Shown: positions 1 through 7,118 of the stretch, one piece after another
How positions within the stretch are numbered: position 1 is the first letter of the stretch
Layout of the letters: every line of letters starts with the position of its first letter
UHGV virus genome: UHGV-0319381
Length of the DNA stretch: 7,118 nt
Direction: 5' to 3' (one strand)
From: a virus
Program-made: the position numbers and the translations under genes
The notes under the pieces: generated by a model
Told to the model about the DNA's origin: nothing
Database searches by the model: none
The model's input: only the letters and a program-made list of their open reading frames with translations

Positions 1-108
1 TTTCACGCTCAGGTTTCCGCCATCACTATAAAACGTGTTTTTCTCCGCTGGCTTACCATGAAGTTTCCTTAGCAAGGTATCGCTCAGTTTGTTCATTGCT
101 CTGCTCAC
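1..108 (-). CDS. 5' fragment of a second, divergently oriented integrase copy (first 36 codons, MSRAMNKLSDTLL...), continuing beyond the window edge
   Basis: Minus-strand GTG at 108-106 preceded by the same GAGGGGG RBS (complement of 115-121); nucleotide-identical to 264-371. Whether the copy is full length cannot be seen. Confidence 0.4.
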   Translation of the reverse strand, partial: MSRAMNKLSDTLLRKLHGKPAEKNTFYSDGGNLSVK

Positions 109-125
109 GTTTTACCCCCTCTTTA
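1..125. repeat. Left arm of a perfect inverted repeat; exact reverse complement of 247-371 and runs to the window edge
   Basis: Base-by-base comparison: position p pairs with 372-p for p=1..125; first mismatch at 126 vs 246. The arm carries the int RBS and first 36 codons in inverted orientation. Confidence 0.9.
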
Positions 126-131
126 CGAAAA

Positions 132-155
132 AGTGACTACACCAGTGACTACACC
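132..155. repeat. Tandem direct repeat AGTGACTACACC x2 in the spacer between the inverted int 5' ends
   Basis: Two perfect adjacent 12-bp copies at 132-143 and 144-155. Confidence 0.8.
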
Positions 156-246
156 GATCGTTGCACAAAGGGCTACAACGTGAAACAAGCTGGAACAAGG
201 AAAATCACAAATCTGTTGATAATCAAAAACATAATGCACAGCCTGA

Positions 247-371
247 TAAAGAGGGGGTAAAACGTGAGCAGAGCAATGAACAAACTGAGCGATACCTTGC
301 TAAGGAAACTTCATGGTAAGCCAGCGGAGAAAAACACGTTTTATAGTGATGGCGGAAACCTGAGCGTGAAA
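247..371. repeat. Right arm of the perfect inverted repeat (int RBS plus first 36 codons)
   Basis: Exact reverse complement of 1-125. Confidence 0.9.
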
Positions 372-1493
372 TATTTAACATCAGGGAAATTGACCTGGTA
401 TTTCACATACAGGGCCGGAACGGGAAGGGAGACACGACCCGAACGCATTAAGCTGGGAAGTTATCCTGATCTGAGCCTGAAAGCAGCCAGGGAAAAAGCC
501 GCACAGTGTCGCACATGGCTGGCTGAGGGGAAAAATCCACGTCATGAGATGAATTACACCGTACAGGAAGCGTTAAAGCCCGTAACGGTTGGCGATGCGC
601 TCACCTACTGGCTTGAGTCTTACGTAAAGGAAAACCGCGTGGATTATATCGCCCTGAAAAGGCGACTTAATAATCACGTAATACAGCAGATTGGTGCTAT
701 GCCGCTGGATAAATGCGAGCTACGGCACTGGCTGGCCTGTTTTGACCAGGTGGCAAAGCGAACGCCTGTTACTGCCGGATTCGTGCTACAGGCGTGCAAA
801 CAGGCGCTTAAGTTCTGCCGTAGGCGGCGCTATGCAATCAGCAACGTTCTGGACGATCTGAACGTGGCGGACGTTGGGAAAAAACCGGATATAAGCGAAC
901 GTGTCTTAAGTAACAAAGAACTTGGCGAATTATTGCAGGCACTGGACAAAAAAATATTTTCCCCTTACTACGTCGCGTTAATCCGCCTCCTGATTGTCTT
1001 CGGAGCCAGGACGGTAGAACTGAGGCTATCGGAGATCGGGGAGTGGGATTTTACGGAAATGCTATGGACCGTTCCGAAGGAGCACAGCAAAACGAAGGTC
1101 GCAATATTCCGGCCCATACCGGAAGCGATCCTGCCGTTCGTCACGCAGCTGGTGGAGCAGAACAGGCACACGGGCTTATTGCTGGGGGAAGTGAAACAGG
1201 AGGCCAGCGTATCGCAGTATGGAAGATTAGCGCACAGGAGGCTTAATCATCCTCACTGGTCACTGCATGACATCCGGCGCACCTTTACAACCATGCTGAA
1301 CGATTTAGGCGTTGATCCGCATGTCGTGGAGCAGCTTACAGGTCATCAGATGCCAGGAATGCAGCGAGTTTATAATCATTCCCGTTATCTGGATGCTAAA
1401 CGCAATGCGCTGGATATGTGGATGGAGCGGTTAGGGATACTGGCGGGAACACATGAAAACGTAACCACGCTACCAGTAGCCAGAAGAAAATAA
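264..1493 (+). CDS. int: Site-specific tyrosine integrase, P4-type (409 aa)
   Basis: GTG start with GAGGGGG RBS 6 nt upstream. The N-terminus (KLSDT...GGNLSVKYLTSGKLTWYFTYR) aligns by eye with the N-terminal arm-binding region of CP4-57 IntA-like integrases. C-terminal tyrosine-recombinase signatures are present: ARTVELR, HDIRRTF, and Tyr in VYNHSRYLD. Confidence 0.9.
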   Translation: MSRAMNKLSDTLLRKLHGKPAEKNTFYSDGGNLSVKYLTSGKLTWYFTYRAGTGRETRPERIKLGSYPDLSLKAAREKAAQCRTWLAEGKNPRHEMNYTVQEALKPVTVGDALTYWLESYVKENRVDYIALKRRLNNHVIQQIGAMPLDKCELRHWLACFDQVAKRTPVTAGFVLQACKQALKFCRRRRYAISNVLDDLNVADVGKKPDISERVLSNKELGELLQALDKKIFSPYYVALIRLLIVFGARTVELRLSEIGEWDFTEMLWTVPKEHSKTKVAIFRPIPEAILPFVTQLVEQNRHTGLLLGEVKQEASVSQYGRLAHRRLNHPHWSLHDIRRTFTTMLNDLGVDPHVVEQLTGHQMPGMQRVYNHSRYLDAKRNALDMWMERLGILAGTHENVTTLPVARRK

Positions 1494-1510
1494 TTTTTTT
1501 CGTGTTTTTT

Positions 1511-1526
1511 CAGTATGCGCATACTG
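1511..1526. repeat. Perfect 16-bp palindrome CAGTATGCGCATACTG just downstream of int
   Basis: Self-complementary 8+8 bp; preceded, not followed, by T-runs, so not a canonical intrinsic terminator on the + strand. Confidence 0.7.
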
Positions 1527-1532
1527 GATATG

Positions 1533-1586
1533 CGAACAGATACAACATGCAACAATGAGCAACAATGCGGAACAACTACGAACAAG
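1533..1586. repeat. Helically phased AACAA-type repeats (6 units at about 10-bp spacing), including GCAACAATG x2
   Basis: AACAGA, ACAACA, AACAAT, AACAAT, AACAAC, AACAAG recur about every 10 bp; GCAACAATG at 1549-1557 and 1559-1567. Confidence 0.6.
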
Positions 1587-1680
1587 AGACGAAAAAGTGT
1601 ACGGATTTATAAGTAGCTGATTTTTAATGTGTTACTGGTTTTTTATACACTAGCGAATCACTCTTTAAATAGCGAGAAAA

Positions 1681-1707
1681 AAGGCATGAAACAATATTTT
1701 ATGCCTT
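1681..1707 (-). terminator. Possible intrinsic terminator (7-bp stem AAGGCAT/ATGCCTT, 13-nt loop), better formed on the minus strand
   Basis: On the minus strand the hairpin is followed by TTTTTCT; on the plus strand it is followed by TGTATT only. Confidence 0.25.
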
Positions 1708-1867
1708 TGTATTAACATGAATTTAAATGATTTTATCCTGATTATTCCTGTTTCTGTAAACCATACGACCTCAACATTTGCCAACTCTGAATCATCCTGA
1801 CACAATCAGACACATCCCAACGCAATAGAACACGAAATAACTCTTTAAGAAACGAAAGGGGGCAATA

Positions 1868-2056
1868 GTGTTAAGCACTGATCGGTTTATACGTGAAAAA
1901 GAATGCGAAAAGCTAACAGGCCTTAGCCGCTCATGCCGCTACCGCCTGGAAAAGGCCGGACAATTCCCATCACGTCGTAAACTTGGCGGTCGTTCCGTTG
2001 GCTGGTCTTTATCCGAGGTTCTGGCCTGGAAGGATAGCTGCAAGGCAGTTCATTAA
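1868..2056 (+). CDS. alpA: AlpA-family transcriptional regulator / excisionase-like DNA-binding protein (62 aa)
   Basis: GTG start with GGGGG RBS 5 nt upstream. The sequence (LTGLSRSCRYRLEKAGQFPSRRKLGGRSVGWSLSEVLAWK) matches the AlpA pattern (TG..R...Y......FP....LG..SVGW...E...W) and sits directly downstream of int, as in P4-like and PICI elements. Confidence 0.85.
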   Translation: MLSTDRFIREKECEKLTGLSRSCRYRLEKAGQFPSRRKLGGRSVGWSLSEVLAWKDSCKAVH

Positions 2057-2202
2057 TCACGCTGGCGGCACACAGCCGCCACACATCAATCATCTGAACA
2101 CAGAGCTATAACCATGAAGATTGAATATACGCCAGAACGTGGGCGGGGATTCGTTCGCCCTGGTGAGACTGGAAAACCACAAAATTGGGGTTTTTCAGGC
2201 AT

Positions 2203-2230
2203 AAAAAAAGCGGCCCCGAAATGGAGCCGC
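2203..2230 (-). terminator. Probable intrinsic terminator for the minus-strand RHH/57-aa cassette (possibly bidirectional)
   Basis: Stem GCGGC (2210-2214) pairs with GCCGC (2226-2230); on the minus strand it is followed by a T7 run (complement of A-run 2203-2209). It lies about 95 bp past the minus-strand stop at 2326. Confidence 0.4.
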
Positions 2231-2325
2231 CTTTCTGAACAGATAACACGCTGCGCCGTTTGTGTGTGTGATCCCAAACATAAGCACGGGGATGATAGCC
2301 GCTATCAGGCTGGTGGGCAATGCAA

Positions 2326-2499
2326 TCAGTCTGGTTCAGTTCGTTGCCATACCTGCAATGAGCGCTTTTCCCTGTACTCTTTAAGGAATTGCTCAAGGGC
2401 AAAAGCACATGGCGCGAATCTTTCTGATTCATGCTCTATCTTTCTGCGCCGTCTTTTCCGTGCCGGTGATAATGTTTTGGTCAATTCTTTATCGGTCAT
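2326..2499 (-). CDS. Hypothetical small basic protein (57 aa, MTDKELTKTLSPARKRRRRKIEHESERF...)
   Basis: ATG at 2499 with AGGA 7 nt upstream; same strand as and 57 bp downstream of the RHH gene; followed by the terminator-like hairpin. An alternative start at 2514 gives 62 aa. No family recognised. Confidence 0.3.
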   Translation of the reverse strand: MTDKELTKTLSPARKRRRRKIEHESERFAPCAFALEQFLKEYREKRSLQVWQRTEPD

Positions 2500-2556
2500 T
2501 GTGTTGTCCTGCATAGCAATGCGCCGTAATACCTCACACCACGGCGCTGATAGTGA

Positions 2557-2862
2557 TTATTCTGATTCTTTGGCCTTGCGGCGCTGTAGTTCTTCACGAG
2601 CGATGGCGATAAGTTGCCCGAGTTCTTCCGTAGCTTTAATACCAATTTTTTCCACTTGCGCCAATGCATCGAGAGAAGAAATCAGAGGATTTTCACTGCT
2701 TCCTTCTGCCTGGCGGCGGGCGATCTCCCCGCGCATGGCGGTTACTATGAATCCGGCGTTGCTTTCGCCGTCCAGTTTTACGGATTCCATGCCATCAAAA
2801 GCATCATGTGGGATACGAATTGAAATCTGTTTTGATTTGTCGTTGATAGTGTTTTTTGCCAT
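2557..2862 (-). CDS. Arc/Mnt-like ribbon-helix-helix DNA-binding protein, candidate repressor (101 aa)
   Basis: ATG at 2862 with AGGAGA RBS 6 nt upstream (complement of 2869-2874). The N-terminus KQISIRIPHDAFDGMESVKLDGESNAGFIVTAMRGEI fits the RHH pattern of a beta-strand with R-x-P followed by two helices. It is divergent from the rightward operon, with operators between them. Confidence 0.55.
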   Translation of the reverse strand: MAKNTINDKSKQISIRIPHDAFDGMESVKLDGESNAGFIVTAMRGEIARRQAEGSSENPLISSLDALAQVEKIGIKATEELGQLIAIAREELQRRKAKESE

Positions 2863-2884
2863 GTGCATTCTCCTAAACAAAAGA

Positions 2885-2960
2885 TGTGATTCAGTATACA
2901 CAAAAAAGAATCACAAAAAACACTTGACCTGTGATTCAGTTGAATTTAATTTAAATCACA
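2885..2960. promoter_or_regulatory. Divergent promoter/operator region: two copies of a palindromic operator TGTGATTCAGT-N-(G/A)AATCACA flanking a TTGACC -35 box
   Basis: Operator 1: TGTGATTC 2885-2892 with GAATCACA 2908-2915. Operator 2: TGTGATTC 2930-2937 with AAATCACA 2953-2960. The two are 45 bp apart. TTGACC at 2924-2929, then 17 bp to TAATTT at 2947-2952, so operator 2 overlaps the putative rightward promoter. Confidence 0.45.
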
Positions 2961-3049
2961 CCTCAGTAAGAGGATGTAAACGACAACGCCCCGAACTGTT
3001 TGCGGCAGTAGCGGGGCGTCTAACCAAACCGTTAACAGGAGTAACGATT

Positions 3050-3247
3050 ATGGCTGGAACACAGCATACCCCACGTCTGGCGCACACACAAACTGCCTTT
3101 GTGTGGCGTTTTCTGGCACTAAGTGCCGGAGAATCTCAAATCATCCACGTAACCGCCTGGACGGAACGCGAAGCGCGTAGCCGTTGCCCGTCCGGTTGTG
3201 TTGCTGTATTCGCCGCCCGTATTCGTCAGGGGTCACATCATGCGTAA
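3050..3247 (+). CDS. Small protein paralog A (65 aa) with FVWRF...TEREAR...ARIRQG..HA motifs; possibly the Icd-like/Ash-like small-protein family of P4-like elements (name uncertain)
   Basis: ATG at 3050 with ACAGGAG RBS and 8-nt spacer. Paralogous to 3534-3704. It is the only part of the long 2114-3247 ORF that looks coding. Confidence 0.55.
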   Translation: MAGTQHTPRLAHTQTAFVWRFLALSAGESQIIHVTAWTEREARSRCPSGCVAVFAARIRQGSHHA

Positions 3248-3533
3248 AAACCGCTTGCAAAAAATTATCACGGGGCTGTATGCTTCCCCCGTCGCCCACA
3301 TGGCGACCGGGTTTGACAGCCTGAATACTACAGCGGACAGCCGCTTACATTCCGATATGCGGTTTTTTTGTGTCCGTAAACCTACCCATACCCGCATTAT
3401 GGCGGGGCGTAACGGGGGAGCCTTTGCGCTCGCTGGTTCCTGTAGTGCCAGTCTGTCAACCCTGTTACGTCTCGCCACCATGTTTGACAGCGTAGTAGCG
3501 AGACTCCTTAATTTCACTACAGGAGCCTTTCAC

Positions 3534-3704
3534 ATGGCTGTATTCGCACGCCCTTATTTTGTCTGGCGCTTTATGCAGTGCCTGACAGACAGCATTGCAA
3601 TATTCACCGTTACCGCTGCCACTGAGCGCGAAGCACGTGCACAGCTGCCGCACGCACATCTGATTTTTGTCGCCCGTATTCGTCAGGGGGTGTGCCATGC
3701 CTGA
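3534..3704 (+). CDS. Small protein paralog B (56 aa) with the same FVWRF...TEREAR...FVARIRQG..HA motifs
   Basis: ATG at 3534 with identical ACAGGAG RBS and 8-nt spacer; shares a 19-bp identical stretch (GCCCGTATTCGTCAGGGG) with paralog A. A possible TTGACA-N17-CTTAAT promoter lies at 3484-3512. An alternative in-frame start at 3240 (154 aa) is not excluded. Confidence 0.55.
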   Translation: MAVFARPYFVWRFMQCLTDSIAIFTVTAATEREARAQLPHAHLIFVARIRQGVCHA

Positions 3705-4017
3705 TATGTCAAATTACCAGTACCTGATTAATCCGCATTTTAACTGTGAGCATGATATTGCTAAAAAAGTTTATTCCGCTGCGGATGGGGCTACTGACAA
3801 TATATCAATGGCTGTTGCGTCAATTGGTAGCCTGATGTGGCATGCGTCAGAAAATGAGGACTATGACGAAAAGGCCATGCGCATTGATATGGGTAATATT
3901 GGTTTGTTACTGGCAATGCTTGGACATTTTGATATTTCGTTACGGTGCACCATTGGAAATGCCACAGATGCATTAAATGCTATAAAGAAAGCGAATACTG
4001 ATTCAAATCGGGGATAA
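3697..4017 (+). CDS. Hypothetical protein (106 aa)
   Basis: ATG at 3697 with GGGGG RBS 6 nt upstream; start overlaps the stop of paralog B (ATGCCTGA). No family recognised. Confidence 0.5.
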   Translation: MPDMSNYQYLINPHFNCEHDIAKKVYSAADGATDNISMAVASIGSLMWHASENEDYDEKAMRIDMGNIGLLLAMLGHFDISLRCTIGNATDALNAIKKANTDSNRG

Positions 4018-4023
4018 ATAATC

Positions 4024-4323
4024 ATGAGAGCGTATTTATCTGGCTTTACTGCCAGCGGTTATGCACACCCCAAAATTATCCCCGGCGCTATTTATCTGGA
4101 TAAGAACGGTAACAGAGTAACGGTAAAAGAACTGATGTTTGACCGTGTGTATTTTATTCGTGATGGCTATTCATTTCATAGTTCGCTGAACGTGGAGATC
4201 TTTATTAGCAGATTCCGGCGGGAAATCCCGCTTTCCAGAAATAACCATGTGTCATGTATGGATGTTGATAAAAAACTACAGGAACTGAAAAACATGATTG
4301 CCGCGTGGAGAGAGCAGAAATGA
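4024..4323 (+). CDS. Hypothetical protein (99 aa) immediately upstream of, and translationally coupled to, the alpha-like gene
   Basis: ATG at 4024 with GGGGA RBS about 9 nt upstream; its TGA stop overlaps the ATG of the next gene (ATGA at 4320-4323). Confidence 0.5.
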   Translation: MRAYLSGFTASGYAHPKIIPGAIYLDKNGNRVTVKELMFDRVYFIRDGYSFHSSLNVEIFISRFRREIPLSRNNHVSCMDVDKKLQELKNMIAAWREQK

Positions 4324-6137
4324 AAAAAGCGCCAAATTTAAAACACCAGCCGCGTGACAAAATGACGGAAGTCATCATTTTTGCGGGTAGTGATGCGTGG
4401 GCACATGCGAAGCAGTGGCAGGAACAGGACGGGCGACTGGCTGGCGATAACGTGCCACCTGTCTGGCTTGGAGAGCAACAACTTGCCGAACTGGACAACC
4501 TGCAAATCGTACCGGACGGACGCTATCGCGTGCGTCTCTACCAGGCGGGGTTATTGCGTCCGGGGCTTGTTAATACCATCGGGCAGAAACTGGCAGCGGC
4601 AGGTGTCAGGGATGCTGATTATTACCCTGAAGGAATGCACAGCCAGAAACGGGAGAACTGGCGCGAATATCTGGAACGTGAGCGGGGAGAGCTGGCGGAA
4701 AAGAAAAAGGTAGTTGAACTGCCTGTAAAGAAAAAAGAGCGGGTAAAAGACGATAACGCTTCATCACTGGCGCTTAACCAGATGGGAGCAAGTCAACGCG
4801 GCGAAGTTCTCCTGGCACATTATGGCGGTGAACTGGCGATTCATGCTGACTCTGACACTGTTCACTATTACAACGGCGTTGTATGGGAGCCAGTACAGGA
4901 TAAAGAATTACAGCGAGCTATGGCGCAGATTTTCATTGATGCGGAGATCAGCTATTCGCAGAACGCCATTAAATCGGCGGTCGATACCATGAAGTTAAGT
5001 TTGCCTGTAATGGGGAATACAGCCCGTAACCTGATTGGATTCAGTAACGGTGTTTTTGATACCCGGACAGGCGATTTTCGGGAGCATAACAAAAACGACT
5101 GGTTGTTAATTGCCAGTGAATTACCTTTCAGCCCACCAGCAGAGGGGGAAACGCTGGCAACACATGCGCCGAATTTCTGGAAGTGGTTACGCCGTTCGGT
5201 GGCTGAGAATGACCGCAAGGCGGATCGCGTACTGGCTGCATTATTCATGGTGCTGGCGAACCGGTACGACTGGCAGTTATTCATTGAGGTAACAGGTCCA
5301 GGGGGAAGTGGTAAAAGCGTGATGGCGGAGATTTGCACCATGCTGGCGGGTAAGGCCAACACGGTATCGGCAAGCATGAAGGCGCTGGAAGATGCCAGGG
5401 AACGCGCGTTAGTGGTTGGCTTTTCGCTGATTATCATGCCGGATATGACCCGTTACGCTGGTGATGGCGCAGGAATTAAGGCCATTACAGGCGGTGACAA
5501 GGTGGCAATCGACCCGAAGCATAAAGCCCCCTACTCAACACGCATTCAGGCGGTAGTGTTGGCGGTGAACAATAACGCCATGTCATTCAGTGACCGCAGC
5601 GGGGGGATTTCACGTCGTCGGGTGATATTCAATTTTTCGGAGGTTGTACCGGAAAACGAACGCGACCCCATGCTGGCAGAAAAAATAGAAGGAGAGCTGG
5701 CGGTTGTGATTCGCCACCTGCTTACTCGTTTTTCTGACCAGGACGCAGCTAAACGCCTGCTGTATGAGCAGCAGAAATCAGAAGAAGCTCTGGTGATAAA
5801 ACGCGAGGGCGATTCGCTGGTGGACTTCTGCGGCTATCTCATGTCGTCGGTAATGTGTGATGGTCTGTTAGTGGGTAATGCCGAAATTATTCCGTTCAGT
5901 CCGCGCAGGTATCTTTATCACGCCTATCTGGCATATATGAGGGCACACGGATTCGGTAAACCTGTAACACTGACGCGCTTCGGTAAAGATATGCCGGGGG
6001 CAATGGCGGAATATGGCAGGGAGTATATGAAACGGAAAACGAAGCACGGTTTGCGTTCAAACGTGACACTGACGGAGGAATCAGAAGACTGGATGCCATC
6101 ATGTGTATCGGTCACTAATGACGACAGCAAAAATTAA
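4320..6137 (+). CDS. P4 alpha-like replication protein: SF3-type helicase / phage-plasmid primase P4-family C-terminal region (605 aa)
   Basis: ATG at 4320 with GGAG RBS; an alternative GTG at 4305 gives 610 aa. Walker A VTGPGGSGKS at about residues 325-333 and Walker B-like hydrophobic-D (LIIMPD). A long C-terminal region is followed immediately by TGTTCACC iterons. The N-terminal roughly 300 aa carry no primase signature I can recognise by eye. Confidence 0.8.
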   Translation: MKKAPNLKHQPRDKMTEVIIFAGSDAWAHAKQWQEQDGRLAGDNVPPVWLGEQQLAELDNLQIVPDGRYRVRLYQAGLLRPGLVNTIGQKLAAAGVRDADYYPEGMHSQKRENWREYLERERGELAEKKKVVELPVKKKERVKDDNASSLALNQMGASQRGEVLLAHYGGELAIHADSDTVHYYNGVVWEPVQDKELQRAMAQIFIDAEISYSQNAIKSAVDTMKLSLPVMGNTARNLIGFSNGVFDTRTGDFREHNKNDWLLIASELPFSPPAEGETLATHAPNFWKWLRRSVAENDRKADRVLAALFMVLANRYDWQLFIEVTGPGGSGKSVMAEICTMLAGKANTVSASMKALEDARERALVVGFSLIIMPDMTRYAGDGAGIKAITGGDKVAIDPKHKAPYSTRIQAVVLAVNNNAMSFSDRSGGISRRRVIFNFSEVVPENERDPMLAEKIEGELAVVIRHLLTRFSDQDAAKRLLYEQQKSEEALVIKREGDSLVDFCGYLMSSVMCDGLLVGNAEIIPFSPRRYLYHAYLAYMRAHGFGKPVTLTRFGKDMPGAMAEYGREYMKRKTKHGLRSNVTLTEESEDWMPSCVSVTNDDSKN

Positions 6138-6151
6138 ACTTATGGAATAAC

Positions 6152-6378
6152 TGTTCACCACTGTTCACCCTGTTATAAATATCTTTTATATCAGTATATT
6201 ATATGGTGAACAGTTATTTGTGAACTGTTCACCAAACTATTCACTGTTCACCTTTTTGATTATTTATTGAGCTTTAAGGGTGAACAGTGGTGAACAGTTG
6301 GTGAATAGTTTTTGTGAAACTGTTCACCCCTTAACATTATGAATAAAAAGGGAAAATCTCAAAAGGTGAACAGGTGAA
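6152..6378. repeat. Iteron array, putative origin of replication (crr/ori-like): about 11 copies of TGTTCACC in both orientations around an AT-rich core
   Basis: Forward TGTTCACC at 6152, 6162, 6226, 6245, 6321. Reverse GGTGAACA at 6205, 6279, 6289, 6365, with degenerate copies at 6300 and 6373. Several copies sit at 10-11 bp phasing. AT-rich stretch at 6171-6204. Confidence 0.75.
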
Positions 6379-6424
6379 GGGTTAAAATGCAAAAATTTTA
6401 TTTTATTGCTGTGAGGTAAAGCCT

Positions 6425-6670
6425 GTGACAACGAAGCACGCAAAAAAACCACAATCTCACGCCCTTGATTTGACAGAACACTGGCTGAGGGTGGCGATAA
6501 AAATCATCGACCGCAACGCGGGAGAAGGGTACGCAAAAGCACATCCCGAACTGATAAGCGCATTCATGACCACGGCGGCAGCAAACTTTGCCACGCTGAC
6601 AGAACGGGAGATTGCCGAAGCGGAACAGGTGACAACCATCAACGTTAAAACCGGAGAGCAGACAGCATGA
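6425..6670 (+). CDS. Hypothetical protein (81 aa)
   Basis: GTG at 6425 with GAGG RBS 8 nt upstream; stop overlaps the start of the following SSB-like ORF (ATGA at 6667-6670). No family recognised. Confidence 0.4.
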   Translation: MTTKHAKKPQSHALDLTEHWLRVAIKIIDRNAGEGYAKAHPELISAFMTTAAANFATLTEREIAEAEQVTTINVKTGEQTA

Positions 6671-7118
6671 CAGCACAGATAGCGGCTTACGGGCGGCTGG
6701 TGGCTGACCCGCAGTTAAAGACCACCAGCAAAGGGACACAAATGGCGATGGCGAGTATGGCGGTTCCCCTGCCGTGCAGCCAGGCAGATGACGGAACGGC
6801 GACGATGTGGTTATCTGTCCTGGCGTTTGGCAGACAGGCCGACGCACTGGCAAAACACCACAAAGGCGAACTGGTGAGCGTGGCGGGTAACATGCAGGTG
6901 AGCCAGTGGACAGGCCAGAACGGGGAAACGCGGCAGGGCTGGCAGGTTATTGCAGACAGCGTAATCAGTTGCTTAAAACGGTATGTTATCCCCGTACGGA
7001 TCAACATTTCCCGCCTGTTGTTTTGCCCTGTTCAGCGCGTCAGTAGCCTGGCCCTGTTGAGCTTTTTTGCCGCCCGGTCGCGCCGTTCGCGCACTGATTA
7101 CGCTGTCTGCAATAACCT
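6667..7118 (+). CDS. SSB-like OB-fold single-stranded DNA-binding protein, 3'-partial (runs off the window)
   Basis: ATG at 6667 with GGAG RBS. IAAYGRLVADPQLKTTSKGTQMAMASMAV...WLSVLAFGRQADALAKHHKGELVSVAGNMQVSQWTGQNGETRQGWQVIADSV aligns by eye with the bacterial SSB OB-fold pattern (VGRLG.DPE.R.T..G...A.F..A...W....A.G..AE.A..YL.KGS.V...G.L....W.D..G..R....V.A). No stop before the window end; the region after the OB fold is atypical (hydrophobic/basic rather than Gly-rich acidic tail). Confidence 0.55.
   Translation, partial: MTAQIAAYGRLVADPQLKTTSKGTQMAMASMAVPLPCSQADDGTATMWLSVLAFGRQADALAKHHKGELVSVAGNMQVSQWTGQNGETRQGWQVIADSVISCLKRYVIPVRINISRLLFCPVQRVSSLALLSFFAARSRRSRTDYAVCNN

Follow-up and report, generated by a model that had tools for sequence, protein, structure and literature searches.

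The window, the whole stretch of DNA that was analyzed, is 7,118 nt long. Near its left edge lies an integrase gene (int; 264-1493), a 409-amino-acid (aa) ORF that starts with GTG and whose product matches the Pfam families Arm-DNA-bind_3 and Phage_integrase. Further to the right are an alpA-like gene, a DUF4222 gene, a gene for a D5-type primase, an 81-aa ORF, and ssb (Table 1); the other ORFs of the island body are unannotated. The AT-rich interval at 6136-6380 contains GGTGAACAG repeats in both orientations, with nine exact copies and one that has a single mismatch, and the whole window has 14 matches to this motif versus 1.5 expected. Judged from its sequence, this cluster resembles an iteron-type origin from which the island would replicate.

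Table 1. Features of the 7,118-nt window, with the segments that make up the two terminal structures
Feature	Position	Strand	Remark
Left foldback arm	1..125	-	Reverse complement of 247-371; not the native left flank of the island
Left spacer S1	126..246	-	Native 121 nt directly upstream of int, flipped; attL-side arm; contiguous with 1-125
Junction J1	246..247	.	Strand-switch join, N1 (minus) to N122 (plus); 0 nt microhomology
Colinear island body	247..6969	+	int through the first 101 ssb codons (6667-6969)
alpA-like	1868-2056	+	In island body
DUF4222	4024-4323	+	Pfam
D5-type primase	4305/4320-6137	+	Pfam
Iteron-like cluster	about 6136-6380	.	Between the primase gene and the 81-aa ORF
81-aa ORF	6425-6670	+	In island body
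Junction J2	6969..6970	.	Strand-switch join, N6844 (plus) to N6967 (minus), inside ssb; 2 nt microhomology
Right spacer S2	6970..7092	-	Native ssb 3' end, flipped: 39 codons, stop, 3 nt
Right foldback arm	7093..7118	-	Exact reverse complement of 6944-6969, up to the window edge

Relatives of this island are inserted in tqsA. In one intact relative (L005; GCA_900449035.1), the island is about 10.8 kb long, and the 9-nt direct repeat ATAACAGCA is found at both of its borders in tqsA (9817-9825 and 20662-20670). This 9-nt sequence is a candidate att core. A tandem pair of GGTGTAGTCACT sites lies just upstream of int (window 132-155, minus strand). In L005, the pair, within a 76-nt block, appears again near the opposite end of the island, with 76% identity between the two copies of the block (9904-9979 and 20516-20591). 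The pairs are probably the integrase arm-type binding sites of attL and attR. The original prediction had remarked that no tRNA was visible, and ARAGORN found none in the window; there is also none in the intact relative. Integration adjacent to a tRNA gene was therefore rejected, and the tRNA or tmRNA neighbor that had been expected for a P4-type integrase does not apply to an island whose relatives reside in tqsA.

Following ssb, the intact relatives carry lambda-E-type or HK97-type capsid genes and packaging modules. The boundary at the ssb stop codon is sharp and mosaic: the int-to-ssb module is common to related islands (L011-L020), after which different modules follow (a lambda-E-type capsid with Nu1; HK97 capsid, protease, portal, and TerL; or ProQ-like or PerC-like genes), and these mosaic relatives occupy several chromosomal sites. 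With an Arm-DNA-binding integrase, an AlpA-like regulator, a primase module at one end, and direct-repeat borders, the layout is that of a phage-inducible chromosomal island (PICI)-like satellite, a name that we use descriptively. E. coli PICI-like satellites likewise combine a P4-type integrase, an AlpA-like regulator, a D5-type primase, and ssb, and their insertion site is a chromosomal gene, with a short direct repeat; the window differs from them in holding the left 7 kb only. Deposited phage and satellite records naming the element were limited to a distant primase match (78.7%). The underlying sequence is most likely an ordinary satellite-like island of E. coli inserted in tqsA.

The left edge of the window is occupied by an inverted repeat. 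A repeat search and alignment established that positions 1-125 are the reverse complement of positions 247-371, with 100% identity over 125 nt and 121 nt between the arms, and that the match reaches base 1, just as the original prediction had described. A perfect match of this length cannot arise by chance. The inner edge of the repeat is sharp (base 126 is C, and the complement of base 246 is T), and the right arm comprises the 17 nt that precede the integrase start codon (GTG at 264) and the first 36 codons. The spacer had been described as not self-complementary, which agrees with DNA folding, by which its fold was unremarkable compared with shuffled sequences (z = 0.32). It had also been called unique, and this description did not hold: the spacer is the native 121 nt upstream of the same int on the opposite strand, and window positions 1-246 form one contiguous minus-strand block.

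A second perfect inverted repeat is present at the right edge, where 6944-6969 and 7093-7118 match over 26 nt with 100% identity around a 123-nt spacer. This right-edge repeat (6944-7118) was absent from the original prediction. Taking the window to be the whole contig, both outer arms reach its edges, at bases 1 and 7118. The presence of the same structure at both edges, with spacers of 121 and 123 nt, points to a process acting on the ends of the sequence rather than to integrase-promoter biology.

Any arm-loop-arm structure reads as arm, reverse complement of the loop, and arm on the other strand. The orientation of the loop in an assembly is therefore uninformative, and each end amounts to one chimeric junction. 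We constructed a native model, N (6967 nt), in which the spacers at 126-246 and 6970-7092 are both flipped. In terms of this model, the window equals rc(N1-246) + N122-6844 + rc(N6819-6967), where rc denotes the reverse complement, and it contains only two non-native joins, J1 (246|247) and J2 (6969|6970), each of which jumps about 122 nt to the opposite strand.

Flipping the spacers restored colinearity with the relatives. N aligned without gaps from its first to its last base with L005 (2 mismatches) and end to end with L008 (3 mismatches), both of which are independent E. coli assemblies, and it was 100% identical to two other contigs (L009 and L010) over the extent of those contigs. The segment 247-6969 is itself 100% identical to L005, and the top matches in 5,426 complete E. 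coli genomes all span exactly 247-6969, that is, the inner edges of the repeats. Window positions 1-246 aligned as a single minus-strand block with a complete genome (L001, 3125->2880). The true native left flank in L005 shares no bases with the left arm outward from the junction.

The same operation restored ssb, which is broken at 6969|6970 in the window. As assembled, the ssb frame enters 50 unrelated residues and has no stop. Translation of 6970-7092 on the opposite strand gives ARTARPGGKKAQQGQATDALNRAKQQAGNVDPYGDNIPF* (ARTARPGGKK...DNIPF*), which is the tail of SSB at its C terminus, including the acidic tip. Joining this segment to 6667-6969 yields a complete 140-aa SSB ending in ...DNIPF that belongs to the SSB family by Pfam. 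In 954 complete E. coli genomes, the right end occurs without a break in its flipped form. The only differences between N and L005 are at window positions 7004 and 7061, both within the final 123 nt; the two sequences agree at all of the remaining 6844 nt, and the random chance of both differences falling in the last 123 nt is about (123/6967)^2 = 3e-4. Both substitutions are non-synonymous in the restored SSB (G->A and D->V), and neither was found in any of the 5,426 complete E. coli genomes, in which the best match was 99.5%. Their clustering at the terminus suggests a poorly supported contig end.

We searched the same 5,426 complete genomes with 160-nt queries centered on J1 or J2. A match spanning J1 was found in none of the 777 genomes that hold the halves of the query, and the corresponding count for J2 was 0 of 587. 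In a complete genome, the halves of the J1 query lie 121 nt apart on opposite strands, as N predicts. No exact match to a 40-mer across J1 or J2 turned up in collections of genome, viral, or metagenome contigs; the native left join, which served as a positive control, was present in 7 viral contigs. The terminal foldback was likewise absent from 4 complete metagenome contigs of the same island. At the protein level, a native 60-aa hypothetical ORF that extends across N1 (L005 9831-10013, minus strand), antisense to the int start, was found in at least 1000 contigs. The window copy of this ORF (96-260, plus strand) crosses J1 and gives a 54-aa chimeric product. None of the junction-specific products (the 54-aa product of 96-260, a 52-aa product of 223-381, and a 150-aa read-through SSB) is on record.

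These searches bear directly on the second int start reading leftward that the original prediction had proposed. Under that proposal, two related islands would abut head to head, with a second integrase reading leftward from position 125. The left arm does run into the window edge, and related islands are common in E. coli genomes, with 2 matching places in the median genome and as many as 13. However, the arm is 100% identical to the start of the island's own int, and the "spacer" is the region upstream of that same int, unbroken on the other strand. A neighboring island would contribute its own attL or flank instead of joining at N122, and at the right end the same geometry is repeated within ssb. 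The identical integrase has entries in 74 blocks of the collection, and the normal pntB/tqsA flank was present at 8 of 8 places among the matches listed. With no sign of a second integrase gene and no head-to-head layout in independent assemblies, we consider this arrangement very unlikely.

The 121- and 123-nt segments could be invertible, phase-variable elements whose orientations were mixed by the assembler, and the original prediction had included an invertible promoter segment. In favor of this reading, a gene for a tyrosine recombinase is adjacent, and a promoter might lie in the left segment, given its position between the border of the island and the start of int. Real invertible segments in E. 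coli carry inverted repeats at their crossover sites (PMC4134206), whereas no inverted repeats above chance were found inside or outside the borders of either segment. A flipped segment would also require the junctions to be spanned in matching genomes, and neither the 777 (left) nor the 587 (right) included such a case. Furthermore, the right segment would be the coding 3' end of ssb, and after an inversion in place, positions 1-125 would hold the native left flank instead of an int copy. The chance that these segments are switches is in our estimation extremely small.

The sequence at the breakpoints offered nothing for recombination to act on. Complementarity is 0 nt at J1 and 2 nt at J2, and the true flanks outside N1 and N6967 are unlike the arms. 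An offset-tolerant search detected no inverted repeat longer than 5 nt within 25 nt of the four breakpoints, and about 70% of shuffled sequences reach 5 nt. Border inverted repeats of at most 5 nt, together with microhomology of 0 and 2 nt, provide no recombination substrate. Inspection of the four breakpoints by eye revealed no restriction-site or ligation signatures. Inverted repeats at both termini could in principle mark the covalently closed hairpin telomeres of a linear, N15-type replicon that had been read around the end. Such telomeres are expected to be spacer-free palindromes, and the repeats here enclose unstructured spacers of 121 and 123 nt; there is no protelomerase among the window's proteins by Pfam, and the "ends" would fall inside an integrated island and inside ssb. 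We regard hairpin telomeres as the least credible of the explanations, with a probability close to nil.

Only one biological model, ODIRA-like or tandem-inversion amplification, predicts a unit bounded by two inverted junctions. In bacterial tandem inversion duplication, an origin-containing segment lies between two inverted junctions that have short loops. Under this model, the replication module would have undergone inverted amplification in vivo, yielding an inverted triplication (TID/ODIRA-like) or a hairpin-capped linear "dog-bone"; template switching would have occurred at both ends of the origin-containing segment, and the assembler would have collapsed the copies. The window has two inverted junctions of the correct polarity that bound one unit, N1-N6967, and this unit holds the primase gene and the iteron-like putative origin. 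ODIRA predicts paired junctions with single-stranded loops (PMC4689423), and the ODIRA dog-bone or inverted triplication resembles the structure seen here in its two inverted junctions, short loops, and origin-containing segment (PMC4689423, PMC10766183). However, ODIRA and TID need short interrupted inverted repeats at each junction, and none beyond chance is present at J1 or J2; ODIRA has, moreover, been described in yeast and human and is not known to occur in phage satellites. Also counting against amplification, the island is very common and yet none of its other assemblies searched contains the junctions, J2 destroys ssb, and the two offsets differ by 2 nt, a similarity unexpected for independent events in vivo. 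Long, closely spaced inverted repeats are, in addition, poorly tolerated in sbcCD+ E. coli. We therefore judge inverted amplification, and with it template switching at both ends followed by collapse of the copies, to be improbable. A specific form of it, in which the foldbacks are real and the satellite's primase and iteron origin form an ODIRA-like dog-bone (a hairpin-capped linear or inverted-repeat amplicon) through strand switching at both forks, is slightly more doubtful; in such a dog-bone, the single-stranded loops of about 122 nt might correspond to the lagging-strand gap. Were the structure to exist in vivo, it would represent a first example, in a phage satellite, of inverted amplification that depends on an origin. 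We found nothing that favors such amplification over an artifact.

On the basis of the sequence comparisons above, the inverted repeats are very probably contig-end foldbacks, produced by a strand-switch artifact of assembly or library preparation and not belonging to the organism's genome. Among the four explanations originally offered, the assembly chimera is the one we favor; head-to-head islands, an inverted duplication, and an invertible promoter segment are not favored. A foldback has been defined as a segment on the opposite strand within 200 bp (PMC12870357). At both joins, the second segment is on the opposite strand with an offset, 121 or 123 nt, of less than 200 bp; the arms are at both edges of the assembled sequence; and independent assemblies of the same locus contain the native joins and do not reproduce the junctions.

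Structures of this kind have been described under several names. The authors of rnaSPAdes termed a chimeric connection with this topology a "double-strand hairpin" and noted the same for MDA, in which the polymerase switches to the opposite strand at a nearby position (PMC6736328). As in the window, correct sequence is joined to its own reverse complement, resulting in a partly palindromic contig (PMC6736328). Hairpin artifacts at contig ends, which others have screened for (PMC4134206), also resemble the structures here in their location and in having a loop that is readable either way (PMC6736328, PMC4134206). Foldbacks from library preparation or MDA are inverted, with a small offset and with proximity favored, features shared by the two joins (PMC12870357; PMC13141652; PMC1855051). 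Among MDA chimeras, 85% are inverted with an intervening offset, proximity being favored (PMC1855051).

The likeness is incomplete. Double-strand hairpins have been described mainly for RNA-seq, single-cell MDA, and PacBio, and foldbacks in long reads are usually near-symmetric about the read midpoint (PMC12870357; PMC13141652), unlike those in the window. Among proximal inverted MDA chimeras, 93.5% have at least 2 nt of complementarity (PMC1855051), and the absence of microhomology at J1, in contrast to these, counts against an artifact. The arm lengths also count against it: 125 and 26 nt fit no single k-mer size, and one assembler k for both arms was accordingly rejected. Canonical k-mers are, in addition, duplicated in the window up to k=125, so that the window is not a simple small-k unitig and would be allowed only at k of at least 126. 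A further point on this side is that N1 lies 36 nt inside the island, with its border placed at the ATAACAGCA repeat, and not at an obvious fork. Self-priming of cDNA at the ends of transcripts was also considered as a source of the foldbacks; no promoter-like site was seen near N1, and terminator-like hits near N6967 were confined to the minus strand, although a GC-rich stem followed by a T-run is present after ssb.

We infer that the joins arose in a laboratory or assembler step. The contig path would reach the end of native coverage, or a fork in the graph, at N1 and at N6967. From there, a chimeric join would carry it to the other strand, about 122 nt farther inward, where the same DNA would be re-read backwards, leaving an arm, the native terminal segment as a "spacer," and an arm. 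The most likely source of the joins is snap-back or template-switch molecules formed in library preparation or amplification, arising either when a 3' end folds back on itself and is elongated or when the polymerase jumps to the nearby opposite strand. Such molecules would be present at low frequency throughout the library, and assemblers would retain their joins only where a contig has no better extension, as at a coverage stop or fork. Extension restricted to such places would account for foldbacks at both ends, and the nearly equal offsets of 121 and 123 nt argue for one systematic process rather than local biology.

The surroundings of the right end are consistent with this scenario. N6967 lies 3 nt past the ssb stop, and similarity to related islands is lost at N6964 (window 6973, flipped) in 6 of 9 comparisons. 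The divergence point at N6964 would thus offer a short-read graph a natural fork or break point near N6967. The island family is often fragmented in assemblies; the 81-aa protein was found in 2,271 blocks, many of them with short contigs only.

The value of this result lies mainly in quality control, since the feature is, in our view, very likely not real biology. A terminal foldback may be misread as an inverted terminal repeat, a hairpin telomere, an invertible promoter, or a head-to-head duplication of a gene. It also disrupts genuine genes, in this case ssb, and gives rise to false ORFs, such as 96-260, 223-381, and the read-through SSB. A screen could ask two questions: whether the end of a contig reappears in reverse-complement form no more than a few hundred bases away, and whether flipping the loop restores colinearity with relatives. 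Such a screen would remove this class of terminal foldbacks ahead of biological interpretation.

Within the island body, a 377-aa ORF at 2114-3247 had no match in Pfam. RefSeq annotation of this region in the relatives is inconsistent: it appears as Icd-like fragments, as pseudogenes, as one 374-aa gene, or as a YlcI/YnfO-family gene on the other strand. Short (A/G)CAACA-like repeats occur at 1535-1590, just past the int stop codon (gatacaacatgcaacaatgagcaacaatgcggaacaactacgaacaag), and similar aacaag/acaacg motifs are present at 170-200.

Follow-up and report, generated by a model that had tools for sequence, protein, structure and literature searches.

Which protein reads the short, evenly spaced repeats that lie between the integrase gene and alpA, and what would it do there? 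The question is raised by the virus genome UHGV-0319381, the whole 7,118-nucleotide stretch of which is referred to here as the window. A sequence-only reading of this DNA had placed the repeats between int and alpA, and this position holds, since both flanking genes are matched by domain profiles. The genes and the repeats are as follows.

264-1493, + strand: int, encoding a P4-type tyrosine integrase with an Arm-DNA-bind_3 (N-terminal arm-binding) domain and a Phage_integrase domain
1868-2056, + strand: alpA, encoding a 62-aa winged-helix protein of the AlpA/Vis family (PF05930 Phage_AlpA, E 5e-18), the proposed array binder
1542-1585, + strand: array of five in-phase ACAA direct repeats, the proposed AlpA operator

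The gene order, with int followed by alpA and then by primase/replication genes and an ori, all in one direction, is that of a phage-inducible chromosomal island (PICI). A D5/P4-alpha-type primase is encoded at 4320-6137, and the window further contains several small genes, a gene for a DUF4222 protein, an ssb gene and a block of TGTTCACC iterons, the island ori iteron being shared with P4. Partial matches to the window were detected in 1,958 of 5,426 complete E. coli genomes, and the complete sequence that matched best, at 97% identity, is an island inserted in tqsA, which runs on into capsid, protease, portal and terminase genes. The window corresponds to the left portion of an E. coli PICI, and the tqsA island has the gene layout of a capsid-forming PICI (cf-PICI). 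The packaging module (capsid/portal/terminase) lies outside the window and was read from the tqsA match. Real genomes align to the window only between 247 and 6969; its first 246 positions repeat, in inverted form, the genuine sequence upstream of int together with the 5' end of int, and the 3' end of the window shows the same type of fold-back. Both ends were treated as contig artefacts.

Within the spacer, ACAA starts at 1542, 1552, 1562, 1572 and 1582, with a period of exactly 10 bp. Exact AACAA units occur at 1551, 1561, 1571 and 1581, and the fifth in-phase unit, to which the ACAA at 1542 belongs, reads tACAAc. A nine-letter repeat reported earlier is indeed present twice (GCAACAATG at 1549-1557 and 1559-1567), and Tandem Repeats Finder returned a period of 10 over 1549-1575. 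The earlier count of six AACAA-type units about 10 bp apart stands for the five in-phase units. It fails for the sixth, which is out of phase because it lies 6 bp, and not 10 bp, from the next unit.

1534-1540, + strand: GAACAGA, the supposed sixth unit, with ACAG in place of ACAA and off the 10-bp phase; it also supplies the right-hand half of a CTG-N10-CAG motif

In 2,000 Markov-1 simulations of the window, no 5-mer ever reached four exact copies at a period of 10 or 11 bp; the maximum was three phased copies (51 of 2,000). The array is therefore far beyond chance. Its units are tandem direct repeats one helical turn (10-11 bp) apart, and the stretch at 1542-1585 is most likely a protein-binding array on double-stranded DNA, which would offer one site per turn on one face and in the same orientation.

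Conservation of this arrangement was assessed in spacers taken from eight diverged E. coli islands at roxA, allE, ilvL/yifB and abgR, to which about 70 viral-contig copies were added, for a total of 57 distinct sequences with 64-100% identity to the window. Nucleotide diversity (pi) across these 57 spacers was 0.099 for the ACAA cores, 0.339 for the inter-unit bases and 0.218 for the whole spacer; the cores are thus about threefold less variable than the bases between the units. Sliding the core mask by 4-5 bp inverted the contrast between cores and spacer bases. The unit logo is S-R-A-ACAA-Y-G, with the ACAA invariant (95 units from 20 distinct arrays). Type A spacers, such as that of the window, contain a palindrome and five in-phase units, and type B spacers, which include that of EcCICFT073 (L102), contain six in-phase ACAAC units without the palindrome. 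Loss of repeat phasing in homologous elements had been named as the finding that would speak against the sequence-only reading. Phasing is maintained over the 57 distinct spacers, and the one indel, in L050, is a clean insertion of exactly one 10-bp unit. Conserved cores and free spacer bases are the pattern predicted for multimeric protein binding, a suggestion that is borne out in its general form.

The same cannot be said of the palindrome, which had been described together with the repeats.

1511-1526, no strand: perfect 16-bp palindrome CAGTATGCGCATACTG, lineage-specific, of uncertain function

It is exactly as described. A perfect palindrome of at least 16 bp appears in 11.5% of simulated 7-kb sequences and in 1.4% of simulations of the 374-bp spacer alone. 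It is absent from type B spacers (EcCICFT073-type), and the type A variants L024, L033 and L063 carry single-sided, uncompensated substitutions in it. With the ACAA cores constrained and the palindrome open to uncompensated changes, it is therefore the phased array, and not the palindrome, that is the conserved feature. Judged from this comparison, the palindrome is a lineage-specific neighbor and not part of the conserved device; as a component of the feature it was dropped, being lineage-specific, subject to uncompensated change and not beyond chance. A role as an intrinsic terminator was also considered and rejected, as the terminator scan returned none at 1511-1526 and no U-run follows the palindrome on either strand. 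On the + strand the T-run comes before the palindrome hairpin, and on the - strand the run behind the hairpin consists of A.

The palindrome and the out-of-phase GAACAGA together read CAG-N10-CTG-N10-CAG (1511-1539), which could be the operator of a dimeric regulator, with the right-hand CTG-N10-CAG (TACTGGATATGCGAACAGAT) serving as a LexA-like box that supplies an SOS input to type A islands. Among the type A variants the CTG and CAG never change, whereas the bases between them differ (ATATGCGA, ATAAGTGC and ATAAGCAC), and two variants read CTGT. We take the CTG-N10-CAG at 1524-1539 to resemble SOS boxes such as that of ruvA. CTGG-N8-ACAG is present at these positions and is kept in type A, its center contains GC, and the promoter scan found none there; a typical LexA box would read CTGT-N8-ACAG, with an AT-rich center, and would overlap a promoter. 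However, such an operator, with or without an SOS input, appears improbable: type B islands lack the motif, there is no evident promoter in the vicinity, and the palindrome that forms its left part is within chance expectation and tolerates uncompensated substitutions. Furthermore, induction of alpA in EcCICFT073, a type B island, is SOS independent (PMC6092414).

The phased ACAA repeats are not confined to the int-alpA spacer. In 49 kb of CFT073, chains of at least three ACAA at 9-11 bp were found in the attL arm (four units, on the opposite strand), in the int-alpA spacer (six units) and in the attR arm (three units), with one additional weak match; the chance expectation for such chains in these 49 kb is 0.07. 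The same trio is present in the O157 PICI L103 and in the tqsA island (L001/L010), and in the tqsA island (L001) a fourth array precedes the capsid gene by about 210 bp. Beside the arrays on both attL and attR, GGTGTAGTnnnT occurs twice in tandem in the three complete islands. Every island of this PICI family has three arrays (attL arm, spacer and attR arm), and a fourth is found in the capsid-forming relative. Two further features of the window relate to these copies.

165-198, + strand: copy of the attL-arm array with four ACAA units (ACAACGTGAAACAA at 175-188), in the artefactually inverted contig end
1542-1555, + strand: di-unit ACAACATGCAACAA, the window copy of the 14-mer ACAAC(G/A)TGNAACAA and a candidate nucleation site

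In real genomes the attL array precedes int by 70-100 bp and, on the int strand, reads as TTGTT. The spacer array reads AACAA toward alpA; relative to the capsid gene, the late array has the reverse orientation. The 14-mer occurs exactly once in each attL, spacer, attR and late array, and no copy was detected outside the arrays in 147 kb that included about 35 kb of flanking chromosome (expectation, 0.003 per 49 kb). A shared di-unit that extends beyond the periodic core argues that one protein would read all of the arrays. In a scan of viral contigs for five phased ACAA, the matches listed were mostly unrelated repeat-rich contigs, and among them only the same PICI family had alpA nearby. Taken together, the array is very probably an island-specific protein-binding array that is shared with the att sites.

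Arrays in both att arms are also what would be expected if the integrase itself were the binder, with the ACAA units acting as extra arm-type sites of the Int N-terminal domain and the spacer array as an Int autoregulatory site. Int does carry an Arm-DNA-bind_3 domain, and arm-type sites of lambda-type integrases are likewise tandem direct repeats. However, a different motif occupies the position of the arm repeats. In each att arm, a tandem pair of 12-mers comes after the ACAA array; the 12-mer is GGTGTAGTCACT or GGTGTAGTTAAT, and the pair has the form GGTGTAGT(CACT/TAAT) x2. The window retains one such pair in its inverted end.

132-155, + strand: integrase arm-type sites inside the inverted artefact, where AGTGACTACACC x2 is the reverse complement of GGTGTAGTCACT x2

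The positions of these 12-mers match those of the P4 12-mers annotated "attP arm sequence repeat," which likewise form pairs on both arms, one pair abutting the start of int. The two 12-mer variants covary with two alleles of the Int N terminus, even at attR, 11-15 kb away from int, while the ACAA units are identical under both alleles. Integrase arm sites are therefore accounted for separately, and the ACAA units do not show the allele-linked variation that marks the arm-type sites. The spacer array, moreover, has no 12-mers and lies outside att, 1.3 kb from the core. Integrase arm binding at the array, which the sequence-only reading had listed as an option, is thus disfavored, and we consider Int a very unlikely reader of the ACAA units. 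An att-proximal enhancer had been listed as well; this was rejected, as all of int, in a distance of about 1.3 kb, separates the array from the island end.

The repeats had also been read as a possible sign of intrinsically bent DNA, which is plausible for the spacer as such. It is AT-rich (35% GC versus 51%) and, in a wedge model with hand-entered parameters, the four highest peaks of predicted curvature in the window all fall within it. The highest of these, with its peak at 1499, falls directly behind int.

1494-1510, + strand: two near-invariant T-tracts (T7 and T6), spaced by about 11 bp, immediately behind the int stop codon

Bending alone, though, leaves the invariant C of ACAA unexplained, as this base is fixed while its neighbors drift. 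The alternative that the array is only curved DNA, or that a host factor binds it (an OmpR/PhoB- or ArcA-type regulator, H-NS, IHF or Fis), gains from the composition and curvature of the spacer and from the habit of OmpR/PhoB- and ArcA-type response regulators of binding direct repeats 10-11 bp apart. H-NS, moreover, represses an alpA promoter in Shewanella CP4So (PMC5148205). Against a host factor, arrays and 14-mer alike are restricted to the island within the 147 kb noted above, flanking chromosome included, and their placement beside the Int arm sites on both arms is that expected of a directionality factor. We regard a host protein or curvature alone as an unlikely explanation of the array. 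As the spacer is AT-rich and curved, relief of nucleoid silencing is nonetheless one plausible route by which a protein bound there could activate.

With the Int sites assigned to the 12-mers, the array occupies the position expected of a recombination directionality factor (RDF), and the island encodes a small protein of this type. AlpA is 47% identical to P4 Vis. Its model (pLDDT 86.8) matches the GIsul2 excisionase 8c3t best (TM 0.83/0.90), followed by RdfS, Pukovnik Xis, TorI and BldC, and it is the sole excisionase-fold protein found in the island. Given the similarity to Vis and the excisionase-like fold, the array is therefore most likely an AlpA operator. RDFs bind head-to-tail on direct repeats one turn apart (PMC7498355; PMC11963761), and through repeats of this kind Apl, Cox and Vis additionally control promoters outside att (PMC7498355). 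Among the options listed in the sequence-only reading (AlpA binding, integrase arm binding and an att-proximal enhancer), AlpA binding is the best supported by these comparisons, and AlpA is probably the binder of the arrays.

The distribution of AlpA was examined alongside that of the arrays. The protein is at least 92% identical in nine aligned E. coli loci and, according to the locus listing, at least 89% identical in the spacer-bearing viral contigs. The int and alpA proteins of EcCICFT073 are those of L005/L102, and its AlpA is 95% identical to that of the window. A protein-database search with AlpA gave 19 matches, and the genome and viral scans placed homologues of 46-70% identity only in a different gene context. 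These distant homologues have no int directly upstream; instead, their alpA is preceded by a terminator-like hairpin with CGAAC-N5-CGAAC. P4 and CP4-57 have (S/A)TIY in the Vis/AlpA helix where PICI AlpA has SCRY, and their int-proximal arm carries phased TCC(G) units (identified by eye) and not ACAA, a covariation of helix and repeat type that comprises only two groups, P4 with CP4-57 versus the PICIs.

Previous research has shown that in EcCICFT073 AlpA activates PalpA and that its overexpression leads to int-dependent excision and replication (PMC6092414). Likewise, alpA is needed for the induction of cf-PICIs. In contrast, Fillol-Salom et al. reported that AlpA had no effect on Pint (PMC6092414). 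An array does lie upstream of int, despite this absence of an effect. Helper phages switch on alpA via an inducing factor (PMC6092414), and the islands encode further small regulators; another island or helper-phage DNA-binding protein, such as a PerC-like or YlcI/YnfO-like protein or the phage inducer of alpA, might accordingly read the arrays. We consider this unlikely as well, since the presence of arrays in the two att arms suggests a protein that assists recombination, no excisionase fold other than that of AlpA was found in the island, and AlpA by itself brings about int-dependent excision (PMC6092414). No published AlpA operator in PICIs or cf-PICIs was found in the literature searched.

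Two further elements lie between the array and alpA.

1680-1708, + strand: hairpin with a 12-bp stem, AAAGGCATGAAA/TTTTATGCCTTT, conserved (-12.9 kcal/mol, z -4.0)
1778-1806, + strand: promoter-like TTGCCA-17-(TG)CACAAT, the candidate PalpA, a consensus match only

At one pair of the hairpin, variants form an A-T, G.T, G-C series, and the G.T state pairs only in + strand RNA. This series is workable only in that RNA, so the hairpin is probably the int terminator; it would probably act as such or as an insulator between the array and the alpA promoter. The TTGCCA-17-TGnCACAAT site is also present in EcCICFT073 (L102 4435-4463) and is the only conserved promoter-like site, with the array about 190-280 bp upstream of it. 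The alpA transcript is predicted to begin near 1813. For classical activation, this is a long distance.

The array thus falls behind the int stop codon and ahead of the probable int terminator, and its RNA is unusually unstructured, less structured than shuffled sequences (z +1.9). Both observations would fit repeats that act in RNA, as a CA-rich, unstructured element of the int 3' untranslated region bound by, e.g., Hfq, ProQ or CsrA. However, a strict 10-bp period has no rationale in RNA, and the repeats are also found in reverse orientation and within the att arms, which are not transcribed. An Rfam search of the window likewise returned only a sub-threshold opuB match at 1739-1827 (25.7 bits versus a gathering score of 75). 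An RNA-level role is thus the reading to which we give the least credence, and the array was rejected as a member of an RNA family or as a structured RNA on the same grounds, there being no Rfam match and less structure than in shuffled sequences.

A mechanism consistent with these data can be proposed. AlpA would nucleate on the shared di-unit ACAACGTGrAACAA, then polymerize head-to-tail over the neighboring ACAA units and bend the DNA. At the att arms, the AlpA filament would lie beside the integrase arm-type 12-mers and direct excision together with Int; in the AT-rich, curved int-alpA spacer, it would mediate control of alpA's own promoter. Positive feedback at the alpA promoter has been shown genetically for EcCICFT073 (PMC6092414). 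The EcCICFT073 spacer carries the six-unit version of the array. As an explanation of the whole, that AlpA binds the array as an operator for excision and for alpA feedback by autoactivation, we give this reading a probability of roughly 0.6. Of its parts, autoactivation as the outcome at the spacer array is less assured than the binding of AlpA. A bolder version, in which AlpA alone would run the whole island from four look-alike arrays, each nucleated at the 14-mer, and thereby serve excision, the alpA feedback loop and, in capsid-forming PICIs, a direct switch of the capsid operon to particle production, is tentative and on balance doubtful. Under it, the inverted arrays that flank int could also bridge and loop out int.

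The proposed arrangement resembles that of 186 Apl and P2 Cox, whose short direct repeats, 10-11 bp apart, are grouped in an array within att and in another within regulatory DNA (PMC7498355). In 186, there are five repeats at attP and seven at pR-pL (PMC7498355), while the islands described here have 3-4 units per att arm and 5-6 in the int-alpA spacer. However, the Apl and Cox arrays sit between face-to-face promoters and repress them, whereas the spacer array lies about 200 bp or more upstream of its candidate promoter and the reported effect of AlpA is activation. The repeat sequence also differs, and AlpA binding is here a prediction. In P4, the order of the att region is likewise core, phased short units, two tandem 12-mer arm repeats and the start of int, with 12-mer pairs on both arms. 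Reportedly, Cali et al. in 2004 located the P4 Vis boxes between int and the attP core. P4 differs from these islands in that its units are TCC(G), not ACAA, and vis is not adjacent to int. P4 Vis acts as a repressor of Pint and also controls promoters that lie outside att (PMC7498355; PMC7286903).

Head-to-tail assembly of winged-helix monomers, one per turn, with bending of the DNA is also known for lambda Xis on X1-X1.5-X2, Pukovnik Xis, RdfS and BldC (PMC7498355; PMC11963761). The sequence identity between AlpA and this group is low (10-27%), and the sites of lambda Xis, unlike those proposed here for AlpA, are limited to a single arm, without a remote regulatory array. EcCICFT073 and EcCIEDL933 belong to the same island family as the window and need AlpA for induction; the published work on their induction did not map the AlpA binding site, for which the arrays are a prediction. 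Pseudomonas aeruginosa AlpA shares the name and also uses a helix-turn-helix to recognize a short element of a promoter. That protein is Q-like, with contact residues at 128-142 (>140 aa) and a ring at the RNA exit channel, and binds a single 6-bp element between -35 and -10 (PMC9371919). This antiterminator was rejected as a model, being unrelated and much larger and binding a single 6-bp element; it is of no use here because the 62-aa AlpA has no such N-terminal part.

Overall, the design is most likely one familiar from the dual-purpose directionality factors of P2, 186 and P4, and no mapping of it for PICIs was found in the literature searched. In Gram-negative PICIs and cf-PICIs, by which virulence and defense genes move between enterobacteria, AlpA is the master switch. 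The arrays supply a testable candidate operator for it, with a motif, a copy number and three or four genomic positions, and they distinguish the proposed AlpA sites from integrase arm sites in att. If confirmed, they would also provide a handle on the helper-phage inducer, because the first trigger of PalpA must then act outside or upon the array. In the capsid-forming islands, the late array suggests that AlpA may control the packaging operon as well. If this assignment is true, the dual-purpose directionality factor design of P2, 186 and P4 extends to the PICI family.

Both contig ends of the window (1-246 and 6970-7118) are fold-backs with loops of about 122 nt at either end. The reverse complement of positions 247-371 matches positions 1-125 exactly, and that of positions 6944-6969 is likewise identical to positions 7093-7118. 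Matches to complete genomes were restricted to positions 247-6969, and the fold-back ends are probably an artefact of assembly or library construction. The real int-upstream att arm is found, inverted, at positions 128-244.

Tandem 12-mers, either GGTGTAGTCACT or GGTGTAGTTAAT, are present in both att arms and were located as follows:

Window, 132-155
L001 (tqsA island, capsid-forming relative), 5971-5994
L010 (tqsA island), 6108-6131
L102 (EcCICFT073), 2885-2908 and 14104-14127

The 12-mer variant covaries with two alleles of the N-terminal arm-binding domain of the integrase, the distant attR included, and the tandem repeats are placed like the annotated arm repeats of P4. These 12-mers are probably arm-type sites of the integrase. 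In the int-proximal att arms of P4 (L021, 3966-4010) and K-12 CP4-57 (L224, 680-790), TCC(G) units at a 10-bp phase were detected in the stretch separating the core from the tandem arm 12-mers, with four units in a row in the P4 arm. The units plausibly represent the Vis/AlpA boxes of the two elements.

Within the int-alpA spacer, a conserved hairpin with a 12-bp stem was located at window 1680-1708 (-12.9 kcal/mol, z -4.0). One of its pairs alternates between A-T, G.T and G-C among lineages, and the G.T form pairs only in + strand RNA. This hairpin is probably the int terminator, shielding alpA from int read-through. Among other enterobacterial elements encoding AlpA homologues with 60-70% identity (L012-L018, L090-L101), the gene upstream of alpA is not an integrase gene. 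There, a terminator-like hairpin (e.g., GCCCTCGAAC..CGAACGAGGGC followed by a T-run) is located 15-45 bp upstream of alpA and includes a direct repeat of CGAAC, with the two copies spaced by 10 bp.

The spacer also contains two conserved boxes, AATCACTCTTTAAATAGCGA (1656-1675) and AATAACTCTTTAAGAAACGA (1836-1855), at a spacing of 180 bp. The second is immediately 5' of the alpA ribosome-binding site and is unchanged across nine diverged islands. The CTTTAA core resembles the P4 'ori type 2 repeat' GCTTTAAGTG. The boxes are possibly a target of the helper-phage inducer. Positions 1524-1539, TACTGGATATGCGAACAGAT, include CTG-N10-CAG, which bears a resemblance to a LexA box; its outer triplets are constant in all variants of the window's spacer type (palindrome plus five units), and its centre is variable. 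The motif is missing from EcCICFT073-type spacers.

A 377-aa + strand ORF (2114-3247) overlaps both a minus-strand gene (2557-2862), annotated in relatives as YlcI/YnfO family, and icd-like fragments; this long ORF is unlikely to be a genuine gene. Iterons TGTTCACC/GGTGAACA are clustered in inverted groups (6136-6312) downstream of the primase gene. As the iteron 8-mer is identical to the P4 'ori type 1 repeat', the island origin is of the P4-alpha type.

Outside the window, L001 carries a fourth phased array (13305-13349; TTTGT/TTGTT x5, the 14-mer di-unit included) directly past a terminator; the major capsid gene follows approximately 210 bp downstream of the array. The classical PICIs L102 and L103 (O157) are without it. 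The fourth array suggests that the packaging operon of capsid-forming islands is under the control of the same binder as the other arrays.

Follow-up and report, generated by a model that had tools for sequence, protein, structure and literature searches.

A probable leftward operon of an Escherichia coli PICI-type satellite joins a candidate ribbon-helix-helix repressor to an orphan 57-residue protein

On the minus strand of the virus genome UHGV-0319381 a gene for a ribbon-helix-helix (RHH) protein is followed by a small open reading frame, and the question raised by this locus is what the pair does. The preliminary description of this DNA compared the gene order with that of toxin-antitoxin or addiction modules, and considered that the small product could equally be a nucleic-acid-binding partner or a co-repressor, or that the stretch could be a non-coding 3' region. 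The window analysed here is the whole stretch of 7,118 nt, and the coordinates of its features are collected in Table 1. Every element of the proposed pair, the RHH gene and the small ORF 57 bp further on along the same strand, was found where it had been placed.

Table 1. Features of the 7,118-nt window; strand is given where it was assigned
Feature	Position	Strand	Remarks
Tyrosine integrase gene (int)	264-1493	+	
alpA (AlpA)	1868-2056	+	stop TAA 2054-2056
Bridging ORF	2114-3247	+	377 codons; antisense to terminator region, small ORF, spacer, RHH gene and operators
Intrinsic terminator of leftward operon	2203-2230	-	GC-rich hairpin and U7; faces the 3' end of alpA
57-aa protein gene (phrog_21027)	2326-2499	-	
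Spacer	2500-2556	-	exactly 57 nt; hairpin 2521-2547 (GCGCCGTGG...CTACGGCGC), then CAGGA Shine-Dalgarno-like motif
RHH gene, candidate repressor (YlcI/YnfO family, long form)	2557-2862	-	101 aa; RHH domain of ~50 aa and long C-terminal helix; AGGAG 7 nt 5' of ATG
Operator 1 (putative)	2885-2915		TGTGATTC-N15-GAATCACA; repeat search; encloses likely leftward -10
Likely -10 of leftward promoter	2898-2893	-	TATACT; by inspection
Rightward promoter (putative)	2924-2965		TTGACC 2924-2929, 17 nt, TAATTT 2947-2952; by inspection
Operator 2 (putative)	2930-2960		TGTGATT-N17-AATCACA; repeat search; overlaps rightward promoter
Hairpin in icd leader	2986-3019		conserved
Icd-like ORF 1	3050-3247	+	
a1b1-type target of C4 RNA	3278-3327		
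Icd-like ORF 2	3240-3704	+	
C4-family antisense RNA	3395-3482		72 bits; with a1b1-type target, bracketed by Icd-like ORFs
DUF4222 gene	4024-4323	+	
D5/primase-helicase gene	4305-6137	+	
Iterons	6136-6350		

On its gene content the window is a satellite of E. coli of the phage-inducible chromosomal island (PICI) or capsid-forming PICI (cf-PICI) type. As in Gram-negative members of these groups, int and alpA come first and a replication module with primase and iterons follows; a DUF4222 gene is also present, and the window ends before any packaging genes, which cf-PICIs carry in addition. Over positions 2100-3050 the match to E. coli NMBU-W12E19 is 100 %. The island of that strain lies in tqsA and is a cf-PICI, since genes for capsid, protease, portal and connector proteins come further along in it. 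Islands of O157:H7 situated by roxA/pepT, the position of EcCIEDL933, carry the cassette and share 2100-2563 at about 98 % identity, and a circular record of 10.8 kb (L193) is an excised island of this kind. The stretch of NC_004431 that was examined for EcCICFT073 was a lambdoid prophage and was uninformative.

Both minus-strand genes are real and make up the leftward operon of this E. coli PICI-type satellite. At the identical E. coli locus PGAP annotates the same RHH coding sequence, naming it YlcI/YnfO. The hairpin with a T-run that had been proposed as the terminator of the unit begins 96 nt past the end of the small ORF and folds with -21.7 kcal/mol (z = -4.0), none of 200 shuffled sequences folding equally well; it was not among the results of a simple consensus scan. 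Terminator-like hairpins with T-runs were found 3' of the small ORF in nearly all related loci, and these comprised at least four unrelated sequences, situated 90-230 nt past the stop codon. The spacer between the genes has a length of 57 nt in essentially all loci, and no evident promoter-like site was seen in it by inspection. From the constant spacing, and from the unrelated terminator sequences that follow the small ORF, we infer that the two genes are co-transcribed. The proposal that the two genes form one unit, on the same strand and closed by a terminator, is supported.

The small ORF by itself is not beyond chance, because the window contains 77 ORFs of at least 30 aa, and the evidence for its reality is comparative. 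Related loci were collected from metagenomes, IMG/VR, assemblies and complete genomes; most were found by protein patterns or motifs, a procedure that favours intact ORFs. The ORF found mechanically has 62 codons (2326-2514). Its first ATG, at 2514, often reads TTTAC in relatives and is not conserved, whereas the ATG at 2499 is conserved together with a Shine-Dalgarno-like motif, CAGG(A/G/C/T), 8-11 nt upstream, and the shorter reading of 57 aa is for this reason the correct one. Both the length and the plausible ribosome-binding site that had been assigned to the ORF are accordingly retained, and the run of basic residues noted earlier, ARKRRRRK, occupies residues 13-20. Whatever the type of the upstream gene, the ORF starts exactly 57 nt past its stop codon.

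The product consists of an N-terminus rich in arginine and lysine (SPARKRRRRK), a core, ERFAPCAFALExFLKEY, and a variable C-terminus. In the alignment the core is invariant, indels amount to two codons and keep the frame, and several alternative C-termini occur. Over codons 1-43 the sense frame had a pN/pS ratio of 0.28, lower than any other of the six frames, and of 0.21 in the core, compared to 0.42 in the antisense frame that shares its wobble positions and 0.9-1.6 in the other four; when more divergent copies were added the values were 0.38 (sense) and 0.54 (antisense), and in all of these figures the sequence pairs are not phylogenetically independent. As the wobble-sharing antisense frame is itself below 1, the opposite strand could account for some of the constraint. 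Divergent copies, with 48-70 % DNA or protein identity, have kept the ATG, the spacing and the core.

The preliminary description held that frameshifts or stops in close relatives would speak against the ORF. A few were indeed seen, namely a premature stop at codon 51 in one copy (L162) and the frameshifted or truncated database proteins P0036, P0041 and P0034. In a plasmid of E. albertii (L192) the gene has decayed: beside IS66 lies an orphan, dead remnant of the cassette in which the RHH gene is truncated and the small ORF has a stop at codon 12. Judged by this comparison, the 57-aa ORF is a genuine coding gene. The suggested check on its conservation and dN/dS came out in its favour, and the alternative of a non-coding 3' region is rejected on account of the low ratio in its own frame, the in-frame indels and the preserved start and spacing.

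A profile match was obtained to phrog_21027 (E 1.6e-15), covering residues 6-50 of the 62-aa ORF or 1-45 of the 57-aa protein. This family carries no annotated function. The homologues, all from E. coli or Shigella, fall into 36 protein clusters. When 1.84 billion representative proteins were searched with a profile, nine matches were obtained, all from E. coli, and these contributed only a few further sequences; among GTDB species representatives a single one, Shigella flexneri, carries the gene, and no copy was present in a collection of 50,697 phage genomes. Six records labelled as plasmids carry it, of which two were inspected and proved to be the excised island and the decayed remnant mentioned above. 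In a DNA search of 5426 complete E. coli genomes the core was found at 1823 places in 1503 genomes (about 28 %), with a best match of at least 99 % identity in 826 of these 1503. The spacer with the RHH tail was found at 2024 places in complete E. coli genomes, from which it follows that about nine in ten E. coli cassettes carry the small gene. As far as these searches reach, the gene appears to occur almost only in E. coli and Shigella and to belong to no described family.

Apart from phrog_21027, the 57-aa protein had no match in Pfam, NCBIfam, PADLOC or, in a sequence search, the PDB, so that the statement that its product resembles no recognised toxin family was borne out. The AlphaFold (AF2) model has a mean pLDDT of 73, with residues 1-23 disordered and one helix at residues 29-54. 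In this model the helix is predicted to be amphipathic and the Arg-rich tail to be disordered, a shape that would suit contact of the basic tail with nucleic acid, or of the helix with a partner.

The RHH protein was assigned to the NCBIfam family NF041551 (YlcI/YnfO) with 65.7 bits (E 2.8e-18; curated cutoff 30 bits) over residues 9-50. An N-terminal beta-strand is followed by two helices within about 45 residues, as in an RHH domain. In the AlphaFold model (mean pLDDT 77) the extended N-terminus is followed by helices at residues 19-28 and 35-54 and by a long helix at 59-100; Foldseek and sequence-based searches of the PDB and Pfam gave no significant matches for the protein. Homologues occur across the Enterobacterales. 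To our knowledge no function has been described for the YlcI/YnfO family.

At least 15 RHH alleles were distinguished in about 190 related loci. They comprise YlcI-type proteins in a short (59 aa) and a long (101 aa) form, a 65-aa form and Arc-like forms of 57 aa, the last with a match to Pfam Arc (E 0.038) that is below threshold. Each allele has its own motif of 7-10 nt, whose direct or inverted copies lie about 21, 66 and 91 nt from the ATG. The scaffold on which these repeats are placed is conserved and consists of CAGTATAC (leftward -10), an A-rich run and CTTGAC (rightward -35); in at least 14 alleles the conserved CTTGAC is followed by the allele-specific repeats, which lie about 66 and 91 nt away from the start codon of the RHH gene. 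Both promoters are weak matches to the consensus and below the threshold of the promoter scan. Because each allele has its own repeated operator motif over two divergent promoters, the RHH protein is most likely the repressor of the island, and not only an antitoxin that regulates itself. We infer that the RHH gene and its putative operators have the anatomy of an immunity repressor, controlling itself and the divergent icd/C4/replication operon.

The closest parallels are Arc and Mnt of the P22 immI region and related RHH repressors (CopG/Arc/MetJ), where likewise a small RHH protein whose specificity varies between alleles is encoded beside divergent promoters, with short repeated or palindromic operators overlapping the -10 and -35 elements. 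The protein described here differs in belonging to the YlcI/YnfO (DUF3950-related) family, in the additional C-terminal helix of 42 aa of its long form, and in residing in a satellite. Stl of SaPIs and Rpr of Gram-positive PICIs are also encoded by leftward genes that diverge from the replication and packaging genes of a satellite, but they are HTH proteins; the likeness is one of position and logic. The rightward operon, with its C4-family RNA, a1b1-type targets and icd-like genes, resembles P1 immI (c4-icd-ant) and the CI RNA system of P4. That likeness concerns the rightward operon, and here, unlike in P1 and P4, the RNA layer would have a protein repressor upstream of it.

Earlier work portrayed Gram-negative PICIs as unidirectionally transcribed, controlled by AlpA and without a clear global repressor (PMC6092414). 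In this zone a later survey reported only Bro-network proteins and immunity RNAs, and a survey of 2026 listed a 'YlcI/YnfO family protein' merely as cargo. In the searchable literature, none of the papers listed for phage-inducible chromosomal islands together with ribbon-helix-helix repressors used the term ribbon-helix-helix. Gene transfer is driven widely by Gram-negative PICIs and cf-PICIs. The leftward RHH gene, which has operators to match its 15 or more immunity-like alleles and is present in about 30 % of complete E. coli genomes, offers a candidate for their missing repressor that can be tested directly.

For the small protein it is informative which RHH genes precede it. The identical 57-aa protein was found behind Arc-like genes (20 loci), behind short and long YlcI-type genes, and behind both types of C-terminal tail; as one and the same small protein follows unrelated RHH types, cognate co-variation is absent. 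The gene is also an optional part of the cassette. In orthologous cassettes of Klebsiella and Yersinia the RHH gene is kept and no ORF follows it; these loci match in synteny, with an AlpA/excisionase-family gene upstream (in Yersinia also antA) and icd-like genes downstream, in Klebsiella with DUF4222 as well. In one E. coli locus (L189) the RHH gene and the spacer hairpin are kept and different DNA follows.

It seems somewhat likely that the cassette is a maintenance or immunity operon, in which an RHH repressor is made together with an accessory small protein that is not a toxin. A promoter inside operator 1 would drive the YlcI/YnfO-family protein, which, as a repressor of the dimer-of-dimers type, would bind the allele-specific repeats over its own and the rightward promoter. 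The resulting repression of the rightward icd-like/C4-RNA/DUF4222/primase operon would keep the island quiescent, as the anatomy and the co-variation of alleles and operators suggest. The transcript would continue through the hairpin spacer into the 57-aa gene and end at the intrinsic terminator, and the small protein would be an add-on that is independent of the repressor allele. Because it would be made with the repressor and yet not depend on its allele, it most likely works in trans, on a target that is constant. Candidate targets are a nucleic acid, contacted by the basic tail, or a protein of the host, the helper or the island, contacted by the amphipathic helix. The product may also be the nucleic-acid-binding partner or co-repressor that had been considered at the outset. 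That it is a trans-acting accessory regulator or lysogeny-expressed factor of this sort is, in our judgement, modestly probable; this includes RNA-binding variants, which are unlikely when taken separately, and the role was arrived at by exclusion. The arrangement recalls lambda cI-rexA-rexB, where an extra gene downstream of the maintenance repressor is likewise independent of immunity type and optional among relatives, but the 57-aa protein has no similarity to the Rex proteins in sequence or structure and is not known to cause exclusion. Repressor operons of mobile elements are of a known kind; what stands out in this one is the orphan 57-aa protein and a long open frame on the opposite strand.

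This bridging frame is in frame both with the stop codon of alpA and with the first icd-like gene. It contains no stop codon from the TAA of alpA to the stop of the icd-like gene, with 20 and 25 stops in the other two + strand frames over the same 1 kb, and its wobble positions coincide with those of both minus-strand genes. In 156 related loci a median of 360 codons was open in the frame, and at least 150 codons in 99 % of the loci, compared to medians of 21 and 43 codons in the other antisense frames. Representatives of all 15 RHH alleles had no stop in it. When synonymous codons were shuffled, the probability of finding no stop was 0.12-1.0 per allele, with a product of about 1e-6 that overstates the independence of the alleles.

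The frame also remains open where no minus-strand gene is present. Stops were counted over the initial 120 nt of the operator region, which is non-coding, in 19 sequence-distinct representatives. All 14 of the representatives that were seen in at least two loci had none in the bridging frame, and the eight stops that were found lay in four of the five singleton variants, and in at least three of these four the difference is one of homopolymer length; the other two frames had 65 and 57 stops over all 19. The distance from the RHH ATG to the icd ATG was 130, 187, 190, 193, 196, 199, 205, 211, 499, 544, 547, 565 or 781 nt, being 1 modulo 3 in most alleles. At the out-of-frame distances of 194 and 197 nt, the bridging ORF stops 22-28 nt short of the icd ATG. 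This frame is open in Klebsiella and Yersinia as well: it extends from where the excisionase or antA gene upstream ends, passes across the RHH gene and stops 14-18 nt short of the first rightward gene. The bridging frame is thus unexpectedly conserved, across alleles and genera and far beyond chance. Its translation is not conserved and resembles antisense junk, and its starts differ between variants, some of them having a strong AAGGGGAG Shine-Dalgarno sequence.

These observations allow a bolder and more tentative proposal, to which we give limited credence: the leftward RHH cassette may be a so far unrecognised master-repressor module of Gram-negative PICIs, crossed by a bridging ORF that is maintained by selection. 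Activation by AlpA of its own promoter and of ORF3 downstream has been reported (PMC6092414). If the island were induced, an AlpA-dependent rightward transcript could conceivably be translated through the repressor operon as far as icd, the bridging ORF linking the icd operon with the gene upstream of the cassette, which is alpA or, in some islands, bro/ant. Such translation would shield the rightward transcript from Rho-dependent polarity, while convergent transcription and antisense RNA would silence the repressor and flip the switch. The 57-aa Arg-rich protein would then be a recently born regulator of the collision zone. Were the bridging ORF translated, it would represent an unusual selection for translation itself across a repressor operon.

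Returning to the maintenance operon with an accessory protein, three other explanations of that protein have to be weighed. According to the first, which we regard as unlikely, it is an RNA-binding regulator of the arginine-rich motif (ARM) type, either N-like or translational, whose tail binds the hairpin in its own leader or that in the icd leader and thereby alters termination, stability or translation of island transcripts. Like lambda N and HK022 Nun, the protein has an N-terminal Arg-rich segment that is disordered, and an RNA hairpin lies in its own leader, conserved and 14 nt upstream of the Shine-Dalgarno-like motif; the second hairpin is conserved in the rightward leader of all alleles, and the neighbourhood uses RNA-based immunity in the form of the C4 RNA and its targets. 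However, the protein is half the size of N and Nun, has no NusA- or RNA polymerase-binding regions, shows no similarity to them beyond composition, and is probably expressed with the repressor and not from an early lytic operon. In the homologue P0040, moreover, the Arg run is at the C-terminus and absent from the N-terminus.

The leader hairpin itself also argues against an ARM-type regulator. Its loop, of 5-7 nt and unrelated sequence, is not a boxB-like GNRA loop, and no boxA was found upstream of it in the right order. Thirty spacer variants fold with about -17 to -19 kcal/mol and have no U-run, and no convincing compensatory changes or covariation were found among them. As the hairpin in addition persists in L189, which is without the small gene, it was rejected as a boxB-like or autoregulatory site of that gene.

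The toxin-antitoxin reading, from which the analysis started, has become improbable. It would make the RHH protein the autoregulating antitoxin, and the basic 57-aa protein a new toxin stabilising the island, of a type II or addiction module. As in ParD/ParE, CcdA/CcdB and TacA/TacT, an RHH gene is followed by a small partner gene, and among compact structural matches to the RHH domain the best were antitoxins (Rv0298, TacA, MazE6 and PrpA), with a weak Pfam match to the Rv0623-like PSK_trans_fac; in addition, the YlcI-type RHH proteins share a conserved C-terminal tail beside the conserved small gene. A co-evolution of this tail with the small protein was rejected by cross-tabulation of the RHH alleles with the small protein, since the same protein accompanies both tail types and unrelated RHH families, and cognate pairing or co-inheritance was likewise not found. 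The partner is optional, being absent from the cassettes of Klebsiella and Yersinia and from L189, and the genes do not overlap but lie 57 nt apart, uncoupled, with a hairpin between them. A disordered tail with a single helix is not a toxin fold, neither fold nor family of a toxin was recovered in the searches of Pfam, NCBIfam, PADLOC and the PDB, and the putative RHH operators reach beyond the cassette to the divergent promoter of the island replication operon.

Equally improbable is that the ORF is young and marginal or non-functional, its conservation reflecting a module recently spread through recombination, together with constraint from the overlapping + strand frame or from RNA structure. 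The very narrow range described above, the large share of genomes with nearly identical copies, the variable C-terminus with its several replacement tails, and the antisense pN/pS below 1 are all compatible with this. Against it stand the lowest pN/pS in the sense frame, in particular in the core, the conserved start, spacing and core of divergent copies, and the decay of the copy in the dead remnant. The bridging frame cannot explain the constraint on the minus-strand protein, because it shows only avoidance of stops and no conservation of amino acids. The + strand ORF as the only real gene, with the minus-strand ORFs as mere shadows of it, was rejected in view of the family match, the conserved ribosome-binding sites and ATGs, the logic of the operators and the frame-specific pN/pS.

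Of the small genes in E. coli islands that are left unannotated or are misannotated, the 57-aa gene is one of the most common. Parts of the bridging ORF are called 'Icd-like pseudogene' or hypothetical protein by PGAP, and a + strand 'Icd-like pseudogene' is often put in the place of the 57-aa gene.

In the region of the RHH cassette, the plus strand has a stop-free frame (see the table). Its reading frame is that of the alpA stop codon and, for the majority of alleles, that of the icd-like gene as well. A corresponding stop-free frame is also present in the related loci L002, L004, L182 and L185 and in about 150 further loci. At least 14 operator alleles, 15 RHH alleles and three genera retain the open frame, whereas the amino-acid sequence is not conserved.

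Comparison of window 2557-2700 with the related loci revealed that the RHH proteins are modular, with a hypervariable, putatively DNA-reading N-terminus, an optional insertion of 42 aa predicted to form a long C-terminal helix, and a tail that is either RRKAKExE or RGIEPKG, the two being interchangeable. All E. coli cassettes have a block of homologous DNA in common; its start falls within the final ~10 codons of the RHH gene where that gene is YlcI-type (RRKAKExE-tail), and coincides with the stop codon where it is Arc-like.

The leader hairpin of the icd-like gene is placed where the allele-specific operator DNA stops. Judged by eye, its pairing is kept in other alleles despite base changes, e.g. 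CCCCG/CGGGG vs CCCGG/CCGGG. Downstream, in the stretch 3278-3491, Rfam matches were obtained for a C4 RNA and an a1b1-type target, and isrK gave a sub-threshold Rfam match. Given the C4 RNA, the a1b1-type target and the target-like repeat preceding the ATG, the 154-aa 'Icd-like' ORF at 3240-3704 is probably over-extended across the RNA gene, and the true start of the second icd-like coding sequence likely lies near 3534.

Coordinates of features in the window
Feature	Position	Strand	Remarks
Stop-free ORF	2114-3247	+	Antisense to entire cassette plus operator region
Hairpin ACGCCCCG...CGGGGCGT	2986-3019		Leader of icd-like gene; conserved
a1b1-type target	3278-3327		Rfam match
C4 antisense RNA	3395-3482		Rfam match
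Second target-like repeat	3474-3491		Matches 3303-3320; immediately 5' of ATG 3534
AACTGTTCACC iterons, dense array	6136-6350	both orientations	Directly 3' of primase gene

The iteron array is presumably the replication origin of the island. Window 2100-3050 is identical to the island of E. coli NMBU-W12E19 (L001), but window 4305-6137 encodes a D5_N/Pox_D5 primase and its NMBU-W12E19 counterpart (L001 11221-13344) a DUF927 protein, showing that the replication module is exchanged in mosaic fashion.

NZ_CP148328.1 (L193) is itself a complete small island carrying int, AlpA, the YlcI/YnfO cassette, Icd-like, DUF4222, primase and a protease-capsid fusion, and is probably an excised satellite. 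The record is circular, 10,790 bp long, and was deposited as a non-mobilizable plasmid.

Window 1-125 is a perfect inverted copy of 247-371 (125 nt, 100% complementary) and window 7093-7118 of 6944-6969 (26 nt, 100% complementary); both copies, each located at an end of the contig, look more like artefacts of fold-back during assembly than like biology.

Follow-up and report, generated by a model that had tools for sequence, protein, structure and literature searches.

A candidate ribbon-helix-helix repressor and its operators at the head of the replication operon of a Gram-negative PICI

A 101-amino-acid (aa) protein of the YlcI/YnfO family, encoded in the left half of an element that is a Gram-negative PICI or cf-PICI, is, judging from comparisons among related loci, very probably an immunity-type repressor that regulates itself as well as the operon running from icd-like genes to a primase. 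The explanation that best accounts for the data, to which we assign a probability of about 70%, is that this protein is a sequence-specific ribbon-helix-helix (RHH) repressor of both the operon promoter (P_R) and its own promoter (P_L), with induction occurring by AlpA-dependent read-through. The case rests mainly on about 180 related loci, among which the DNA-reading segment of the protein and the repeated DNA sites change together, so that a real repressor switch is very likely.

Gram-negative PICIs and cf-PICIs carry virulence, defense, and resistance genes between enterobacteria and are also engineered as delivery vehicles. AlpA is their published activator, and their repressor was called “unclear” in the founding paper (PMC6092414). 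The original prediction had stated that no repressor was defined for these elements, and the literature that we consulted bears this out, describing control via AlpA alone and no repressor. The protein considered here is thus a concrete repressor candidate, and one that covers the two islands used as laboratory models, EcCICFT073 directly and EcCIEDL933 by way of the EcCIEDL933-type cf-PICI of EHEC strains.

Gene order and relatives of the element

The window, by which we mean the whole 7,118-nucleotide stretch of UHGV-0319381 that was analyzed, makes up the left half of the element. Pfam and NCBIfam matches within it place int, alpA, a primase-type replicase, and an iteron origin (11 copies of GGTGAACAG at 6149-6375) all in one orientation. 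Islands near-identical to the window sit in tqsA of E. coli, and their right halves are of the cf-PICI or the EcCICFT073 type. In the three complete relatives that we annotated, sid, psu, and delta are absent, and what is present instead is a major capsid protein with a decoration protein or else a complete module for head and terminase; the window ends before that region.

The order int, alpA, divergent RHH gene, about 190 bp, icd-like gene, and replicase is kept among relatives, with the replicase at its end being of three unrelated types. Among complete E. coli genomes, about 12% carry a relative. The RHH protein is also carried by the EcCIEDL933-type cf-PICI in tqsA of the EHEC strains examined (strains other than EDL933), and EcCICFT073 has it as a 59-aa, RHH-only form. 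In strain SHP24 this position is taken by another cassette, consisting of a 57-aa Arc-like protein (phrog_228, E 1.5e-6) and two copies of ATGGTAATTACC around the −10 box. Every island examined carries some apparent repressor-operator cassette here, bracketing the −10 box of the predicted promoter that heads the replication operon.

TABLE 1 Coordinates of the switch region and flanking features in the window
Feature	Position	Strand	Remarks
int	264-1493	+	
alpA	1868-2056	+	PF05930, E 5e-18
Long ORF, 377 aa	2114-3247	+	Frame open from 2057 on, immediately past the alpA stop
Strong intrinsic terminator	2204-2236	−	Predicted to end the leftward RHH-ORF62 transcript
ORF62, small basic protein	2326-2514	−	Downstream of the RHH gene, same strand
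YlcI/YnfO-family (RHH) gene, 101 aa	2557-2862	−	ATG is the reverse complement of 2860-2862; stop at 2557-2559
Shine-Dalgarno of RHH gene, AGGAGA	2869-2874	−	AGGAG core 7 nt before the ATG; read from the sequence
Site A, TGTGATTCAGT	2885-2895	+	Overlaps the −10 end and probable start of the leftward promoter
P_L −10, TATACT	2893-2898	−	Probable −10 of the RHH gene; putative promoter
Site B, TTGTGATTCT	2907-2916	−	AATCACA core 2909-2915; P_L spacer region
P_R −35, TTGACC	2924-2929	+	TTGAC in nearly all related loci, any operator class
Site C, TGTGATTCAGT	2930-2940	+	P_R spacer, directly 3' of the −35
P_R −10, TAATTT	2947-2952	+	17 nt after the −35
Site D, GTGTGATTTA	2952-2961	−	AATCACA core 2954-2960; covers the expected P_R start
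GC-rich hairpin in P_R leader	2986-3019	+	−21.6 kcal/mol; followed by conserved TCTAACCA
First icd-like ORF, 65 aa	3050-3247	+	First gene of P_R; NF033153, E 5.4e-18
a1/b1 target of C4 antisense RNA	3278-3327	+	RF03163, 46.8 bits (gathering 46.7)
C4/CI-type immunity RNA, P1/P7/P4 kind	3395-3482	+	RF01695, 72.3 bits (gathering 45), E 4.3e-13
Second icd-like domain	3534-3704		

Operator sites and the two promoters

The divergent 101-aa ORF lies on the minus strand where it had been placed originally, and next to it are the two expected 31-bp palindromes (2885-2915 and 2930-2960, 45 bp from start to start), each of which opens with a copy of TGTGATTCAGT and closes with AATCACA. With one mismatch allowed, TGTGATT-N17-AATCACA matches the window exactly twice, and such palindromes were found in 0 of 200 dinucleotide-preserving shuffles (mean, 0.00; largest, 0). 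Of the six TGTGATT heptamers in the 7,118 bp, four fall within 76 bp. The four sites, here called A to D, share the approximately 10-bp consensus GTGTGATTCA, and site centers lie 24 bp apart, a non-integral number of helical turns, which counts against the repressor model. A fifth candidate site, TGAATCA in the spacer of a candidate alpA promoter (1788-1797), was rejected because the same sequence precedes alpA in islands of another operator class.

The predicted TTGACC-N17-TAATTT is present at 2924-2952, and its position is conserved in relatives. A generic promoter scan missed P_R because TAATTT matches TATAAT at only three of six positions; support for this putative promoter therefore comes from positional conservation and not from a consensus score, with TAnnnT (mostly TAAnnT) lying 17 to 18 nt past TTGAC in nearly all classes. 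The original prediction had spoken of dual palindromic operators over the rightward promoter, one of them overlapping the putative −35/−10. The right palindrome does lie there, bracketing the −10 box of the promoter leading via the icd-like genes to the D5/P4-type primase, but the left one brackets TATACT, the probable −10 box of P_L. A TATAC/ATACA box is kept at the latter position in all operator classes; no good −35 box was recognized for P_L.

Repeats of this kind could also be the partition site of a plasmid-like satellite state, with the protein acting as a centromere-binding factor of the omega or ParG type. Both omega and ParG belong to the RHH proteins and bind heptad arrays, direct or inverted, and AATCACA fits the omega heptad consensus WATCACW. 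We nevertheless judge a partition function to be exceedingly improbable, given that neither the window nor the complete relatives were found to encode a ParA-type ATPase and that the four sites are spaced and locked to promoter elements instead of forming a contiguous heptad array.

The RHH protein

Residues 9 to 50 of the protein match NF041551, an N-terminal, 42-residue model of the YlcI/YnfO family (65.7 bits against a cut-off of 30; E 2.8e-18), and RefSeq gives relatives the same name; the family is uncharacterized. Residues 9 to 54, approximately, model as an RHH-type DNA-binding domain with strand-helix-helix topology over about 45 residues, the predicted secondary structure being a strand at about 12 to 18 and helices at 19 to 28 and 35 to 54. 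The RHH fold proposed originally is supported to the extent that the N-terminal half models in this way, whereas the AF2 single-chain prediction has no strand by DSSP and a Pfam scan of the window and 30 relatives found no RHH family (Arc, RHH_1, CopG, and others) above threshold. The best Pfam RHH match, to PSK_trans_fac, was below the cut-off (E 0.017), and it recurred in 23 of the 30 relatives (best E 0.0011).

“Arc/Mnt-like,” as the protein had been labeled, is apt for predicted fold and architecture but not for sequence. There was no Pfam match to Arc; hhalign gave E 0.0038 with a probability of 8.8% against Arc, using a query that was verified as 1arq and that itself matched 1mnt (E 4.3e-06), and E 0.17 over 11 columns against Mnt, using a provisional query sequence. 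Sequence and profile searches of the PDB with the protein and its alignments returned no meaningful relative, the sole weak match being the helix-hairpin-helix of Hef (E 0.0087). Foldseek found nothing below E 3 for the monomer model against the PDB, and tblastn found no match to the 101-aa protein in 50,697 phage records. Residues 57 to 101 are predicted to form a conserved helical C-terminal domain; AF2 renders it as a single long helix at 59 to 100 (pLDDT up to 92), but an invariant Gly74 together with the weak Hef match suggests another fold.

Downstream of the gene, ORF62 matches phrog_21027 (E 1.6e-15) and is identical in CFT073 and SHP24. If ORF62 were a toxin and the RHH protein its antitoxin, the palindromes could be the autoregulatory operator of a type II toxin-antitoxin pair. 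We dropped this reading as very improbable because ORF62 is not conserved beyond E. coli, being missing downstream in Yersinia, Edwardsiella, Klebsiella, and Erwinia loci, and because it has no Pfam, NCBIfam, or toxin-family match. Moreover, two of the four sites lie on the promoter of the divergent operon and not on the gene's own.

Covariation of protein and sites across relatives

Among the approximately 180 related loci, the beta-strand motif of the protein (residues 11 to 16) falls into about 10 types and the operators into about eight, each with its own motif of about 10 bp in three to four copies at fixed positions within a 110-nt operator region. Proteins with QISIR in the strand accompany TGTGATT (4.1 copies), those with LTTVR accompany GTGTTTC (3.0 copies), and SLTAR, MTTIR, and QLNAR go with TGTAAG (3.9 copies), TATATC (3.6 copies), and GGTATTC (3.0 copies), respectively; GTGTTTCA is an example of the operator region of another class. 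In well-sampled classes, motifs of other classes occur in 0 to 0.1 copies unless the short test words overlap, as with GTGTGT, which is contained in the LTTVR site. The architecture is constant in all classes and reads site, P_L −10, site, TTGAC, site, TAnnnT, site. Within class 1, the columns that are invariant across genera are the four sites, the −35 box, and both −10 boxes; site A, invariant there, is class specific in relatives at large.

The motif class tracks the N-terminal 30 residues of the protein and not its C-terminal half, the AlpA type, or the Icd-like type, and operator classes occur in changing combinations with the types of AlpA and of the first icd-like product. Between E. 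coli classes, identity is 33 to 57% in the N-terminal part, 65 to 96% in the middle, and 71 to 87% in the C-terminal part. Conversely, TGTGATT sites are kept with class-1 N termini in Yersinia and Edwardsiella loci and in two metagenome loci, though the C terminus is only 35 to 60% identical. The strand motif and the repeated DNA motif therefore change together, independently of the rest of the protein, which is indirect evidence that residues of the beta-ribbon may read the operator subsites.

This class-specific covariation argues that the palindromes are, as had been proposed, the cognate sites of the RHH protein; the N-terminal coding segment adjoins the operators, so co-inheritance is partly simple linkage. 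Because the strand motif and sites have co-diversified into about eight operator specificities, the module behaves like a phage immunity determinant, and the specificity classes would predict cross-repression among co-resident or incoming islands. In the only pair of loci that share a genome (L155 and L156), the cassettes are identical, and the two perhaps represent overlapping predictions of one region.

The rightward operon and the antisense reading frame

The rightward operon comprises an icd-like gene, the C4 RNA, a second icd-like domain, DUF4222, and a D5/P4-type primase. The hairpin in its leader recurs in each of the 43 distinct leader variants that were found and is mostly invariant, with compensatory change in only three of seven pairs and a covariation term of −0.04. 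The C4/CI-type RNA sits within the “ORF” ahead of the second icd-like domain and was found in 2 of the 16 sources scanned, the window included. The RNA-based immunity of P4 had been set apart from the protein switch, but the window itself has both this RNA and its a1b1 target. The RNA had escaped the original prediction, as had the eta-like antisense ORF described below and the position of the left palindrome over the repressor's own promoter.

Transcription of alpA converges on the RHH transcription unit. The terminator proposed for the leftward transcript has a 14-bp stem and a U7 tail (−21.7 kcal/mol, z −3.4), and on the plus strand the same stretch forms a weaker hairpin (−13.8 kcal/mol) in the path of alpA transcripts. 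The long plus-strand ORF, which by analogy is the counterpart of P4 eta, is antisense to ORF62, the RHH gene, and the operators and runs in frame into the first icd-like ORF; its equivalent in EcCICFT073 is 428 aa long. Among 83 distinct intergenic sequences, the plus frame is open in 68, and the length is 1 mod 3 in 68. The probability that no stop occurs, estimated by shuffling, is 0.007 to 0.019 per representative locus.

Could this long frame be the real gene, with the RHH ORF unexpressed and some other factor binding the repeats? The frame does stay open across the region, and NCBI annotates it as a 330- to 600-aa protein in many genomes, under the name “Icd-like” in most of the 120 matches listed, of 1712 relatives. 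Yet variable sites follow the RHH codon phase (58, 44, and 91 at positions 1, 2, and 3), whereas the plus frame has no codon-position bias in the operator region (33/33/33); for the first icd-like ORF the corresponding counts are 22/20/40. The RHH family also occurs as free-standing proteins of 52 to 70 aa, and the RHH N terminus is the only product that covaries with the repeats. We accordingly give this possibility very little credence.

Proposed mechanism

We propose that dimers of the RHH protein bind the four sites as a repressor. With sites C and D lying around the P_R −10 box, bound protein should keep RNA polymerase off the operon, and sites A and B, around the P_L −10 box, would provide negative autoregulation. 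The C-terminal helical domain probably joins dimers bound 21 to 24 bp apart. In a resting island the repressor would hold P_R off, with the C4 RNA acting as a second block in elements such as the window. The module appears to have been exchanged among PICIs, cf-PICIs, and related satellites.

AlpA is an antiterminator in P. aeruginosa (PMC7969949, PMC9371919), and in P4 translation of a long ORF from an upstream promoter is a published way past the immunity block (PMC10111431). In the islands considered here, AlpA triggered by the helper would drive upstream transcription through the weak plus-strand terminator and antisense across the repressor gene. Translation of the eta-like ORF would sustain this transcript, as in P4, so that it reaches the replication genes, and the transcript would meanwhile interfere with synthesis of the repressor. 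Removal of the repressor would then probably not be needed for induction. Antisense nesting in an eta-like ORF is thus a possible explanation of how AlpA “activates” downstream genes.

According to published work, overexpressing AlpA is by itself enough to induce EcCICFT073, and neither EcCICFT073 nor EcCIEDL933 can be induced when alpA is mutated. The repressor is therefore not the sole gate, and, given that AlpA suffices to induce these islands, the designation “master repressor,” which the original prediction had used for its candidate, stays unproven. The same results would fit a protein that binds its sites only as a local autoregulator or fine-tuner, with induction decided wholly by AlpA, plus the C4 RNA in islands that have it; such a protein might damp basal P_R activity or confer immunity to incoming related islands. 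Also compatible with that lesser role are the presence of only a 59-aa version in EcCICFT073, the free swapping of the module, and the unrelated mini-RHH protein that replaces it in one island. We think it unlikely, as some repressor-operator cassette sits here in each of the islands examined, always bracketing the −10 box of the promoter in front of the replication operon, which points to a central role.

Beyond the repressor model itself, we suggest more tentatively that the cassette could supply the immunity repressor that Gram-negative PICIs and cf-PICIs have seemed to lack, with about eight mutually exclusive specificities, keeping the replication operon silent and forming a convergent-transcription toggle with AlpA; this stronger proposal is possible though doubtful. 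In such a toggle, transcription of the eta-like ORF, modified by AlpA and protected by ribosomes, would pass antisense across the repressor gene and operators and turn replication on and the repressor off in one act, and the repressor gene would be purposely nested antisense in the frame that overrides it.

Comparison with known systems

Stl is a helix-turn-helix protein that is encoded on the same strand as int and is inactivated by binding of a helper protein. As in the case of SaPI Stl and Rpr of Gram-positive PICIs (PMC6092414), the repressor gene proposed here is divergent from the replication operon; unlike those systems, it encodes a predicted RHH fold, and the demonstrated trigger is AlpA. 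The Stl-like layout originally suggested thus extends to the divergence from the replication operon and no further, for int and alpA are co-oriented with that operon, on the opposite strand from the repressor gene, which converges on alpA. The immI region of P1 and P7 (c4 RNA, icd, ant) is comparable in that a C4 RNA with a1b1 targets adjoins icd-like ORFs in the same operon. It differs from the present module in that the latter has a divergent RHH repressor candidate, and a C4 RNA in only 2 of the 16 sources scanned; to our knowledge, no divergent RHH repressor stands at the head of P1 immI.

The P4 left operon comprises P_LE, P_LL, Vis, Eta/Kil, and the CI RNA (PMC10111431). Here, similarly, a long ORF with a putative internal promoter and a C4/CI-type RNA comes after an alpA/vis homologue and leads to a P4-type primase. 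Unlike in P4, the RHH gene and operators are embedded in the eta-like ORF; a protein repressor of P_LE is not mentioned in the PMC10111431 account, and tblastn found no RHH relative in the phage records, P4 being assumed to be among them. In contrast to P4-like satellites (SatelliteFinder), the complete relatives carry capsid or head-packaging modules and not sid, psu, and delta.

Mnt of phage P22 is a small, autoregulatory RHH protein that has an additional helical domain at its C terminus and is encoded divergently from the operon that it represses, and its operator O_mnt is a single 17-bp sequence overlapping the promoter of that operon, P_ant. The module described here would parallel the Mnt, O_mnt, and P_ant arrangement of P22 immI in combining a predicted RHH domain with a putative C-terminal helical domain, a divergent gene, an operator over the operon promoter, and autoregulation. 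The two have no detectable sequence relation (hhalign with the provisional Mnt query), and the present module belongs to a satellite and not to a phage. Where Mnt has its one operator, this module has four spaced sites bracketing two −10 boxes, a gene nested antisense in a long ORF, and about eight apparently co-evolved specificities.

Genomic setting of the candidate repressor module

The features of the window (table) and the right halves of its relatives place the candidate repressor module in the regulatory region of a Gram-negative phage-inducible chromosomal island (PICI). By megablast, many E. coli chromosomes carry window positions 247-6969 within tqsA. Three complete relatives were annotated, and their right halves are of two kinds: a full set of head and packaging genes (capsid, protease, portal, connectors, HNH, TerS, and TerL), which is the cf-PICI type represented by EcCIEDL933, or a capsid and decoration protein of the EcCICFT073 type, as seen in strain 300709, which is 100% identical to the window over 2557-3049. 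Relatives of that interval occur in 675 of 5,426 complete E. coli genomes, among them O157:H7 strains and Nissle 1917. The GGTGAACAG array, with copies in both orientations around AT-rich stretches immediately 3' of the primase gene, is an iteron-type origin as described for PICIs.

Both ends of the window (1-246 and 6972-7118) are inverted copies of adjoining sequence: 1-125 repeats 247-371 in reverse complement, 126-246 holds the genuine int-upstream segment, inverted, and past 6971 the reverse complement of the remaining ssb folds back onto 6946-6971. Matches in E. coli genomes are confined to 247-6969, and the inversions look like a fold-back artefact of assembly or amplification. The Rfam int-alpA RNA motif RF02996 lies between int and alpA in four loci from other genera (L004, L005, L019, and L023; 42 to 51 bits) and was not detected by Rfam in the window, even at E values up to 1.

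Features of the window and its regulatory region
Feature	Position	Strand	Remarks
Tyrosine integrase	264-1493	+	Pfam/NCBIfam
alpA	1868-2056	+	
377-aa ORF	2114-3247	+	
Terminator hairpin	2204-2236	-	-21.7 kcal/mol, U7 tail
ORF62	2326-2514	-	MQDNTMTDKELTKTLSPARKRRRRK...; co-oriented with RHH gene, ahead of shared terminator
RHH gene	2557-2862	-	101 aa; residues 57-101 at 2557-2694
Sites A, B, C, D	2885-2895, 2907-2916, 2930-2940, 2952-2961		Candidate operators
Rightward promoter, -35 and -10	2924-2929, 2947-2952	+	
Leader hairpin	2986-3019	+	GC-rich
TCTAACCA	3021-3028	+	Single-stranded, adjacent to hairpin
icd-like ORF, first	3050-3247	+	
a1b1 target, RF03163	3278-3327	+	46.8 bits (Rfam)
isrK-like match	3291-3369		Weaker
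C4 antisense RNA, RF01695	3395-3482	+	72.3 bits; gathering, 45 (Rfam)
icd-like ORF, second	3534-3704	+	
DUF4222 gene		+	
D5_N/Pox_D5 primase, P4 type	4320-6137	+	
Iteron field	6149-6375	+	Eleven GGTGAACAG copies
ssb, truncated		+	

A predicted ribbon-helix-helix protein and its candidate operators

The ORF, palindromes, and promoter hexamers of the original prediction are all present where it had placed them. The ribbon-helix-helix (RHH) protein, preceded by a good Shine-Dalgarno sequence 7 nt upstream of its ATG, matches NCBIfam YlcI_YnfO_N over residues 9-50 (65.7 bits; cutoff, 30) and is assigned to two PHROGs families of unknown function. The family is small (207 clusters at 90% identity, and 73 at 50% identity among 1.84 billion representatives), is mostly confined to Enterobacterales, and comprises RHH-only proteins of 52 to 70 aa and C-terminally extended ones of ~100 aa. 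A tblastn search of 50,697 phage records returned no relatives, and PDB sequence and profile searches found no solved structure for any member. Structural counterparts listed for the predicted fold are PutA (2rbf_A; 43/44 residues, 2.0 Å), TacA1 (7zg6_B; 49/51, 2.6 Å), Rv0298 (8u12_A), NikR (1q5v_A), TacA2 (7ak7_C), and MazE4 (5xe3_E). The protein had been called Arc/Mnt-like; an RHH fold is indeed predicted, but homology to Arc or Mnt cannot be demonstrated. Its C-terminal domain (residues 57-101) changes little among all E. coli specificity classes, with I73-G74 invariant; in a PDB profile search it weakly matched the Hef helix-hairpin-helix (1x2i_A, E 0.0087), whereas it forms one long helix in the AF2 model.

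Upstream of the gene, the palindrome TGTGATT-N17-AATCACA occurs twice (2885-2915 and 2930-2960), with no match in 200 dinucleotide-preserving shuffles. A generic promoter scan made no call at the putative rightward promoter, P_R (TTGACC-N17-TAATTT, 2924-2952), because its -10 fits the consensus at only three positions. The operators had been proposed to cover P_R; this applies to sites C and D, which bracket its -10, whereas sites A and B bracket a minus-strand TATACT that is likely the -10 of the RHH gene's own promoter. The leader hairpin of the rightward operon, which has no U tract, and TCTAACCA, which faintly resembles boxA, occur in each of the 43 distinct leader variants recovered, in every operator class.

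Co-variation of protein and operators

Related loci (~180) were drawn from genomes, metagenomes, and IMG/VR; for each, we took the N-terminal residues of the protein and the 215 nt lying 5' of its gene. Residues 11-16, the strand motif, fall into about 10 types (KQISIR/RQISIR, QLTTVR, QSLTAR, QMTTIR, QQLNAR, QMKNIR, QIKNVR, QLKNIR, and QALAAR), and every strand class has its own ~10-bp motif in three or four repeats (for example, TGTGATTCA, GTGTGTTTCA, GTGTAAGAC, TGTATATCAC, GGTATTCAC, GTGTGTA or AATACACAC, and GTGTGCAAC); motif counts tabulated by class are near-diagonal. Positions do not change from class to class (site A, conserved TATAC box, site B, TTGAC, site C, TAnnnT, site D), with the TAnnnT hexamer 17 to 18 nt 3' of TTGAC; this puts the -10 of a conserved rightward promoter between sites C and D. 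The promoter-proximal copies of some classes are in direct, not inverted, orientation, consistent with a predicted arrangement of one RHH dimer per site.

Three controls point to the N-terminal part of the RHH protein as the partner of the sites. Between classes of E. coli loci, identity is 33 to 57% over the first 30 residues, compared with 65 to 96% in the middle part and 71 to 87% in the C-terminal part. The TGTGATT sites of class 1, which includes the window, are kept with class 1 N termini in Yersinia, Edwardsiella, and two metagenome loci with C termini only 35 to 60% identical; across these genera, the columns that never vary are precisely those of the four sites, the -35, and the two -10 boxes, and the remaining region diverges. 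Nor does operator class track AlpA type (the window's AlpA, at ≥95% identity, is paired with four different classes) or the type of the first icd-like protein. The operators adjoin the gene's 5' end and are therefore co-inherited with it, but such linkage cannot account for a class-specific motif repeated four times at conserved positions.

At the equivalent position in E. coli strain SHP24 (L002 14311-14545) lies a different cassette, with an unannotated, unrelated 57-aa Arc-like ORF (MSTPLEKRSPPYQMRLPEDF...; phrog_228, E 1.5e-6), and two ATGGTAATTACC palindromes flank the -10 of the equivalent promoter, TTGACA-N17-TACTAT; homology to the window restarts with the final 12 RHH codons. This cassette adds an independent case of a protein with repeats around the -10. 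The laboratory model EcCICFT073 (L187 18474-18653, strain CFT073) encodes a 59-aa, RHH-only YlcI/YnfO protein, in which the RHH domain is fused directly to a basic tail with no C-terminal domain, and has two copies of GTGGGCCACAC around the -10 of P_R; a 428-aa eta-like ORF overlies the gene.

A long open frame antisense to the candidate repressor gene

The frame of the first icd-like ATG, which is that of the 377-aa ORF, is open back to the alpA stop codon, traversing the operators, the entire RHH gene (antisense), and ORF62. Of 83 distinct intergenic sequences, 68 likewise keep this frame open, across the classes and in several genera. Class representatives have no stops in this frame versus 2 to 8 in the other two, and shuffles give a probability of no stop of 0.007 to 0.019 per representative locus. 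Distances between the RHH and icd start codons (187, 190, 193, 196, 199, 202, 208, and 211) are all 1 mod 3, and indels in the stretch are multiples of three. Variable sites in the plus-frame stretch show no codon-position bias (33/33/33), while those of the RHH region follow the RHH phase (44/58/91 at positions 2/1/3; compare 18/9/38 for alpA and 22/20/40 for the icd-like gene). These biases indicate that the RHH frame is under protein constraint and the plus frame is only kept open. The long ORF (window 2057-3247, + strand; L187 17767-19053; L002 13868-14812) is often annotated by NCBI as a 330- to 600-aa "Icd-like protein."

In P4, the CI RNA and the constitutive promoter P_LE both lie within eta, which begins after vis, the alpA homologue; eta is translated only when expressed from the late promoter upstream, and its translation blocks termination (PMC10111431). 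That account mentions no protein repressor (PMC10111431). By analogy, we regard the long plus-strand ORF as the counterpart of eta.

The leftward unit comprises the RHH gene and then ORF62 and is closed by a strong terminator, whose hairpin is much weaker on the plus strand (-13.8 kcal/mol). ORF62 (phrog_21027, unknown function) is identical in CFT073 and SHP24 and absent in non-E. coli relatives.

The prediction had set a protein repressor against the RNA-based immunity of P4. The candidate repressor is present, but a C4 RNA and its target lie between the two icd-like ORFs, so the rightward operon also bears RNA immunity of the P1/P7/P4 kind. The C4 RNA is optional, occurring in 2 of 16 sources scanned, the window included. 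An annotated 154-aa "Icd-like/ash" ORF (3240-3704) overlaps most of it.

Proposed mechanism

The analysis yielded the anatomy, co-variation, predicted fold, open frame, and RNA elements; the following model is put forward alongside them. RHH dimers, bridged by the C-terminal domain, would block P_R from sites C and D and restrict their own synthesis from sites A and B. In the resting island, this repression, plus C4 where present, would silence the icd-to-primase operon. In published work AlpA turns on its own promoter, and induction both requires AlpA and needs nothing more (PMC6092414); its level would rise upon helper infection. Transcription from the alpA promoter could then cross the weak plus-strand hairpin, with translation of the eta-like ORF protecting the transcript as it runs antisense over the repressor gene into the replication genes. 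Such a read-through route via PICI AlpA would be plausible, given that P. aeruginosa AlpA acts as a processive antiterminator (PMC7969949, PMC9371919). The repressor would then be an immunity and maintenance factor, not the inducer's target; alternatively, a helper-encoded anti-repressor might act on the conserved C-terminal domain.

Comparison with known systems

A 2023 survey describes the alpA-replicase zone as Bro-network genes and immunity RNAs, with genes "unidirectional." In the literature searched, we found no published link between an RHH protein and PICIs, and YlcI/YnfO appears there as a mere annotation label in cf-PICI gene lists. The likeness first drawn to the SaPI Stl-Str layout does not carry over, since the module differs from the Stl/Rpr group in fold and in orientation relative to int. 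Its nearest protein-level counterpart is P22 Mnt with O_mnt and P_ant, and its nearest operon-level counterpart is the P4 left operon. We thus class the module as a predicted classical RHH repressor-operator switch in elements thought to have none, one that is, by its motifs, diversified into specificity classes and lies antisense within a reading frame by which it is probably overridden.

Follow-up and report, generated by a model that had tools for sequence, protein, structure and literature searches.

Probable antisense RNA immunity region of P1/P4 type with two Icd-like genes in a presumed Escherichia coli phage satellite

Features of the locus

The window, that is, the whole stretch of 7,118 nucleotides of the virus genome UHGV-0319381 that was analysed, contains two small open reading frames of 65 and 56 amino acids (copy 1 and copy 2), which an initial annotation had described as a tandem duplicated cassette and which were both found where it had placed them. 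The 286 bp separating them, overlooked in that annotation, are taken up by an RNA gene and its target sites, and it had likewise been overlooked that a longer open frame, of 154 codons, has copy 2 as its 3' portion. Part of the annotation was taken from RefSeq entries of a related locus, L001, which is 97% identical. The features are the following:

2557..2862, minus strand: divergent gene of the YlcI/YnfO family, by RefSeq annotation in L001
2885-2915 and 2930-2960, no strand assigned: operator-like inverted repeats TGTGATTC-N15-GAATCACA, found by pattern search
2987..3041, plus strand: copy 1 leader, comprising a strong hairpin and a degenerate version of the C4-3'end/a2/b2 leader, with the Shine-Dalgarno (SD) sequence ACAGGAG (3035-3041) at its end
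3050..3247, plus strand: Icd-like copy 1, 65 aa, ATG at 3050, TAA at 3247
3214..3232, plus strand: 19-nt block, copy-1 instance, with the ARIRQG codons and the GGGG SD of the overlapping next ORF
3240..3704, plus strand: eta-like open frame of 154 codons, passing through the putative C4 promoter, a1/b1, C4 and a2/b2 and in frame into copy 2
3255..3284, plus strand: putative constitutive C4 promoter, TTGCAA-18-TATGCT, suggested by the alignment with P1 and the P1 annotation
3278..3327, plus strand: c4-a1b1 element, with a1 TTGACAG at 3313-3319 and b1 ACTACAG at 3327-3333
3291..3369, plus strand: IsrK/seqA-like leader, with a computed terminator hairpin at 3341-3362 followed by a U-run at 3363-3369
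3395..3482, plus strand: C4-type antisense immunity RNA, with the b' loop GGTTCCTGTAGTG at 3435-3447 and a' CTGTCAA at 3453-3459
3484..3527, plus strand: downstream targets a2 TTGACAG (3484-3490) and b2 CACTACAGGAGCC (3515-3527), inverted repeats I3/I5
3534..3704, plus strand: Icd-like copy 2, 56 aa, ATG at 3534, TGA at 3704, the gene in the kil/icd position, nested in the eta-like frame
3671..3689, plus strand: 19-nt block, copy-2 instance, from which the coupled ORF downstream takes its SD
3697..4017, plus strand: 106-aa ORF, a RefSeq CDS in L001 and the first coupled downstream gene, its ATG overlapping the copy 2 stop (ATGCCTGA)
4024-4323, plus strand: DUF4222 gene (Pfam, RefSeq)
4320-6137, plus strand: D5-type primase-helicase (Pfam, RefSeq)

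The two Icd-like genes

Copies 1 and 2 are paralogs, with 25 of 49 aligned residues (51%) identical in BLASTP (E 3e-13), and the differences lie mostly in the middle of the domain. The motifs FVWRF, TEREAR and ARIRQG are common to both, as had been noticed, and the identical 19-nt block CGCCCGTATTCGTCAGGGG was confirmed in both genes. Family membership was assessed with the curated NCBIfam model NF033153 ("Icd-like", cutoff 25 bits), to which copy 1 gives 64.8 bits and copy 2 53.7 bits, so that the earlier likening of the two proteins to Icd was correct. The other suggested family, Ash, was a wrong guess for both, the Pfam model PF10554 (Phage_ASH) matching, at E<=1, neither of the two copies, nor the 154-aa frame, nor residues 1-98 of that frame.

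Icd of phage P1 binds FtsZ and stops Z-ring formation, with residues 12-51 as its core (PMC11897509). In a three-way alignment, copies 1 and 2 both align to this FtsZ-binding core and retain its residues F, W-R-F, V.A.TE.EAR, P and F.AR, with an identity to P1 Icd of only about 35-48%. Both genes are under purifying selection (dN/dS of 0.29 for copy 1, with 25 distinct alleles, and of 0.33 for copy 2), and each of the 14 distinct protein alleles of copy 1 has all the family-invariant residues. Homologs of copy 1 make up 111 clusters, almost all of them bearing the name Icd-like in E. coli/Shigella. The AF2 model of copy 1 has a beta-beta-alpha-beta arrangement (pLDDT 74); nothing significant was found with it by Foldseek in PDB and BFVD, the best match being another Icd-like protein (E 0.04). 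A tblastn search of phage genomes (2.3 Gb) with copy 2, a query too short for a database of this size, gave no match at E<=0.01, and P1 and P4 were compared directly in its place.

The C4 antisense RNA gene and its targets

The RNA gene between the two copies matches Rfam RF01695 over its full length (1-87) with 72.3 bits against a gathering score of 45, and it gives 99.5 bits with a purpose-built model (R1). Its fold is stable (MFE -46 kcal/mol, z -5.65), and the region is of the P1 type, with about 80% nucleotide identity to P1 c4. The c4-a1b1 element upstream of it matches RF03163 with 46.8 bits against a gathering score of 46.7, and the isrK match at 3291-3369 is a weak one (35 bits, below the gathering score of 50).

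Two single-stranded parts of the C4 RNA have complements downstream, a' in a2 and the b' loop in b2; b2 is the top partner of b' across the whole window (-23.8 kcal/mol versus a mean of -8.7, sd 3.5) and contains the SD of copy 2. Among 25 related sequences, the C4 RNA and its targets covary, being 97.7-98.6% paired versus 19-50% in slid controls. Changes on both sides were found in six of the 13 b':b2 pairs and two of the seven a':a2 pairs, with 98.6% paired, and the covariation score of b':b2 and a':a2 together is 0.526 versus 0.18 in shuffled and at most 0.11 in slid alignments; a1:a' and b1:b' covary likewise, so that the downstream and the upstream set have eight double-change pairs each. 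The specificity alleles number about 13 for b and two for a. Shortly before the start of the primase, at 4274-4284, 11 nt are perfectly complementary to b', but five other loci that share this b' allele lack them, so that the match is probably due to chance. A 15-nt C4 core proved too short a query for the genome contigs: of the 120 loci obtained, most were chance matches, and an Icd motif was near none of them.

The common start context of the two genes, ACAGGAG-N8-ATGG, is indeed present at 3035-3053 and 3519-3537, but the likeness of ACAGGAG is partly a coincidence of this allele, since the bases that precede GGAG in copy 2 are part of the hypervariable target b2. In L001, copy 2 has ACTGTAGGAG, and copy 1 retains ACAGGAG.

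The candidate C4 promoter lies just 3' of copy 1, as the positional homolog of P1c4/P51b of P1 and of PLE of P4, and its hexamers hold the same position across all satellite types. A consensus promoter and terminator scan of 2800-3800 found no plus-strand promoter, the candidate being below its threshold, so that both this promoter and the regulated one considered below are placed by positional homology only. Copy 2 follows the C4 RNA as the first gene to be translated and has its ribosome site inside b2 (seqC), which places it in the icd/kil position; by analogy with P1 and P4, the C4 RNA is predicted to repress translation of this icd gene.

Variation among related elements

Comparison of copy number and divergence across the relatives revealed one, two or three RNA-icd modules, as well as fused copies, which speaks for a shuffling of modules, with or without the diversification of protein function that had been read into the duplication. 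An icd gene is present on both sides of C4 in 30 of the 38 loci; in nine of these, copy 1 is itself preceded by a P4-type C4, and one locus (L147) has three C4 genes. In the PEC122-type elements, copies 1 and 2 are fused and C4 is absent, the fusion joint in strain PEC122 being the copy-1 instance of the 19-nt block; further chimeras are P0072 and P0109. The genes flanking the module are mosaic among the relatives. On these sequence comparisons, and as part of the preferred explanation, the conserved icd 3' ends would be the recombination joints for the duplication, swap and deletion of modules.

The first alternative is that of a tandem duplicated small effector, with copies diverging toward different host or helper targets and a spacer that has no role of its own. 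It agrees with the intactness of both copies at dN/dS of about 0.3, with their 51% identity and mostly mid-domain differences, and with the fact that the copy-1 and copy-2 types are separate lineages, each conserved across 30 loci. However, the anatomy does not support such a diversifying cassette: the copies flank a high-scoring C4 gene that covaries with its target sites, and copy 2 alone is its target, with its ribosome site within one of them. Moreover, single-copy, three-RNA-gene and fused-copy elements are common, so that copy number tracks the shuffling of modules, and the effector reading is considered unlikely.

The 154-codon frame and the genes coupled to it

The ATG of the 154-codon frame overlaps the stop codon of copy 1 (ATGCGTAA), and this overlap is conserved among the relatives. 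The frame is listed by RefSeq (in L001) as a 154-aa Icd-like protein, and of 38 closely related loci, 36 have it open; in one more it is cut off at the contig end, and in one (L199) a T-run is the site of a break. Indels have occurred within it as three distinct +1/-1 pairs, each compensated so that the frame is kept. Its maintenance in nearly all relatives, together with the PGAP annotation and an end-to-end match to phrog_29966, would suit a second alternative, in which the frame encodes a real protein and the RNA match is secondary. However, the portion upstream of copy 2 has a dN/dS of 0.8-1.1, that is, no amino-acid constraint, versus 0.3 in the Icd cores; its variation is concentrated in three patches that covary as RNA pairs; it shares its DNA-level likeness (about 80%) with P1 c4, through which the frame is closed in phage P1; and its residues 1-98 have no Pfam or NCBIfam match. 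This second alternative is accordingly regarded as very unlikely. The 154-codon frame may well be translated as a regulatory act, by analogy with P4 eta, rather than for the sake of a folded domain.

The 106-aa ORF, which follows copy 2, has no family match. The DUF4222 gene and the primase-helicase (4024..6137) would constitute the replication module set under the C4 control region.

The region upstream of copy 1

The divergent YlcI/YnfO-family gene has no Pfam match; from its position alone, one may guess at a repressor of the upstream promoter. The operator pattern has 15 sites versus 6.2+/-2.5 expected, four of which cluster in this region, and a -35-like hexamer TTGACC at 2924-2929, between the operator-like repeats, marks a putative regulated promoter (P_up). 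The copy 1 leader folds at -27.7 kcal/mol (z -3.0) and aligns locally with 3473-3525 at a score of 27 versus 15.7+/-3.0 in shuffled sequences, with 5 of 1000 shuffles scoring as high. As a C4 target, the ribosome site of copy 1 was rejected, its pairing being poor and without covariation. Rfam finds no second C4 relic at E<=10 in 2050-3060; copy 1 has no upstream C4 and is hence not in the icd/kil position of a C4 module. A partial "Icd-like" pseudogene annotated by PGAP in L001 (about 2276-2671 of the window) has no detectable Icd motif or RNA.

A third alternative, in which copy 1 has no function and is the relic of an icd that lost its own RNA gene by replacement, remaining as a spacer or recombination scar, can draw on the degenerate C4-3'end/a2/b2 likeness of its leader, on the P4-type C4 RNA that precedes the same copy in nine relatives and on the single-copy elements that do without it, but is extremely improbable for a gene that 30 of the 38 loci have in intact form, at a dN/dS of 0.29, with family-invariant residues in all 14 protein alleles, with its SD and start retained and with a conserved overlap of its stop codon and the ATG of the long frame.

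Comparison with P4, P1/P7 and Gifsy-1

The immunity region of P4 has the order PLL/orf88, PLE, seqA, CI RNA, seqC, kil nested in eta, and epsilon, further on the alpha primase. The locus resembles it in the IsrK/seqA-like leader (60.8 bits for the isrK/seqA element of P4 in Rfam), in the C4-family RNA, to which the CI RNA also belongs, and in the Icd-like gene with an RNA-targeted SD region, followed by coupled ORFs and the primase. P4 kil is itself Icd-like (76 bits with NF033153), and copy 2 is its counterpart. In both, a long frame that shares the phase of the small gene runs across the RNA gene and begins at the stop codon of the upstream gene; for P4 it was checked directly that the eta frame covers the RNA and begins on the stop of the alpA-like orf88. 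According to the P4 model, translation of eta on transcripts from the upstream promoter makes them insensitive to immunity, and C4 and isrK matches have been reported in Gram-negative PICIs (PMC10111431). Unlike P4, in which the frame is coupled to an alpA/vis homolog, the eta-like frame is coupled here to a second Icd-like paralog; by sequence, the RNA belongs to the P1 and not to the P4 type, a PF10554 match is lacking, and the upstream promoter region carries operator-like repeats adjoining the divergent YlcI/YnfO-family gene.

The immI operon of P1/P7 has the order P51a/P51b, a1 b1, c4, a2 b2, icd and ant1/2. The homology with P1 is at the DNA level, from the promoter through a1/b1 and c4 to a2; the icd ribosome site is overlapped by b2, copy 2 being in the position of P1 icd, and icd is translationally coupled to the following gene. 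Specificity is set by the b' loop together with the b1/b2 that match it, which is also how P1 and P7 differ. However, P1 has one icd and no frame through c4, its cargo is the antirepressor Ant in place of replication genes, and the Icd-like proteins of the satellite lack the C-terminal tail of P1 Icd.

In the isrK - orf45 - anrP region of Salmonella Gifsy-1, the leader RNA stops at an internal terminator, and on read-through transcripts a small upstream ORF governs downstream translation (PMC4825925). The leader here is of the same Rfam family, by the weak isrK match at 3291-3369, whose 35 bits are below the gathering threshold; a further difference is that the short RNA of Gifsy-1 activates translation in trans.

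The P4-like context proposed initially was right, as the window contains an integrase, AlpA and a D5-type primase, and P4 kil is a member of NF033153. Integrase, alpA and primase also serve as PICI markers, to which capsid genes are added in capsid-forming PICIs. Of the P4 markers psu, delta and sid, none was seen in the window, which ends at 7118. In L001, a major capsid gene lies downstream (RefSeq), and the element may thus be a capsid-forming PICI rather than a satellite of the P4 type. As part of the preferred explanation as a whole, the region probably serves immunity and early control in an E. coli phage satellite (PICI/P4-like).

Proposed mechanism

From its sequence, the plan of the region is probably that of P1 immI and of P4 cI-kil-eta with one extra gene. 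A promoter-like site just after copy 1 is followed by the a1/b1 leader with its terminator, C4, a2/b2, copy 2, the coupled ORFs and the primase. In the resting state, as in P1 and P4, the C4 RNA would cover the ribosome-binding site of copy 2, leaving it untranslated, and the replication genes downstream would be kept off through lost coupling and Rho-dependent termination. Copy 2 would be the kil/icd gene of the module and, if made, would presumably block cell division through FtsZ, like P1 Icd. Copy 1 is a second, intact Icd-like paralog upstream of the RNA module, with a putative operator-bearing promoter region of its own and outside the set of C4 targets. When the upstream promoter is on, ribosomes ending copy 1 may re-initiate at the 154-codon frame and translate across the C4 region, and such translation would free downstream expression from C4, as translation of eta does for P4 late-promoter transcripts.

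Beyond this, a reading in four parts is offered jointly and tentatively, as one that may well not hold in full. In this class of E. coli satellites, which is widespread, the upstream Icd-like gene may have taken the place of an alpA-type gene as the translational launch pad of the eta-like frame; a promoter controlled by a protein repressor could then override RNA immunity; among database entries, the "154-aa Icd-like protein with N-terminal extension" may be a translated immunity-RNA gene, as may much of the "Ash family"; and the approximately 13 x 2 covarying a/b alleles may define many mutually heteroimmune satellite groups that swap modules at the icd 3' ends.

Implications for satellite immunity and its annotation

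Rather than a new effector cassette, the locus is a variant of the immunity switch known from P1 and P4, and many E. coli genomes already have it annotated; the paradigms of these two phages are extended by it without a new principle. The 154-aa "Icd-like" CDS of RefSeq holds an unannotated C4 immunity RNA gene, and its "N-terminal extension" is without protein-level constraint. Similarly, the P4 "cI" CDS is labelled as a transcriptional repressor, and Pfam Phage_ASH matches the conceptual translation of its CI RNA region; PF10554 matches this frame and the extra upstream module of one relative (L139). Transposon hits and other genetic results mapped to such ORFs may stem from the loss of the RNA. 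E. coli satellites have an RNA immunity with many covarying specificities, which would presumably govern satellite coexistence or induction, and the icd - C4 - icd layout may provide a route for a protein-controlled promoter around RNA immunity.

The two Icd-like genes

Both small ORFs claimed by the initial annotation are present in the window:

3050..3247, copy 1, ORF of 65 aa (ATG 3050 to TAA 3247)
3534..3704, copy 2, ORF of 56 aa (ATG 3534 to TGA 3704)

The guess that they are Icd-like was borne out by an HMM search with the curated NCBIfam model NF033153 ('host cell division inhibitor Icd-like protein', cutoff 25), which matched copy 1 with 64.8 bits and copy 2 with 53.7 bits; the Ash-like guess has to be dropped, the Pfam search having returned neither Phage_ASH (PF10554) nor a match of any other kind for copy 1, copy 2 or the longer frame that ends in copy 2. 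The copies are paralogs (25 of 49 residues identical, E 3e-13), contain the claimed 19-nt block as an exact CGCCCGTATTCGTCAGGGG at 3214-3232 and 3671-3689, and in the alignment retain the residues of the phage P1 Icd segment 12-51, which has been reported to suffice for binding FtsZ and blocking division (2025 study; PMC11897509). Across related elements, the dN/dS of the Icd cores is 0.29 for copy 1 and 0.33 for copy 2, and both are therefore real protein-coding genes. The database search for copy-1 relatives gave 111 clusters, almost all of E. coli or Shigella and already named Icd-like. The AlphaFold model is a small beta-beta-alpha-beta unit (pLDDT 74), for which a structure search gave no significant neighbour.

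C4 antisense RNA and its target sites

The DNA between the copies is about 80% identical to the c4 region of phage P1, the annotation of which served as the key for assigning the a and b segments of the C4 immunity RNA (a', b') and of its target sites upstream (a1, b1) and downstream (a2, b2).

Features between the copies
3240..3704, 154-codon open frame; its 3' end is copy 2 and its ATG overlaps the copy 1 stop (ATGCGTAA)
3255-3284, putative promoter TTGCAA-18-TATGCT; at the position taken by P1 P51b and by the equivalent hexamers in all satellite types
3278-3327, 'a1, b1 targets of C4' element (Rfam, 46.8 bits vs 46.7)
3291-3369, weaker IsrK-like match (Rfam)
3395-3482, C4 antisense RNA (Rfam, 72.3 bits, gathering score 45)
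3435-3447, b' loop GGTTCCTGTAGTG; matches b1 ACTACAG (3327-3333) and b2
3453-3459, a' CTGTCAA, single-stranded C4 segment; matches a1 (3313-3319) and a2 (3484-3490)
3515-3527, b2 CACTACAGGAGCC; includes the copy 2 Shine-Dalgarno

The fold of the C4 RNA has an energy of -46 kcal/mol (z -5.65). In a sliding duplex scan of the whole window, the best partner of b' was the copy-2 ribosome site (-23.8 kcal/mol, against a scan mean of -8.7, sd 3.5), and the copy-1 ribosome site was absent from the top partners. An 11-nt perfect complement of the b' loop at 4274-4284 (ACTACAGGAAC), 36 nt ahead of the primase ATG, is probably due to chance, because it is missing from other loci that share this b' allele.

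Co-variation and specificity alleles

Two exact-pattern scans of IMG/VR gave 53 and 36 loci, and the comparison set comprised 38 loci with this C4 type in satellite context, including the window and its 97%-identical relative L001. From the promoter to copy 2 these 38 loci are nearly invariant; the exceptions are three short segments (b1, b', b2) that vary jointly in about 13 alleles, and a1, a' and a2 follow a two-state switch, TTGACAG or TTAGCAG.

Examples of b1 / b' / b2 alleles
Window: ACTACAG / CTGTAGT / ACTACAGGAG
L001: ACTGTAG / CTACAGT / ACTGTAGGAG
L133, a related locus: AGCAAAG / CTTTGCT / AGCAAAGGAG

In an alignment of 25 sequences, b':b2 and a':a2 taken together were 98.6% paired, with double-sided changes in 8 pairs, at most four Watson-Crick types per position and a covariation score of 0.526, against 0.18 for shuffles and at most 0.11 for slid partners; b':b1 and a':a1 showed the same behaviour in the alignment test. 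Such pairing and covariation indicate that the antisense interaction is under strong selection, and it has many specificities, like P1 versus P7. The start context ACAGGAG-N8-ATGG was found, as claimed, ahead of both starts, but the ACAGGAG common to them is partly an accident of the window's allele; in relatives with a different b2 it is still kept at copy 1.

Correspondence to phages P4 and P1

The window corresponds part for part to the immunity plan of phage P4, in which the 'cI' CDS (8168-8584 of the P4 locus, minus strand) spans a C4-family RNA (74.9 bits) with an IsrK-family element (60.8 bits) ahead of it. The last 65 codons of this CDS are kil (NF033153, 76 bits), Phage_ASH matches the part of the frame translated from the RNA gene, and P4 eta is a 217-codon open frame whose ATGs overlap the stop codon of orf88, the alpA-like gene upstream. 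According to the P4 model (2023 summary; PMC10111431), a constitutive promoter lies inside eta, early termination by CI/seqA pairing yields the CI RNA, Kil is translated on read-through only, full-length Eta is made only from the upstream promoter by translation coupled to the alpA homolog, and Eta translation blocks termination. Copy 2 is the counterpart of kil and 3240..3704 that of eta; the eta-like frame is, however, coupled in the window to a second Icd-like gene, whereas in P4 the coupled gene is the alpA homolog, and phage P1 is without an equivalent frame. The cargo of the window includes a coupled 106-aa ORF (ATGCCTGA overlap), a DUF4222 gene and a D5-type primase.

In close relatives, the RefSeq CDS that corresponds exactly to 3240..3704 is named Icd-like (154 aa), and their annotation table lists no RNA gene. 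The first 98 codons gave no family match (NCBIfam NF033153, Pfam) and have a dN/dS of 0.8-1.1, versus 0.3 for the Icd cores; their amino-acid sequence is not under constraint. The frame is open in 36 of the 38 loci (one is cut by a contig end, one broken in a T-run), and +1/-1 indels, in three different pairings, compensate each other so that it stays open.

GenBank calls the P4 'cI' CDS 'cI gene product, transcriptional repressor', and its frame crosses the CI RNA gene. The label 'transcriptional repressor' is also carried by phrog_1743 and phrog_6196, matched by both window ORFs, and was probably inherited from the P4 annotation.

Module number and recombination

With a covariance model built in this analysis, a second C4 of P4 type was found just upstream of copy 1 in nine two-copy loci, and three tandem C4 genes with different a' and b' alleles in L147 (1090-1876). 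The tandem modules of L139 (2766-3429) run isrK, P4-type C4, icd, a1b1, P1-type C4, icd, and ahead of them lies a truncated icd fragment, the b2 site of which fits the second C4. E. coli PEC122 (L002 1701-1898) has only one icd, whose body comes from copy 1 and whose tail comes from copy 2, with the junction within the 19-nt block; everything between the copies is missing, the covariance model finds zero C4, and this natural satellite variant would rely on protein control only. Further chimeras have the junction at TEREAR, the same b allele is found together with different copy-1 and copy-2 types, and flanking genes are mosaic among related loci. In both copies the 19-nt block encodes ARIRQG and the GGGG Shine-Dalgarno of the overlapping next ORF, which gives one reason for its conservation; recombination evidently also uses it as a joint.

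Upstream region and left end

No C4 lies ahead of copy 1 in the window. Copy 1 is separated from the divergent YlcI/YnfO-family gene by a stretch with the following feature, to which a protein repressor probably binds:

2885-2960, TTGACC hexamer with an operator-like inverted repeat, TGTGATTC-N15-GAATCACA, on each side; the two repeats are 45 bp apart, centre to centre

The copy 1 leader bears a weak likeness to a degenerate C4-3'end/a2/b2 leader (shuffling p about 0.005). Copy 1 shares its reading phase with a longer open frame of 377 codons (2114..3247). PGAP calls a partial 'Icd-like' pseudogene at L001 3427-3822, which corresponds to window ~2276-2671, where neither an Icd motif nor a C4-like RNA was found; given the 377-codon frame, the call may go back to database proteins predicted from ORFs that are too long. 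The DNA that separates the AlpA gene from the leftward genes contains, at 2199-2234, a GC-rich hairpin with an A-run on one side and T-rich sequence on the other (AAAAAAAGCGGCCCCGAAATGGAGCCGCCTTTCT), which resembles a terminator acting in both directions.

Window positions 1-125 and 247-371 form a perfect, 100% complementary 125-nt inverted repeat, whose right arm covers the integrase ORF start; the Rfam 'MIR2655' match at 16-357 is this palindrome. Two loci 100% identical here (L198, L160) carry window 1-246 once, reversed, immediately upstream of 247. The left end therefore has the appearance of an inversion or fold-back, for which an assembly artefact at a contig end is the probable cause.

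Occurrence and proposed mechanism

A query of copy-1 tail, C4 and copy-2 head was covered to at least 80% in 111 of 5,426 complete E. coli genomes and in parts in 921 of them; many genomes bear the RefSeq label 'Icd-like (x2)' at this locus. Most E. cloacae satellites carry an Icd-like gene (2026 survey; PMC13612085), and the Rfam C4 and isrK models match several Gram-negative PICIs (PMC10111431). Among the papers listed by a full-text search, none combined 'C4 antisense' with the satellite terms. In view of the prior annotation and these matches, the finding is a variant of a known system, of which three points seem to be undescribed: the icd - C4 - icd arrangement, in which copy 1 takes the place of alpA, the wide range of specificity alleles, and what follows for annotation. 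A prophage growth-arrest system including a primase has been described in ECOR61 (preprint 10.1101/2023.04.06.535777); an extension described there may be the RNA region found here.

The sequences and comparisons show, with high confidence, what the parts are, and also that they are complementary and co-vary and that both copies are under coding constraint. By analogy with P1 and P4, C4 would occlude the copy 2 ribosome site, by which the coupled replication genes would be silenced, and copy 2, once made, would act as a division inhibitor. On transcripts from the putative upstream promoter, the anatomy and the example of P4 eta suggest that translation would run from copy 1 directly through the RNA region, and such transcripts would therefore escape C4 control; that copy-1-launched translation frees them in this way is a proposal to which we give about even chances.

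Follow-up and report, generated by a model that had tools for sequence, protein, structure and literature searches.

The window analyzed here, a 7,118-nucleotide stretch of the viral genome UHGV-0319381, contains two paralogous genes, A and B, separated by a stretch (positions 3248-3533) that is open in the reading frame of B and has no convincing start of its own. This raises the question of whether the stretch encodes an N-terminal extension of B, acts as an internal promoter or attenuator, or harbors a small regulatory RNA, the three options listed in an initial annotation. Each of them is partly true. A C4/CI-type RNA is detected by Rfam, a run of T residues belongs to a terminator/attenuator conserved in P1 and P4, and the in-frame extension matches the nested-gene layout of eta and kil in P4.

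The stretch is a complete RNA cassette and not an orphan spacer. It is very probably an antisense RNA immunity cassette of the P1/P4 type, of the kind present in the immI region of P1 and in the immunity region of P4, and what looked like a spacer is the regulatory core of the early operon of the island. The cassette is an ordinary one of low novelty, its RNA and targets belonging to described Rfam families. Matches to C4 and isrK have already been reported in Gram-negative PICIs (PMC10111431).

The satellite island

The window represents a satellite island that is P4-like or PICI-like (Table 1). A copy with 97.7% identity in E. coli NZ_CP062855 extends further, into genes for ssb, the major capsid and head decoration that lie beside cspD. 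In E. coli strain ZH063, the cassette shows 100% identity to that of the window.

At each end the window carries a perfect inverted duplicate of nearby internal sequence, 1-125 with 247-371 (125 nt) and 7093-7118 with 6944-6969 (26 nt), both 100% complementary. They look like fold-back assembly artefacts and not like biology; in the first of them, the beginning of the integrase gene is inverted. The region 6136-6350, immediately after the primase-helicase gene, is densely filled with direct and inverted GGTGAACAG/CTGTTCACC repeats of iteron-like appearance and is probably the replication origin of the island. Two 31-nt units of the form TGTGATT...AATCACA, located between the YlcI/YnfO-family gene and A (2885-2915 and 2930-2960), look like operators, the second overlapping a TTGACC at 2924-2929. 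At locus L002, RefSeq lists an "incomplete Icd-like" pseudogene antisense to the YlcI/YnfO gene (4377-4772, equivalent to window positions ~2276-2671, + strand), which probably derives from a spurious long ORF (2114-3247) running into A and is not a gene remnant.

Table 1. Coordinates of the genes, RNA elements and target sites in the window
Feature	Position	Strand	Basis or remark
Integrase	264-1493		
AlpA	1868-2056		
Divergent YlcI/YnfO-family gene	2557-2862	-	
icd-like paralog A (65 aa)	3050-3247	+	NF033153, 64.8 bits; stop overlaps ATG 3240
"eta-like" frame, 154 codons	3240-3704	+	Open frame, P4 eta layout; spans the RNA cassette and ends in B
Candidate internal promoter, TTGCAA (3255-3260), 18 bases, TATGCT (3279-3284)	3255-3284	+	P1 alignment, relatives
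a1/b1 (seqA/IsrK-like) element	3278-3369	+	Rfam, P1 alignment, compensatory change
First hairpin of the a1/b1 element	3291-3296 / 3302-3307	+	
a1, UUGACAG	3313-3319	+	In the loop of hairpin 3308-3311 / 3320-3323
b1, UACUACAG	3326-3333	+	Pairs with b' over 8 bp
Terminator stem and T7 run	3339-3344 / 3359-3364; T7 3363-3369	+	Stem and T-run conserved in P1
C4/CI-type antisense RNA	3395-3482	+	Rfam RF01695, P1 homology, fold
a2, UUGACAG	3484-3490	+	7-bp complement of a'; position of the annotated P1 a2
b2, CACUACAGGAG	3515-3525	+	11-bp duplex with b'; position of P1 b2
icd-like paralog B (56 aa), nested "kil-like" gene	3534-3704	+	NF033153, 53.7 bits
orf106, then DUF4222 gene	Between B and primase-helicase		
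D5/P4-type primase-helicase	4320-6137		

The C4/CI-type RNA

The initial annotation held that no RNA of the P4 CI kind could be identified here by sequence. This is overturned by a scan against Rfam, in which the C4 family RF01695 is matched over its full length (1-87) with 72.3 bits against a gathering threshold of 45 (E = 4e-13). It is equally contradicted by blastn, which aligns positions 3303-3492 (190 nt) at 80% identity with the c4 region of P1, a region defined by experiment; identity to P7 and D6 is lower, and blast returned no match of the cassette to P4. In the alignment to the annotated P1 record, features of the window stand opposite the P51b promoter, a1, b1, the C4 RNA, a2, b2 and the start of icd. 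The relation to the CI RNA of P4, earlier offered as a loose analogy, does exist and is one of true homology.

The minimum free energy fold (-46 kcal/mol, z = -5.65) reproduces the family consensus of a closing stem and two hairpins. The loop of the second C4 hairpin contains b' (UUCCUGUAGUG, 3437-3447), and the single-stranded junction CUGUCAA (3453-3459) constitutes a'. An AUG at 3399-3401, conserved at the 5' end of C4, is in frame with B. With ends taken from the annotated P1 RNA, the mature RNA would extend over approximately 3401-3479 (~79 nt).

From IMG/VR, 80 loci encoding relatives of paralog B were retrieved and the 27 close ones aligned. A covariance model built from these relatives was run over 96 loci, 80 of them obtained via a structure-anchored DNA pattern in IMG/VR, and produced 108 hits. 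The DNA pattern supplied the sequence diversity, as one genome per species, searched by means of an alignment of Icd-like proteins, gave 4 loci only. In 70 distinct homologues 99.6% of the pair cells are paired and 17 of the 26 pairs show changes on both sides, values that were reached by none of 500 shuffles and compare with 36-53% pairing in slid controls, the alignment behind these counts having been fitted to the model, which favours structure.

Target sites and covariation

The decamer GTTTGACAGC, reported initially as a repeat, occurs exactly at both 3311-3320 and 3482-3491. Taken alone the pair is unremarkable, with 0.58 expected when at most one mismatch is allowed and with two or more copies in 18 of 200 shuffles. 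The two copies are similar over 18 nt (83% identity), and the repeat is also conserved in P1; it holds the pair of "a" sites, a1 and a2, with each of which a' pairs over 7 bp. The Shine-Dalgarno sequence AGGAG (3521-3525) of paralog B, 8 nt before its ATG, lies within the b2 site.

The upstream element is matched more weakly by the Rfam models. RF03163, which describes the a1 and b1 targets of C4, scores marginally at 3278-3327 (46.8 bits, gathering threshold 46.7), and isrK (RF01394) reaches 35 bits at 3291-3369, below its gathering threshold of 50, the match ending in the T7 run. The short stem followed by the T7 run was correctly pointed out in the initial annotation; with its 6 pairs and 14-nt loop it makes a weak terminator. 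In relatives L021 and L027 a compensatory change, G3294A/C3304T, converts a G-C pair to A-U in the first hairpin of the element.

Comparison of 27 near-identical islands over 3236-3545 shows that almost all variation falls into the three a and three b sites. Two a-types and five b-types are combined in ten haplotypes, and a change in one copy of a site is always accompanied by changes in the other two. Every haplotype retains a duplexes of 7 bp and b duplexes of 7-11 bp, the RNA matching both the upstream and the downstream site. The a-types are UUGACAG with CUGUCAA and UUAGCAG with CUGCUAA, while UCAUCUGGGAG with UUUCCAGAUGA and UAAAUUGGGAG with UUCCCAAUUUG are examples of b-types. The a-type of the window is that of P1 and the alternative type of the sister islands is that of P7, and P1 and P7 differ from each other likewise. 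Covariation between antisense RNA and target is the basis of heteroimmunity.

The same relation extends to a more diverse set of 97 distinct modules with 39 b loops and 22 a junctions. The mean duplex of b' with the downstream site is 9.4 for cognate and 5.2 for non-cognate combinations, and that of b' with the upstream site is 7.8 and 5.3, respectively.

The cassette might alternatively be regarded as a decayed, non-functional remnant that was copied together with an icd-like gene in a tandem duplication. Tandem duplication and recombination of modules are evident in the relatives, and the scores of a1/b1 and of the terminator are marginal. Also, a copy in front of A is missing from the window, where the initial observation that A has no adjoining counterpart of the stretch holds; in L003, L015 and L029, unlike the window, a second cassette is found in front of the A-type gene. 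However, every structural pair of C4 is intact in the window, the pairing of the four target sites with the resident RNA is perfect, and the concerted switches of specificity seen between near-identical islands imply that selection still acts on this pairing. Decay is a very improbable explanation.

The search for complementarity between the stretch and the operon leader, proposed in the initial annotation, found none, the complementarity being internal to the stretch. No a/b site pair for C4 was found in the operon leader (2862-3050), and no a/b targets are recognisable in the leader of paralog A. The latter contains a GC-rich hairpin, CGCCCCG...CGGGGCG (2987-3018), with an equivalent in L003 (~1598-1626); considered as a C4 target, it proved not to be one. 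A loose similarity between the two leaders was unconvincing. A perfect 10-nt complement of b' at 4275-4284, in the DUF4222 gene, was rejected as a chance match, because it is present in L003 although b' differs there and absent from L015 although b' is unchanged.

Promoters

It had been proposed that the second GTTTGACAGC provides the -35 element of an internal sigma-70 promoter, TTGACA-N17-CTTAAT, that drives B independently. The string is present, with a perfect TTGACA (3484-3489) spaced by 17 bp from the AT-rich hexamer CTTAAT (3507-3512), 22-50 bp upstream of the ATG of B. However, this element is most unlikely to function as a promoter. It was not reported by the consensus scan, and a sigma-70 promoter was taken to consist of two near-consensus hexamers, the second and sixth positions of the -10 being A and T; by our own reading, CTTAAT has T at position 2. 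Furthermore, TTGACA is replaced by TTAGCA in 5 of 10 relative haplotypes with matching changes in a' and a1, a transcript starting from this element would lack a2, and the P1 record annotates promoters upstream of a1 only. Since the TTAGCA change is matched in a' and a1, the conservation of TTGACA is explained by RNA pairing, the hexamer being part of the a2 target.

A likelier internal promoter, judged by the sequence comparison, lies upstream of this element at 3255-3284, opposite the annotated P1 promoter P1c4/P51b (TTGACC-17-TATAGT) in the alignment. Its -35 hexamer is invariant in close relatives, and TTGATC-18-TATGAT is found at the same place in L039 and L040. The candidate agrees with the consensus at 8 of 12 positions, is weak and is absent from the scan output. 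Since the scan for promoter and terminator consensus sequences over 2850-3750 reported nothing relevant, the proposal rests on the P1 alignment and the relatives. Transcription from this candidate would start near 3291, where the isrK match begins.

The long open reading frame and the Icd-like paralogs

Both paralogs are Icd-like proteins, passing the 25-bit cut-off of the NCBIfam family NF033153 (phage_ICD_like, "host cell division inhibitor Icd-like protein"). As initially noted, an ATG at 3240 overlaps the TAA stop of A (ATGCGTAA at 3240-3247), and its frame runs without a stop past the ATG of B (3534) as far as 3704; indeed, every feature of the initial annotation is present at the position given there. 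In turn, the stop of B overlaps the ATG (3697) of the next gene, with ATGCCTGA at 3697-3704.

In RefSeq, the long frame is annotated as a single 154-aa "Icd-like protein" in 142 of 142 cassette-carrying genomes among 5426 complete E. coli genomes, and the RNA feature in none of them; at locus L002 it is likewise covered by a PGAP CDS. This is a systematic annotation problem, in which the cassette is labelled as the N-terminal two thirds of an "Icd-like protein".

Does the stretch then only encode the first 98 residues of a 154-aa Icd-like protein, without any RNA function? Such an explanation would be in line with the PGAP calls in all 142 carrier genomes, and with P4 eta being a real translated long form (PMC10111431). 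The frame is also more open than is usual by chance: the segment 3240-3533 is stop-free in the given frame in 106 of 5000 dinucleotide shuffles (p ~0.02), and the remaining two frames have 6 and 3 stops within 3248-3533. In addition, 25 of 26 close relatives keep the frame open despite indels, which sum to zero.

The other properties of the region speak against a plain protein. The translation of 3240-3533 matches no Pfam or NCBIfam family and gives only weak matches to PHROG "transcriptional regulator" families (E ~0.003), which presumably contain ORFs called by mistake over c4. Scored as a known RNA, the region lies well above threshold; its variation clusters in the RNA pairing sites with three-way covariation, and changes in the stems are compensatory. 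The frame is shifted in L020, and P1 has in-frame stops across the cassette. In the codon-position test of 3240-3533 the distant modules were saturated, even the icd controls being without third-position excess, and the sole informative pair, L039 and L040, showed no coding signature, with 25/38/35 differences by codon position. Between these two, the segment is only 65% identical and the icd-like gene 93%. A protein without RNA function is accordingly given hardly any weight, and the stretch is read as an RNA cassette that lies within an open frame.

The frame across the cassette is nevertheless not accidental. Of 95 modules, 55 have no stop anywhere in the cassette when it is read in the frame of the downstream gene, compared with 5 and 22 for the other two frames, and in 72 of the 95 the distance from the 5' AUG of C4 to the downstream start is a multiple of three. 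After clustering at 90% identity this relation is found in 22 of 32 clusters (p ~5e-5), with lengths of 123-144 nt, statistics that rest on related sequences. By analogy, this conservation would be explained by the eta/kil arrangement of P4.

Modular organization in relatives

Two or three tandem cassettes, each consisting of an IsrK-like element, C4 and a gene, are found in L003, L015, L029 (~1786-2668), L104 (three), L090, L097, L098 and L128. The tandem copies have their own a/b specificities and are spaced by ~480 or ~656 nt. A truncated icd-like 5' end precedes the first cassette of L003 and suggests shuffling of modules by recombination. The identities of 93% for the icd-like genes and 65% for the RNA cassettes of L039 and L040 (~2196-2662) indicate that cassette and gene differ in history, that is, that the locus is a mosaic.

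In the loci L087-L166, unrelated downstream genes share their first codons after b2, MAT(V/I)P(T/A). They comprise Icd-like genes, genes that are Rha/anti-repressor-like as judged by N-terminal sequence, and a 77-aa family. With this shared start, the boundary of the mobile module seems to lie inside the downstream gene.

Comparison with P1/P7, P4 and Gifsy-1

The cassette is nearest to P1 by sequence and nearest to P4 by gene architecture and island context. The immI region of P1 and P7 has the order a1 b1, c4, a2 b2, icd and ant (RF01695, RF03163). The window shares with P1 the succession of promoter (a candidate in the window), a1, b1, terminator-like stem, C4, a2, b2 over the Shine-Dalgarno sequence and an icd-like gene, and the a site UUGACAG/CUGUCAA is identical, while UUAGCAG/CUGCUAA of the sister islands corresponds to P7. 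The b specificity differs, being CACUACAGGAG in the window and GUUAGUGA in P1. Unlike in P1, there is no ant downstream but a satellite replication module, the cassette is preceded by an icd-like gene and not by a C1 operator, and it lies inside a frame that is open into icd, where P1 has in-frame stops.

The P4 immunity region consists of the promoter PLE, seqA, the CI RNA, seqC and the nested genes eta and kil, and precedes the alpha (primase) operon. Scanned with Rfam, the P4 record gives matches to isrK (seqA) at 8615-8692 with 60.8 bits and to C4 (CI RNA) at 8420-8507 with 74.9 bits, and both are contained in the long ORF of eta (8168-8812, - strand). The nested kil (8171-8365, - strand), which comprises the last 65 codons of eta, is itself Icd-like, with 76 bits on NF033153. 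As in P4, the long ORF of the window starts at the stop of the upstream gene, a short Icd-like gene is nested at its end with the b2/seqC site over its Shine-Dalgarno sequence, and a P4-type primase operon follows in an island of the integrase/alpA type. Unlike in P4, the coupled upstream gene is an Icd-like paralog and not an alpA/ORF88 homologue, the long ORF has 154 codons as opposed to ~198, and the terminator after a1/b1 is much weaker. The logic by which eta and CI operate in P4 was reportedly set out in the same way by Forti and colleagues in 1999. Two kinds of P4 transcripts have been distinguished: constitutive ones from the internal promoter are untranslated across the region and are stopped by pairing with CI, while those from the upstream promoter are translated as eta, in coupling with the upstream gene, and read through regardless of immunity (PMC10111431).

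The third related system is the isrK, STnc1160 (orf45) and anrP region of Gifsy-1 in Salmonella (RF01394). IsrK corresponds to the unit of a1/b1 and terminator in the window, and orf45 to the ORF that begins at the conserved AUG at the 5' end of C4, 45 codons upstream of the start of B. In Gifsy-1, orf45 overlaps the C4 homologue STnc1160 and is translated and coupled to the next gene (PMC4825925). Unlike in Gifsy-1, the isrK model gives only a sub-threshold score of 35 bits in the window. Furthermore, orf45 ends at a stop of its own ahead of an anti-repressor, while the frame of the window continues into the Icd-like gene.

Proposed mechanism

RNA processing, repression, downstream polarity and translational bypass are proposed for this locus by analogy with P1, P4 and Gifsy-1. 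A transcript would start at the operon promoter upstream of A or at the weak internal promoter at 3255-3284. It would then cross the two hairpins displaying a1 and b1, and next the weak terminator with its T7 run. As in P1, the C4 RNA, a three-helix molecule of ~79 nt, would be cut out of the transcript and be stable, exposing two single-stranded patches, b' (UUCCUGUAGUG) and a' (CUGUCAA). Their pairing with b2 (3515-3525) and a2 (3484-3490) would occlude the ribosome-binding site of B. In P1 and P4, loss of translation lets transcription stop early. Here, during quiescence of the island, an early stop would silence orf106, the DUF4222 gene and the primase-helicase, genes whose translation is linked to that of B through the overlap at 3697-3704. 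The upstream a1/b1 sites may serve as a second target or as a decoy, similarly to seqA in P4 and IsrK in Gifsy-1.

Repression by the RNA might be overridden from the upstream gene. Ribosomes arriving from A would enter the 3240 frame through the stop/start overlap and translate the target sites. The multiple-of-three spacing described above supports this scheme indirectly. As the frame statistics rest on related sequences and P1 has in-frame stops, this eta-like bypass is the least secure step of the scheme, held with less confidence than the identification of the cassette.

Implications

The current understanding of the mechanism is unchanged by this cassette. Worth recording may be the ten matched specificities, the frequent tandem arrays and the systematic annotation of the cassette as protein. 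The ten matched antisense/target combinations represent a natural test set for heteroimmunity of satellites among themselves and versus P1/P7-type phages.

Two linked ideas are put forward tentatively, and they are rather doubtful at present: the eta-like frame could be a selected, family-wide feature, and the a/b specificities together with the tandem arrays could constitute an addressing code. If true, translation from the upstream gene would be a general override of C4/CI switches and not a quirk of P4. The 2 x 5 interchangeable a/b specificities and the arrays of 2-3 cassettes would then prevent cross-silencing, both among co-resident satellites and with P1/P7-like phages sharing the a sites.

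Follow-up and report, generated by a model that had tools for sequence, protein, structure and literature searches.

Two small genes ahead of the replicase in a probable Escherichia coli phage satellite: an acidic helical-hairpin protein and a DUF4222/RgdR-family protein

Genes and RNA elements of the island

The stretch of DNA analysed here, referred to throughout as the window, comprises 7,118 nucleotides of the virus genome UHGV-0319381. Its genes and features are the following:

264-1493, plus strand: tyrosine integrase (Arm-DNA-bind_3, E 1e-18; Phage_integrase, E 3e-16)
1868-2056, plus strand: AlpA-family regulator (PF05930, E 5e-18)
2557-2901, minus strand: YlcI/YnfO-family small protein (NF041551, E 4e-18, residues 21-62; phrog_6522), the true start of which may be internal
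3050-3247, plus strand: first Icd-like small ORF, 65 aa (NF033153 phage_ICD_like, E 2e-17)
3278-3327, plus strand: predicted c4-a1b1 target of C4 antisense RNA (RF03163, 46.8 bits, barely reaching the gathering threshold of 46.7)
3395-3482, plus strand: C4 / P4-CI-type antisense immunity RNA (RF01695, 72.3 bits, gathering threshold 45, E 4e-13, full length)
3534-3704, plus strand: second Icd-like leader ORF, 56 aa (NF033153, E 3e-13)
3697-4017, plus strand: ORF1, acidic helical-hairpin protein, 106 aa, pI 4.9 (phrog_15327, E 2e-70)
4024-4323, plus strand: ORF2, DUF4222/RgdR-family protein, 99 aa, pI 9.7 (PF13973)
4320-6137, plus strand: replicase, 605 aa (D5_N, DUF5906, Pox_D5)
6146-6375, no strand: probable replication origin, AT-rich and intergenic, with nine exact P4 type-1 iterons in both orientations
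6425-6670, plus strand: small conserved ORF, 81 aa (phrog_1231)
6667-7118, plus strand: SSB gene, reaching the window end (PF00436, E 5e-16)

The int, alpA and pri-rep genes lie in one orientation and the origin adjoins rep, which is the layout of Gram-negative PICIs. The order int, alpA, small ORFs, rgdR-like gene, pri-rep and ori is shared with the lambda-dependent PICIs of the EcCICFT073 type, and in close relatives of the window it likewise continues with ssb, perC, lambda E/D-like capsid genes and a Nu1-like terS; two of these relatives, L075 and L001, carry PerC, an E-like capsid protein, a D-like decoration protein and Nu1-like TerS. The window differs from the EcCICFT073-type islands in that it stops in ssb, before a packaging module. 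P4-like satellites are characterised by a core set of int, psu, delta and sid as well as alpA, epsilon and alpha (PMC8628076). No sid, psu or delta was found in the window, which ends in ssb, and the close relatives are by their gene content lambda-type PICIs, not P4-like satellites.

The replicase begins with a domain of ~125-146 aa, termed RepN (4320-4757), continues with an SF3 helicase resembling that of P4 alpha and has a DNA-binding part at its C-terminus. It is 48% identical to residues 290-771 of P4 alpha, while the P4 primase domain is absent. The original prediction, which had placed ORFs of 106 and 99 aa directly upstream of an alpha-like gene, is borne out down to the coordinates. 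Just downstream of the replicase, the region with a GC content of 0.38 is the probable origin: the sequence TGTTCACC, the P4 type-1 iteron as read from the P4 crr repeats, occurs 10 times in the window, where 0.28 matches are expected, and all but one of the 10 fall within this region.

Upstream of the replicase, the first Icd-like ORF is 86% identical to Sakai ECs_1577, and the second starts at an ATG at 3534, 8 nt behind an AGGAG, or alternatively at the ATG at 3480. An isrK-like match (RF01394, 3291-3369) overlaps the a1b1 target and, at 35 bits against a threshold of 50, lies below the Rfam cut-off. Two long ORFs were rejected as genes. The one at 3198-3704 (168 aa) crosses the C4 RNA and has probably been extended too far, and the one at 2114-3247 crosses RNA elements; only the Icd-like C-terminal part of each matches a family. 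The microRNA matches of the Rfam scan were also discarded as RNA genes, since they are due to the AT-rich iteron region and to the inverted repeat at 1-371, where bases 247-371 are repeated in inverted orientation at 1-125.

ORF1 and ORF2 are co-inherited genes under purifying selection

ORF1 runs on the plus strand from the ATG at 3697 to the TAA at 4017, and ORF2 from the ATG at 4024 to the TGA at 4323. The ORF1 start overlaps the stop of the second Icd-like ORF by 8 nt (ATGCCTGA, 3697-3704) and has AGGGGG 6 nt upstream; 6 nt separate the ORF1 stop from the ORF2 start, which has GGGGA 9 nt upstream; and the replicase ATG overlaps the ORF2 stop in an ATGA (4320-4323), with GGAGAG 7 nt upstream. 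In RefSeq, an E. coli locus with 97.9% identity is annotated with these three genes and the same overlaps. From these start and stop overlaps we infer that translation of the Icd-like ORF, ORF1, ORF2 and the replicase is coupled.

Both ORFs are intact in all 59 alleles, counted as distinct 627-bp sequences drawn from E. coli and IMG/VR loci. Across these alleles the in-frame pN/pS is 0.32 for ORF1 and 0.35 for ORF2, compared with 0.6-2.1 when the same strand is read in its two other frames. The intact reading frames and the low in-frame pN/pS together place the two ORFs beyond chance. Among 5426 complete E. coli genomes, ORF1 is present in 474 (513 places) and ORF2 in 473 (509 places), and they occur jointly in ~9% of these genomes; the near-equal counts mean that the two are practically always found together. 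ORF1 and ORF2 are thus real genes that are inherited together and kept under purifying selection. A tblastn search with both proteins against 50,697 phage genomes returned no match. Carriers include E. coli SMS-3-5 and O26:H11 11368, and many of the strains carrying ORF2 are without the LEE.

ORF1, ORF2 and RepN (replicase aa 1-146) behave as a single recombination block, with recurrent breakpoints near 3661-3671 and past replicase residue ~146. ORF1 is the fastest-evolving of the three genes of the block: in the distant relative L109 it is 65% identical and ORF2 88%, while the L109 replicase, by inspection of its translation, seems more conserved than either.

ORF2 and the DUF4222/RgdR family

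ORF2 matches the DUF4222 profile (PF13973) at profile positions 1-52 of 53 with 61.1 bits (gathering threshold 27, E 7e-17), as well as phrog_285 (E 2e-21). It is therefore a small, basic protein of the DUF4222/RgdR family, and the earlier view that neither protein belongs to a recognisable family stands for ORF1, which has no match in Pfam or NCBIfam, and falls for ORF2. The studied member of the family, RgdR (ECs1581), is encoded by the island Sakai Sp7 / CP-933C / OI-51 (cf-PICI EcCIEDL933) of E. coli O157:H7, where its 99-aa reading frame lies directly before the Sp7 primase gene with a 4-nt overlap. ORF2 resembles RgdR in length, in basic character, in the conserved K35 and the barrel core and in its position with a 4-nt overlap into the replicase of its island; it aligns over residues 1-99 of both proteins (E 4e-12), though at only 30% identity. 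The two islands also belong to different allele groups and have different neighbours upstream of the gene.

A further difference concerns residues 20-22, which read RGD in RgdR, where the motif is important for activity, and P20-G21-A22 in ORF2, so that R20 and D22 are missing. RGD is present at these positions in 55 of 98 aligned homologues and PGA in 6 of the 98. RgdR activates LEE1, represses motility and binds DNA non-specifically in vitro (PMC3378721), and LEE1/T3SS activation, motility repression and DNA binding have been described only for RgdR and C1493 (PMC3378721). The missing RGD makes it less likely that ORF2 is an RgdR orthologue with T3SS activity, while leaving its membership in DUF4222 unaffected.

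DUF4222 lies directly before the replicase gene with an ATGA overlap in four of four island types examined (the window, Sakai Sp7, L124 and L127). The replicases behind it span three helicase classes, D5_N, DUF927 and AAA_25, the junction AAATGAAA is conserved between DUF4222 and replicases of all three, and RepN, which is common to the replicases with DUF927 and AAA_25, is carried by every DUF4222-preceded replicase examined. This association across replicase classes that share one N-terminal domain points to a native role of DUF4222 in satellite replication or the early programme. The pairing is not obligatory, as the islands L119 and L123 have RepN-bearing replicases while other small ORFs replace DUF4222. 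The family is so far known only as a regulator of virulence genes in EHEC; if the native role holds true, the virulence effect of RgdR could be a by-product.

The original prediction had compared the position of the two genes with that of the P4 genes upstream of alpha, naming epsilon among them. As shown below, ORF1 does occupy the epsilon slot; the gene immediately upstream of alpha is however cnr (orf106, DUF5375). Since alpha is directly preceded by cnr, the positional counterpart of ORF2 is a replication regulator. Cnr is reported to act through alpha (Ziegelin et al. 1997). Like cnr, ORF2 directly precedes the gene of an alpha-like replicase using the same iterons. It differs in lacking sequence similarity to Cnr and in overlapping the replicase start, whereas cnr is 14 nt away from alpha. 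In P4, cnr has been named the copy-number gene (PMC8628076). In Pfam searches neither ORF1 nor ORF2 matched the epsilon (PF25738) or Cnr (PF17345) profile at E <= 1, for which P4 epsilon and P4 orf106 themselves score 170 and 211 bits, respectively, and BLAST of both proteins against P4 epsilon, orf151 and Cnr gave no match.

The structure model of ORF2 has a Tudor/SH3-like barrel (residues 23-66) followed by a C-terminal helix (residues 78-98). Searching the PDB with the ORF2 sequence gave only noise. The barrel raises the alternative that ORF2 is a factor of the CarD or UvrD-Tudor type, in which the barrel would dock on RNA polymerase and the basic C-terminal helix would touch DNA, reprogramming transcription of island and host with no role in replication. 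Activation of LEE1 by RgdR without Ler, its repression of motility and its DNA binding without sequence specificity (PMC3378721) agree with such a factor. We nevertheless consider it unlikely: eukaryotic Tudor domains, FeoA, VapX and many unrelated barrels score equally, at identities of 11-15%, and why DUF4222 overlaps the replicase gene in each of the four island types examined, across three replicase classes, would be left unexplained.

ORF1 and the proposed early operon behind the C4 RNA

In P4, an RNA of the same C4 family (RF01695) lies upstream of epsilon, at 8507-8420. The last part of the Icd/Ash ORF, the Shine-Dalgarno sequence and the start codon align between the window, P4 and other satellites, after which the downstream gene differs. 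This alignment places ORF1 exactly in the epsilon slot, and the analogy with P4 goes deeper than originally claimed, as the C4/CI RNA (72 bits), the a1b1 target and the Icd-like ORF are arranged alike. Unrelated small ORFs fill the slot after the Icd-like ORF in sibling islands, and a Pfam search with them gave no epsilon, Cnr or DUF4222 match; the junction after the Icd-like ORF is a cassette swap point. Comparable arrangements are the immI operon of P1, with the order c4 - icd - ant (PMC8201110), and isrK - orf45 - anrP in Gifsy-1 (PMC4825925). The window resembles P1/P7 immI and Gifsy-1 in having an antisense RNA of the C4 family, the target element of this RNA and an Icd-like leader ORF that would have to be translated for the downstream gene to be expressed. 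It differs from them downstream, where ORF1, the DUF4222 gene and the replicase gene follow and no Ant/AnrP-type protein is encoded.

The family of ORF1 is very small and confined to such satellites. An exhaustive HMMER search with ORF1 of 1.84 billion representatives gave only 15 matches, and the remote homologues are all located in satellites. The large proteins P0058 (TPR_12 repeats), P0059 and P0063 were rejected as relatives, their scores being inflated by 4-12 repeated weak stretches, and scans of viral contigs with P0060 and P0064 gave no match. The AF2 model of ORF1 (pLDDT 81.6) consists of two helices, residues 19-51 and 58-105, forming a hairpin with a conserved tip. A sequence search of the PDB was negative, and Foldseek against the PDB and BFVD returned only generic helical hairpins, EsxB, UvrY, ROP and occludin among them, with a best E of 0.8-1.6. 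Alignment of the ORF1 family with epsilon and Cnr by hhalign gave probabilities < 0.1%. A Pfam scan for Ant, Bro-N, KilA and AntA domains found none in ORF1 or ORF2.

Taken together, we propose that the Icd-like ORF, ORF1, ORF2 and the replicase gene make up the early operon of a phage satellite of E. coli, with ORF1 and ORF2 as second and third cistrons, and that the C4 antisense RNA would gate this operon. The satellite would be a PICI of the lambda type, in which the half devoted to regulation and replication is homologous to P4's left operon. Expression of ORF1 and ORF2 would need translation of the Icd-like leader, which the C4 RNA shuts off, as for P1 ant and the epsilon-alpha operon of P4, and ORF2 would be produced in fixed proportion to the replicase. 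ORF2 may act as a DNA-binding accessory protein or regulator of replication initiation or early transcription, in the functional place of P4 Cnr. The effects of RgdR alleles on host virulence and motility genes would be a side activity, which the ORF2 allele, without R20 and D22, may lack. ORF1 would bind another protein through its conserved hairpin tip, candidates being a regulator of helper or host, ORF2 and the replicase.

We assign this proposal as a whole a probability of roughly 0.5. The identity of the genes and the architecture of the operon, taken alone, are very probable, while the activities given to ORF1 and ORF2 are tentative and somewhat more likely to be wrong than right. Against the proposal stand the functional data on DUF4222, which for RgdR concern host transcription only, the low identity of ORF2 to RgdR together with the loss of two of the three RGD residues, the RepN replicases paired with other small ORFs in L119 and L123, and the fold searches with ORF1, in which only generic hairpins at E > 0.8 were recovered. 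In its sequence layout, the early operon of these PICIs is built like the P4 and P1 immunity operons, from a C4 RNA, an Icd-like leader and a coupled effector slot. Neither this layout nor the role proposed for DUF4222 is, as it stands, surprising enough to shift current views.

The original prediction saw candidate helper-interaction factors in both small proteins, with derepression of a helper prophage among the functions considered; derepression is a possibility for ORF1 only. ORF1 would then be an analogue, without homology, of P4 epsilon or P1 Ant: once the C4/Icd gate opens, this small anti-repressor would bind the repressor of a resident helper prophage (or another repressor) and lift the repression, which we regard as improbable. 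The same slot holds an anti-repressor in three characterised systems (P4 epsilon, P1 ant and Gifsy-1 anrP), and in both the window and P4 the gene that comes first behind the C4/CI RNA and the Ash/Icd-like ORF, ORF1 and epsilon respectively, has an 8-nt start/stop overlap at a homologous junction. ORF1 is also of epsilon-like size (106 versus 95 aa), it is an acidic protein made up of helices in which the tip of the hairpin is conserved, and its rapid evolution within the block fits a partner-specific binder. However, the argument is one of position. ORF1 shows neither sequence nor profile similarity to epsilon in the Pfam, BLAST and hhalign comparisons, has no Ant, Bro or KilA-type domain and no fold match in BFVD or the PDB, and its remote homologues are separated from the leader by one more gene, in islands where Bro-N or AntA genes are already present. 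The lambda-type PICI relatives, moreover, are described as helper-induced, not as helper-inducing. AlpA is the master activator in Gram-negative PICIs, and the helper induces the island through AlpA (PMC11773190), so that the island may have no need to derepress the helper. Less probable again is the stronger form of this idea, in which ORF1 founds a new anti-repressor family and a lambda-type PICI actively derepresses its helper prophage, as P4 epsilon does for P2. Current descriptions have PICIs respond passively when the helper is induced; were ORF1 an anti-repressor, the site behind the Icd-like ORF would serve generally for swapping derepression cassettes that are specific to a helper. 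ORF1 and the unrelated ORFs in the same slot of sibling islands make up a short list of candidates for helper or host manipulation.

The opposite charge of the two proteins (pI 4.9 and 9.7) and their practically 1:1 co-occurrence suggest another relationship, that of a cognate acidic/basic pair in which ORF1 binds and titrates the DNA-binding ORF2 in the manner of a regulator and anti-regulator or an antitoxin and toxin. Elsewhere a different small acidic ORF precedes each DUF4222 subfamily (ECs_1580, pI 5.05, and ORFs of 77 aa in L127 and 59 aa in L124, the latter two judged acidic from their sequences), and the ORF1 homologues of L115 and L119 precede a different small basic protein of pI 9.6-9.7. 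The ORF1 homologue of L123, on the other hand, precedes an acidic ORF, and the co-occurrence may be mere linkage. Neither protein has a match in PADLOC or to a toxin or antitoxin in Pfam that would place them in a type II toxin-antitoxin system, and for RgdR expressed alone from a plasmid only regulatory phenotypes are reported, with toxicity not mentioned. We therefore hold such a pair to be rather doubtful, and its toxin-antitoxin form is weak.

Least probable in our estimate is that ORF1 is swappable accessory cargo serving anti-defence, host takeover or interference with competitors, without a part in helper control or replication. Its location at a swap point that holds unrelated small ORFs in sibling islands and its very narrow family would agree with cargo. 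The absence of a PADLOC match counts against it weakly, as PADLOC covers defence and not anti-defence proteins. More telling are the distant homologues of ORF1. In satellites that differ in their replicases and capsid modules, these too lie just upstream of the replicase gene; that they keep this position argues for a role of ORF1 in the core life cycle of the satellite.

Two intact genes ahead of the replicase

ORF1 (106 aa) and ORF2 (99 aa) lie directly before the alpha-like replicase gene, as the original prediction had it, and both are real genes. Among 59 distinct versions of the 627-bp ORF1-ORF2 stretch, taken from E. coli and IMG/VR loci, both frames are intact in every allele, with an in-frame pN/pS of 0.32 for ORF1 and 0.35 for ORF2; the other two same-strand frames give 0.6-2.1. 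Of 5426 complete E. coli genomes, 474 contain ORF1 and 473 contain ORF2. In an E. coli chromosome segment of 97.9% identity, located between cspD and clpS, RefSeq annotates these genes and their overlaps identically. As read from the sequence, the Icd-like stop and the ORF1 ATG overlap by 8 nt, 6 nt separate the ORF1 stop from the ORF2 start, and the ORF2 stop overlaps the replicase ATG as ATGA, while a purine-rich Shine-Dalgarno-like run is found 6-9 nt 5' of each start. Judging from this junction geometry, the genes would be translationally coupled.

Features of the window
264-1493, + strand, integrase
1868-2056, + strand, AlpA regulator
2557-2901, - strand, YlcI/YnfO-family small protein gene
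ends at 3247 and 3704, + strand, two Icd-like small ORFs
3278-3327, + strand, c4-a1b1 target element (46.8 bits, just at threshold)
3395-3482, + strand, C4 antisense RNA, full length (72 bits, gathering score 45)
3697-4017, + strand, ORF1, 106 aa
4024-4323, + strand, ORF2, 99 aa
4320-6137, + strand, replicase, 605 aa
6425-6670, + strand, small ORF, 81 aa
after the 6425-6670 ORF, + strand, ssb gene, only its start within the window

The YlcI/YnfO-family gene is the sole clearly conserved gene on the - strand, placed between alpA and the Icd-like ORFs, and its product may regulate the early operon. The long ORFs 2114-3247 (377 aa) and 3198-3704 (168 aa) are unlikely to be genes: the match to the Icd-like family is confined to their C-terminal 56-65 aa, and the 3198-3704 ORF crosses the C4 RNA and its target element. 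At a related locus, RefSeq calls a 154-aa 'Icd-like' CDS on top of the C4 RNA. Positions 1-125 repeat 247-371 exactly in inverted orientation (125 nt, 100%), and 121 nt separate the arms; this inverted repeat overlaps the integrase start, gave rise to a spurious Rfam microRNA match, and looks like a foldback artefact at the contig end.

The closest full-length relative (L075) is 98.5% identical over window positions 549-6661 and continues past the replicase with PerC, a lambda E-like capsid protein, a D-like decoration protein and a Nu1-like small terminase; a second relative (L001) resembles it and additionally carries ssb. Since the relatives carry capsid and terminase genes, and sid, psu and delta are absent from the window and from both relatives, the element is a Gram-negative PICI of the lambda type, with a regulatory and replication half of the P4 type, and not a P4-like satellite. 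In such PICIs alpA is induced by the helper, and AlpA then drives the island cycle (PMC11773190).

Protein families of ORF1 and ORF2

The original prediction assigned neither protein to a recognisable family. This does not apply to ORF2, which matches Pfam DUF4222 at 61 bits (cut-off 27) as well as phrog_285. It stands for ORF1 with respect to Pfam and NCBIfam, though ORF1 matches phrog_15327 over its full length. DUF4222/RgdR proteins have been reported before as universal in E. coli PICIs. The single studied member of DUF4222 is RgdR (ECs1581) from the O157:H7 island Sp7, also called CP-933C or OI-51 (PMC10877973). RgdR, a protein of 99 aa with a pI of 10.1, represses motility and is an activator of LEE1 and of type III secretion. 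In EMSA its DNA binding shows no sequence specificity, and its activities require RGD-motif residue 20 and K35 (PMC3378721). In Sakai, ECs_1581 is located directly 5' of a primase gene with a 4-nt overlap. ORF2 aligns with RgdR end to end (30% identity, E 4e-12) and retains K35, but carries PGA in place of RGD; among 98 sampled homologues, RGD is present in 55 and PGA in 6. ORF2 adds a new and divergent member, without RGD, to a known family.

ORF1, in contrast, returned nothing from Pfam, NCBIfam, PADLOC or PDB. A word-indexed search found relatives only from E. coli, at identities of at least 65%, and an HMMER search run exhaustively over 1.84 billion representatives yielded three further relatives that are remote but credible (100-105 aa, 28-41% identity), along with some false, repeat-inflated matches. 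All three lie in integrase-AlpA islands, 1-3 genes upstream of a DUF927 or AAA_25 replicase, and two of the islands (L115 and L119) carry capsid genes downstream; the family is therefore satellite-restricted and keeps its position. The family is narrow and uncharacterised, and its locus is of a known kind. The AlphaFold2 model (pLDDT 81.6) is a helical hairpin of helices 19-51 and 58-105, and the invariant residues of the family (L10, G44, L46, M47, A50, Y56, G69, N88) are mostly found around the turn between them. Foldseek with this model, a check suggested by the original prediction, retrieved only generic hairpins from PDB and BFVD (E > 0.8) and no informative family. ORF1 would be a protein-binding factor. 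The protein is acidic (pI 4.9), and an acidic/basic cognate pair was considered as a rival explanation.

A P4-like operon behind an RNA leader

Just upstream of the second Icd-like ORF, Rfam places three elements on the + strand: the C4 RNA, its a1b1 target and an isrK-like match below threshold. Both the C4 and a1b1 families are also present in P4, upstream of epsilon. A Pfam scan of the P4 left operon identified orf88 as AlpA, the 137-aa 'cI' ORF as Phage_ASH, epsilon as PF25738 'Derepression' and orf106 (cnr) as DUF5375, with no Pfam match for orf151. P4 thus reads AlpA, RNA, Ash/Icd ORF, epsilon, orf151, cnr, alpha, and the window AlpA, RNA, Icd-like ORF, ORF1, ORF2, replicase; given the Pfam and Rfam matches in both elements, the gene order is common to the two. 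With P4 alpha the replicase shares 48% identity over alpha residues 290-771, the helicase and C-terminal DNA-binding part; the primase domain of alpha is missing from it. Just downstream of the replicase, the AT-rich stretch 6146-6375 contains nine exact copies, spread over 6152-6372 and in both orientations, of TGTTCACC, the same 8-mer as the type-1 iterons of P4 ori/crr, for which 0.28 copies would be expected in the whole window. By its sequence, this region is probably the origin of replication.

When the window is aligned with P4 and three other islands, homology covers the end of the Ash/Icd ORF, the Shine-Dalgarno sequence and the start codon. Immediately past the start codon the genes diverge: P4 has epsilon, the window and L115 have a member of the ORF1 family, and L123 and L127 have other small ORFs, which match no Pfam family. 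Swappable cargo was weighed as an alternative reading. In P1, ant is under C4 RNA control and needs icd expression (PMC8201110), and the anti-repressor-like anrP of Gifsy-1 needs orf45, which lies upstream of it and behind isrK, for its translation (PMC4825925). From the layouts of P4, P1 and Gifsy-1, the ORF1 slot is the anti-repressor slot in three studied systems. A part in helper derepression, proposed for both proteins from position, can by this analogy be entertained for ORF1 only, where we regard it as unlikely; for ORF2 it gives way to RgdR-family membership and to the analogy with cnr, the P4 copy-number gene (PMC8628076), whose slot ORF2 holds.

An open C4/Icd gate would allow both proteins to be made, and a closed gate neither. 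The C4 RNA is present in P4, L123 and L127, while none reaches the Rfam gathering score in L003 (Sakai Sp7), L115, L119 or L124. The gate may have been lost or diverged in some islands, including Sp7, where RgdR was studied. Icd-like ORFs are present in L003 and L115 despite the missing C4 match.

DUF4222 and the replicase N-terminal domain

In four island types, look-ups with diverse DUF4222 proteins found the gene immediately ahead of the replicase, joined to it by a conserved AAATGAAA junction.

Replicases behind DUF4222
SF3/D5_N: the window and L127
DUF927: Sakai
AAA_25: Enterobacter L124

All these replicases share an N-terminal domain, termed RepN (about 125-146 aa; window 4320-4757), at 48-71% identity, while the remainder is unrelated, so that RepN spans three unrelated helicase classes (D5_N, DUF927, AAA_25). 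Its pattern is MK.APN.K...TE.IIFAGSDAWAHA..., it has no Pfam match, and in the window replicase it stands where P4 alpha has its primase domain. In E. coli, ORF2 is followed by replicase types of 605 aa and 707 aa, which are 94-97% identical at residues 1-146 and divergent beyond; E. coli alleles recombine just past RepN. On the upstream side, likeness to other islands ends recurrently at about 3661-3671; because of these breaks, ORF1, ORF2 and RepN behave as one recombination block. The more distant relative L109 has ORF1 at 65% and ORF2 at 88% identity, and its replicase, the translation compared by inspection, is still more conserved than ORF2; within the block, ORF1 evolves fastest.

ORF2 would be produced together with the replicase and, as a DNA-binding protein, would assist or regulate replication initiation or early transcription; its most likely contact would be RepN. 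Cnr is reported to act by binding alpha (Ziegelin et al. 1997). A CarD-like polymerase binder was considered as a further alternative to the proposed accessory role. The C4/Icd gating of a PICI operon, the cassette swap point and the DUF4222-RepN linkage are possibly useful points that do not overturn current understanding.

The pairing of DUF4222 with RepN is not absolute: L119 and L123, which have RepN replicases, carry other small ORFs at this place, and L115, which lacks RepN, has a different small basic ORF. In L115 (8306-8674) and L119 (8300-8638), the ORF1 homologue is followed by a basic protein of 112-122 aa (pI 9.6-9.7, 57% identical between the islands) with no Pfam match, which in L115 holds the place that DUF4222 has before the replicase in Enterobacter L124. 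The DUF4222 protein of L124 (6001-6324) has a tail at its C-terminus, SLPLSVGSDGWDKGLK, with 49% identity to the linker (aa 111-149) of its own replicase (L124:6321-7730), a likeness that may reflect a docking motif common to both or a duplication at this locus. The L115 replicase contains a similar motif, LPLSRGSEGF.

What the first reader, a model, noticed from the sequence alone, without database searches (positions are those of the whole stretch)
4320..6137. Alpha-like replication protein shorter than P4 alpha, with an N-terminal region lacking an obvious primase signature
The 605-aa protein has a clear Walker A/B helicase core and a long C-terminal region, but the Walker A lies near residue 330 and the preceding roughly 300 aa show no primase motif I can identify by eye. 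P4 alpha is, from memory, about 777 aa with an N-terminal primase. This may be a helicase/initiator that depends on host or helper primase, or it may carry a divergent primase domain.
Basis: partly seen in the sequence, partly recalled or inferred. Interest (0 to 1): 0.35.

Follow-up and report, generated by a model that had tools for sequence, protein, structure and literature searches.

The report
Primase-less P4-alpha-like satellite replication helicase
This gene is the replication initiator-helicase of an E. coli phage satellite (a capsid-forming PICI): it keeps the helicase and origin-binding parts of phage P4's alpha protein, but alpha's primase is replaced by a small, uncharacterised domain that is not a recognisable primase, so the element most likely borrows the host's primase.

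Summary
ORF 4320-6137 (+) encodes a 605-aa protein with Walker A at residues 326-333. Residues 113-595 align with P4 alpha 290-771 at 48% identity, and the C-terminus matches the solved alpha origin-binding domain (1KA8, E=1e-24). Nine exact TGTTCACC iterons, identical to the P4 ori type-1 repeat, lie just 3' of the gene.

Alpha's 290-aa Zn-ribbon/Toprim primase is absent. In its place is a ~130-aa alpha/beta "N-module" (AF2 pLDDT 95) followed by a disordered Lys-rich linker. The N-module has no cysteines, no Pfam or PDB sequence match, no significant Foldseek match in the PDB, and 0.3% HHalign probability against real P4-type Toprim domains.

The module is a narrow family (134 of 1.84 billion clusters) but occurs in 34% of complete E. 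coli genomes. It is fused to four helicase classes (P4-type SF3, DUF927, RepA/AAA_25, VapE), in the position where a Toprim primase otherwise sits. A clean recombination breakpoint falls in the linker.

The EcCICFT073 homologue has the same architecture and is published to replicate a plasmid in E. coli without a helper phage, so host DnaG priming is the best reading. The N-module's role, probably a non-catalytic adaptor, is inferred. The annotation "DNA primase" is probably a misnomer.

The parts
4024..4323 (+). DUF4222 gene. Its stop overlaps the rep start by 4 nt. It is co-inherited with the N-module as one block.
   Evidence: Pfam DUF4222 E=7e-17. ATGA overlap. The block is 99-100% identical in DNA to an island that carries a different helicase. 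The same neighbour is seen with P4-type, DUF927 and RepA-type reps in E. coli, but it is absent in the Klebsiella-type and Pasteurella satellites.
4320..6137 (+). Replication initiator-helicase ('Pri-Rep'), 605 aa.
   Evidence: Full-length AF2 model pLDDT 83.8. Best PDB folds are the SaPI5 primase-helicase 7OLA (E=2e-16), ASFV PrimPol and poxvirus D5/E5.
4320..4706 (+). N-module (residues 1-129): a compact alpha/beta domain of unknown function that stands where P4 alpha has its primase.
   Evidence: No Pfam hit. PHROG 2850, 'unknown function'. AF2 pLDDT 95.1, pTM 0.88. No significant PDB fold match; best TM 0.44. One significant viral match, to an uncharacterised 112-aa phage protein. 134 representative clusters only. 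No Cys.
4707..4787 (+). Disordered Lys-rich linker (residues ~130-156). The module-exchange breakpoint lies at about nt 4740.
   Evidence: pLDDT below 50 for residues 130-150. DNA identity to the DUF927 island drops from ~100% to none at alignment column ~721, which is window ~4740. Protein identity ends at residue ~141.
4788..5255 (+). D5_N domain (residues 157-312).
   Evidence: Pfam D5_N E=1.3e-13 on 162-291. Homologous to alpha 336-467.
5256..5669 (+). SF3 helicase ATPase core (residues 313-450). Walker A is at nt 5295-5318 and Walker B at nt 5427-5444.
   Evidence: Pfam DUF5906 E=8e-11 and PPV_E1_C. Motif positions. 7OLA alignment over 237-440.
5808..6098 (+). C-terminal winged-helix origin-binding domain (residues 497-593).
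   Evidence: 1KA8 (P4 alpha origin-binding domain) E=1e-24. Pfam Pox_D5 E=6.6e-13.
6149..6384 (.). Replication origin: 9 exact and 1 near TGTTCACC iterons in both orientations, flanking AT-rich stretches (~6170-6203 and ~6253-6277).
   Evidence: 10 matches in the window against 0.28 expected, 0 of 200 shuffles reaching 10. Identical to the annotated P4 ori/crr type-1 repeat. The position matches the published PICI ori layout (PMC6092414).
6425..6670 (+). Small conserved gene of unknown function between ori and ssb.
   Evidence: phrog_1231 E=1.4e-49. The same position is occupied in L001, L005, L020 and L021.
6667..6969 (+). Island-encoded SSB, OB-fold part only. Its 3' end is inverted in this window.
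   Evidence: Pfam SSB E=5e-16. The C-terminal tail is encoded on the minus strand at 6973-7116.
264..1493 (+). Tyrosine integrase of the island.
   Evidence: Pfam Phage_integrase and Arm-DNA-bind_3.
1868..2056 (+). AlpA-family regulator, the PICI inducer in published systems.
   Evidence: Pfam Phage_AlpA E=5e-18. PMC6092414.

Best explanation
The ORF is the replication initiator-helicase (the 'Pri-Rep') of a capsid-forming PICI-type phage satellite of E. coli. It is a P4-alpha-type protein in which alpha's Zn-ribbon/Toprim primase (290 aa) has been replaced by a ~130-aa alpha/beta N-module on a flexible Lys-rich tether. Proposed mechanism: the C-terminal winged-helix domain binds the TGTTCACC iterons of the origin immediately 3' of the gene. 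The D5_N/SF3 ATPase body then self-assembles as a hexameric helicase at the AT-rich core and unwinds it. Because the protein has no recognisable primase, RNA primers are made by the host primase DnaG, probably with help from the island's own SSB. The N-module is most likely a non-catalytic interaction or adaptor domain common to all replication cassettes of these satellites. What is shown here: the domain architecture, homology to alpha from residue ~113 onward, iteron identity with P4, absence of any detectable primase fold or motif, the modular fusion of the N-module to four helicase classes, and the breakpoint in the linker. What is shown in the literature for a same-architecture homologue: helper-independent replication in E. 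coli. What is inferred: DnaG dependence, the hexameric self-loading mechanism, and the adaptor role of the N-module.
For: BLASTP against P4 alpha gives 48% identity over 113-595 versus 290-771. Alpha has Zn_Ribbon_Prim and Toprim_3, and the window protein has neither. 1KA8 matches at E=1e-24. The iterons equal the P4 type-1 repeats and are enriched 10 versus 0.28 expected. Full-length fold matches are D5-type self-loading SF3 helicases. For the N-module: 0 Cys; no primase among 134 representative hits out of 1.84e9; no PDB hit with a profile; HHalign against a P4-type Toprim profile gives 0.3% probability; Foldseek against the PDB gives nothing at E<0.07. The N-module is fused to D5_N/SF3, DUF927, AAA_25 and VapE bodies, and real Zn-ribbon/Toprim domains are fused to the same body types elsewhere. 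N-module DNA that is 98-100% identical is joined to a different helicase and a different ori, with the breakpoint in the disordered linker. EcCICFT073 Pri-Rep has the same architecture at 48% identity, and its rep-ori segment replicates a plasmid in DH5alpha without phage (PMC6092414). Two small complete elements with this module have no other annotated replication gene and no primase. Near-identical islands carry the full cf-PICI packaging module.
Against: No biochemistry exists for this protein. The N-module occupies exactly the position of a primase domain. It has a few well-conserved charged positions (E17 96%, D/E104 73%, E112 85%, R122 92%) and invariant glycines after strands 1 and 3, so a small catalytic or ligand-binding site is not excluded. 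How DnaG would be brought to a non-DnaB helicase is unknown. No AlphaFold-DB search of cellular proteins was possible. The replication experiment in PMC6092414 was done on a 48%-identical homologue, not on this allele.
Confidence: 0.7

Rival explanations
1. The N-module is a new, minimal primase: a catalytic domain unrelated in sequence to Toprim or AEP primases that makes the primers itself. In that case 'DNA primase' would be a correct annotation.
For: It is positionally equivalent to the Zn-ribbon/Toprim primase in four parallel helicase architectures. It has conserved E17, D/E104, E112 and R122, and Gly loops after beta1 and beta3. It is the only candidate in elements that otherwise lack a primase.
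Against: It is only ~125 aa, with no Cys or His cluster for template-recognition zinc binding. No position is an invariant acidic residue across the family; the invariant residues are A4, G23, A26 and L55. E17 sits at the N-terminal start of strand 1, whereas alpha/beta enzymes normally place catalytic residues at strand C-termini. There is no similarity to any known primase by HMM, HHalign or Foldseek. From my own knowledge, known primases are considerably larger.
Confidence: 0.08
2. The N-module is a degenerate relic of the Toprim primase domain, an inactivated primase retained for a structural or DNA-binding role in the way metazoan Twinkle retains one. On this reading it is homologous to alpha's primase but non-catalytic.
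For: It has a three-layer alpha/beta fold with 4-5 strands. Several Toprim/DnaG models appear among weak Foldseek hits (TM 0.30-0.39). There is a superficial local resemblance between 'VIIFAGSDAWAHA' and alpha's 'LWIAEGYATALTV', and it sits in the same position in the protein.
Against: HHalign probability is 0.3%, and the aligned segment is not the Toprim region. All Toprim fold hits are non-significant (E>=0.18), and a resolvase domain scores better. The EGYATA, DxD and DWND motifs, which are clear in real members, have no counterpart in register. The conserved Glu lies before the strand, not after it.
Confidence: 0.12
3. The N-module has nothing to do with priming. It is a regulatory or partner-binding domain, for example binding the co-inherited DUF4222 protein, the island SSB or a helper-phage protein, and it controls when or where the helicase loads.
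For: DUF4222 and the N-module are inherited as one 99-100% identical block independent of helicase and ori, and the two genes overlap. The module is restricted to satellite-like elements.
Against: DUF4222 is missing upstream in the Klebsiella-type and Pasteurella elements that carry the module. The homologous rep-ori works in DH5alpha without a helper phage. That construct is described as rep plus ori, so whether DUF4222 was included is not known. This reading also does not explain why the module consistently takes the primase slot.
Confidence: 0.2

Closest known systems
Phage P4 alpha protein (primase-helicase-origin binding; NP_042036, 777 aa)
   Same: D5_N, SF3 ATPase and C-terminal winged-helix origin-binding domain, 48% identical over ~480 aa. 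The solved origin-binding domain 1KA8 matches at E=1e-24. The iteron TGTTCACC is identical.
   Different: Alpha's N-terminal 290 aa (Zn-ribbon 30-66, Toprim 210-299 with EGYATA) are absent and replaced by an unrelated ~130-aa N-module plus linker. The ori lies directly 3' of the gene as a single iteron cluster. P4 instead has a separate ori and crr.
EcCICFT073 Pri-Rep (Gram-negative PICI replication protein; WP_000761835, 584 aa)
   Same: Same four-part architecture, including the N-module (~70% identical across that part), 48% identical overall. Same gene neighbourhood: DUF4222-rep-ori-hyp-SSB-PerC. Experimentally it is a functional, helper-independent replicon (PMC6092414).
   Different: The C-terminal DNA-binding domain has diverged and the iterons differ (CTGTCTACC). 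EcCICFT073 is a classical PICI, not a capsid-forming one.
cf-PICI of the EDL933 lineage (island in ATCC 43894, presumably EcCIEDL933)
   Same: Same left arm. Several island proteins have accessions identical to the 97%-similar SHP24 island, including SSB, PerC and two packaging-module proteins. Its rep carries the N-module and is preceded by DUF4222.
   Different: Its helicase body is DUF927 with a Cch-type HTH rather than P4-type SF3, and it integrates at a different site (near roxA/pepT rather than tqsA).
SaPI5 PriRep / poxvirus D5 (E5) / ASFV C962R primase-helicases
   Same: The D5_N and SF3 hexameric self-loading helicase fold (Foldseek E down to 2e-16).
   Different: Those proteins carry a real AEP-type primase at the N-terminus. 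This one carries none.
SV40 large T antigen / papillomavirus E1 (functional analogy, from my own knowledge)
   Same: SF3 initiator-helicases with no primase of their own that recruit the host primase.
   Different: Eukaryotic viruses with an N-terminal rather than C-terminal origin-binding domain. No homology outside the ATPase core.

Membership tests
P4-alpha-type primase-helicase (TIGR01613 'phage/plasmid primase, P4 family') | D5_N plus SF3 ATPase core with Walker A/B | tested here: met
   Pfam D5_N and DUF5906. GPGGSGKS at 326-333 and LIIMPD at 370-375. 48% identity to alpha.
P4-alpha-type primase-helicase (TIGR01613 'phage/plasmid primase, P4 family') | C-terminal winged-helix origin-binding domain that recognises TGTTCACC iterons | tested here: met
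   1KA8 E=1e-24. Nine exact iterons directly 3' of the gene, 10 versus 0.28 expected. Binding itself was not tested.
P4-alpha-type primase-helicase (TIGR01613 'phage/plasmid primase, P4 family') | N-terminal primase: Zn-ribbon (CxxC...CxxC) | tested here: not met
   No Zn_Ribbon_Prim hit. Zero cysteines in residues 1-160. The positive controls, alpha and a Toprim-DUF927 protein, score 1.9e-18 and 2.7e-17.
P4-alpha-type primase-helicase (TIGR01613 'phage/plasmid primase, P4 family') | N-terminal primase: Toprim domain with EGYATA, DxD and DWND motifs | tested here: not met
   No Toprim Pfam hit at E<=1. The motifs are clear in 11 real members. HHalign probability 0.3%. Foldseek is non-significant.
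P4-alpha-type primase-helicase (TIGR01613 'phage/plasmid primase, P4 family') | Score above NCBIfam's curated cut-off for TIGR01613 | tested here: not met
   97.4 bits against a cut-off of 108.7. The matched part is the helicase region 239-544.
PICI / cf-PICI Pri-Rep replication module | Location in a unidirectional int-alpA-...-rep island, with ori (iterons flanking an AT-rich core) immediately 3' of rep | tested here: met
   The layout is as described in PMC6092414.
PICI / cf-PICI Pri-Rep replication module | Full-length homology to an experimentally characterised PICI Pri-Rep | tested here: met
   48% identity over 596 aa to EcCICFT073 Pri-Rep.
PICI / cf-PICI Pri-Rep replication module | cf-PICI packaging module (capsid, protease, portal, connectors, HNH, TerS, TerL; no tail or lysis genes) downstream | tested here: inconclusive
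   The window ends within ssb. The 97%-identical island in strain SHP24 has the complete module, but a 98.5%-identical rep also sits in a 10.8-kb element with a different morphogenesis set.
PICI / cf-PICI Pri-Rep replication module | Helper-induced excision and replication, and rep-ori autonomous replication | not testable with these tools
   Shown only for EcCICFT073 (PMC6092414) and EcCIEDL933 (bioRxiv 2022.09.08.507074).
DnaG/Toprim-type primases | Conserved Glu at the end of strand 1 and DxD at the end of strand 3 in a Toprim fold | tested here: not met
   The strand-1 and strand-3 ends are invariant Gly (G23, G77). The conserved Glu (E17) precedes strand 1. No significant fold or profile match.
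Archaeo-eukaryotic primases (AEP / Prim-Pol) | AEP catalytic fold with a DxD...H/D triad | tested here: not met
   No Pfam, NCBIfam or PDB-profile hit. No AEP among Foldseek hits for the N-module.
D5-like SF3 self-loading helicases | D5_N collar plus SF3 AAA+ fold | tested here: met
   Foldseek matches to 7OLA, 8IQI, 8HWG and 8XJ8 with E from 2e-16 to 7e-12.

The most novel reading that the evidence does not exclude
The N-module is a portable 'priming adaptor'. On this reading it is a previously unrecognised domain that lets four unrelated non-DnaB replicative helicases (P4-type SF3, DUF927, RepA/AAA_25, VapE) of phage satellites capture the host DnaG primase or replisome. Less likely, it is itself a new minimal primase. 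Either way it would be a functional replacement for a fused Toprim primase, exchanged between replicons as a cassette together with the upstream genes.
Probability: 0.3. Interest if true: 0.7.

Novelty: new variant of a known kind. Interest (0 to 1): 0.45.

Why it matters
The gene is annotated and discussed as a "DNA primase" or "Pri-Rep" in E. coli PICIs and cf-PICIs, and the N-module is present in about a third of complete E. coli genomes. Showing that the primase part is missing changes how these satellites are thought to replicate. They would depend on host DnaG, unlike P4, whose own primase makes it DnaG-independent (from my own knowledge). It also raises a concrete, testable question: how is a bacterial primase recruited to non-DnaB helicases? 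The small, confidently folded, uncharacterised N-module is the obvious candidate. It is shared by four helicase classes and swapped by recombination in a disordered linker. The finding also corrects an annotation that propagates through thousands of genomes.

Tried and rejected
1. Degenerate Toprim idea. I raised it by eye from 'VIIFAGSDAWAHA' against alpha's 'LWIAEGYATALTV'. I built an 11-member alignment of real P4-type Zn-ribbon/Toprim domains. HHalign gave 0.3% probability on a non-Toprim segment, and Foldseek gave only non-significant Toprim hits. It is kept only as a low-probability rival.

2. PDB sequence search with the N-module profile at E<=10 returned only noise: Cwp8 and TAL-effector repeats.

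3. The third large homologue search, using the diverse alignment A2, returned only short or partial proteins and added nothing new.

4. The search for related loci with A2 failed because there was no conserved 7-10-residue stretch. With A1 on genome contigs it returned only two loci, Shigella flexneri and E. albertii, so I took taxonomic spread from the phage, plasmid and E. coli collections instead.

5. DUF4222 as an obligate partner of the N-module was rejected, because it is absent upstream in L003 and L009.

6. Literature searches for a prior report of primase-less PICI Rep proteins or of DnaG dependence found nothing. The PICI, cf-PICI and SatelliteFinder papers I checked name the gene 'primase' or 'Pri-Rep', or do not discuss it, and none dissects its domains.

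7. The promoter/terminator scan around the gene showed nothing above shuffles.
Full report
**1. Observation**

The window has a 1,818-nt ORF at 4320-6137 on the + strand, encoding 605 aa. An upstream in-frame GTG at 4305 is unlikely to be the start. RefSeq annotates the ATG start in a 97%-identical island. The N-terminal peptide MK-x-AP-x-x-K is conserved from Met1 across the family. The ATG also overlaps the stop of the upstream gene as ATGA.

Walker A (GPGGSGKS) is at residues 326-333 and Walker B (LIIMPD) at 370-375.

**2. What the protein is**

Pfam finds D5_N (162-291), the SF3-helicase model DUF5906 (325-433) and Pox_D5 (496-591). It finds nothing on residues 1-160, even at E<=1. NCBIfam's 'phage/plasmid primase, P4 family' model matches only the helicase part (239-544) and falls below its curated cut-off, 97.4 against 108.7 bits.

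Against solved structures, residues 497-593 match the origin-binding domain of P4 alpha (1KA8, E=1e-24), and 237-440 match the SaPI5 primase-helicase.

I fetched the P4 genome and compared directly. Window residues 113-595 align with alpha 290-771 at 48% identity (E=4e-163), and nothing before residue 113 aligns. As a positive control, alpha itself shows Zn_Ribbon_Prim (30-66, E=1.9e-18) and Toprim_3 (210-299, E=1.2e-12).

The protein is therefore alpha minus its primase, plus about 130 different residues.

A full-length AlphaFold model (pLDDT 83.8) gives this layout:
- N-domain, 1-131
- disordered Lys-rich linker, 130-150 (pLDDT below 50)
- D5_N, about 157-312
- ATPase core, 321-440
- helical connector
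- winged-helix domain, 507-590

Its best PDB neighbours are D5-type self-loading SF3 helicases: SaPI5 PriRep 7OLA at E=2e-16, ASFV C962R, and mpox E5/vaccinia D5.

**3. The origin**

Directly 3' of the stop codon, at 6149-6384, GC drops to 0.38. The sequence there is packed with GGTGAACAGT/ACTGTTCACC repeats in both orientations around AT-rich stretches.

The 8-mer core TGTTCACC is identical to the annotated type-1 repeat of the P4 ori and crr. The window holds 10 exact copies against 0.28 expected, and none of 200 shuffles reaches 10. Nine copies lie within 221 bp.

This is the layout published for Gram-negative PICI origins: iteron sets flanking an AT-rich core, immediately 3' of rep (PMC6092414). 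It also agrees with the conserved alpha-type DNA-binding domain.

**4. Context**

The window carries, in order:
- int (264-1493)
- alpA (1868-2056)
- a YlcI/YnfO gene on the minus strand
- icd-like ORFs
- a phrog_15327 gene
- DUF4222 (4024-4323)
- the rep gene and ori
- a small conserved gene (6425-6670)
- ssb (from 6667)

In E. coli SHP24 a 97%-identical island continues with PerC, capsid, protease, portal, head closure, connector, HNH, TerS and TerL, and is inserted in tqsA. That is the gene set of a capsid-forming PICI (PMC10085698; bioRxiv 2022.09.08.507074).

The cf-PICI in ATCC 43894 (EDL933 lineage) shares several identical protein accessions with the SHP24 island, including SSB, PerC and two packaging-module proteins, but has a different rep body.

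**5. The N-terminal module**

Homologues of residues 1-140 are numerous but closely related. An exhaustive HMM search of 1.84 billion representative proteins with a 20-sequence profile found only 134 clusters at E<=1e-3, and none was a Toprim or AEP primase.

The full-length members fall into four architectures, all with the module at the extreme N-terminus:
- D5_N/DUF5906/Pox_D5
- DUF927
- AAA_25 (RepA-like)
- VapE

Genuine P4-type Zn-ribbon/Toprim domains are fused to the same body types in other enterobacterial elements: 'TOPRIM and DUF927', VapE and the P4 family. The module is therefore a positional substitute for the primase.

A 26-sequence alignment reaching down to 22% identity shows invariant A4, G23, A26 and L55, and nearly invariant P5, P47, G77, A92 and R122. 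The best-conserved acidic positions are E17 (96%), E112 (85%) and D/E104 (73%). No Cys or His column is conserved, and this protein has no Cys at all in residues 1-160.

With that alignment AlphaFold2 gives a very confident model (pLDDT 95.1, pTM 0.88) of a compact alternating beta/alpha domain.

Foldseek against the PDB returns nothing significant. The best E-value is 0.07. The best TM-score is 0.44, to the gamma-delta resolvase catalytic domain. RecR, a Toprim protein, reaches TM 0.32. Against predicted viral structures there is one significant hit, an uncharacterised 112-aa protein of an uncultured phage (E=1.6e-4, TM 0.59/0.68). Toprim primase models appear only at E>=0.18.

A PDB sequence search with the profile gave only noise.

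Because a local motif looked Toprim-like by eye, I built an alignment of 11 real P4-type primase domains, in which the CPxCGG zinc ribbon, EGYATA, ADND and DWND motifs are obvious. HHalign between the two profiles gave 0.3% probability on an irrelevant segment.

The conclusion is that the N-module is not a detectable member of any known primase family. It is a distinct, previously uncharacterised domain. PHROGs files it under 'unknown function'.

**6. Modular exchange**

The N-module DNA (381 nt) is found in 1,854 of 5,426 complete E. coli genomes, with up to six copies per genome. It is annotated under 'DNA primase family protein', 'DUF927 domain-containing protein' or 'helicase RepA family protein'.

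In strain C 237-04, the region from the DUF4222 gene through codon ~141 of rep is 99-100% identical to the window. Similarity then stops abruptly at about window nt 4740. The rest of that gene is a DUF927 helicase followed by an ori with different iterons, TAACCCGCA. The breakpoint falls in the linker that AlphaFold predicts to be disordered.

So [DUF4222 + N-module] and [helicase body + ori] are separate recombining units. The helicase-ori cassette sets replicon specificity, while the N-module is common to all cassettes. That argues its function is independent of helicase type and of origin sequence.

DUF4222 is not an obligate partner. It is absent upstream in a Klebsiella-type satellite and in Pasteurella Pmp7.

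**7. How it most likely works**

Shown or strongly supported: the protein is an alpha-type initiator-helicase with its cognate iteron origin next to it, and it has no recognisable primase.

Taken from the literature: EcCICFT073 Pri-Rep has the same four-part architecture (48% identity overall, about 70% in the N-module, no primase domain). Together with its ori it maintains a temperature-sensitive plasmid in DH5alpha with no helper phage. Deleting rep abolishes colony formation, and deleting ori significantly reduces it (PMC6092414).

From established knowledge, the lambdoid helpers lambda and phi80 (listed as EcCICFT073 helpers) encode no primase, and neither does HK106, the EcCIEDL933 helper, so the only canonical primase available is host DnaG.

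Inferred: the C-terminal domain binds the iterons, the SF3 body self-loads as a hexamer at the AT-rich core, DnaG primes, and the N-module on its flexible tether acts as a non-catalytic adaptor. Candidate partners are DnaG, SSB (the islands carry their own SSB with a ...DPYGD(N/G)IPF tail) or another replisome component.

I put about 0.7 on 'primase-less initiator-helicase that relies on host priming', and only about 0.3 on the specific adaptor-to-priming role.

**8. Rivals**

- A new minimal primase (~0.08). It fits the position and a few conserved charges. It is contradicted by the module's size, the lack of a zinc site, the lack of an invariant acidic cluster, and every similarity test.
- A degenerate Toprim relic (~0.12). 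This is compatible with a non-catalytic role but is unsupported by HHalign and Foldseek.
- A regulatory or partner-binding domain unrelated to priming (~0.2).

**9. Comparison and novelty**

The protein works like P4 alpha in origin recognition and unwinding. It meets alpha's helicase and origin-binding criteria but fails both primase criteria, so it should not be filed as a 'P4-family primase'. It is a bona fide member of the PICI/cf-PICI Pri-Rep group.

The gene family is well known and very common. What appears to be unreported in the searchable literature is that the 'Pri' part is missing and is replaced by a novel, shuffled N-terminal domain.

I rate it a new variant of a known kind with moderate interest. 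It has a clear experimental route: primase assay, dnaG(ts) dependence, N-module deletion and interaction mapping.

Noticed in passing
window 6946-7116: The ssb gene is broken. The OB-fold part runs forward (6667-6969), but the C-terminal tail 'VIADSVISARTARP...DPYGDNIPF*' is encoded on the minus strand at 6973-7116. The 24-nt 'VIADSVIS' segment is present in both orientations (6946-6969 on + and 7093-7116 on -). This is either a local inversion between inverted repeats or a contig-end assembly artefact. Similarity to intact islands stops at 6969.
   Followed up: partly
window ~3050-3247 and ~3530-3704 (+): Two tandem icd-like (host cell-division inhibitor) reading frames sharing the pattern ...FVWRF...TEREAR...ARIRQG. 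They are hidden at the ends of long, probably artefactual ORFs. RefSeq annotates up to three Icd-like genes at this position in the related island.
   Followed up: no
window 2557-2901 (-): A YlcI/YnfO-family gene (NCBIfam E=4e-18) is the only convincing minus-strand gene in an otherwise unidirectional island. It is conserved at the same place in EcCICFT073 and other islands.
   Followed up: no
L008 (NZ_CP148328.1, whole 10,790-bp circular record): A record deposited as an E. coli plasmid is really a PICI-like element: int, alpA, YlcI, icd, DUF4222, a rep whose N-module is 98.5% identical to the window's, and a protease/capsid fusion. It may be an excised, replicating satellite episome.
   Followed up: partly
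L012, L013, L014, L017 (enterobacterial plasmid records): Genuine P4-type Zn-ribbon/Toprim primase domains occur fused to DUF927 and VapE helicase bodies. These architectures run parallel to the N-module fusions, suggesting the N-terminal slot of these helicases is a general exchange point.
   Followed up: partly
BFVD entry A0A6J5LID1 (uncultured Caudovirales phage): A standalone 112-aa uncharacterised phage protein is the only significant structural neighbour of the N-module (E=1.6e-4, TM 0.59/0.68, 17% identity). This suggests the domain also exists as a separate gene.
   Followed up: no
window 5564-5571 (-): One additional exact TGTTCACC iteron lies inside the rep coding region, about 580 nt upstream of the ori cluster. 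It could be chance or an autoregulatory site.
   Followed up: no
L005 10010-10240 and L020 5640-5960: Each rep allele has its own iteron family directly 3' of the gene: CTGTCTACC in EcCICFT073 and TAACCCGCA in the DUF927 island. This is consistent with co-evolving helicase/DNA-binding domain and ori cassettes.
   Followed up: partly

Follow-up and report, generated by a model that had tools for sequence, protein, structure and literature searches.

A putative iteron-based replication origin downstream of the P4 alpha-like rep gene of a PICI or capsid-forming PICI

In the 7,118-nucleotide stretch of the UHGV virus genome UHGV-0319381 analysed here (the window), a gap of 287 bases (6138-6424) extends exactly from the stop codon of the 4305/4320-6137 ORF to the next ORF at 6425, and the ORF list contains no frame of at least 50 aa within it. 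The upstream ORF encodes a replication protein (Rep) related to the alpha protein of P4, which raises the question of whether the gap is the site where the element carrying it starts replication. A sequence-only reading of this DNA had proposed a cis replication region or origin, and the comparisons described below strengthen that proposal: the gap very probably serves a PICI or capsid-forming PICI (cf-PICI) as its vegetative replication origin. This assignment is made because the same octamer is found in P4, Rep carries a domain like that of the P4 structure 1KA8, the gap is equivalent to the origin of EcCICFT073, the iterons co-vary with Rep and are preferentially conserved, and a relative is recorded as a circular molecule.

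All genes of the window are located on the + strand, in the order int, AlpA/excisionase-like, Icd-like, DUF4222, rep, gap, small ORF and SSB. The features of the region are as follows.

264-1493, + strand: tyrosine integrase
1868-2056, + strand: AlpA/excisionase-like ORF
4024-4323, + strand: DUF4222 protein
4320-6137, + strand: rep, 605 aa from the likely start at ATG 4320 (the mechanical ORF starts from a GTG at 4305 and has 610 aa; RefSeq start as in the relative L003)
6138-6424, no strand: whole intergenic origin region (putative ori), equivalent in position and architecture to the tested ori of EcCICFT073
6152-6159 and 6162-6169, + strand: iterons 1 and 2, exact and direct, with 10-bp spacing
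6171-6204, no strand: A+T-rich spacer 1, the likely DNA-unwinding element, 88% A+T, holding the least stable 30-mer
6205-6212, - strand: iteron 3, exact, opposing iterons 1 and 2 across spacer 1
between iterons 3 and 4: conserved gap of 13 nt, which includes a GTGAAC half-site
6226-6233 (exact), 6238-6245 (degenerate) and 6245-6252 (exact), + strand: iterons 4-6
6253-6278, no strand: central A+T-rich spacer, 81% A+T, the approximate dyad centre
6279-6286 and 6289-6296 (exact) and 6300-6307 (one mismatch), - strand: iterons 7-9, with spacings of 10 and 11 bp
6321-6328, + strand: iteron 10, exact, 13 nt past iteron 9
6329-6364, no strand: A-rich spacer 3, 75% A+T, aligned to its A+T-rich counterpart in the P4 ori core
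6365-6372 (exact) and 6373-6380 (degenerate), - strand: iterons 11 and 12
6381-6412, no strand: conserved A+T-rich tail, consisting of conserved columns
6425-6670, + strand: small conserved ORF of 81 aa, phrog_1231 (function unknown), the first gene 3' of the putative ori
6667-6969, + strand: 5' part of ssb (Pfam SSB, E=1.8e-16), interrupted at 6969 by the fold-back at the window end

The exact octamer TGTTCACC occurs ten times in the window, and nine of these copies are concentrated within 221 bp (6152-6372), five on the + strand (6152, 6162, 6226, 6245 and 6321) and four on the - strand (6205, 6279, 6289 and 6365), while the tenth is located inside the rep gene at 5564. Only 0.28 copies are expected per whole window, and none of 200 dinucleotide-preserving shuffles of the whole window gave ten copies, the maximum being three. 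Three degenerate copies, at 6300-6307 (one mismatch) and at 6238-6245 and 6373-6380 (two mismatches each, reading TATTCACT and GGTGAAGG, respectively), accompany the nine exact ones, in agreement with the earlier count of about 11 copies in both orientations. The phasing of several copies at 10-11 bp, also claimed earlier, is present at 6152/6162 (10 bp) and at 6279/6289/6300 (10 and 11 bp). The extended iteron unit is ACTGTTCACC, with the core TTCACC, and the first iteron, at 6152, lies just beyond the rep stop codon at 6135-6137.

The 34-bp stretch at 6171-6204, which the same reading had described as AT-rich and flanked by octamers, is indeed 88% A+T, with iterons 6152/6162 and 6205 on its two sides, and two further units of iterons flanking an A+T-rich stretch are present in 6138-6424. 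The first stretch contains the least stable 30-mer of the window (6174-6203), with a nearest-neighbour dG of -26.3 kcal/mol, compared with a mean of -40.8 and a standard deviation of 3.6. Low duplex stability is also observed at 6378-6407, and the tail at 6381-6412 might either melt readily as well or hold a promoter of the downstream operon. A match to the IHF consensus is located at 6189-6201, inside spacer 1; this pattern occurs three times in the window against 0.65 expected. DnaA boxes are present in the window at chance level, with just one 1-mismatch match within 6138-6424, and a window scan for the P4 type II decamer repeats gave scattered 1-mismatch matches, likewise at chance level.

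The arrangement is repetitive on a larger scale as well, with an inverted repeat (I1, 6136-6171 against 6277-6312) and a direct repeat (D3, 6204-6233 against 6299-6328), and 6138-6424 as a single strand folds much better than shuffled sequences (z=-7.8). Assignment to a known RNA family was rejected, as the Rfam matches are far below threshold and of the hairpin type only; such matches mirror this strong folding of the single strand.

The P4 RefSeq record (NC_001609) labels TGTTCACC as "ori type 1 repeat" in both ori (9310-9413, six annotated copies) and crr (4291-4590), and P4 contains 11 exact copies; the identification of the octamer as the P4 type I iteron, made in the sequence-only reading, is thus borne out by the annotation. 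The C-terminal domain of P4 alpha reportedly binds these type I iterons. The likeness to P4 ori extends beyond the identical 8-mer, since the extended form ACTGTTCACC also matches, and a core module is shared, consisting of three iterons, a gap of 13-14 nt, one opposed iteron, an A+T-rich spacer of ~35 bp and two iterons. The comparison with P4 ori and crr, which had been suggested as a check, revealed that both halves of the region are collinear with the P4 ori core (9309-9415), the right half (6277-6380) as read and the left half (6150-6252) as the reverse complement, in the order iteron triplet, A+T spacer and final pair. The region may therefore be regarded as an inverted duplication of that module with its centre near 6265. 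The local scores against the ori core, which are dominated by the iterons, are 62 and 54, compared with no more than 26 for shuffled sequence, and exceed those against P4 crr (46 and 34). Unlike P4 ori, the ori-core module is present here twice, inverted and directly 3' of the gene, and the type II repeats found beside P4 ori are absent from this region.

The relationship to P4 is also evident in the protein encoded upstream. According to BLASTP, Rep aa 118-600 are 48% identical to P4 alpha aa 290-771 over 484 aa (E=4e-163), and no similarity to P4 alpha was found by this search before aa 118. The Pfam families D5_N, DUF5906 (the SF3 helicase core) and Pox_D5 (E=6.6e-13, aa 501-596) were recognised, and aa 502-598 match the whole of PDB entry 1KA8, described there as the structure of the P4 alpha origin-binding domain (E=1e-24). 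Rep thus comprises an N-terminal alpha/beta domain (aa 6-125), a D5_N and SF3 helicase region and a C-terminal winged-helix origin-binding domain; for the latter, a single-sequence AlphaFold model has a pLDDT of 36. P4 alpha carries in addition the Pfam domains Zn_Ribbon_Prim (aa 30-66) and Toprim_3 (aa 210-299). In contrast, no Pfam family matched the first 170 residues of Rep, which are assigned to phrog_2850 (function unknown), and hhalign found nothing between the Rep N-terminus and the P4 Toprim region, although the N-terminal fold is weakly Toprim-like. The description of the gene as alpha-like therefore holds for the helicase and origin-binding domain, which are 48% identical and keep the motif KRxTKxG(I/L)(R/Q)(S/T)N, but does not extend to the Zn-ribbon and Toprim primase domains, which appear to be absent from Rep.

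An island with a functionally tested origin, EcCICFT073, provides a second point of reference. A temperature-sensitive plasmid that carries its rep-ori segment is maintained (Fillol-Salom et al. 2018, ISME J, PMC6092414), and this plasmid yields no colonies when rep is mutated and significantly fewer when ori is deleted (PMC6092414). The gene order int, alpA, Icd-like, DUF4222, rep, gap, small ORF, ssb and perC is shared with EcCICFT073, the gap between rep and the small ORF is 288 bp there and 287 here, and the iteron sets have the same order, orientation and spacing around the A+T-rich spacer. From left to right, the EcCICFT073 origin begins with a pair of direct iterons, followed by an A+T-rich stretch of ~39 bp and a single opposed iteron. 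After a gap of 16 nt comes a direct triplet, which ~25 bp separate from two or three opposed copies; another 16 nt lead to a single direct copy, and a last spacer, of ~40 bp, precedes a final opposed pair. The iteron itself is different, being CTGTCTACC or (C)TGTCTACC with the core TCTACC rather than TGTTCACC, and the Rep proteins are 48% identical overall, the identity being highest for the N-terminal domain (~70%), lower for the helicase (46%) and lowest for the origin-binding domain (~30%). A further difference is that the third spacer is G+C-rich in EcCICFT073 and A-rich here, which leaves the first spacer alone as a consistent candidate for melting; a symmetric double-hexamer picture may be too simple.

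Comparable arrangements are known from more distant systems. The origins of Gram-positive PICIs and SaPIs, which have been called equivalent, lie 3' of rep and have an A+T-rich region with an iteron set on each side, while transcription in the Gram-positive PICIs is different and divergent and the genes pri and rep are often separate (PMC6092414). They share with the present region the position 3' of rep, the iteron sets flanking an A+T-rich stretch and the Rep-specific iterons, but there is no sequence homology. The origins of SV40 large T antigen and papillomavirus E1 are likewise served by an SF3 helicase with its own origin-binding domain and have inverted sites and adjacent A+T-rich DNA. 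By analogy, the inverted sites and a layout suited to the loading of two hexamers are shared with them; the origin-binding fold is another one, the sites are unrelated, and a double-hexamer assembly would here be a prediction from the layout.

The position of the region directly 3' of an alpha-type gene also recalls P4 crr, which is directly 3' of alpha (4636-6969, minus strand) and whose A-rich spacers are likewise surrounded by type I iterons of either orientation. The gap could accordingly be a crr-like cis enhancer, bound by Rep while replication starts elsewhere in the island, a reading to which parts that align with crr units and the two clusters present in P4-type relatives such as L017 would lend some weight. 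In L017, from Erwinia, these clusters are located ~2 kb either side of the alpha gene, and in P4 crr is 4.5 kb from ori. However, no second iteron cluster was found in the window, in the complete 15-kb island L003 or in 3 kb of flanking DNA from the close relatives of the TGTTCACC class, L004-L006 and L008-L010, so the region, unlike P4, has one cluster without a separate crr. The P4 crr is built of two 120-bp units in direct repeat, in which several iterons are degenerate, and works with a distant ori, whereas here an inverted pair of ori-like modules is the sole cluster, and the P4 ori core aligns better than crr (62 and 54 against 46 and 34). Moreover, deletion of the equivalent segment of EcCICFT073 impairs a minimal rep-ori plasmid that carries no other island DNA (PMC6092414). 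An enhancer acting on an origin elsewhere is thus highly unlikely, and the cis element appears to be a single composite origin and not a P4-style ori with a distant crr.

The specificity of the putative origin was examined in a scan of one genome per species, which yielded 72 loci encoding relatives; the analysis covered 26 whose 3' ends are complete, P4 and EcCICFT073 among them. An over-represented 8-mer is present within ~300 bp after the stop codon in most of the 26 loci, including every locus of PICI-type layout, and none was found in this interval in L013 or in L017 from Erwinia. The region is likewise located immediately 3' of rep in L002-L016, L077, L078 and L079. Iterons of the TGTTCACC class are found in Escherichia, Klebsiella, Raoultella, Kluyvera, Pluralibacter, Citrobacter and P4, those of the TGTCTACC class in L007, L011 and L012, TGTCCGCC or TGTCCACC in Serratia, TGTGCACC in Proteus and TCTCTACC in Symbiopectobacterium. 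Orientations and spacers follow one layout in all iteron classes, and spacer 1 is A+T-rich in every mapped class except the TCTCTACC loci L052 and L056, and also in EcCICFT073.

Each of the five iteron classes is paired with its own class of Rep residues 571-600, and none of the 26 loci from ~10 genera breaks this pairing; these sequences are related to one another and comprise few independent iteron/segment switches. The correspondence is well illustrated by L007, L011 and L012. Their helicases are 89-92% identical to that of the window Rep, and the remainder of the binding domain is 79-86% identical, but aa 571-600 are only 29% identical and contain a 5-residue insertion, and the iteron is TGTCTACC. 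Conversely, P4 alpha is only 53% identical to the window Rep in the helicase, yet shares with it both the iteron and the segment motif, KRxTKxG(I/L)(R/Q)(S/T)N. Judged from homology to 1KA8 and from general winged-helix anatomy (PMC2777425), aa 571-600 would form the beta-hairpin wing that follows the recognition helix. Such co-variation is the pattern predicted by specific recognition of the iterons through the C-terminal domain of Rep, which probably takes place here.

Within the TGTTCACC class, the iterons are also the best preserved part of the region: in nine distinct sequences from six genera, column conservation is 0.93 for the iterons compared with 0.76 for the spacers (Mann-Whitney p=1e-11). 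The region is present in 594 of 5426 complete E. coli genomes, with 90-100% identity in all but one, and it is unannotated in all 25 of the E. coli matches listed. The notion that the repeats have arisen by chance, or are decaying and have no present function, deserves practically no credence in view of this frequency, the preferential conservation of the iteron columns, a count that none of the 200 shuffles reached, and a layout kept across genera and different iteron sequences.

The location of the array between two co-directional gene blocks suggests a further role, in the control of gene expression. Plasmid iterons serve both replication-initiation and regulatory roles, and the repeats might be mainly regulatory, either as a Rep operator or promoter for ssb and the packaging operon or as sites for copy-number "handcuffing". 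The terminator scan found no terminator 3' of rep, and the conserved A+T-rich tail at 6381-6412 lies ahead of the next gene, both of which would fit such a role. On the other hand, the promoter scan revealed no sigma-70-like promoter on the + strand, inverted iteron sets around the least stable DNA represent the architecture of an origin, and the homologous sequences of P4 and EcCICFT073 are origins. A mainly regulatory function is therefore very unlikely, although a regulatory side-role could exist alongside origin function. With neither a terminator after rep nor a + strand promoter, transcription probably passes through the origin.

The nature of the element that would use this origin can be deduced from its relatives. 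A 97%-identical copy in E. coli SHP24 is part of a 15-kb island inserted in tqsA, which past ssb encodes perC, major capsid, prohead protease, portal, head-closure, connector, HNH, terS and terL, and in its annotation tail and lysis genes are absent. This gene set is that of capsid-forming PICIs (bioRxiv 10.1101/2022.09.08.507074). A copy in which the gap is 100% identical belongs to a similar island at the roxA/phoQ site, and a 95% identical copy belongs to a classical PICI recorded as a 10.79-kb circular "plasmid", although this record could represent an excised, non-replicating circle picked up by long-read assembly. The same rep-ori module is thus found in PICIs that differ in both packaging module and att site. 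An att-site explanation of the region was considered and rejected.

The hallmarks of PICIs found in this element are int, an alpA-type regulator, rightward unidirectional genes, a length of ~10-15 kb and the lack of lysis and tail genes, the last two judged on the 97%-identical 15-kb relative, as the window itself ends in ssb. None of the P4 hallmark genes psu, delta, sid, epsilon/ash and cnr was found among the window ORFs or the annotated relatives, so that the element differs from P4 in lacking sid, psu, delta and epsilon. Judged by its gene content, the host element is a PICI or capsid-forming PICI and not a P4-like satellite. The left part of cf-PICIs (int, regulator and primase) can equal that of PICIs, and the two are intermingled in a primase-replicase tree (De Sousa et al. 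2023, PMC10085698). No description of an ori was found in the cf-PICI papers.

Since packaging sites can also be intergenic and repeat-rich, the region might instead be the packaging signal of the island, namely, a cos or pac site or a TerS binding site. The iteron class, however, tracks the Rep C-terminal segment and not the packaging genes; the same region occurs with unrelated packaging modules, in the capsid-forming L003 and L079 and in the classical PICI L078, and terS and terL are ~6 kb distant. A packaging signal is accordingly extremely improbable, and origin function remains the preferred interpretation.

Rep, ori and ssb together constitute the replication module. After induction and excision of the island, the upstream Rep would bind the ~12 iterons via its C-terminal winged-helix domain. 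These iterons make up two oppositely oriented copies of the P4-ori-core module, each of which may nucleate one hexamer, and the duplex would open at the A+T-rich spacers, probably at 6171-6204 first. Two helicases travelling apart would result in bidirectional theta replication, with the strands coated by the island-encoded SSB, the product of the adjacent gene. As Rep has no recognisable Zn-ribbon/Toprim primase, the primers would be supplied by host DnaG or by the helper phage.

The Gram-negative PICI ori is a published kind of origin, of which one allele, that of EcCICFT073, has been functionally tested. The PICI and P4 initiators have been called only distantly homologous (PMC6092414), and the replication proteins of satellite families analogues (PMC10085698). 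For the allele described here, the identical iteron and core layout, the segment tracking the iteron and the missing P4-type primase argue that this Rep and P4 alpha are true homologues which would share a DNA code. In the portions of the literature that were accessible, neither the close P4 alpha homology of this Rep allele together with the identical iteron, nor the inverted duplication of the P4 ori core, nor a C-terminal segment tracking iteron specificity was found stated; the allele may already be shown in the iteron list of Figure 2a of PMC6092414. A full-text literature search for TGTTCACC returned only unrelated primer sequences.

Taken jointly, these features allow a tentative and rather doubtful proposal: that P4 alpha recognises the origin of this PICI and the PICI Rep that of P4, with one iteron code used by two satellite families; that specificity is reprogrammed by swapping a C-terminal segment of ~30 residues; that the origin is an inverted P4-ori-core duplication which loads two hexamers; and that Rep has lost its own primase. 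If this were true, P4-like satellites and these PICIs would cross-activate, titrate or exclude each other in enterobacteria carrying both. Many islands of this type carry virulence regulators such as PerC, and the region would probably let the island amplify after helper-phage induction, thereby underlying high-frequency island transfer. Marking the module would improve the annotation of such islands and help in the design of PICI-based delivery vectors.

The A+T-rich spacer of the origin (6138-6424), which lies between the second and third copies of the iteron octamer TGTTCACC, contains a match to the consensus for IHF, and two further short segments are found between iterons that stand back to back:

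6189-6201, IHF consensus WATCARNNNNTTR, matched exactly, within the A+T-rich spacer
6213-6225, conserved 13-nt gap separating back-to-back iterons
6308-6320, conserved 13-nt gap separating back-to-back iterons

A scan of the window with the IHF pattern returned three matches against 0.65 expected, and the match in the spacer is partially conserved among relatives. Taken together with the next iteron, the GTGAA(A)C half-site in each of the 13-nt gaps makes up a near-palindrome (e.g. GTGAACTGTTCAC), and this combination may constitute a dimer site.

A lone exact copy of the octamer was also identified outside the origin:

5564-5571, minus strand, TGTTCACC inside the helicase coding region

The same octamer is present in the corresponding island of E. 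coli SHP24, and its occurrence within the gene is probably due to chance. A different arrangement is found in a locus of Erwinia rhapontici (L017), which contains two TGTTCACC clusters, at 52-144 and 6508-6610, located about 2 kb upstream and about 2 kb downstream of a P4-type alpha homologue. This layout is bipartite, as in P4, whereas PICI-type loci have a single cluster.

Another relative (L078; NZ_CP148328.1, 1-10790) was deposited as a circular non-mobilizable E. coli plasmid of 10.79 kb. It is a complete PICI, comprising int, alpA, the Icd-like gene, the DUF4222 gene, rep, an origin with 95% identity to that of the window, and a capsid-protease fusion; since the record is circular, the island has been captured as a closed circle.

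The Icd-like region of the window consists of two overlapping ORFs, each ending in Icd-like or transcriptional-repressor-like domains:

2114-3247, ORF of 377 aa
3198-3704, ORF of 168 aa

The SHP24 counterpart of the first is annotated as a pseudogene, and the region 2114-3704 varies among islands that are alike elsewhere.

The sequence of the final 149 bases of the window (6970-7118) is that of the 3' end of an ssb gene in reverse complement, and it terminates in the reverse complement of 6944-6969. The ssb ORF is interrupted at 6969 because of this fold-back (6944-7118), which is probably an assembly artefact at the contig end. The segment 6968-7118 corresponds to a single contiguous stretch of a normal ssb gene in other E. 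coli genomes.

In two E. coli proteins of 233 aa each (P0002 and P0003), the N-terminal domain of Rep (99% identical) is fused to an SSB domain, which implies that they represent deletion variants that no longer have the helicase, the origin or the small ORF. In the genome of E. coli CREC-629 (NZ_CP024815.1), the 287-bp origin was matched at six separate places, suggesting that a single cell harbours several elements, either islands or P4-like, that share an iteron type, and these matches bear on possible cross-talk or incompatibility.

Follow-up and report, generated by a model that had tools for sequence, protein, structure and literature searches.

Gene content of the window

The window analyzed here is the whole 7,118-nt stretch of DNA of UHGV virus genome UHGV-0319381. 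Between positions 247 and 6969 it is identical at 6723 of 6723 positions (BLAST) to nucleotides 3823-10545 of an E. coli chromosome, UGBV01000003.1, which serves as our reference locus L006. The first four genes below are named through this 100% identity, and the remaining features come from a repeat search, the list of open reading frames and the comparison with the native ssb gene.

264-1493: tyrosine integrase (Phage_integrase)
1868-2056: AlpA-type regulator (Phage_AlpA)
4024-4323: DUF4222 protein
4320-6137: D5_N/DUF5906/Pox_D5 primase
6136-6375: iteron field, between the primase stop and the 81-aa gene
6425-6670, + strand: 81-aa gene with a GTG start
6667-6969, + strand: ssb codons 1-101, the OB-fold domain, collinear with native ssb and 100% identical to L006 up to L006 position 10545

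The primase (a 610-aa ORF) begins at a GTG at 4305 in the ORF list and at 4320 in the annotated relatives. In the iteron field, the motif (T)GGTGAACAGT(T) is repeated at least 10 times, with copies in both orientations (repeat families D1, D3, and D4; inverted pairs I1 and I3-I25). The origin of Gram-negative PICIs has been described downstream of pri (PMC10111431), and we take the iteron field to be the putative PICI origin. A promoter and terminator scan of 6050-7118 returns no + strand promoter-like site and no terminator.

The element was earlier discussed with P4 as the frame of reference. The two share an integrase, an AlpA-type regulator, a large primase-type replication protein, and a C4/CI-type antisense RNA, and De Sousa et al. 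have pointed out that int, AlpA, and primase alone do not separate P4-like elements from PICIs (PMC10085698). The window element differs from P4 in having no sid-delta-psu capsid-size operon and in its D5_N/DUF5906/Pox_D5 primase, and its relatives carry their own capsid and terminase genes. Under the criteria of PMC10085698, neither the psu-delta-sid operon nor the epsilon/ash derepressor is annotated in the L006 counterpart or in 11 other relatives, a result that refers to annotation only. By the PICI criteria of PMC10111431, int, alpA, and pri are co-oriented and the origin lies 3′ of pri, as given by the identity to L006 and the iterons. Phage late genes downstream, the lack of tail and lysis genes, and a length of about 10-15 kb are seen in the relatives only; the window stops at ssb. 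In L006, ssb is followed by Phage_cap_E (a lambda-E-type capsid), HDPD decoration, and Phage_Nu1 genes, while three other loci (L001, L004, and L008) have HK97 capsid, protease, portal, HNH, and terminase genes downstream, which is the cf-PICI type. Judged by its identity to L006 and its gene content, the element is a Gram-negative PICI of E. coli and not P4. Positions 6425-7118 hold the last two genes of the PICI replication module, the 81-aa gene and ssb. The module of primase, origin, 81-aa gene, and ssb is found by megablast in 1746 of 5426 complete E. coli genomes, about a third.

The 81-aa protein

The 81-aa ORF upstream of ssb is real, and the earlier statement that its product has no recognizable family stands for Pfam and NCBIfam and falls for PHROGs. 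The protein itself has no Pfam or NCBIfam match, and 61 members of its family yield no meaningful match. It belongs to PHROG 1231 (phrog_1231, E = 1.4e-49), a family of unknown function. An exhaustive HMMER search recovers 202 cluster representatives at E ≤ 1e-3, a profile search gives 396 proteins, all of them without names, and the assembly collection lists exactly this 81-aa protein in 2271 blocks. A tblastn search against 50,697 phage records finds nothing. The family core reads ID..fG.GYAKaHPEL.AAFM.TAA.DF, with Asp29, Gly33, Gly35, Ala37, His40, Pro41, and Leu43 invariant. AlphaFold2 predicts a helical hairpin composed of helices at residues 9-32 and 41-80 with a turn between them (mean pLDDT 79.8, 94-96 in the core). 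Foldseek finds no match to this model in the PDB, and in BFVD it retrieves uncharacterized phage proteins only, at E ≥ 0.15.

In all 10 loci inspected, the 81-aa gene lies between the iterons and ssb, directly upstream of ssb with an ATGA overlap. Four loci with distant homologs are early regions of prophages or integrative islands, where the gene is found beside int/Exc, between AlpA and a DUF927 primase, or beside IS elements, and none of the four has an SSB next to it. Since the distant homologs have no adjacent SSB, only the enterobacterial PICI clade pairs the gene with ssb, and PHROG 1231 is more aptly called a family of small early-region proteins from integrative elements. Our best guess for the 81-aa protein, made with low confidence, is a dimer that serves as adaptor or regulator for the replication/regulatory module. 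That it might be a dedicated partner of the satellite SSB is an unlikely, weaker possibility.

The SSB domain and its apparent C-terminus

The ssb ORF starts at the ATG at 6667, where ATGA overlaps the stop codon of the 81-aa gene, and meets no stop before the window ends (150 codons). The gene is translationally coupled to the 81-aa gene. The assignment of an SSB OB fold to this ORF is confirmed by several searches. Pfam SSB (PF00436) covers residues 5-99 with E = 4.2e-16 and 59.3 bits against a gathering cutoff of 26; NCBIfam TIGR00621 gives 60.9 bits, above its cutoff of 53.95; and phmmer matches 27 solved SSB chains at E ≤ 0.0024, including that of E. coli (1eqq). BLASTP against E. coli SSB gives 26% identity over 100 residues. 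In this provisional alignment, Trp48, Phe54, and Trp81 lie opposite Trp54, Phe60, and Trp88, the position of Trp40 is not aromatic, and His55 is replaced by Leu.

After residue 101, the + strand frame reads CLKRYVIPVRINISRLLFCPVQRVSSLALLSFFAARSRRSRTDYAVCNN. The earlier note had described this tail as hydrophobic and basic, with no sign of the usual linker and acidic tip. The composition is as stated (GRAVY +0.24, pI 11.2), though only for the + strand reading, and it is no property of a protein. In megablast, 1746 of the 5426 complete E. coli genomes match 6380-7118, with identities reaching 99.8%, and yet none of the 5426 has a record that covers the stretch in full: every collinear match stops at 6969. 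The reverse complement of 6960-7118 is 98.7% identical to the annotated 3′ ends of ssb in two relatives, L002 and L006, and those genomes have this 3′ end joined directly, and collinearly, to the OB-fold part. The features of this region are:

6968-6971: right fold-back junction 6969/6970, with two bases common to both sides (GT on the + strand, AC on the − strand)
7092-6976, − strand: true ssb codons 102-140 (ARTARPGGKKAQQGQATDALNRAKQQAGNVDPYGDNIPF), from translation of the flipped segment, followed by a TAA stop at 6975-6973
7093-7118, − strand: inverted second copy of ssb codons 93-101 (6944-6969), 26 nt, 100% complementary

Positions 6968-7118 are the reverse complement of L006 10520-10670 with two mismatches, a block of exactly 151 nt. 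The two BLAST segments overlap by 2 nt at the junction, which amounts to 2 nt of microhomology with ssb codon 101. Across the point that corresponds to 6969, the native sequence runs ...GTAATCAGT (ending ...ATCAGT) and continues with GCGCGAACGG. Positions 6970-6972 and the shared 6968-6969 are the five native bases that follow the ssb stop. Beyond TAAGCAAC the native strand goes on with GAGTAAC, whereas the minus strand of the window goes on with TGATTAC. In relatives, the native sequence past the ssb stop is GCAACGAGTAACAG... The 26-nt copy forms a perfect inverted repeat (I2; 6944-6969 and 7093-7118) whose second arm ends at the last base of the window.

The sequence follows ssb as far as codon 101, then jumps about 125 nt ahead to land 5 nt past the native stop. 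From there it returns on the opposite strand, passing through the real linker and tip (6970-7092), and re-enters the OB-fold region as the inverted copy (7093-7118). Because of this fold-back at 6969/6970, the + strand tail is the antisense of the real SSB tail. The “atypical C-terminus” is an antisense reading of a typical SSB linker and tip and is no protein feature. Likewise, the ORF is not merely partial at 7118, continuing beyond the window as had been assumed; the true end of ssb is already inside the window, inverted.

Flipping 6970-7092 onto codons 1-101 restores a 140-aa SSB that ends in ...DPYGDNIPF and differs at two residues from WP_000126638.1, the annotated SSB of many E. coli genomes. 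Compared with L006, the whole window has just two substitutions; they lie at 7004 and 7061, inside the inverted tail. They change Gly to Ala in GGKKGQQ and Asp to Val in DDPYGD, and both residues are invariant in 12 relatives. The exact window tail with both substitutions occurs in no complete E. coli genome, the best match being 98.7%. By our own estimate, finding 2 substitutions in 123 nt and 0 in 6969 nt has a probability of about 3e-4 by chance. Private substitutions at invariant residues make the loop look like poorly supported sequence.

A second fold-back at the left-hand end

The other end of the window is built in the same way. Positions 1-125 are the reverse complement of 247-371, where int starts, and form a 125-nt inverted repeat with 100% complementarity; positions 126-246 are the native 121 nt upstream of int, inverted. 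Together, 1-246 are the reverse complement of L006 3702-3947 at 100% identity. The junction at 246/247 is blunt, with 0 nt of microhomology, and the native sequence across this point reads ...CACTTTTTCG followed by TAAAGAGGGG. The loops measure 121 nt on the left and 123-125 nt on the right, and the inverted blocks 246 nt and 151 nt, respectively. The window is therefore a native 6.7-kb segment in which each end runs into the next ~121-125 nt backwards and then into itself on the other strand.

Neither 6969/6970 nor 246/247 occurs as a junction in any of the 5426 complete E. coli genomes. In exact searches, a 23-mer across the right junction is absent from IMG/VR and from JGI metagenome contigs, and a 30-mer across the left junction, for which IMG/VR was the sole set searched besides the complete genomes, is absent from IMG/VR. 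The single GTDB match to the right junction 23-mer is a chance hit in a contig of a Clostridia MAG with unrelated flanks.

Origin of the fold-backs

Two readings would keep the tail as biology of the ssb gene, and neither agrees with the native locus. A programmed inversion of 6970-7092 between the 26-nt repeats, giving SSB two alternative C-termini, might be suggested by the perfect repeat around a 123-nt segment and by a reading frame that is open in both states. The relatives have no downstream repeat arm, though, and so offer no substrate for inversion; the right arm in the window is merely the re-entry into ssb, running off the end. The same kind of fold-back is present at the other end, inside int, the island has no invertase and no recombinase gene besides the integrase, and the flipped state is found in 0 of the 1746 genomes that carry the module. 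With the second arm missing from the native locus and the flipped state seen in no genome, we exclude such a switch, to which we had given next to no credence. We give scarcely more to a genuine SSB-fold protein whose hydrophobic and basic extension serves a different function, as the earlier note had allowed. The + strand ORF does run through 150 codons without a stop until the window ends, but the extension is the exact antisense of the canonical SSB tail, no homolog with such a tail is annotated among the relatives, and the frame, if the inverted copy is continued, closes after 194 residues of antisense sequence. Comparison of the two strands refutes this reading.

Very probably, both fold-backs are technical chimeras formed at the ends of a contig or an amplified molecule and are not part of the genome structure. 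Candidate causes would be a template switch while the DNA was amplified, or a mate read attached in the wrong orientation. We favor a technical origin because both window ends are affected and the junctions are absent from the public sets searched, and also because the private substitutions are confined to the loop, the right block is exactly 151 nt, and multiple displacement amplification (MDA) offers a precedent. Reads of 151 nt are of a common length. Inverted chimeras that join nearby sequences of the same molecule are the main MDA artifact, with short or no complementarity at the join, often 2-21 nt (Lasken & Stockwell 2007, PMC1855051). The window resembles these chimeras in its inverted joins of nearby sequence, although it differs in the blunt end-to-end join at one junction and in the near-equal size of its two loops. 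An appended mate read that was left unflipped fits the right 151-nt block only, and the sizes of loops and blocks are tied to no specific assembler or library protocol. Two observations speak against a technical origin: the near-equal loop sizes fit no specific protocol, and the folded segment holds the island origin and primase, as a replication fold-back in vivo would need. [quoted passage not shown] In an ODIRA-like event, leading-to-lagging template switches at both forks of the bubble at the island origin would yield either a hairpin-capped (“dog-bone”) linear mini-replicon that reaches from int to ssb codon 101, or else a duplication or triplication in inverted orientation; one ssb copy would be a truncated fusion and the inverted copy intact. 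The geometry is suitable. An origin segment lies between two fold-back junctions with single-copy loops, as in ODIRA, with the iterons at 6136-6375 and the primase gene inside 247-6969; both junctions have the shape expected of such a strand switch, going forward to a point, ~120 nt ahead, and then back; the loops are nearly equal in size; and experiments in yeast support both the model and its hairpin-capped intermediate (Brewer et al. 2015, PMC4689423). We nevertheless consider real fold-backs in the source cells unlikely. ODIRA junctions form at pre-existing short inverted repeats, and these are absent here, the complementarity being 0 on the left and 2 nt on the right; the mechanism is established in yeast and not for a bacterial satellite; and no such junction appears in the 5426 complete genomes or the public contig sets searched. 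The origin is placed very asymmetrically, with ~0.6 kb to the nearer junction and ~5.9 kb to the farther one, the two private substitutions at invariant residues suggest low-quality sequence in the loop, and the prior that terminal fold-backs in assemblies are artifacts is high. Less likely again is the specific scenario in which both forks switch after induction and leave a hairpin-capped linear or inverted-dimer mini-replicon from int through ssb codon 101, a form that has never been described for a PICI.

The native satellite SSB

As far as its sequence and those of its relatives tell, the native protein is a canonical short SSB of bacterial type, 140 aa long, with the usual disordered linker and tip. 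A disordered linker with a tip of the D-I-P-F type is encoded on the minus strand at 7092-6976 and lies collinear with the OB fold in relatives, and it is absent from the + ORF as read; the C-terminus is ...PYGD[NG]IPF in 11 of 12 relatives. The claim that the protein has no usual linker and acidic tip is thereby overturned, since the native gene ends in ...DPYGDNIPF on the opposite strand of the window.

The closest comparison is with the SSBs of Gram-negative PICIs and cf-PICIs of E. coli (for example, WP_000126638.1, 140 aa, and WP_000126639.1, 141 aa), which PGAP names “single-stranded DNA-binding protein.” They have the same OB-fold part, the same position after a D5-type primase, iterons, and the 81-aa gene, and the same ATGA overlap; the window differs from them only by the inverted 3′ end and the two private substitutions. 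E. coli chromosomal SSB (P0AGE0; 1eqq) has the OB fold, the disordered linker, and the ...IPF tip in common with the satellite protein, but is 178 aa long as against 140 aa. Its linker is G/Q/P-rich, whereas that of the satellite SSB has ~30 residues and is Q/K/A-rich, and its tip is MDFDDDIPF compared with DPYGDNIPF. Among 50,697 phage records, no SSB reaches 32% identity to the satellite lineage.

The suggestion of an accessory replication gene has held up and can now be placed in a phage satellite. SSB is already listed together with primase/DUF5906 in the replication category of Gram-negative PICIs (PMC10111431). Our literature search for experimental work on a PICI SSB found none, only mentions at the level of classification. 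Upon induction by a helper phage and excision, the D5-type primase/helicase may open the adjacent iteron origin, and the island SSB, to go by its family and the position of its gene, would coat the exposed ssDNA like other bacterial SSBs. Its ...DNIPF tip could then recruit the host replisome and the repair and restart proteins, as ...DDDIPF of host SSB does.

Implications

For the reading of similar loci, the case carries a caution: a protein at a contig end with an “unusual C-terminus” calls for a look at terminal inverted repeats before any biological meaning is read into it. In E. coli, moreover, an island with int, alpA, and primase is a PICI more often than it is P4. Neither gene of 6425-7118 is out of the ordinary; both belong to a known satellite replication module and are annotated already. 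What retains interest is the 81-aa family, which is uncharacterized and widespread, together with the small chance of a real double fold-back around the origin. If the fold-backs were real, they would document template switching at replication forks on a satellite replicon.

Window ends and ssb alleles

Only two differences separate the 7118-nt window from L006, the E. coli chromosomal locus in UGBV01000003.1, at positions 7004 and 7061. Both lie inside the inverted tail, where the 3' end of ssb is attached backwards, and both are non-synonymous (G→A and D→V). The residues that they alter are invariant in 12 relatives, and the substitutions are found in no complete E. coli genome.

The 23-nt probe spanning the right fold-back junction has an exact match in an AT-rich Clostridia MAG contig (L017, CAZRCE010000041.1, 4146-4168); an estimated ~0.02 chance matches are expected in 596 Gb. 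The sequence flanking this match is unrelated to the window; the match is due to chance.

Complete genomes do hold tip-less ssb alleles, as shown by the following natural variant:

L009 (BPVI01000001.1) 10243-10605: ssb variant of 120 aa

Here the A-run GGCAAAAAAGG carries a frameshift, so that linker and IPF tip are lost and the protein ends in …GGKKVNRARPLTH*. The L009 allele thus arises by a different route from that of the window.

A fold-back is also present at the left-hand end:

1-371: left fold-back, in which 1-125 matches 247-371 (int start) perfectly as its reverse complement

Between these two arms, a 121-nt loop carries, in inverted form, the sequence natively upstream of int; the 246|247 junction is blunt. 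Because this end is a fold-back, ORFs and promoters called in 1-246 are suspect.

Regulatory zone and putative origin

Three further features lie within the island:

3278-3327 and 3395-3482, + strand: C4 antisense RNA (Rfam, 72.3 bits) with its a1/b1 target (Rfam, 46.8 bits)
2114-3247, + strand: mechanical ORF of 377 aa, overlapping the region of the C4 RNA as well as several ORFs on the opposite strand
6136-6375, both orientations: dense iteron field, (T)GGTGAACAGT(T), at least 10 copies

The 377-aa ORF is probably not a gene; its counterpart in relatives is either left uncalled or listed as a hypothetical protein marked incomplete. The iteron field follows the stop codon of the primase gene and precedes the 81-aa gene; we take it to be the island origin. 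The C4 RNA and its a1/b1 target constitute a P1/P4-type immunity RNA system in the regulatory zone of the island, which probably contributed to the P4 impression.
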